Source: Catajapyx aquilonaris (Eukaryota). Taken from it: a DNA stretch of 35,507 nucleotides. This document shows, piece by piece, positions 1 to 35,507 of this stretch. How positions within the stretch are numbered: the first letter of the stretch is position 1; each line of letters opens with the position of its first letter. Location of the stretch: assembly GCA_000934665.2 (NCBI GenBank), contig JYFJ02004022.1, positions 1 to 35,507 on the forward strand, given 5' to 3'. The notes under the pieces are model-generated. The model did not search any database. It was not told where the DNA came from and saw only the letters and a program-made list of their open reading frames with translations. A program made the position numbers and the translations under genes.

Positions 1-1
1 T

Positions 2-1331
2 GCCCAACAGTTCCTGCTCAAGTGGTCCTTTTACAGGTACCGGTATTGTTCTGAAGTCTAGGATATGAACAGCTTGAAGAGGATGGGGAGATTAACTTGT
101 TGTGTATCAGGTCAGCCAGAGGGCAGTAGTTAGTTCACAGATGTACCATAGATGGTAGCACAGACTTCCGACGGTTCCTCAGTTCTTCCTTGTCCCTACC
201 AAAGTCTTCTCCGCCAGCCTGTCCAACCCTCCACACGTATCCGAGCATATCTCCCAACCCGACCATGCCACCCTCATCCTTCACCATACCCCTACCATAA
301 GAAGGACACCAATAAACCCCCAGTCGTCTCCCCACTCCGGTGTGTCATTATTGACCCATGCAAGACAGTGAAGACACCACACAGCAAACTGCAATTTGCT
401 TCTTTCTTTATTCAACAGCTCTCAGGTCATAAAGGACTTGACGCTGCACGGCGCTGCAAGCTTCGGGTCCTTCCACTTGATCCGTCTTCTGAACGACGAG
501 TATATGTGTTACCTCATAGAGAAGAGGCGGGTAGCCTCAGCCACCGGGGAGACACCCATCGTGGTCATGAGCGAGGTGAACCACATGCAATACGTACATA
601 TGTTTTCATGATTAAGGTGTCAGGCTGGTTTGTATTATACCATCATAGAGGCCCGGGTATTGAACTGTTGATTAATAGTTTATGCATAATTTGTACGAGT
701 TAGTTAGCTTGTTATGTGGCAATCAAATATTTAGGTATCTAATTAAACAGTGGGAAGTTTTTTCCACCCGACTTTGTAAAAGTAAGTCTGTTTTGGAGAA
801 TTACAAACTGCAGTTTATACATGGCTATTAAAGTGGGAACAACCAAGAATAATAAGTATAGCGTTGATATGCGGCCACATTTTAGTTTAATTGATATTTG
901 ATATTTATTTTAGTCCAATTTGCATGTTTCTATCAATTTTAACACTTTGCCTTTTTGGTCAGAAACCTCGTGAGATTCTTATGCCCCTGCCGCCATCCCC
1001 TCCGTCCCTGGGCAGGAGCAATCCGTCCACCTCTGGGTCCGACATCAAGGGCGAAGGGGTAAACAACATGAGCCTAGGTGGAGGTGATGTCAACAGCAGT
1101 GGCAACATGTACAACAATGGATTGATGGTCTCGCCCACTTCTGTTTCTGCTGCTGGCATCGGAACTAGCATCAACGGCAGTGGCCTCATGTCTAACCAAC
1201 CACCACCAGCACCACCAGCAACAACAGCAAGCACAGCATCAGCAGCACCATCACCATCACCTCCCACTCAAGCAATAATAACAGCAGGACCAGAAGATGG
1301 TGATGGTTGCCATACCATTGCCTGGCGGTAG
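2..1331 (+). CDS. Rfx: RFX-family transcription factor (RFX1/2/3-like), 3' part only: dimerization domain plus low-complexity C-terminal exon; possibly a decaying duplicate
   Basis: Exons 2-36, 419-575 and 963-1331 join through GT..AG introns with consistent phase (2, then 0). They give [75 protein letters not shown]..., matching the RFX dimerization motif [48 protein letters not shown]. The 5' exons lie outside the window. A more RFX-like end (AKRLKTS*, stop 1369-1371) lies in another frame. Confidence 0.9.
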
Positions 1332-1581
1332 TGGTGAGTCACCGACTGCAAAGCGGCTCAAGACCAGCTAACATCCCAAGGAGCTTTGTTACTCCCGCCT
1401 GTCCTCATCCTTGTGTTTTGTGCCCCCACGTACTGGTATACCATTTCCAGTTGAGTTTGTTTGAGTAGCCATGCGTGTGACGGGTTTTCCTTGTTATGAC
1501 TTGCTTGTAAATAAATTCTTCTTTTTAAAGTCCATTCAACGGTCCATTCGACAGTGTGATTCACTAGCTGCATGCGAGGGG

Positions 1582-1596
1582 GAGAGAGAGAGAGAG
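1582..1596. repeat. (GA)n microsatellite
   Basis: Short gagagag run seen directly, downstream of the RFX stop. Confidence 0.75.
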
Positions 1597-2429
1597 ACAT
1601 CTCAAACCATTCCTACTCTATCTCCTCTCTCCACCTATTTCCTAATTATTGTTCCCACCATTTTTAAAAAAATAACATAATATTTTACGACCATGCACGT
1701 TAGATCGGTTGAAATCAGTTTCCAATGATTGTTGGAGTTGTCTGTAACAACCTATTCCGTAGCATTATTCACCTATGTGACCTTTCCAATGCAACAGGTG
1801 TGAGTGACAAATGAAGCATTTGAGTTAAACAAACAGTATTTTGTTAAAGATTGGCTGTTTTATGTGTTGTTTTGTGCTGTAGGACAGGCAATTATTATTT
1901 TTTGTAACTTGAGGAAGATTTGAGGCGAAAGTGCAAATAATTTGCAGATTAGGGCACTAAATATGTGCCTCATTTTGGGCACACTAAAGTATTTAGTTTA
2001 AACCAGTAGATAAGAATACACAGCATTTACCTGAACCTAGAATAATCATAATTATTGTAGGCAAAAGGGGCCCCCGCCCCAGGCCTCGCGCTTGGGAAGA
2101 CAACAGGCAACTTACGGGATTGCACAAAACTGAGTGAGAAATCCCCCATATTGTCATTCTTTCATTGTCCTACTAAAAAATTAAATAAAGAAAATAAATA
2201 AATAAATCGTTCCTGCATCATATGCCAGATTCTTGAAACGAACACGTCTGGTAAAAAGGACTCCCCAACCTAAACTATGTTATCTGATAACAAGATTAAT
2301 AACATGTGCGAGCCTTCGCCTTAGATAAGTGCAGAGGCACCCTTGCTTCTCCCTCGCAGTGGGTCGTTTCCCTCCCTAATTACTGCCAGGCCCCGCGCTT
2401 CCAAAAATCCCAATGATTCATTACTAACA

Positions 2430-2770
2430 GTGGTTGGAGAGATCTCCCAAAAATGTATTGTGACCAACGGTTACAAGAGGGTACACCAAAAGACAATATG
2501 TAGATAGACTCAGAGTATGTATTTCCGAGGATGATTATGGCAACAACAGAATACAGAATGAGAACTGGAAGAAGGATGAGGGATCAGGGATGGTTGACCA
2601 GAGCAACTGGTCGGACAAGGTGATGGTGGGGAATGACCAGGTCGACTCCAGGTAGGGTCAGGCTTAAATAGTCTCTGGCGCAAAGCGGGATGGGAGTGAT
2701 GGTATGAGACAGGATACAAAGTCGATAGAACCGGATAAGACAGTCTAACAGTGTGATACATCCCAATACA
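2430..2770 (-). mobile_element. Possible degenerate CR1/L2-type LINE ORF2 3' fragment
   Basis: The minus-strand translation contains LIRFYRLCILSH...AIIILGNTYSESIYIL...R..YIFGRSLQP with an in-frame stop. This loosely resembles the post-RT region of CR1/L2 LINEs (..FY..CIRP..RIILG..Y..AL..L..L..R..FGRSL). Similarity is weak and judged by eye. Confidence 0.3.
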
Positions 2771-3256
2771 CTAGGTCAAACAACTTGTATACAAGGGTAA
2801 AATCGGAAGACATATGACAATGGGCATATAACCAGTGAATGCTGTAATGATAGTATGAGTGATAACAATAAATGCTGCCTAAAACTGTCACAGTATCTAC
2901 TAAATACAGATCCTAGATACTTCAGCGTTTTCGTACCTAGATCCCAGTTCAGATCTCTCAATTATAAAGGATCTAGGTATGATCTAGATCAGATTTCAGA
3001 TCACACAACCTAAAGTGATTTACGTCAATTAGCAGTTTAGTTCAAGTGAAGAGGGATACAGGGAATTTGAATATTGTCTGCCATCCCCAGGGACATATTG
3101 CTAAATTGCAACAGAAAACACTGATATAACAAAGATACGGATCGCACATGCGTGGTATTGGTATCCACTGAAAGATTTGCCGAAGCTGTCGACATACCAC
3201 CACTTGTTCCGACCCTCGCGAGTTGAACGACGACTAAATGGCAAGGGACAGTTGGA

Positions 3257-3277
3257 CCCCCCCCCCCCCCNCCCCCC
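3257..3277. other. Poly-C tract containing an ambiguous base (N at 3271)
   Basis: Seen directly; local assembly uncertainty. Confidence 0.95.
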
Positions 3278-5039
3278 AGAGGCCCAAAAAACATAGCTCG
3301 GTTTTACGTTCCATTGAATATAGAAGGAAAGGAAGCGCACGGAATCTAGGTACACTGCTGGGTTCCGATTTCTTCGGTCTCCTGGCACATGATGCGGTGT
3401 TCTAAACACGTAGAGGTGTGTCGCATATTACCGCCCGTGTTCGGGGTCTGATAATGCATGTCGGCATAATGAATCTCTCTAAGTGTAATGCACTCGGCAC
3501 ACATGTTCCCTAGGCCTATAAGAGCCATTTTGAGAGTTGGCGGTACCTGATCGGCCCTGGAGCTGGAGGTACTCTAGGAGCTGGGTACTGGAGCTGCTCT
3601 TGTACGTGAAAAGAGACAAGTACGAAATGAGTCAGGCATTACCAAAGCAACATTGTGCTCCAATTCTGTACAATGCATGCAGAGTGATGTAATCACCTAA
3701 GTCAGCTGTTTTCTTTCTCTTTGGAGTGGAAGTGTGAGGTCCACTGGGGTCACCATCTGCATGTATGGCTGCAGAAAAAAACTTCACACTATATGCATTG
3801 CATCAAAGTATTTGTGTCATACAGGACACACCATCAGCGTCAGCCTGGGGGGGGATATAATGTGGCAGATACAGACGTTGGAATGCAATCTGACTTTTGC
3901 TAACCTGTGTGGAAATGTGAGATGCTGAGGTGGGTGTGCCAACAGTTGTTCATGTGATCTTAACACCATTAAGGCAGCATTGAGTGGAGATGCTTTTAAA
4001 CATAATTGGCTGTAATAGACTACTGTTGACACTATAATCATGGGATGCTGATGCGCTGTTTGGGCATCCCTGACAGTTGACATTCAGCGCACACAGCACT
4101 GATGCAACTGGCATGGTGTGCTCAAGTCACCATCACCATCATGATTGATCATTGACTGGAAGGAAAATCGGATCATAATATAATATGGCCGGTTATTGTC
4201 AGTATGTTGAATTACAGGCTTCAGAACAAAATACCAGTTCTGTAGATGCACGCTGAATGAACCTGGCTAGTGGGGACCTAAGAAATAAAACCAGTTTAGT
4301 TCTTCAGCAACATGTGTAGGCCTATACTCTAATTCTGTTCGTGCCTTCCACTGATAGTGGAACATCTTTTGCCATACTATCAATCACGCACTTACCTGTG
4401 CCTGCCCTGAAGGTACAGCATGCGGATTCAAACGAAGGCGAGTGAAGTGGTCTGTCCAGCTGAACCTGAAGTGCGCCTTATCTACTTGTCTACTCTCAAA
4501 ATATAGTCTGATGTTCATTCCCATAGTAAAGTAATTCCCACGCAGAGATGCACGGCGCATGCGTCTGTAATGACAAGGTGTATAGGTTCAAATTAAGCGC
4601 GCCTACTTCAACACAGGAAGTGACAAGCAGCACTGCGCATGGACAAAAACGCCCTGTGAATTTTTACTCCTGATATAACATACTAATTTTCACCTCACCT
4701 CGTGTATAACAGACCATTCTGGGTCTCTTGGTGGAAAAATATACTGTTTGATTACTCAGCTTCTTTTCCCATGCACAGGAAAGCATGGCATCCCTACTCC
4801 TGGAGCGGGGGTGATTTTCCCACATGTCACTGATCTAACACTTGCCGAACAGGTCAAAATATTTCCTTTAATCCTATTTTTGGCAGTGAGAAGGCAGGAG
4901 AAAATGATGTTTTTTTGTGGCCATGTGTAATTTACGAGTGAGCTAATTTTGTATATTTGTGTGTAGTTTCCTTAACCAGTCATTAGCGTGCATTATAAGC
5001 ATGTCGAAAGAAGAAAACTTTGCGTATTCATTGCAAAAC

Positions 5040-5106
5040 TGACAACTTGGCTATAACATACTGATGTCCTCGGTCCCTTGAAGTCTGTTATATCCGGATT
5101 GAAATG
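5040..5106. mobile_element. Single end of a Tigger/pogo-like MITE
   Basis: Reverse complement reads TA|CATTTCAATCCGGATATAACAGACTTCAAGGGACCGAGG, resembling pogo/Tigger termini (TA|CAGT..C.CGATATAAC..). No partner end was found. Confidence 0.35.
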
Positions 5107-6172
5107 TATTATAAAAGGCATAGTATATGTTCGTTCGTTCGTTCGTTCATTTGGTTTCCAAAGGTATCAATAATGTTTGATTGCCGGTGTTGATTACAAT
5201 GCCATAATATTATGGAAACAGGTCGTGCCAAGAACGGATTCCGCTACTACAATAGTCAACAACTAACTTTGACATGCAGTTAGAGGTTTAGAGAAACTTT
5301 GTCAGTTGTCTGCTAACCTCCAGTTAAACGATTGGAACCAAGAGATACATTGCTCTTGTTGAATCTCAATTAAAACGCTCAAATTCCCGCCTTCATCTCG
5401 ACATATGACAACATCGCACGCCAAAGCCAGCGCATGCGCAGAAATACCATCCGAGCCCCGCAATGGCGCCACCAAGTTATAGTAACCAAGTCGAGCAAAG
5501 AGGCAGGAAATCCCGCCCAAAGTGTCAGGGTAGCCAATCTTGCCAGCGTGCCACGGAGGGGGGTGGGGGAAATACGCGCCTGTTTGGATCAGTGTTGCCA
5601 TCCTCCACCGCCCCTTCCCTATATTCCTTTCCGTCATTGTCGGTTCATTTAATTGCCCATCTTCGGTTGGCTACCTCTCCCCCCCCCCCCTTCTAATTCT
5701 CCCTCCCCCTCCCTCTTCCCCACTCCCTTTGCACCCTCCCCTCCCACCCCCTCTTCTTCTCTATGTTACAGGAAGTGTTCCATTCCACTACCCGCTCTTC
5801 TGCTTCCAGCACCGTTTGAGCCCAGCAGGATCTTCCTCAGTATTTTCTGTCAGCACCAGGAGAATGCTGCGACCAGCTGATATTGCCCAGTTCATGGTGA
5901 GGGGCAGAACAAGGGGCAAACCGTTCGAAGGGGGAGGCCCCAGATACAGGAAGGGAGGGGGAGAGGGGAGTGTGAGATCACGGGGATTCTAAAATGGCCG
6001 CCAAGTTGGGAAGGATCTGGATGCATCATGTTACAACATGCCTGAAATATTTACCCATAGTGGGAATTATGATCATGGTTTCCATCTACATGGTGACCCA
6101 AAAGTTTGGACGCATAATTATTGTGTTGTTGGGCCTATTGTTGGTTGGCAGTTGTCAACCAACAATACAATA

Positions 6173-6428
6173 CAATTCGCTCATGCACCAGAAAAGTAGT
6201 AAAGTAGCACGTCATCAGATCTAAATAATATTATTGGTCGAATAATTTTGTGTATTATTATGACTTCAAAGCCCCATTGTAAGACAACGTTTGATAATAA
6301 CTGATAATAATCGTTCTGTAATCGTCATTCTGAAGAAAGGAACAGAAATTGATTAAAGCCAGTTGATGCTGAACTTGAAGCATATTATATACGAAACTGT
6401 GTCACTTTTCTGGTGCATGAGCGAATTG
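6173..6428. mobile_element. MITE with perfect 25-bp terminal inverted repeats
   Basis: caattcgctcatgcaccagaaaagt (6173-6197) and acttttctggtgcatgagcgaattg (6404-6428). Flanked by TA on the left and TG on the right (probably a mutated TA duplication). Confidence 0.8.
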
Positions 6429-6496
6429 TGTCCCTACATTATTTTGTGTCATCCTGTTTATCTATAAAAGGCAAAGTTTGTTTTGCCCCTTTTGCA

Positions 6497-6643
6497 CCCA
6501 TTATGGCAACAAGTTACTTGTATCAACAGTGAATTATTGTTATTACATTGTCATGGAAACAGTGTTCCATTGTTGCCATAGTAACTTCAGCACAATCCTG
6601 TGTCAACAATGTCACTGGTACCATGGATACAGAACGGGTTGCC
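6497..6643. promoter_or_regulatory. Cluster of RFX X-box-like motifs
   Basis: GTTGCCATAGTAAC (6572-6585, consensus match), ATTGTCATGGAAAC (6547-6560), GGTACCATGGATAC (6617-6630), a strong half-site ATGGCAAC (6503-6510) and GTTGCC (6638-6643). Function is inferred from motif match only. Confidence 0.5.
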
Positions 6644-9197
6644 AGCTCGTCCTAGTAATATATTATTACATATGGACAGCAATACTTGATTGCATGTTCC
6701 AAAATTCTGCAATTTGTTCACTGGCTACCCCATTTTGTGTGTGTATAAGATATTGACCAAAACAGCTGACATGGCCAGAGTTTGCTGATGTGAAGGGGAT
6801 GTGATATGTGTGTGTGCGAGGGGGAGGGAGACATTAATTGACTTTAAGTAGACTCCAGTGTTCCAGGTTGCTGGTGAGGGGTCATTGACCTTCTCAGTTT
6901 GGAGTTCCATGCGAGTCCTCTGCAACAGGGGTATGCTTTCTCACTTATTGTTAATGATTTGCAAGCATGGGGTAGCAGTGGACAATGATGTGTCATTCTT
7001 GTCGTGTCTTTGAGCTTGCCATTGGATCCACATTCCATCTGGTATTACGAGATGGTGTTTCGCCATACTTGCAAAACCCACCAAACTTGCTACTGCACAT
7101 GCTGAAATCATTAGTCAATGACTTTCACTTCTCTTCCTGAGTCCATGAGTAGCAAGATGGAGAGCATGGTTCAATTCTCAGTCCACTAGGAATATTGCTG
7201 TGTATGTTATTGTACATGCATCATTCTTGTGGTGCGCACTCAGGATTTAAAATAGCAACAATTCAGTTGTATTGATGACATTTCAGTTGTGTGATATGGT
7301 TACTTTGGGCAAGGGTATTTCTTTGGGGTCATTCCGTGTCAAATCAACACAGTTTTCGGAATGACCACCTCAGATTTTGATGATTTTTGGCGTACTTGCA
7401 GGTTTCATGGACATGTGAAAAAGTGTCCATTTTTATGTTGTTGTCTAACTTCATCAGTTCAAAAGTTATTAATCCTGCAATGGAAAAACTTGATGGAAGA
7501 CCAATAACAAATTCTGATAGATCTTTGGGTGCTGATTTCAGGGCAAGCACTTAAAAACTTCCATCGCCCACCAATTTTCCACAACCTCGCATTTTAATTT
7601 TCATACCCATAGATGAAGGGAACTGATGTGTATTCAGTGACAACTAATGGTTTTAGTACCATCATGAGGACAATAATTCAAGAACCAGTTTAATAAAAGG
7701 ACCATGGATGGACGATATGCAGTGATCTAAAGTACTTTCCATGCTTCTTGGACAACAAATTCATATATTTAATAAAGAAAAAGGCTTAAACATAATACAT
7801 TATAATTATAGGTTCTTTTCCCGCGTCTTCAAATCTACTTTGTGGAAAATCCTTGGGTCCTGGAAGAAAAACCGAGGTCATGTTTGAAATCAGCACACCA
7901 AACACCATTAAAATCAATCAAAACCATTCAATCAGTTTTCAATGACCCTAATTTTTCAGGTCTGTGTAATCAAATTTCACATTTTTTACGAAAAATTGCA
8001 GCGTATGTAAATCTTTACGGCTGTAACACAGCAACCAGTTGAGATGCAGACCTGGCCTTAGGCCCATTTTAAAGCTCATTTCCAGGGCTTTCATGTGATA
8101 TACAACATGTCAGGGTTTAGAACAAAAAACATGTTTCAAAATCTATCTGAAAGTTTAAAATTTGATTTTATCAAAAAGTGACAATTTTAAAGTTCCAAAA
8201 AATTTCTCAAAATAAGTTTATATCATCGTCTCACAGCAGCACAAAAATTATTATGAGATCGCTATGGGATCATGACATAGAGGGGGTACAATGTATGCAT
8301 GATTAGAGGGAAAGTGCCAAATCTGCCATATTTGATAATATATGTAATATATTGTACACATACTTATATAATTAATTACATACGATTTTATAGTTTAATT
8401 CTTAATATTATCTATTTTACACTACAAAGGTGATAAAAAATGGGTAAACATGTTTCTTTAGATTATGAAATACAGTTAACAATAATGTAAGAATGGAGGA
8501 AGCTGACATGTTAAAACATTTTAAATTCACAATTAATTCCAGAAAAAGTAGGGCATGTTAAAACTGTGATCAGTATTTTTATGTACTCTTCTAGAAGCTC
8601 CCAGGCTATATATCTCAAAATTTTAAACCACTTGCATTATTTTACTGAATCGTATTAGAGCTTACCAGTTTAGACAGTATATGAAAGTAGCGCACACATG
8701 TATACTGTACAGAGGTGGTGTCTTCATTTCTGAGAGGCCATGAACTTTTTCATGATCTCTTGAGCCTATCTCACCTCATTGCTTGGTAAACTGTATGTTC
8801 AACCAGTGGGAGGGACGGGCTTCCCTGTGCAGACCACATTATTTTGAAGAGGGAATCCACAGTATATCAAGTATTGTAGGTATAAGGTATGAAAATGAAG
8901 GCGATGGTCCTTGAGGAGATGAGAGTAGAGAAATGTCACTTTCACTTCATTTACATCATTTTTTTTTAGCTAAAATGTGGCTTAGGTACGTACCATTTGC
9001 CACCATAAACTGCAACCACATATCCACTGCAGCCCAACATAAGCCCAACATTTTGCATAAGTGTTTCCAGGAAAGATGGTTGATGAGTGCATTAAAAATG
9101 GTTTAAAAATGGTTACTTTTGCTCTGCAGTTTGGTGGACCTAATGCATGGAGCTTTTGGGTACATGGGATAGCTACAGTTTTGCTGTCCAGTTTTGC

Positions 9198-9305
9198 CCA
9201 CTTTATCCTGGTCTTGGAGCAACCCTTCACACAGGCCCCACGTTGAGCAGGGGTGTGTTGTTGTGTGTGTGTGCGAAGGGTTGCTGCAAGGCCAGGATAA
9301 AGTGG
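9198..9305. repeat. Hairpin with ~36-bp arms
   Basis: ccactttatcctggtcttggagcaacccttcacaca pairs with tgtgcgaagggttgctgcaaggccaggataaagtgg (3 mismatches). Confidence 0.85.
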
Positions 9306-9505
9306 CCAATAAAATGGCCGCGGTAACGCGTGCGCTCAAGGAAGTTAAGGTCCCGGGTTCAATCCCCACCCGGGGTTCCCACCTTCTTTCGTGCAGAATT
9401 GGGCCATCTCTGGCTTCGTTTCGGGTGGGAATATCCTCTAGGGCTAGACTAACCCACCCGGGGGAATTCACAAAATGACCATATAACGACATTGCACTTG
9501 CACTT
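9301..9505 (+). mobile_element. tRNA-derived SINE-like element, related to the copy at 16.7-16.9 kb
   Basis: Pol III B box GGTTCAATCCC at 9356-9366. aaggtcccgggttcaatccccacccggg differs at 2 positions from the reverse complement of 16846-16873, and both copies share the downstream motif gacatYgcacttgcac (9488-9503 vs 16733-16748). Confidence 0.65.
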
Positions 9506-10124
9506 CGCACATCCCCTCCTAATTACCCTTGGAGCAATTAGAAATACGTATATGTATCGCTGCAAACCACAAATGGTGGTATAACCCACCCCCCTAGAAA
9601 TGGCCTATCGGCCAGATAACGGGGTAGAGGAAAAAAATTCCAAAAGTTGTCTTGGAGTCTGTACTTGCTTGGTTTTCATAAGACTTCTGCAGGCTTGCTC
9701 TGGCTGCCTGTATTTTTATTGTGACCCTGAGCCCATCACATGGTTTGGCATTTCTGATCACTTTTGTAGTGTAAAAGAGATAAAATTAAGAATTAGACTA
9801 TGACACTTTTCCTCTAATCAAGCATACATTGTACCCCCTGTATCTCATGATCCCATAGCGATCCCAAAATAATATTTTGTACTGCTGTTAAATGATGGTG
9901 TAAACTTATTTTGAGAATTTTTTCAGAATTTTAAAATTGTCACTTTCTCAGAAAATCAAATTTGAAACCTTCAGATAGATTTTGAAAAATGGGTTTTATT
10001 ATAAACCCTGTCATGTTGTACAGTGCTGGTCACATTAGCAGTCCCTGATTGTTTTTTTTTTTTTCGTCTGCGCGGCGCGCGTTACCTGGCGAAACCGGCC
10101 GGATCGGCGGGTCAATTCAAACAT

Positions 10125-10635
10125 CAGCATATGAAGAGTGATTAGTGTTCTTTCCATTGTTGCACTGTTTACAAATCGAGTGAGTGACGCGGACGACCCG
10201 GCGACGGGTCTGCCTGCTTACATAATACTCAGTGATACACAGGGGGGAAAAAACGGGAAAATAACGATGTTAGAAGCAAGCCACTTTAGGAAAATGTTCC
10301 CTGCTGGACTCAAAAAAGGTTTCCGTCCACAGCACACGAAATTCCATCCGGCACAGGAGATGGGTGACAACCCCTTATTTAAAATCGGGGGTGTCCTAAT
10401 TGAAAGTGCGTCAACTGACGGATTCTTTCGTGCGCGGTGGACGGAAACCTTTCTTTGAGTCCAGGGAGCATTTTCCTAAAGTGGCTTGCTTCTAACATCA
10501 TTATTTTCCCGTTTTTTTTACTGCGTATCGCTGAGTATTATGTAAGCAGGCAGACACGTCTGCTGGGTCGTCCGCGGGTCACTCACTCGATTTGTAAACA
10601 ATATAAAAAGAACACTAAGCACTCTCCATATGCTG
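10125..10635. mobile_element. Fold-back element (MITE-like) with ~220-bp imperfect arms and a ~70-bp spacer
   Basis: 10125-10350 (cagcatatgaagagtgattagtgttcttt...ggtttccgtccac) pairs with 10419-10635 (gtggacggaaacc...aagaacactaagcactctccatatgctg). No clear TSD. Confidence 0.8.
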
Positions 10636-10643
10636 GTATTATA

Positions 10644-11158
10644 CAGGGTGTTTATTGTAACTCTGCAAAGACTTTCAGTGGTAATAGAGGGGACTAAGAC
10701 TAGTATTTTTGACATAGTAACCTGTGTCCGGAAACGCCATCTAGAGGGGGTTCATAGACGAGGAACGGGTGCGCTCAGACGCTTCATGCGAAAGGTGCAA
10801 GGCGAGCGGACTGTTTTGTTGATAGATGGCGCCCGGATAGTAACCAACAATGCGATGTGCCATAACCTGGCAACAGCAGAGCCATCTAGCAACTAAAGTC
10901 CACCTCCTAGGAGACGCTCGGATAAAAAACACCGGCTCTGTTGTTGCCAGTTTATGGCACATCGCGTCGTTGTTTACTATCAACGAAACAGTCCGCTCGC
11001 CTAACGCCTCCCGTCTGACGCGTCTGAGCGCACCCGTTCCTTGTCTATGAAGCCCCTCTAGATGGCGTTTCCGGACACGGGTTACTATGTCAAAAATACT
11101 TGTCTTGGTCCCCTCTATTACCCCTGCAAGTCTTTACATAGTTACAGGGAACACCCTG
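10644..11158. mobile_element. Tc1/mariner-type MITE (515 bp), almost fully palindromic
   Basis: TA|CAGGGTGTT...AACACCCTG|TA, with TA TSD at 10642-10643 and 11159-11160. Arms of ~230-240 bp surround a ~50-bp loop. Confidence 0.9.
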
Positions 11159-11793
11159 TATAATTGCGTTTCTGCTGCTGGTACCAGCTAGAGTACCAGC
11201 CTGCTATGGCTGACCCTGAGGCACTACGGCTTTGATCCCAGGTCGTGCCCCAGGTCAAAAATGGCACAGATACAGTGGAACTGACAGCGAAAACGAAAAT
11301 TGATGGGTCGCAAAATACGTTCGATTTTCAGCCATGTTGTTGATTTTGTGACGTCACCCTAGCTCACCTATAGTCAGGAAACCGATAACTGAACGCGCCC
11401 TTGGGGGCGGGGCTTCTTCAAATTTAGAAGTCAAATTACAACAGCATTCCTAACCCTGTTTTAGTTCTGTTATCATTGAACATGGTCAAAATAACGCTAA
11501 TGTCATTGAAAATGCATTGCAATAGTTTACAAACTACTATCAAGTTGGGGATCACTGCACTCAGCAAACCATAACGCCAGATTTCAGCAGTTGCCGTTAA
11601 TTGTTGAGAGAATCTAATCACCTATTAAGTTATTAATAATATCATATCGCCCTAACGAGAATCATCCACCAGTAATTAATTTTTTCTGGTTCCATGAAGA
11701 ATCGAGTTGTGACTGTTTCAATGCAATGTGTGTCTCTTCAAGATCTTTGGGAAATTCCATTGCTAACATACCCATTTGCCATTACATCAACAG

Positions 11794-12366
11794 AGACCCC
11801 GACAAAGAAATCCTAGATCACCGATCATTAAGGTCATGATGGAATCTATGGTGAGCAATAATTATTATTGCACAAAATTAATTGTAGTTTTTATGCCACT
11901 GTACCAGTTGAATAATATGTTAAAATGACGCATGCAGTGTTATCCCGATCACCTATTCCGCGTAAGGATGAGCAGCGAGATGGGGCCACTGATGGAGGCC
12001 TACTGCCAGAGAGTGGTGAGGTTTCAAAAATTAATGTGCTTTGGTGTGTGCCCTAGTTGCAGTTGATGAAAACCCTGTCACTCTGTCATTTAGGGTGCCC
12101 AGCCACTGTCCACGAGGTTCCTGCTTGATGGAGTACGGATTTATGCGAATGATACACCCCAGAAGGTGAGGCAATCTCTTCATTAATAAGCATGAAAGGG
12201 GGTCATTGGAACGGTGGTTCATTGTGATAAGGCTTGACATTATTGTGGTGGCCTGTGAACCGTCTTTTAAGGCCTGACCATTGCCGTTATCTTTTTTAAG
12301 CTGGAGATGGAGGACGATGCTGTCATCGAGGTTTATCAGGAGCAGATTTGAGGAGCCTGTGTTTAA
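11794..12366 (+). pseudogene. SUMO: Divergent SUMO1-like gene with intact exon structure but TGA in place of the first Gly of the di-glycine motif (pseudogene or non-conjugatable paralog)
   Basis: Exons 11794-11850 (RPRQRNPRSPIIKVMMESM), 11938-12015 (CYPDHLFRVRMSSEMGPLMEAYCQRV), 12094-12165 (GAQPLSTRFLLDGVRIYANDTPQK) and 12301-12366 (LEMEDDAVIEVYQEQI*GACV*). All introns are GT..AG, phase 0. Matches the SUMO1 motifs HFxVxM..YCQR, RFLFDG.RI...TP and LEME..DVIEVYQEQTGG. The first coding exon is uncertain (candidate ATG 11694-11708). Confidence 0.88.
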
Positions 12367-12899
12367 AATTGTGACATGTGATCCATCCCAACTTTGGACA
12401 CTATGAAGAAGATACATCGCCATCTATACATCCCCCATACTCCTCCCCTGCTCCCCCCGCCTTTTTTTTTGTTCTTCGTGGTCCCCCACAGTTCATATTG
12501 TTTGCATTCCCTGCCTTATTTAAATACGTTGAGCAGTGTTGGATTTTTAAAACGGTCTCTACAGCTCTTTCGCTTTGCCTGTGGTCATTAAGTAGTAAGG
12601 TTTCAATTCTCAAAGATACAGGCAAGTGGCAAGTGTAATTTTAATCCAGTCATGTATTTGTTGTTATCCCTCCCTCCCTACCACCACAAAGACAATGATC
12701 ACGCCAATCCCACCCGACACAGTTGGGTAAATAATTTTATATTTATTGTTTGTGAGTAAAGACACATCTTGCAAGTCCTGCATTTTTATTTCCTTCCCAT
12801 TCGAGGATTTACAGGCTTGACTGCAATAATATGTACAGCACAATGAAGACTCTACATACCAGTCACTTTTTTATTATCTCGTCCTTTCGTAAGGGTTAA

Positions 12900-13928
12900 G
12901 GTGGAAATGAAGCGACTTGCTAATCAAATGAGAGTCTAGAATTGGAATGTTAATAAGAAGGGCTAAAATCAGGGAAACATACGCAACCGATGCAGCAGCA
13001 AATGCTGTTCAATCCTATGCATTCCATTCGAATCTGCGTTTTAAACTCGATTTAATATGGGCCCATTACCGGCGGCAAGTTTTTGTGCGCAGGCGCAATT
13101 TTCACGACTGCCAACTTAAACATGGTATTTGGAGGTGTGCTTAATATTTTTTTTATTTTTGATGGAAATCGATTTTATTCGATCGTAATTACGAGGTCCC
13201 AATTTGTCAAGGCATTTTTAAAAGTTTAGTTCCGAAAGGGGAGCCTGTAGGTCTTCATTTGTGTCGGATTTGGAACACGTTCAGTTGGTACGCGTGTGAC
13301 AGATAGAAGCGGCAACACAGCAAAGGTCCGGGCCAATTATCGCGTAGCAGTATGTGACGTCATTGCCGGGTGGATTCGAATCATTCGATTATTATATGAT
13401 ACTTATAACTGTATAAACTAATATAACGGTTCTGACGTCTGACAAACACCCCCGCCAAACGAAAATCCTGTGTGAGCCATTGTAAAAACCATCATACTAA
13501 CTTGCACTCATATTTCGCGGTCGTATGCAACCGTATCTCGCTACCGTAAACAACGCTGTGTTGCCACTGCCTCACTCGAGTGGAGCAATGTGACGTCACT
13601 GGATCATTTTCGGATCGTTTTTCAGCAATACAAATTGAAAGAGCACGGTGAGGTAGGTTTTTCTTTTTGCGGTTGCGATCAGTATATAATTCCCGACATA
13701 TTCCACATTTAATTTTAAAATTCTCATTTACTTATGATTTTTTTGAGGACTATTGAAAATTCTGCCATAAGGGCCCATGTTAAATCGCGAACTTCTGAGC
13801 CCTCCAGTTCGCTAATTTGCACGGTGACGTGTATTTTTCTTTGCGCCATTGATAAGAGGACACAAAACTGCGTAACATATGTTTTTTTCATAAAATTCTC
13901 ATTAAGTGACTCTAGCTTCATTTCCACC
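12900..13928. mobile_element. Kolobok-type non-autonomous DNA transposon (1029 bp)
   Basis: TTAA|GGTGGAAATGAAGC ... GCTTCATTTCCACC|TTAA: a 14-bp TIR, TTAA TSD at 12896-12899 and 13929-13932, and RR..YY termini. Confidence 0.85.
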
Positions 13929-14068
13929 TTAAAGAATACTGATTTTTATTTATTTATTATTTTTACATGATGACAAAATGTGGTTAACAACCCAGTTTGT
14001 CCATTATTTTCCCCATTAAAAAAAAAGAAACCCAAGCATTTCTCTTCAGTCAGAAATGCAGCACAAAC

Positions 14069-14106
14069 CAGCAGCAGCAGCAACAACAACAACAACAACA
14101 ACAACA
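14069..14106. repeat. (CAG)n(CAA)n compound microsatellite
   Basis: Seen directly. Confidence 0.9.
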
Positions 14107-14385
14107 CACGAAAAAACAGCCTTAAATATGTCATTATTTTCATGGCCCACACAAGTTTAAGTCTACCAAGCCAAAATTATTCAATAAGCAGTTTGCATAA
14201 AAACCAACAACATAGGTACAACTGAACCATAAAATCTCTGGGACTTATATGACAACAATAAAATAATATAACTATAATAAAAAATAACAGGTGATGTATA
14301 GGACCAGGGTGAAACAAAAAGAAACACCTGTAACAAGAAGATAAGACCTGTAAAGGGGATTCTGTGAGACTCAAAAAGGTCTGTA

Positions 14386-14598
14386 TAGATCGGTCAACGT
14401 AAGAACGTAACCGAGTGTGCATCGCCGTGGTGCACAGGATGCATTACTGGAATCAGAAGTGATCTGTATGGCCATGCCAGTGTCAGAAATAAGTGTAACC
14501 CACAACATATCATATCGTGCTTACCCACAAATCACTTCTCATTCCAGGATTGCATCTTGTGCGCCTCACTCTGTTGAGTTATGATGTTGACCTATCTA
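14386..14598. mobile_element. Degenerate fold-back MITE
   Basis: tagatcggtcaac...gcacaggatgcattactggaatcagaagtgat pairs imperfectly with atcacttctcattccaggattgcatcttgtgc...gttgacctatcta. Confidence 0.65.
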
Positions 14599-15170
14599 GA
14601 GTTGATAATAATAAATGTGCCACTGACTTCGTTAAAAACAAAATAAAGAACTAACATGGTTAGCAAGTATTGGCTTTTTTTTTATACTTCTAAAGAAACT
14701 GATACGTATAATTGAGCAACAAGGGCAACAGAAAAACAAAGCAAGGCATCACTTGACTTTTGCCTTATTGCGTTTATCATTTCTTCTTTTTTGCCACAAG
14801 TGAAATTTATTTGCATCACAATTAGCGATGGACAGTCTTGGCAAGTCACCTTGAGATTTATTCACAGCATAAAACCGAAAAGAGTCAGGTTACACCCACA
14901 AGTAAATTAAGGTTGCCAAGCCTGTGTTGCATGGGGAGGGGGAAACAAAATTCACTTCAAACTTCACAAGCCTTTTCCCAGTGTCATTATTCTCTAAGCT
15001 GTTCCAGCCCAAATCTAAACAGTCCATGATAAGAGTTGGAGGGTTGTAGTCGAAAAATAATACCATTCCACACGAACGGAAAAATAACCTGAGAAATTTC
15101 AATCGAAGATTTGGGAGAGGATGGGGGCGAAGTGTGGGCTGCAACTTGGAGGGTAAAGGTTCGAAACAAA

Positions 15171-15491
15171 TCTTCTATATAAATAAAGCAGTTTGTGAGT
15201 CTGTCTGTCTGTCTCTCTGTCTGTCTGTCCGCCTTCCAACCGTCATTTGCGTGCCATCTGTGCTCCACCCCCAGGCCGGGAAAGGATTGAAGTGTTGGGG
15301 GTTGACTACAGATGGCAGGCAAATGACGGTTGCCGTTATTACAAGCGGGAGAGGTTGAAGGTGTTGTAGTAGCAGGACCACAGATGGCATTGGTGGCCGG
15401 ACACACAGAAAGACAGACAGTTGACGGGGGTACTGGCAGGTGTTTTCCCTTCATTCATTTCTTCCCGGGCAACCCCGGGTGCCGCAGCTAG
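15171..15491 (+). mobile_element. Non-autonomous Helitron (321 bp)
   Basis: A|TCTTCTATATAAATAAA 5' end, a (CTGT)n tract, an internal inverted repeat (about 15237-15332), a 3' GC hairpin CCCGGGCAACCCCGGG and terminal CTAG|T. Inserted between A and T with no TSD, as expected for Helitrons. Confidence 0.85.
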
Positions 15492-15586
15492 TCATTAATA
15501 ATAACAGAGCTATACGAGGGGGGTTCATTAAAGTACAACAGTGAAAGGAAACCAAAAGGGAAAGAGAAGTGCAACACGATATTTCT

Positions 15587-15943
15587 CCATGGAAATTTAT
15601 GAATATTTTCATGTTCCTGAGGTCATTCGTAACTCATGATGACCATTCATTTTGTCTTTGATTTGTTTTTGACCTCGGGGAAGTAAAAAAAAAACAAAAT
15701 TCTCAAATATAGCAGTTTTTACCAATCAAGTGGGCCTAAATGTTGCTAAACTATCTCGGATTCTTCTGAAAATTATCGCAGCTATATGCCGTAATATTGC
15801 ATATCAAGTTTCAGCCAAATTGCGGAATACCGTGGGGAGGGAAAAAATCGCGAAGACTCGAGGTCAAAAACAAATCGAAGACAAAATCCATTATGAATTA
15901 CTTGTGACCTAAGGAACACGAATATGGCGATGAATTTCCATGG
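15587..15943. mobile_element. Degenerate fold-back element with ~90-bp arms
   Basis: ccatggaaatt...tttgtctttgatttgtttttgacctcg pairs with cgaggtcaaaaacaaatcgaagacaaaa...aatttccatgg. Confidence 0.7.
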
Positions 15944-16211
15944 GCAAAAAAAGTCAAAGCTGCTCAAACAGGTGCGCTGCGGTCTAAACTGCTATTCCTG
16001 TAGATATACATAGAGGACAGGGGTTTGAGTCCAGCCGAGATGAGTATCCTTTTGTCTGGGTGACTAATTGATCCGTGATTCTTAATTAGGGGTAATTAAA
16101 AGTATTATTAGTGTTAATTAATGCTAATGAGTTTAATGAGAGGGGTTAATCAGCCCACTTTATACTGTATACTCATGTCGTTCAAAAAATAATGGCCCTC
16201 ATAATTATATA

Positions 16212-16409
16212 AGGTGAAGTGGGGTAAGTGCATATATGGGGCCGCCATATTGGAATGAAAGTGGCTAACGACACCAAAACGCGTCACGCACTCTTTTGTG
16301 TAGATGCACATAACATCCCCCGCGTTTTGGTGTCGTCAGCCATTTTCATTCCAATATGGCGGCCCCATGTATGCACTTACCCCGTGTGTGCACTTACCCC
16401 ACTTCACCT
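16212..16409. mobile_element. Tc1/mariner-pogo-type MITE (198 bp)
   Basis: TA|AGGTGAAGTGGGGTAAGTGCA ... TGCACTTACCCCACTTCACCT|TA. Inner arms (atggggccgccatattggaatgaaa.. / ..tttcattccaatatggcggccccat) also pair, and the right arm carries a short duplication of tgcacttacccc. Confidence 0.9.
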
Positions 16410-16699
16410 TATACCATTATCATAACAATATAAATTAATAAAATAATTATTGACCTTCTGTGGCCGTTTCAAATGCGAAAAATGACAAATTCTCGACACT
16501 CGAGCCAAGGTTTTCACTTCTCAGAGAACATGCTGTATAATTAAACTGAGTTTCACTTTTTCACCTATTATTATTTTATTTTATTTTATTTTACCCCGTC
16601 GAGAGATCAGCGCTCTATTAGGGGGGTGGAACACCACCATATTTTCCATTTTATTGGTTTTTTCTTCATACTCCGGTGCATGGGAATCAGGGAAATTGG

Positions 16700-16914
16700 G
16701 GAAGGATATGAATTTTTGGGAATGGGACACGGGTGCAAGTGCGATGTCTCAAACTGGGCCATGTGCAGTCCCCCAGGAGGTTAGGTTGCCAGACACCTCC
16801 TTGGTGCAGGCCAGAGACCCTCCTGACGCAGCCGAAAGGGAAATCCCGGGCGGGGATCGAACCCGGGACCTTTCGATCAGCAAGCCGAGCCGTTACCAGC
16901 TCAGCCACCAGACC
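16700..16914 (-). mobile_element. tRNA-derived SINE
   Basis: On the minus strand: A box TGGCTGAGCTGG (16896-16907) and B box GGTTCGATCCC (16853-16863) at tRNA-like spacing, followed by a non-tRNA body. The 3' boundary is approximate. Confidence 0.75.
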
Positions 16915-17018
16915 TTCCCTCATCTATTATTATCAGGAGCAACGTCCAATAAAAATTATTGTGCCCCACTGAAATATCGATCCTGAAAGAGATCGTTTAA
17001 AAATCTTAATTGACTTAA

Positions 17019-17411
17019 AGGTGGGATAAAGGTCCCGGCGCTTATTATGGAGGTTGACATGTTAAATGTCGGGCGTAAGAACTCCGTAATTACTGAACAG
17101 AATGACATGAAATTTTTGACACAACACGACACAACAACCCTTGTCACGGCTATGTTGAGCGAAACCTGTTTTAGGGATTCAGTTAATTATGAAAACCACG
17201 AAACTGAGAGTAATTTGAAGGCATGTGAGGAAATAATGTCCTGTGAAGAATAAGGACCTAATGAGCAAAATCGCTCAACATAACCGTGACAAGGGTTGTT
17301 GTGTCGTGTTGTGCCAAAAATTTCATGTCATTTTGTTCAGTAATTACGGAGTTATTAGGCCCGACATTTAACATGTCAACCTCCATAAGCTCAGGGACCT
17401 TTATCCCACCC
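17019..17411. mobile_element. Kolobok-type MITE (393 bp) with ~140-bp inverted arms
   Basis: TTAA|AGGTGGGATAAAGGTCCC ... GGGACCTTTATCCCACCC|TTAA, with TSD at 17015-17018 and 17412-17415. Confidence 0.9.
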
Positions 17412-17626
17412 TTAAGCATTGTGCTGTATGTGCCGTACGGCTCAGTTCGTACTTTCCGAGGGTCAGGTCAGTTTCTGATAAATTACCCCGTCCTTTAAAA
17501 AATCACGGATCTTTATTATTACTGCCACGATAAAATAATAATTAAATTTTTTCTGGATCCTGATCAGAGTTGATATTACAATTATTATGCCCGGACACAC
17601 CTATATTTTTTTAAAAAAACTAGTAA

Positions 17627-17705
17627 GTGACTAGGCCGGGATTTGAACCCCCGCCCTCCCGCTTGGTTGGCCAGTCTGTGGCTTGGCCACTAGACCACCC
17701 TCTCA
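17627..17705 (-). other. tRNA-like sequence (SINE head or tRNA pseudogene)
   Basis: The minus strand has an A box TGGTCTAGTGG and a B box GGTTCAAATCC, but the acceptor and anticodon stems do not pair properly. Confidence 0.55.
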
Positions 17706-18257
17706 TTCATACGGTTAGTGAATACATCAGCTGCGAAATGCTACGTAGTATGCGACGTGCGGCCAACAGGTGGTCCACGGGTCCACAAACTGATCATCAA
17801 ATTTTTGAAAGTTCATTGATACTGATATTGTTTCCACCAATCTCAAAGGTGTAATTATATTGATATATCAACGATAAATAACAATGATCAATTATTACTT
17901 GCTCTGGATTTACTATTGATCATGCAATACGCCTTAAATATAGGTCATTCCATATTATCTTTCAATAAGTGGCTGCTTATCTCCAGCAGTGGCTCAGTTA
18001 ATGCAGTCAATGCAACAGGGATTTCTCCTCTTGTACAGTTGTACCCCCTGATTATTTACCGAGTATGTTATGCACAACTCAGCATTTGGTAAGTATGCAC
18101 ACCTTGCACGTTGCCACCCATTAGTCCCACGTTGCAACCCATTAGATCCGTGTTTGCCCACTACAGTTAATCTCCTGCAGTTTTTCATAGCTATAGTGCT
18201 CTACTGCTCGTGGAATAACTACTATTTTCGTGTAAGTTAACCATGTTCTGAATATAT

Positions 18258-18343
18258 TATGAACGGGTAAGTGGAAAAATTATAATATTCAATATTGAAT
18301 ATTCTATATGGAATGTTATGCTTTTCCCAATTACCCGTTCATA
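18258..18343. repeat. ~86-bp imperfect palindrome
   Basis: tatgaacgggtaagtggaaaaattataatattcaatattgaat | attctatatggaatgttatgcttttcccaattacccgttcata. Confidence 0.8.
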
Positions 18344-18442
18344 TGTACAATGTGTTCCAATTATATGGGTCGCTTTTTCGCTAGAAGCTGTTAGTTTGTT
18401 TATGTAGCCTTTTGCGCCACGATCTGTGATGTGCCCTATTAT

Positions 18443-19337
18443 CCTCCTGAGACCTGAGAAGAATTTTTTAACGCAATGTCAGTTCCTATTGCATTTTCTG
18501 AACATGTTCCCAATAAGAAACAAGAAAAAAAATTTAGTTTTAAAATATCGACAAAAATGGCGACAAACAGCCAATGAGAACATTAGGACCCAATTGTGCT
18601 ACAAAAGCAGAACGGATGAAAGCTGAAAATTGAAATACCACTTAATGGATCACTCACATAGTGCTCTATCCTCCAAACAATGTTTGTAAAATTAATTTGT
18701 GGAATTAGTGGTAGCAATTCCTCTCAGAAGACAATTAAAGATAAATGAAATCATTTTTGAACGCCACCACTCCAGGCATGGGGCTTGCTCCTTCCCTTCT
18801 TACCCGCTAAAGTGGTACCTTGCTATTCTAGATTTTAAAACTGAACAGCATAGTGCAAAGCCCACTTCCTTATGGGTGTATAGGTACAGGCACGTAAAGA
18901 AAAGTCACACCCATTCGGCTAAAAATGCCATTTTTCGGATGTCCATTTAAATGGACATTTTGTCTCAGGAAGAAAAAAAAATTACCAGTTCTCTACAGCA
19001 ACAAAGATTGTCACATAATCATCTTTTCGCAGTTCCTAAGACACATTCCTTGCGAATCCCAGGACATTCACTGCATTGCGAAAATCGCATTCTAAATATG
19101 AGTAAAAAAATAAAACTTATCAGATGAGCGCCTAAGCTTCAGCAGCGGAATCCGCCATTTTGTCCGCGATTTAATTTTCGCGGCCCAAGCCAGATATTCG
19201 ACGCTAGGTGGCTACAGCTATTGAGGCCAGATTGTAACCATGGGATACCAGCCTATTACAGTTCTGTTGGCATCACTGGTTGGCTCCAAAAAATATTTTG
19301 CTGATGTCGACATATGTCGACACCAGGTCTCAGGAGG
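18443..19337. mobile_element. piggyBac-like non-autonomous element (895 bp) with a TTAT target duplication
   Basis: TTAT|CCTCCTGAGACCTG ... CAGGTCTCAGGAGG|TTAT: a 14-bp perfect TIR, CC..GG termini and an identical 4-bp direct repeat at 18439-18442 and 19338-19341. Confidence 0.8.
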
Positions 19338-19356
19338 TTATATAGCAACTGTTATA

Positions 19357-19460
19357 CAGGGTGTCTAAACTTTTTTGTCCGATCAGTTATCGGAAAAGCC
19401 TCTGTATCTTCTAACTATGTAGCCAGAATATGCCCCAACATTTCTGGCACATCCCTCAAC
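19357..19460. mobile_element. Truncated mariner-type MITE end
   Basis: TA|CAGGGTGT terminus like the element at 10644. No partner end was found and the extent is approximate. Confidence 0.4.
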
Positions 19461-20285
19461 TGTTGATGCAAACCAAGGTGTTAACAATAATTTCACTTTC
19501 ACATTGCAGCCTGATTACAGCTGCAAGTGATGAATGTAATATTTTTTTTCATGTGGAAGTATTGCGCATTGCACTAGTTACATCGTGCACATCTAATTAC
19601 ACGAGTTGTATATACAGTATACAGACCTTGTCAAAACTTATTGTCGTCAGCAAAAATCAGCAGTGTACTATACAGATGTGTGGATGTGTGGCTCTTTATG
19701 ATTGCGCTGACAAGTGAGTCACATAATTATGACGTGACAAAATTTATCAACACGTATGGTTTCCTCTGGGCAGTCTTTAACTTATATAGCACATGAGCCG
19801 TGTCCTATTTCGCAATTAGAATGCCAATTTTCAGAGTGACCTTCGCAAAAGATGACATTTACTTGTGCGCCTATAGATAAAAATGGACAAGTCCGACGGA
19901 CACTTTCAGTTCTGTAGTGTCATTTTGTCAAGACGTTTCACTAGGTGAAAGTGAAATCGAAGATATGGCAATATTACAGCCAAAAGTCATGATGAGTGGG
20001 ATCGTGAATACGATGCTTTACAACGCTTGTAATTGACGGTAGTTGTGTCCATTTGTGAACACACCTTAACTGCTATGAATGTTAAAGGCAACTTTTTATT
20101 GTAAGCATTTTGCACCTGGTATTGGGCAAATATTTTACACAAACTGACTGACACATGTAATTGGCGTGCGTACATAGTGCCGTGGTCAGTATTGCAGTAA
20201 TAGACACACGAAGACTCAGGTGGATGCCCCATGCATCCAACTCTTGAAGGTGAAATGGGCACAGCTGCATCCGACCTACATGGCT

Positions 20286-20286
<1 letters not shown>

Positions 20287-20362
<76 letters not shown>

Positions 20363-20387
20363 TATAATAATTATAATAATAATAATA
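20287..20387. repeat. (AAT)n microsatellite, ~100 bp
   Basis: Seen directly; it produces the spurious poly-I and poly-N ORFs. Confidence 0.98.
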
Positions 20388-21247
20388 GCTGCATACTCAG
20401 TACTAGGCGAGACAAAACTCACACTTGATTTTTTTTTAAAATATTTTAATTACAAAATCATTCCAAGCATTCCGGGATTATTTATATTGAACGTTTTAGA
20501 TATTGATTTGGAGAGTTAAGGTCAAGATGTGCACATTAGTATGAAAAGCAGGGCGATAATAATACCTACTGTCTTGATTACCAGGCAATTTGTGAATGGC
20601 CACCTGATAACCCAGATGTTAGAGGTCAGGGTCAAGGTCCGCAGAGATTAGGGTCTGGAAGTTTAAGCATGTTAATTGACACACATGGGCTGCAGCATTT
20701 TTTGAACAATAAAACACCTTAATTTCAATTTTTGCCAGTAATATTCCGGTAATTAGAACTACTGTAGTTAAGAGTGACACCACTAATGCAAGACTTTACA
20801 TAGCAAGATCTTGATGTTTTAATAATAGTTGCGATCGATATATTTTTAAATTGTGGTTTTAGTGCCACCTTGCCTTCTAGAAAGCTGCGTCAAATGCTAA
20901 CCACAAATTAAATCGCCATAATATGGCAATTATTTTCATTAAATGGTTCACATATGAGCTCCGGCAACTTGTCCAATTATCCCGTTTTACAATAATCGAT
21001 GCATAACACATATTAGAAGTAGTGTAAAATGCCTTCACTCCTCCGGAGCAATCGTAGAATATCCTGAGAGATATTTCAACACCTAACCCCCGTATGCATA
21101 TACCCATCATGCATTTCTCCCAGAGGTGATAAAAGCGAGATGCACACAAAGCTCTGCCTTCATTCCAGCTGGCTCTTAGGTGGAAGTTTTATCTTTACCC
21201 AGTGATGCGGGTGTAATGGTCTTAATTTAACGTAATCCACCGGTATA

Positions 21248-24200
21248 ATGGGGAGGAAGATTCTCCTGATGTGGCTTTTGTGCTGCTTGCTGCTCGGTAA
21301 GTGCGTTAATTTTACGAGTACGGTGTTTACCCTAGTGATACCCTGCCACCCTCAATTATAGACGTGTCTGTAGCACGGAGCATCGAAATATTACCTGCGC
21401 CGTCTACCTGGACACCTGAGTTCGTTGTTGACCAGCTGGAAAAAATCCTGTTCAAGAAGCCGGAAGGAAGTGCGGAACTAGCTGAAGCTGAAATATACGA
21501 AGTGACATTGCATAATAACACAGGTATGTGATTGGTGTTAGTGACCACTACAGTGTAACACCCGTGCTAAATTGCAGTGATAGTATCAACCAATGGAGTC
21601 CCTCGAAGTGTGTACCAGGCGTTCAACACCATGAAGGACGATGCCAAACACGCCTTTTTGCGACAGGAATTCAACCAGGGTGATGCATTTGTGTTCGGAA
21701 ATCTGCCAGCTGTCCTCCTCTCCATTCTTCCGGTATGTTAAAGCTGGTGGCATAATTGGCATATTGACAATTTTAATTTTGATAAGGTTGGGACATTGAA
21801 CGCAACAAATGCGAGGCAGCTTTCAACAGCAGTGAGGATCAATTGGGACAACTTGGCTTTGGCGGAGAAGCTTATCGGATCCATTGGACAATCCTCAGAA
21901 AGACAGCAGGATTTTCTTTCATCATTGGTAGGTCACAACCATGAAGTTTAAATTTCGATGTAATTTGGATTTTTTAAATATTTTTTGCAGGATGCAAAGC
22001 TGACGTCTGATGTGCAACGCCTGTGTATGGAGGTTGTAACCAAATGGTGGCCCAATCCAAGAGACTGGAAGCAGCATTTGGGATTGCTTGTGGACGCAGG
22101 AGATATTATGTTGGCGGAGATCCCGTCCGAATACCTGAAGAGCATTCCTGAGGATGCGCTGACAATGTTGTGAGTAAAGTATTAATGCAATTTGAACTAG
22201 TCTAATACTGAAATTGCCAGCGTCGACGCAATCGCTTCTGCAACGGACATCAAAGCTGCCTGGAAGCATAAATCTACACGTGTCAAAAAGTCGTGGTACG
22301 ATGCAGCCATCAGAGCAAAGTATGTCGGCCCACTGCAACTCTGGGACACTAAGAAGACTATCAGGTATTTGCGATTGACAGTTGATAAATGCACTTGTCA
22401 GACACTAATTTTCGTTACAGGAATAGTTTCCTACTTGAAGCTGCACCTGCGAACATTCTTCGCAGTTTACGCTTCATTGATGAAGAACAGAGACGCACTA
22501 TTCTTTCAGGCACCTACAATGACATGCAGGTTAGTGACCATGTTTAAAGCTGTTGACCCCTGCATTGACATCTTCATTCACAGATACGAGCCCTGTTTGA
22601 TGTCCTGTTTTCTCAAACCCAACCAACTGTGGATAACTTGGATGACTTTGATCATCGCGTGTTTTCACTGTATCCAATGCAACAGCAACAGTTTCCATTT
22701 GAAGATGGTGAATTTAGGTTTCTTGCCAGAACCTATAACAAGAAGCGGTTTTACTTCTACCCGTCAATTCTGCAGTTGGCTTACCTATTGTACCCACTGC
22801 AGTCGGACGGGGGAGTGGAAAGATGGGGTGCACGAGAAATGTCTGAAATTGGACCACTTCTGCATGCGCTTCCTGTCAATGAATTGAGGAAGATCAAGTC
22901 TACTGCGCTTGACTGGAGACAAAGGTCAACGTCTGATATTGCATCACCATTCCTGAGTACTGCACAGGTACAGTGGGTAGTGGGCTTCACCGTCTGGAAT
23001 ATTTCTGGTAGCCTATTTAGAAGCTGCTTTTAATAAGCCAATCAAGCTATGCGAATGATTGATAATTAATACTTGTTAATCCCAATTCAGAGCTGGATGC
23101 TGATGAGCAAGATTCAGCAAACTGTGGATCCTCGGCGAGATTTTCCCGATTACTTGCGTTTTGTTCCGGTTCCTCTGCATGTGGGAATACCGACTGGCAT
23201 ATTGGTGCAAAACTTCATGAGGATGATGAATACTGAAATATTACCAATAATGGTGTCAGTTTTCGACAGGATGCTTCCTTCTCAACAGCAACTGATTTAT
23301 CAACAGTTGAAAACACGACTAGGTAAGATCACTGCCCTTTTTATCCTTCCCAAATGTGACAATAATCTTTTTATCAGGTGATGTGGCGGTCTTGAGGAGC
23401 ATTCTCGATAGCCATTCAAACGGCGTAATGAACATGCTGCCGCCTAACAAGACGGTGGAAGTGATGACAAAGATGTTGGAAATGAGGCAGGATTCCTTTG
23501 AACCATTATTAATTCTGAGGAAGCAGGAAAGAGCAATCAAGAATATGCCTCGCAGAACTGTACGTCTCACTATCAAGTAGTTAGTTAGTTGTTAATAGTA
23601 TCAATTTTTCAGCTGTCAATATGGTTGAATCACGTCAGAACTGTACAGCAACGAGACTGGATGGCTGAAGATTTCTTTCCACGAACAGCTGATGCTAAGT
23701 ACAGAGCAGATTATGCTATATTGGGCTTGACGTGTACTGATGTCGAAATGATGGGAGACCTTCAGCTCATTCCCATTGTTAGCAAGTACAGGAAAGTCCT
23801 TGCTGAAACCAAGGTAATTCCAATCGAAAGCATGTCCCCCTACATCTGGAATACCAACAGGAAATCTATGCTTTTCCAGGATGGTGTCTTCTCTACGGAC
23901 TTGATGCACTGCATGCTGAAGAGAATGGTCATGGATTTCCACCTGAAGAAGGAACTGAAGGACAATAATGTACCTGACAATGGTAGCACTTTGTCACTTA
24001 TATCAGCAGGAGAAGCTATTGAACTAGGTATGATGATAATCAACATAATAACTGTTCCTGTTTCTCATATAAATTTTTTGCAGGGCCTATTTTAACTCTG
24101 ATTCCTGAAAGTGAAATTATGGCAGTTGGTCCATCGACACGGAAAATAATAATGGAATCCATTGGTCAGGTGGATATCCCAACTCTCATGTCTGCCACAC

Positions 24201-26843
24201 ACATTGAGAAACTTCAGTGGCTAGCTCAACAGTACATCAAGGACGTATCGGAAATGGTGAGTCACGAAACAGATTTTCGATGCAAATGGCTAAAACGCGC
24301 TTTTTTAGGATGAATCTCTATCAAGTGCTCATTGGTTCCACAAAATGGGGACACTGTATCCTTTTATCACGCCGGAAATGAACATCAGCACTGAAACTGG
24401 GGTTCTCAAAGATTATCTAGAAATGCATGATGGGAGAGGTGACAAAATGTTCTGCATTAGCCCTTCTCTGCAAACATTTTGGCAAGGGATAATAGAGCAG
24501 GACTTTGGGTGAGTCGAATCTTAATTGAAATTAATTTACGTAACTAAGCATTATTTTTTCAGGCCTGCTCAAACCTGGAACGGCAGTGACATAGTCCTGA
24601 TGGGAGACTTGTTGTTGTGGCTCTCAACACAGCAGTTGGAAAATTTACGCGAAGATGCAATCATTGACTCGCTGAGCGTTTGGTTAGAAAAGTGTGCCAT
24701 TACAAAAAAATTGGTTCAAAAGCCAGGCCTGCTTATTACTATGCTAGAAGTAAGTTTCCACTAGGAGAACCTGATACCACATATAACACTTTGTTTCACC
24801 CCTCAGGCTTGCCAAGAGCAGCAGCTTGGAAGTGACCACATTCTTACCGCATTTAGCAAACTTGGCCGGAAAATGATCAGATCTGCCAAGTCTCTGGTGG
24901 ACACCATATTGACTCCACGTGACCTTGTCAATAAAATAACAGGCGGTAAGGCTTTTTGTGGTTTATATTGCAAAACATTTTACGTGCTTCTTTTCAGCCC
25001 CTCGAACTAGGCCAAGAAGGCAAACTGTAATCGTACCAAATCTTCCGCCTACTGGAAGAGATGACCAGTTCATGACAGTAGGTCCACCTGGAAATCAGCA
25101 ACCTCCACCACGGAGAGTAGGTACTGACAGGCAACTTCCACCACCCATGGGAAACGAAGGTCCAGTGTCTACATTCGACGATCCTGGCCAGCAACCTCCA
25201 CCACGGAGAATAGGTACTGAGAGGCAACTTACACCACCCATGGGAAACGAAGGTCCAGTGTCGACATTCGACGATCCTGGCCAGCAGCTTCCAAGACCAG
25301 GTATCTTTGAGCCAGCACGGCGGCCACTTAGTCGACCAGATCAGCCGAATGTTATGCAGCCACCTCGACCAGACTTGCCGAATACTATTCCGCCACAATT
25401 TATTCCGGACCAGCCAGTACGAAATGATAGATTATTTCCTGTCGAGCCACAGCCTGGTTCTATGATGCCTGAAACCTTTGGCGAAGGACTGAACGTAAGT
25501 AGATAAGTACAGTGTGAAACTTCAACGCATAATTGGTCCTTCTGTAACAGATTACCTGTGAGACTCTGAAAACAATTCAGCCCTTCATCACGGTTATAAC
25601 AGAGCAGGACTTCTTGAGAATGCCTCGAAGGGATTTTGTAGATTGTTTGGAAATTATTGGGGCTGAAAAATGGAACAAACCAACTTCGAGGACACTCTTC
25701 AATATGCTAAAGACGGTGAGAATGTGCATTTTCTTTTCCGCATTGGTGTATTAATTAATTAACATGATTTTTTTCAGATATTGGAGCAACAAGCAGAAGG
25801 GCGGCCCATTAGGCTTCTTCCCGAGTTGCTGCTGACAATGGGTTCTTTAAGCAAGGAGATTATCTCGAATGATCACAAAATGGTGGATCTGCAACTTATG
25901 CCTGGAGTTGACACGGTTGCAATAATGGGCCGACTTGAACTAAACATTCGCGAGGTAATAATAATCATTACTTCCTTGTTATAGTAGCTTGACTGTTACC
26001 TCTTGCAGGTGGAACTTCTGTCGACGAAATTCTTGACTGACAACAAAAAATTCATCGAAAATATCATCGAAAGTCAGCCTACGATTCGAGCAGTGGTATT
26101 GGCCTCACTGGGTAACATCGCTGGAGGACTTCCTCCTCGTGAAATTAACGGAATCCTCAACTCGCAGCAAGGGATGTACTGGGAATTGAGTCCTCTTCTG
26201 GGCCGATTAATGGATGCAACTCCAGCTGTCCTGAGAGTTCTAGCCGACTTTGCAGTGGCTGAATATGGTGACCCTTCGACTTGGACTGAGCACACGGTCA
26301 GCACCATCGGTACTGTCATGGCTGGAATGAGTCCAGATGTCATGATGCAACTAGGACGGAAGCGCAAAGGAGATGACCCTCTTCAAGGTCTTACGGTGTC
26401 AGCTGTGAAAATGATGACTCCTTCGCTCCTTCAGGTGCGTAAACCTTGGAATTATCTCATAACAGTTAACTTCAATCCCATCTTCTCAGGATATGACGGA
26501 AGATCAGCTGGCATCTCTTCCATGGTCGGTGGTACAATCGCTGAGTGACAACCAAATGAAATCGTTGTCTGCAGTACAGAAGGAAGCAATCAGTCGAGCT
26601 CAGGAAATGCCTAGTTTCATACCAAGTGAATGGACTTCACCTACAACACGAGCATCCATAAGTACGGAGACATCGACGGGACAACCAGCCACACAATCAA
26701 CGTCGGAGTTACCTACAACAACACTGTCACCTCAAGAAGCAGCACAGCAGGAAAGCAGCAGTGGCTCTAAGAACTATGCAATTGTGTCAAACATACTTGT
26801 TCTCCATTTGTTGTACATATGTCACGTTGCAAGTAGGTCATAA
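21248..26843 (+). CDS. Otoancorin/stereocilin/mesothelin-superfamily protein, secreted and probably GPI-anchored; 21 exons, 4404-nt CDS, 1467 aa
   Basis: Exons: 21248-21296, 21362-21523, 21578-21732, 21787-21927, 21991-22169, 22221-22364, 22421-22529, 22584-22967, 23091-23322, 23378-23559, 23613-23813, 23880-24027, 24084-24256, 24309-24508, 24563-24749, 24807-24945, 24998-25494, 25551-25715, 25778-25954, 26009-26434, 26490-26843. All introns are GT..AG and phases join into one open frame. N-terminal signal peptide MGRKILLMWLLCCLLLDVSVA. Family-like motifs: FGPAQTWNGSDIVLMGDLLLWLS, GVERWGAREMSEIGPLL, GLTCTDV, ITCETLK..M...DFVDCLE, YGDPSTWTEHTVSTIGTVMAGMS..LQGLTVSAVKMMTP..MTEDQLASL. A Ser/Thr stalk is followed by SSSGS and a hydrophobic C-terminal tail. 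Confidence 0.88.
25096..25281 (+). repeat. Coding tandem repeat, 2 x 93 bp (31 aa)
   Basis: QQPPPRRVGTDRQLPPPMGNEGPVSTFDDPG followed by QQPPPRRIGTERQLTPPMGNEGPVSTFDDPG; units start at 25096 and 25189. Confidence 0.95.
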
Positions 26844-26863
26844 ATAAAAACTATGCTATTAAA
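26843..26863 (+). promoter_or_regulatory. Candidate polyadenylation signals of the otoancorin-like gene
   Basis: AATAAA at 26843-26848 overlapping the TAA stop, and ATTAAA at 26858-26863. Confidence 0.5.
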
Positions 26864-29194
26864 ATGTGTACACTGAATTTCAGTTCTATCTCCCTTGCCA
26901 GTTTTTCAAACCTGGCAACGTTAGTTTCAAAAGATTTTCTATTCCAGTTTTGCAGCTTGCTTATTGGATTACAAATCCCGGAATTTTCAGGTTCAGCTTT
27001 TTTAGCTGGTCAAAAATTTCTTCGTGTTTCCCTTGCATTTCCAGGGACAACTACTTGTTCCATCCTATTTTTTTCAAAAAGGTTTACCTTTCGACAACCA
27101 TCTTGCAGAAGCACCTCCTGATGTTCACATATTCATGTAATTAGTTCTTCGGACAAATGGGACTTCATCTCTCCAGATAATTCAGTTTTGATGAAAGAAT
27201 GTCCTCTTTTGTACACTCCTGTTCACGGGCCCCTGCAGATAGAGCTTCTCTGAGGCCCGAGGCATGAGTCATGTTATAACGACGTAAAAAATGTGTGTAC
27301 CTGAGCAGATAGCAGTGGATTCATTGCATTGCCATGTGAGATGGTCAGGTGTGATACCTGATGGTAATCGCTGGCCACCCTGTCATGGAATACAATGAAT
27401 ACGTGCAGGCGGAATGTGTATGTAGGTTACTACAATGTAACTATGTAGTCCATATGTGTGTATAAAATGGTCTATAAATTGGTATAACTTGCTCAACAAA
27501 GCATGTAGTGAGTTCTGTCCATTACATTTGCAGTCAAGTCAAGTTAAAAATAAACAATATAAAACGCAAGAATGGAAGCATTGGAAATAAGAGAATATTC
27601 TAGATCATAATGTCCAAGTGTACTGAAATAATGAGATTTTCTTAGTCAGGATAATAAACAACTTCTTTTCAAGTAGGAGTTCACATTTCATCAAGCGTAG
27701 CTATTCTTCATTCAATGTCCTTTGATTCAATGAATATAATATTAATATTTGGATAAACTCTATGGGCAACTTCTGCAAATTCTCCAGCTGCGTGTGGATC
27801 AAACTGTCTGGCATTGATGGCTTCTCAAACTCTACATTTTATCTTCAAATCGTCTCTCTCACTAAAAGTCCCAATTTTTAAAAAAATTACACCTGTATTT
27901 TTGCCTTTCCAATGCACTTATCTAGGACAGCTCTTACTTCTCTTCTTGCTTTAACTATGACATTTGCTTTTTCTTCCATTCCACTACTGTAAGTGGCATT
28001 TTAACAGCCGGGAAACAATAGTGACAATAGCATCCAAGCCGAAGTGTGACTTACACGACAAGAATTAAATGGCCATAATAATGTTCAGGTAAAAATTACC
28101 TCAAAATTATTACTATTATTTGAAGGGTCCTACTGTGTAGTGAGAAGGTAATTAATATCAACTTTTAGATTTTGGTACTATAGATAAAAATTTAAAAAAG
28201 GTCTAAAAACTGTGACTTACACGACACACAAAGATGGTATTTAAACTTGCTAAGTTTTATGTTGAATAAGTCATTGCAATGGAAATATAAATATATAGTA
28301 CATTCATCCAGTTCTTGTGTGATAGAAGTCACACTTTACTGCATGAAAAACACTAGATTACTTGTTGAATTATGAAGATTTTTATGGAGACTTGAACAAA
28401 AAAAAAATTGCACACCCGCCATATTTGAAATAAACAGTGTTGTTAACTTGAATGTATGCGAAAATTCTCTAATATCTGTTGAAAAATAAAAAATACACAA
28501 TCTCAGCTTTCAGAAAATATCTTAATATCATAGAAATTATTTATTTTAAAATCTGACCCTGATGTATACTTTTGCATGGAATTAGCCAGCAATGGAAAAA
28601 GCGGGAAAAAGTGCGTCTTCGCGTGATTGTGATTTTGGTACCCCCTTCAAATAAATATTAATAACTCGATAACTAAATTTAATCTGGTAAAACTGATTGT
28701 TCCATAAGAGTTCAATTCGATGTGGGTTTCACATATATATTTTTCAAAAAAATCGATGACTATGACCTGACACCTTTTTTCACTCACTGGCTGATCTGAA
28801 ATGGAACCACCCATAAAAGAGGTTGTAAAATATGTGGATGTTTTCATCTGTTGGTCTTTGTCATGTTGTTCTCTGCTCTGCAGTTTTAGATGCACACTAC
28901 TGCACACTTTCTAACTACGGTAGAGCCATGTAGGCTCTCTGCTCCTGGAAATTGTCTTGCTACTTTTTATTGCCACATTTTTAAAATGGACACGATGCTC
29001 CCTTTATAACCTCCATGACAGATCAGGTCAGGCGGCAACCATATGTCGGTGAATACATTGGCTAGTTTCATGAAATGCTGTACGCTGCACACCCTTATCC
29101 AGGCAACAGCAGGTCGTGCTCATGTTGCACGTGTTTGAAGAAGTTACACGTGTTGAAGGCAACAATCGCCGCTACTAGTGAATAACTGCTACTC

Positions 29195-29201
29195 TGATGA
29201 A

Positions 29202-29258
<57 letters not shown>
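29195..29258. repeat. (GAT)n microsatellite
   Basis: Seen directly; it produces the spurious poly-H and poly-I ORFs. Confidence 0.98.
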
Positions 29259-29493
29259 AATGAAAATAACCCAGCAAGTGCTTGACGTTATTGTGAGGTA
29301 TGGACCTTTATTTACCATTGACAGACAATTGACAGACATTGACAGATAATAATCGGCAACACGGATAATCCACACCCTGATATATGCAAGCGTGGACAGT
29401 AGGATGAAGCGTGGGTCTCGATTTTCTAAATAGCAGACGAATATTTCACAGATAAATCCTGTACGAATTCACGTGAGTTTTCCAATCATGGAA

Positions 29494-30366
29494 TTACAAA
29501 CTTTTTTTAATGCCACAGCTCAAAGAAAATGGCTTCTCTCCTGTATGAATGTGCATGTGAGTTTTCAACCTATATGACTCTCGAAACTTTTTCTGGCACA
29601 CCTCACAACTAAATGGTTTTTCTCCTGTATGAATTCGCATATGAATTTTCAACTTTGTTGATTGGCAAAAACATTTCCGGCACACCTCACAAATGAATGG
29701 TTTTTCTCCTGTATGAATTCGCATGTGAACTTTCAAATTACATGAATAACTGAATTTTTTCTGGCACACCTCACAAGAAAATGGGTTTTCTCCTGTATGA
29801 ATTTGCATGTGCCTGTTCAAATCATATGCAACACAAAACTTTTTCTGGCATACCTCACAAGTGAATGAGTTTTCTTCTGCATGAATTTGCATGTGAGTTT
29901 TCAAACTATATGAATCTCGAAACTTTTTCTGGCACACCTCACAACTAAATGGTCTTTCTCCTGTATGAATTTGCATATGAATTTTCAACTTTGATGATTG
30001 GCAAAAACATTTCTGGCACACCTCACAAATGAATGGTTTTTCTCCTGTATGAATTCGCATGTGAACTTTCAAATTACATGAATAACTGAATTTTTTCTGG
30101 CACACCTCACAAGAAAATGGTTTTTCTCCTGTGTGAAATTGCATGTGAGTTTTCAAATTATGTGAATCATGAAATTCTTTCTGGCAGATATGGCAGAAAG
30201 TTCTTTCACTATGAATCCTCATGTGACCTTTCAAACCGAATTGGGTACCAAATAATTTCTGGCATATTTTACACTCAAAAGAATTTCTTCCCCCACACAT
30301 TCCTCTGCTCCTTTCCTCTTGTATCTCTTTATCTTCTGCTCCATCTTCAGTTCTCACTGGCACAAC
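29494..30366 (-). CDS. C2H2 (Kruppel-type) zinc-finger protein, terminal exon with 9 fingers
   Basis: Nine CxxC-x12-HxxxH units with TGEKPF-type linkers in ORF 29494-30363. The ORF begins at a GTG just inside a minus-strand splice acceptor (ctaat..ttccAG|gtt, exon start 30366, phase 0), so upstream exon(s) are expected to the right; they were not identified. Confidence 0.93.
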   Translation of the reverse strand, partial: VVPVRTEDGAEDKEIQEERSRGMCGGRNSFECKICQKLFGTQFGLKGHMRIHSERTFCHICQKEFHDSHNLKTHMQFHTGEKPFSCEVCQKKFSYSCNLKVHMRIHTGEKPFICEVCQKCFCQSSKLKIHMQIHTGERPFSCEVCQKKFRDSYSLKTHMQIHAEENSFTCEVCQKKFCVAYDLNRHMQIHTGENPFSCEVCQKKFSYSCNLKVHMRIHTGEKPFICEVCRKCFCQSTKLKIHMRIHTGEKPFSCEVCQKKFRESYRLKTHMHIHTGEKPFSLSCGIKKSL

Positions 30367-31702
30367 CTGGAATGTGTAATTAGTCTAATTACATTACATC
30401 AATGTTTATTTTGTGGTGTGGAAGGCATGTCTTGTTATAAAGGCTCAAGAGATTGTCTCACATGTAGGTCAATTGTGCATTTCTTCCTAGGCTACTTCTC
30501 AATTTAAAAATACTGGAATATAATGTCTTCAGAAATATTTAGAAATAAACAGTATATGGGTTATTCTAAATTAACATTCACTTTTCCACTTTTTCTGGAG
30601 TATATTTTTTTGGGGTTACGTTTCAGTCATAATAATTGCATCATGTGGATGTGTAAGGTTTGACGTCAATCAAATGGTTGAAAGCAGAGCTAAAAGTTAG
30701 TTATTCAGATCAGCAGACCTTTTAGAACAAGTTCAGGTGTACAAATATGTAACATCCGTTACAGGACAGAAACCTGCACTTCTCTTGTTTATAAGATCAA
30801 GCACTCGGGCAATACCTTTTCCCATTGGACTTTGTGGATGTCCGTAGTCAAGTTAATGTTGCATACAAACCATAATATTTTCGCTTTTTAAGGTGTACTA
30901 CTATGACCCGCAAAAAGATTGTCATAACTGTTAGAATTTTTCTCCTCTTTCCAGTAGGCCTACTAACACTACGCCAATTGTTTCTAATTATTGCAACAGG
31001 AAAAAGGGGTTCTAACGTGTTGGGCCGTTTTTTTTTTTTGTGCTTGTTCGGTCGGGAACAGGTACGAATGCATCTGGTCTTGCTCATGTTACACGTGTTT
31101 ATTCCTACCCCCACACCAGGGTGGAAGGATGGCCTTATGAGCTATTCTTACAATTCTTAGTCGCCGCTACTGCTGAGGCTGCTATGCACTAATAGCTCTT
31201 CTCAGAATTCCTTACACTTTCTCACTTTTAAAAAACCGGTTCTGATGTGTATTCGGCCATTCGGGTCACACTTTTCTCTTGTTATGGATACACGTGAATG
31301 TGTTTTACTCCACATTCGTAATTAATCTGCATGTGGCAGGAAAATGAACCACTGAAAAAAGGATAAGAGCAAAAACATTTCCTTCAGTGCAGACCTTAGT
31401 AAGACCTCCGCGGCGGAATGAAGGTACTGAAACAAGGCAGGCGCACGTAAGACCTTCACCAATTGATTTAAGCTGTACCATAGGTCTTACTCAAGCAATT
31501 CTAAAATTAATGCTCATAATAGTATCCCTTCTGAAAATAGTTCCATGAGCCACTCCATAAAATAATGTAGGCTACTTCCTGCAATTAGGAACTTCAATAA
31601 TAATAAGAGTTTGGTATTTTATGGTTGGAGAGAATTTATTGCCATCAAACATTACGCACAACCCTCGTCTCTCTGACTACTGGTTCTCAATAAAGAATGT
31701 AA

Positions 31703-31890
31703 TCTCTATATCTATAAATAAGGAAGCTTCATTGTTAGTTTGTTTGGATGTTTGTCATCCCTTATAGAAATCCAGGGGAAGGCCCCTACACCGCCTTATC
31801 TCTATATCTATAAATAAGGAAGATTCATTGCCAGTTTGTTTGGATGTTTGTCCCTTATAGAAATCCAGGGGAAGGCCCCTACACCGCCTT
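31703..31890 (+). mobile_element. Tandemly duplicated Helitron-type 5' end
   Basis: A|TCTCTATATCTATAAATAAGGAAG..gtttgtttggatgtttgtc..gaaatccaggggaaggcccctacaccgcctt occurs at 31703 and again at 31799 (96-bp offset). Same style as the 5' end at 15171. Confidence 0.75.
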
Positions 31891-32226
31891 AAATTAGCAT
31901 ATCGGGGGTTACTTTTTCCAAGGAATCTAACGCCGCATGTTTCAGCTTCCGAAAATGTACCTAACTACCACAACACGCACATTCCTGCCTCAACAATTAG
32001 CTTACATCAATAACAATAAATCAATATGCATTCCCATGGAAATGCATCTCTTTTATTATTATTATTATTACACGCTTTATATTAGCTTCACTCCGTTGTC
32101 CGCGACCGGATTTGTGTGTGTGTCCACCCCTCTCTTCGCCATTGCCCCACCATCTATCGGTAGTTATTAACGTTAGGGGTGATTTCGCGCCTTCCTACAC
32201 CATCTAGCGGTTCGTATTCACATTAG

Positions 32227-32430
32227 GTAGTCACGTGATTGGCTGTGTTCGCTACCTCCCTACCGTCTGCGGTAGTAGTCACATGATGGGTGAATTTGCA
32301 ACTTCCATACCTACTCGCGGTAGTAGTCACGTGGTTGGCTGTGTTCGCTACCTTCCTACCGTCTGCGGTAGTAGTCACATGATGGGTGAATTTGCAACTT
32401 CCATACCTACTAGCGGTAGTAGTCACGTGA
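32227..32430. repeat. Minisatellite with a 48-bp period and 96-bp higher-order (A-B-A-B) structure
   Basis: gtagtcacRtg at 32227, 32275, 32323, 32371 and 32419; the intervening sequences alternate between two types. Confidence 0.92.
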
Positions 32431-32781
32431 GTCGGTCCCTTGCCCCACCATCTCAGCTACTTCCGTCAGCTACTTCCCCCCTCTCCACCACTTCTTGCTT
32501 TCCACCCCATTGGTGGGGGGGTTCGCTCCCCACACCATCTAGCGGTTGGTATTCGCATTAGGGGGTCACTTCGTAACTTCAACGCCAGATGGCGGCAGTA
32601 GTCACGTGAGGTTGTCACATCGCTACACATCTCCGTCGCTACTTCCTCCACATCAGCCCACGGACACTTATACTACGTTCTGGCGTTATCACCTGCCGAG
32701 GGATTACGCACCGGGTGCCCACTTGAGATCGCTACGAGACATTTCCCAAGGCTATCATGTGGCGACCCTACCGGACTTAGG

Positions 32782-32891
32782 CTGAACTTTACAGGTACGA
32801 AGGGGAGGGCTACATTGGGGGGCCCAACATGGCCGCTGGCGGCCATGTTGGGCCCGCATGTAGCCCTCCCCTTCGTACCTGTAAAGTTCAG
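32782..32891. repeat. 110-bp near-perfect GC-rich hairpin
   Basis: ctgaactttacaggtacgaaggggagggctacat..gggcccaacatggccgc-tg-gcggccatgttgggccc..atgtagccctccccttcgtacctgtaaagttcag, with a single internal bulge. Confidence 0.95.
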
Positions 32892-33288
32892 GTACCAAAT
32901 GAATTGGGATATGTCACAGCTCACATATTCCACTTGTATTTGTCCGTAGCTTTATTAGCTGCATGATAAAGCAAAACACAAAAAGGCACTTTTCTCAAAA
33001 TGAACTCTGGTTGGGATATGTGGTTCTTCCTCTGAGCGGCCCAATTGGTACAAAATAAAGGTAAAATTACATAGCATTTCAACCAAATTTCACACCCTAC
33101 TATTCTCTATGGAACCTACTTATATCTGTGCTTGCATTGAAGTATAGGAAAACTCGCGCAGGGCGACATGCCGTGTTTGCCATGGCCATAACAAAGGTCA
33201 GTACTGTTGGGGGTGATCCAAAACCAACACAGCAATACCAAGCAGTTGAGCCCACGTGCTACCCAAGCCATTGCCAGATTGGACACAC

Positions 33289-33720
33289 TATGCAAGTGTG
33301 GACAGTAGGATAAAGTGCGGGTCTCCCTTTTCTAAATAGCAGACAAATATTTCACAGATAAATCCTGTACGAATTCACATGAGCTTTCCAATCATGGGAT
33401 TACACACTTTTTTTTAAATAGCACAGCGCAAAGAAAATGGCTTCTCTCATGTATGAATTCGCATGTGCTTTTTCAAATTACCTGGATGATTAATTTTTTC
33501 ATGGCACACCTCACAAGAAAACGGTTTTTCTCCTGTATGAATTTTCAAGTGCCTTTTCAACTTACGTGATTCACGAAATTTTTCTGGCACACCTCACAGG
33601 TGAAGGGTTTTTCTCCTGTGTGAATTCGCATGTGATCTTTCAAATTGTCTGAAAATGTTTTCTGGCCTACATGACAAATAAATTGCTTGTCTCCTGTGTG
33701 AAATAGCATATGAGTTTTCA
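33289..33720 (-). pseudogene. Truncated C2H2 zinc-finger pseudogene fragment, paralogous to the 29.4-30.4 kb gene
   Basis: About three degenerate fingers plus part of a fourth ([30 protein letters not shown] / [45 protein letters not shown]), with two frameshifts, a Cys->Gly change and a GGA->TGA stop. 33289-33470 aligns closely with 29383-29560, including sequence beyond the stop. Confidence 0.9.
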
Positions 33721-33846
33721 TATCCCTTACTGTCATTTTTGGTAATGAAATGTTCCAGAAAAGTCACAAAGGTACAGTTATGGCCTTATGGGCCACATAA
33801 TTGTAGGGATCCTATTGTTGTGTGCCGCACTTTGGTGGTGCAGGGT

Positions 33847-35179
33847 CCCCATTGACACACGAACGTTCAGTGGACGTTCGTGAATGTGCAGGGAATGTGA
33901 TGTATGTTCTGTACATTCAGTGAACGTTCCGTGAATGTTCGTAGAGGGACATACATGGAATGCTTTATTTGAATGTTCTGTGAATGTTCAGTGAATGTTC
34001 TCCATTGACACACCAACATGAAGTGGACGTTCGTGAATGTGCAGGGAATGATCTGAATGTTCCGTATGTTCAGGGAATGTTCCGTGAATGTTCGTAGAGG
34101 GACATACATGGAATGATTTATTTGAATGTTCTGTGAACGTTCAGTGAATGTTCCCCATTGACACACCAACATGAAGTGGACGTTCGTGAATGTGCAGGGA
34201 ATGATCTGAATGTTCCGTATGTTCAGGGAATGTTCCGTGAATGTTCATCTCTGGACATACGTAGAATGCTCTATTGGAATGTTCATTGAACGTTACGTGA
34301 ACATTTCCTCGCGCGCGAGCGCCGCGCCACCTGTCGGCACTTCGATACACTAGTGTATCGAAGTGCCGACAGTCGTCATCCGCCATATCCATAACCGCCA
34401 TTACCGCCATTAGGCCTGCCCATGGCCTGCCCATCAGCCGTATGCGGTCCCCCAGCTTTATCGGCAACCCCTAATTTGGTTGGACACGGCCGGACACGGC
34501 GGTAGTTGGACGACACGGACGACACGCATGCAGACGAGCGGAGTCGCCTGCTGGTGAAACTGAGAGGTGACGTTCACACTTTGTCTGCCATGACAGTATA
34601 TAAAATATATGCATCTATTATATGACACCATTTTCTTCTTCCTCAAGGATAGAAAAAGCTCGTCTAGGGAATGAGGAACAGGACAGCGTATAGTAGGAAC
34701 AAGCACTGACAATGTCCTGTGTTGCACAAGGCACTGAAGGCTTCATTCACCAGTGACTGCGGACTGCAGTGAACTCTTGTGGTCAGCAGTGACAATGTGC
34801 TCAAGAGGCTTCCTAGGATCCACATCCATGTTCTTATGTGATTAATAAAAGTCATGTTTCATAATGCAGTATGTGTATGCTTTAATCACCTGCAAGTATC
34901 CCGTATCTTAAAACATTCACTGAACATTCAGTGAACATTCAGGGTATGTGCACATTTCATTCAGTGAACGTTCAGAGTATGTGCACAGAACAGTCAGTGA
35001 ACATTCACAGTATGTGCACAGAACAGTCAGTGGATGTTGATAACAAATGTGCAGTGAACATTTCAAAATGAGACATCATCAACATTCACTTGATGTTCCC
35101 TTGAACATTCACTGAACGTTCGAATGTTCAGCATGGAACGTTAACTGAACATTCACTGAATGTTGATGTGTCAATGGGG
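33847..35179. mobile_element. Non-autonomous TIR element with subterminal tandem repeats (CMC/EnSpm-like)
   Basis: TIR ccccattgacaca (33847-33859) and tgtgtcaatgggg (35167-35179). The left arm has ~3 x 153-bp units (33849, 34002, 34155) built from gtgaaYgttc subrepeats; the right arm has the inverted gaacattcac subrepeats (about 34912-35160). A possible 2-bp GT duplication is ambiguous and the superfamily call is tentative. Confidence 0.75.
34331..34372. repeat. Perfect 42-bp palindrome
   Basis: ctgtcggcacttcgatacact|agtgtatcgaagtgccgacag. Confidence 0.97.
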
Positions 35180-35299
35180 TTGTAAGGCCTATTTTAAGAC
35201 GTATCGAGTTTCGAGTGTATGGAAGGGAAATTTTTACAAACAAGCACACTTCGTAAAATACTGTATATGTACCCCTATCTTTACCAGCACCACAACATA

Positions 35300-35326
35300 C
35301 CCGGGCAACGCCGGGTAACCTGCTAG
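35300..35326 (+). mobile_element. Helitron 3' terminus
   Basis: CCCGGGCAACGCCGGG hairpin followed by TAACCTG-CTAG|T; same architecture as 15464-15491. Confidence 0.85.
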
Positions 35327-35416
35327 TGCTTAATATTGAAGTTCCTCATTTCAGAAAACACATACTTATATGGAATGGCTCATGGAAAATAAATGTTTTC
35401 AGAAAGAAGACTTTAA

Positions 35417-35507
35417 AGGGACACTCCACTCAAAATACAAGTTGGATTCTAAAAATCGGGCAGAAAATCCTGATTCCGAGGGTATAAGCAGTTTTCCTGA
35501 GAGACGA
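35417..35507. mobile_element. Left end of a Kolobok-type element (runs off the window)
   Basis: TTAA|AGGGACACTCC terminus; the partner end is not in the window. Confidence 0.5.

Follow-up and report, generated by a model that had tools for sequence, protein, structure and literature searches.

SUMO proteins are conjugated through a C-terminal Gly-Gly that has to be exposed by maturation (PMC12687455). SUMO is adenylated on this Gly-Gly, and its contact with the back of UBC9 uses Glu67 and residues 83-86, without involvement of the tail (PMC12687455). SUMO1 persists alongside SUMO3 in Hymenoptera and hemimetabolous insects, and insects are described as carrying one or two SUMO genes per species (PMC4866545). 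SUMO proteins that act without being conjugated have been reported in other organisms. Maize SUMO-v is a natural non-conjugatable SUMO paralog, presumed to bind via SIM domains (PMC6117578, citing Augustine et al. 2016), human SUMO4 acts on SENP1 in its unconjugated form (bioRxiv 2022.03.23.485504), and an engineered back-binding SUMO2 that lacks the Gly-Gly blocks polySUMOylation and chain formation (PMC12687455). A precedent of a different kind is found in the primate L/M opsin genes, whose introns are homogenised by gene conversion while their central exons are held apart (PMC3213168, PMC3924837). In this work we have analysed a copy of SUMO1 present in a stretch of 35,507 nucleotides of Catajapyx aquilonaris DNA (hereafter the window), which has lost the Gly-Gly and combines deeply diverged exons with nearly unchanged introns. 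We consider it about an even bet (roughly 0.5), judging from the sequence, that this copy makes a free, non-conjugatable SUMO-like protein that would act by binding. Among the papers listed by a literature search, mostly of non-subscription articles and their main texts, none deals with a SUMO1 family without Gly-Gly in arthropods.

The window copy is a five-exon frame on the forward strand that codes for 96 residues and ends in QEQI-stop. An earlier, sequence-only reading of this DNA had described four exons with canonical splice sites and no frameshift, and the coordinates, the boundaries and the in-frame splicing of these exons all hold: exons 2 to 5 (57, 78, 72 and 66 nt) have AG/GT boundaries and splice in frame into ...EVYQEQI-stop-GACV-stop. 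As a gene model the four exons are incomplete, since they hold no start codon. The ATG sits in exon 1 (5772-5896), which we located by aligning the upstream DNA with the sister copies. This exon is preceded by a pyrimidine tract and an AG, has about 92 nt of 5'UTR, contains two ATG codons, both in frame (5864 and 5894), and no other, and ends at a phase 0 donor (GT at 5897). Further upstream, a putative promoter-like stretch (5430-5539, forward strand) is common to the canonical SUMO1 locus and the sister copies, with promoter-like motifs at 5430 (GCGCATGCGC), 5512 (GC box) and 5534 (CCAAT). Exon 2 (11794-11850) codes for the end of the tail and strand beta1; its ancestral acceptor (11786-11787) is lost, and an in-frame AG 6 nt downstream is in use. 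Exon 3 (11938-12015) codes for residues 30-55 in SUMO1 numbering, comprising the SIM-groove strand and the helix, and exon 4 (12094-12165) for residues 56-79, among which R63, L65, D67 and R70 are retained. They are separated by introns 2 (11851-11937), 3 (12016-12093) and 4 (12166-12300), the last of which leads into exon 5 (12301-12366). The internal exons of 78 and 72 nt have the same sizes in the canonical SUMO1 of this genome, as had been expected, and the introns and exon sizes, as in the canonical copy, bear out the proposed duplication at the DNA level. A processed (retro) pseudogene is ruled out, as all introns are present. At 10638-11164 the window has an inverted-repeat element, roughly 500 nt long, on which read depth is very high; it is found in the closest sister copy and is absent from the contig of the canonical gene.

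Alignment with the sister copies places ATT TGA GGA of the window opposite ACT GGA GGA, so that a stop (TGA, 12349-12351, forward strand) replaces the first Gly, Gly96, and closes the 96-residue product. The window tail reads QEQI-TGA-GGA-GCC-TGT-GTT-TAA, and the spliced frame and the alignment agree with the sequence-only reading in putting the TGA on the conjugation motif. The C-terminal Gly-Gly that is left after maturation in conjugatable SUMOs is thus cut off in this copy by the stop. As the stop lies in the last coding exon, the message would be expected to escape decay. Read data, which the same reading had proposed as a check, back the T at 12349 in part: it stands on a 109-nt zero-mismatch read contig in two of four runs (X1 and X2, depth 12.3 and 21.5), with 30 letters to the right of the site, one short of our bridging rule, and among the records listed X3 and X4 have no window-type contig over the site. 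Read-derived contigs also match exons 2 to 4 with zero mismatches. The four runs are one sample, which may be the assembly's own source, and a second sample (X5, of which a small share was searched) gave no coverage of the window SUMO copy. It could be argued from the lack of a window-type contig in X3 and X4 and from the single sample that T12349 is an assembly error, or that the window and its closest sister are two alleles of one locus. We hold this to be very improbable, because the T-bearing contigs of X1 and X2 reach the depth of each of the two sister versions at the same site (12.9/14.8 and 24.4/25.4) and not half that of the canonical gene, and because the two contigs are non-collinear past 15110.

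Recoding of the UGA, by selenocysteine insertion or by readthrough, would give an X-Gly end, and had been one of the options of the sequence-only reading. A tRNA-Sec is present in the genome (80.6 bits), and GGA GCC TGT GTT TAA follows the TGA in frame. We give recoding almost no credence. An Rfam scan of 11700-15200 gave four weak matches (E up to 5) and no SECIS, and none of the five matches of a loose SECIS pattern search had a SECIS fold, in line with the earlier failure to see a convincing SECIS downstream. The 3'UTR shares 97% identity with its counterpart in canonical SUMO1, a gene without any in-frame UGA; conversion accounts for the intact tail after the stop, and UGA-G is a poor context for readthrough.

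The canonical SUMO1 locus and sibling copies, which the sequence-only reading had suggested looking for, both exist. A DNA search of the organism's own genome gave eight matches on seven contigs. Contig C139 carries the canonical SUMO1, with the end QEQTGG-ACV and an exon 3 frame that matches 462 proteins, many of them identical over the exon (up to 100%), which together with a hit to a named wasp puts the genome among the arthropods; its start exon falls inside an N gap (C139, 88099-88424), and the comparison with the window has no counterpart for that exon. The closest sister copy, on contig C3872 (11526-16470), keeps QEQTGG-ACV intact on a strongly diverged body, and is by its sequence a candidate conjugatable SUMO of new specificity. 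Older copies, partly broken by truncation, deletion or frameshift, lie on C11356, C5961, C3346 and C11841, and C957 retains no more than the promoter and a start exon that is cut short partway through. This promoter and start-exon copy (C957, 114800-116480) is closer to the window than to C3872. On C11356 (830-1340) most of intron 3, the start of exon 4 and the donor are deleted, and an open frame runs from exon 3 to exon 4 via retained intron bases. Against a profile of 21 SUMO proteins the spliced window product reaches 69.6 bits (aligned residues 36-95), with a median of 73 bits against the SUMO1 set (8 proteins) and 52 bits against the SUMO2/3 set (13). It is therefore nearer to SUMO1 than to SUMO2/3, shares the exon-intron layout of SUMO1, from which that of the SUMO3 loci differs, and has 36 of 75 core residues identical to canonical SUMO1. 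A Pfam scan of two single window exons gave no match, the exons being too short, and a protein search with the exon 3 frame of the window gave no candidate, which is weak evidence.

Other SUMO-like sequences and other features were also noted. Tandem SUMO3-derived two-exon units lie beside a second near-canonical SUMO3 on C1726 (12000-25000) and C2167 (61000-69000); across 30 kb of these two contigs, 13 of the 14 listed SUMO3-like C-terminal halves have no QTGG, a count in which splicing is unmodelled and some halves may be domains of longer proteins. Nine units with 228 nt spacing on C238 (103825-105947) match the SUMO-like family and are probably polyubiquitin. In the window itself there is a C2H2 zinc-finger array at 29494-30384 (reverse strand), with a degenerate second one at 33363-33723, and C3872 also has a C2H2 zinc-finger array downstream of its SUMO copy. 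A forward frame at 25988-26548 is mesothelin/stereocilin/otoancorin-like by language-model features (0.90-0.92, a lead only) and probably belongs to a gene of several exons that spans about 22200 to 26850, and a proline-rich 93-nt repeat lies at 25096-25293.

The most unusual property of the window copy, unnoticed in the sequence-only reading, is the distribution of its differences. Compared with C3872, differences affect 145 of 334 sites in exons 1 to 4, 7 of 66 in exon 5 and 267 of 6,005 in the non-exon DNA; 17 of the 22 windows with at least 20% mismatch fall on exons 1 to 4, and the other five in one 3' block. Introns 2 to 4 differ from C3872 at 4 of 300 sites (2/87, 0/78 and 2/135, respectively) and from C139 at 19 of 296, against 84 of 213 (31 of 78 in exon 3) and 87 of 213 for exons 2 to 4. 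The excess is not only non-synonymous, as fourfold sites in unchanged codons differ at 6 of 16 from C3872 and 9 of 14 from C139, far above the introns in both comparisons, as in the opsin genes, and the pairwise dN and dS of the exon 2 to 4 region are 0.51 and 0.95. We favour, on these sequence comparisons, the interpretation that old exons stand within introns, flanks, a last exon and a 3'UTR that were homogenised by gene conversion. Unrooted trees of exons and introns have compatible shapes and differ in branch lengths alone, a pattern that does not separate an old from a recent duplication.

The contrast could also come from a recent duplication followed by a process directed at exon sequence itself, altering or protecting it whether or not it is coding, rather than from selection resisting conversion. 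The divergence steps are sharp at several splice junctions: at the exon 1 donor 16 of the last 20 exon bases differ and none of 20 intron bases does, at the exon 2 donor 11 of 20 against 1 of 20, and at the exon 3 acceptor 11 of 20 against 0 of 20. Exon 1 diverges strongly from C3872 over its whole length, and as its 5'UTR has diverged like the coding part, selection on the protein alone is no explanation. Introns 78-135 nt in length leave little room for conversion tracts of their own, and the exon differences are rich in transversions (17:31 versus 83:77). The pattern is also not special to SUMO, since an unrelated NACA duplicate (C1693, 9293-9456 and about 27250-27450) shows the same contrast, with 62 of 144 differences in its UBA-type exon, and 5 of 53 and 26 of 232 in introns. 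Even so, we regard an exon-directed process as improbable. The difference of exons 3 and 4 is nearly flat among copies (0.32, 0.38, 0.40-0.47) and does not track that of the introns (0.01, 0.06, 0.22-0.23), and exon 5 and the 3'UTR are exonic yet homogenised. The boundaries are softer at the 3' side of exon 3 and around exon 4 (3 to 5 of 20). At 4 of 17 synonymous exon sites the window and C3872 agree with distant copies and C139 stands apart, against 2 of 283 such canonical-specific changes in the introns, a small, post hoc count from which three codons were dropped where the two derived copies disagreed. A transition excess of the CpG type is missing as well, and CpG-driven exon mutation is ruled out on this ground.

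The reading frame of the window copy has survived its divergence. Exons 2 to 4 have no frameshift or internal stop despite their 84 differences from C3872, whereas non-exon DNA has 29 frame-breaking indels per 171 substitutions, a rate at which about 14 are expected for these exons; in a neutral simulation only 6.3% of 20,000 runs stayed free of stops. Residues invariant across SUMOs are kept at 20 of 32 positions and variable ones at 16 of 43 (P 0.026, with exon 5; 12 of 22 versus 11 of 37 and P 0.054 for exons 2 to 4 alone), and 16 of 20 hydrophobic positions are still hydrophobic. Amino-acid identity over exons 2 to 4 (26 of 71) is inside the neutral range, with a simulated mean of 21.7 (sd 3.8, P 0.16), and dN/dS of the window lineage is near 1 if half of the synonymous distance sits on the canonical branch. 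At the level of sequence the frame shows apparent past constraint on a fold rather than present function.

How old is the stop? Exon 5 is about 94% identical to canonical SUMO1, and its four differences in 66 sites are N84D, D86A, T95I and the stop at G96, all non-synonymous and none synonymous, too few to demonstrate selection. Since the exon is otherwise nearly identical to the canonical one, or recently homogenised, the stop is probably young, or was kept through conversion. The first 280 nt of the 3'UTR-like stretch (12367-12899) likewise depart from canonical SUMO1 at 7 of 275 sites. C11356 has TAA TGA on both Gly codons, the stop of C5961 comes two codons earlier, and Ala86 of the window recurs in both copies; two of the four exon 5 changes of the window recreate states of these copies, as 14 of 153 single steps do (P ~0.04, post hoc), and only 2 of 38 single-step nonsense paths land on Gly codons. 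The non-conjugatable decoy, one of the options of the sequence-only reading, gains support from two other copies that stop at Gly96 or beside it, although both copies look partly broken.

The strongest rival, to which we give somewhat less than an even chance, is that of a dying copy: a once functional, conjugatable SUMO1 paralog like C3872, in which GGA to TGA is one step in a birth-and-death family and any protein made does nothing. A recent nonsense change remains a serious contender because the stop lies in an exon with so few differences from the canonical one. C3872, the closest sister, keeps QEQTGG, which argues against the free binder and implies that the family does not need the loss of Gly-Gly. 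The 3'UTR-like stretch contains no AATAAA and is followed by a high-copy repeat (12900-13928, no strand assigned), an insertion which both sisters lack. The first AATAAA after the window copy stands beyond the repeat at 14257, 1,891 nt from the ancestral stop, against 516 and 401 nt in the sisters (401-647 nt past the stop for all their signals). The missing proximal signal and the repeat count against the free binder too. The TGA is thus not the only disabling change, as the sequence-only reading had held: the ancestral exon 2 acceptor, the start codon position of C3872 and the proximal AATAAA of the sisters are all lost. The broken state of the four older copies and of the C957 remnant, and an amino-acid identity not above the neutral simulation, fit a dying copy as well. 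What speaks against it is that the sole stop falls on the motif and recurs with D86A in other copies, that the two ATG codons and the shifted exon 2 acceptor are all in frame, and that the promoter motifs and splice sites of the window are intact.

A free SUMO-like protein, our preferred reading, would have the following history. Exons 1 to 4 would be old and held distinct by selection, while conversion among the copies would have overwritten the introns, the flanks, the last exon and the 3'UTR. Exon 5 would have returned from the canonical gene with its Gly-Gly, the stop and D86A being then regained or held. Without Gly-Gly there is no adenylation by SAE1/SAE2, by known chemistry, and both activation by SAE1/SAE2 and transfer by UBC9 are predicted to be absent in the window product. 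Of the positions of the SIM groove, on which the sequence-only reading had partly relied for its decoy, three of seven are identical to canonical SUMO1, with the changes I34H, K46P and Q43E; positions 34, 43 and 47 are given in the human numbering. Of the UBC9-back positions (list of PMC9911741), 8 of 11 are identical to canonical SUMO1, and D86A and Q29M change this surface; six of the 11 lie in the converted exon, so that their identity is no independent evidence. With the UBC9-back surface largely kept and the SIM groove altered, the product is predicted to be a free binder of SUMO enzymes and not a normal SIM reader, most likely binding at the back of UBC9 or at SUMO proteases. More broadly, SUMO1 and SUMO3 duplicates of this arthropod lineage could be fast-evolving free decoys in which conversion rewrites the Gly-Gly and selection cuts it again, together with a mechanism that treats exons, whether coding or non-coding, unlike introns in the exchange between duplicates and makes divergence end at splice junctions; we consider this combination unlikely.

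How does this copy compare with the known systems? In sequence as well as in introns and exon sizes it goes back to the organism's own canonical SUMO1, an arthropod SUMO1, but it has no Gly-Gly, an altered SIM groove and a new basic N-terminal tail, and the genome has many derived copies instead of the one or two SUMO genes described in insects (PMC4866545). Like the non-conjugatable SUMO-like regulators, it has no usable Gly-Gly. With maize SUMO-v it shares being a natural, non-conjugatable SUMO paralog and a presumed binder; SUMO-v is from a plant and its binding is presumed to be SIM-mediated, (PMC6117578), whereas a point stop cost the window copy its end, and this copy is known from its sequence alone. 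Human SUMO4 and the SUMO alpha splice forms are also unconjugated SUMO folds, whose action on SUMO enzymes is, or is proposed to be, non-covalent (bioRxiv 2022.03.23.485504, PMC9911741, PMC12687455). SUMO4, however, resembles its parent at 85-88% and keeps a Gly-Gly, though without being matured, whereas here the motif is cut off and about half of the body has diverged, and the SUMO alphas, unlike the window copy, are missing an exon. The SUMO-like domains of NIP45/NFATC2IP, Esc2 and UAF1 are likewise unconjugated SUMO folds, which bind either UBC9 on its back side or a SIM-like loop (PMC12687455), but they are ancient domains of long proteins and the window copy is a stand-alone, recent offshoot of SUMO1.

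As regards the mosaic, the primate opsins resemble the window copy in that intron divergence is below both synonymous and non-synonymous exon divergence and a peripheral exon is homogenised. Their synonymous divergence is about 6%, against about half of the synonymous sites here, where the introns measure only 78-135 nt and the 5'UTR has diverged too, and the contrast is far stronger (PMC3213168, PMC3924837). Three near-identical loci whose exons have diverged deeply make an unusually extreme case for the homogenisation of short introns without their exons, and the divergence of the UTR offers a clean handle on whether selection on the protein alone suffices. Both ingredients, a free SUMO-like protein and a conversion mosaic, have precedents. 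If our reading is true, the window copy would give invertebrates a counterpart of SUMO4 and SUMO-v, inside an expanded family, and a ready test of free SUMO folds. It descends from SUMO1 and yet stands outside the conjugatable SUMOs, and by analogy would work like SUMO4, SUMO-v or the SUMO-like domains.
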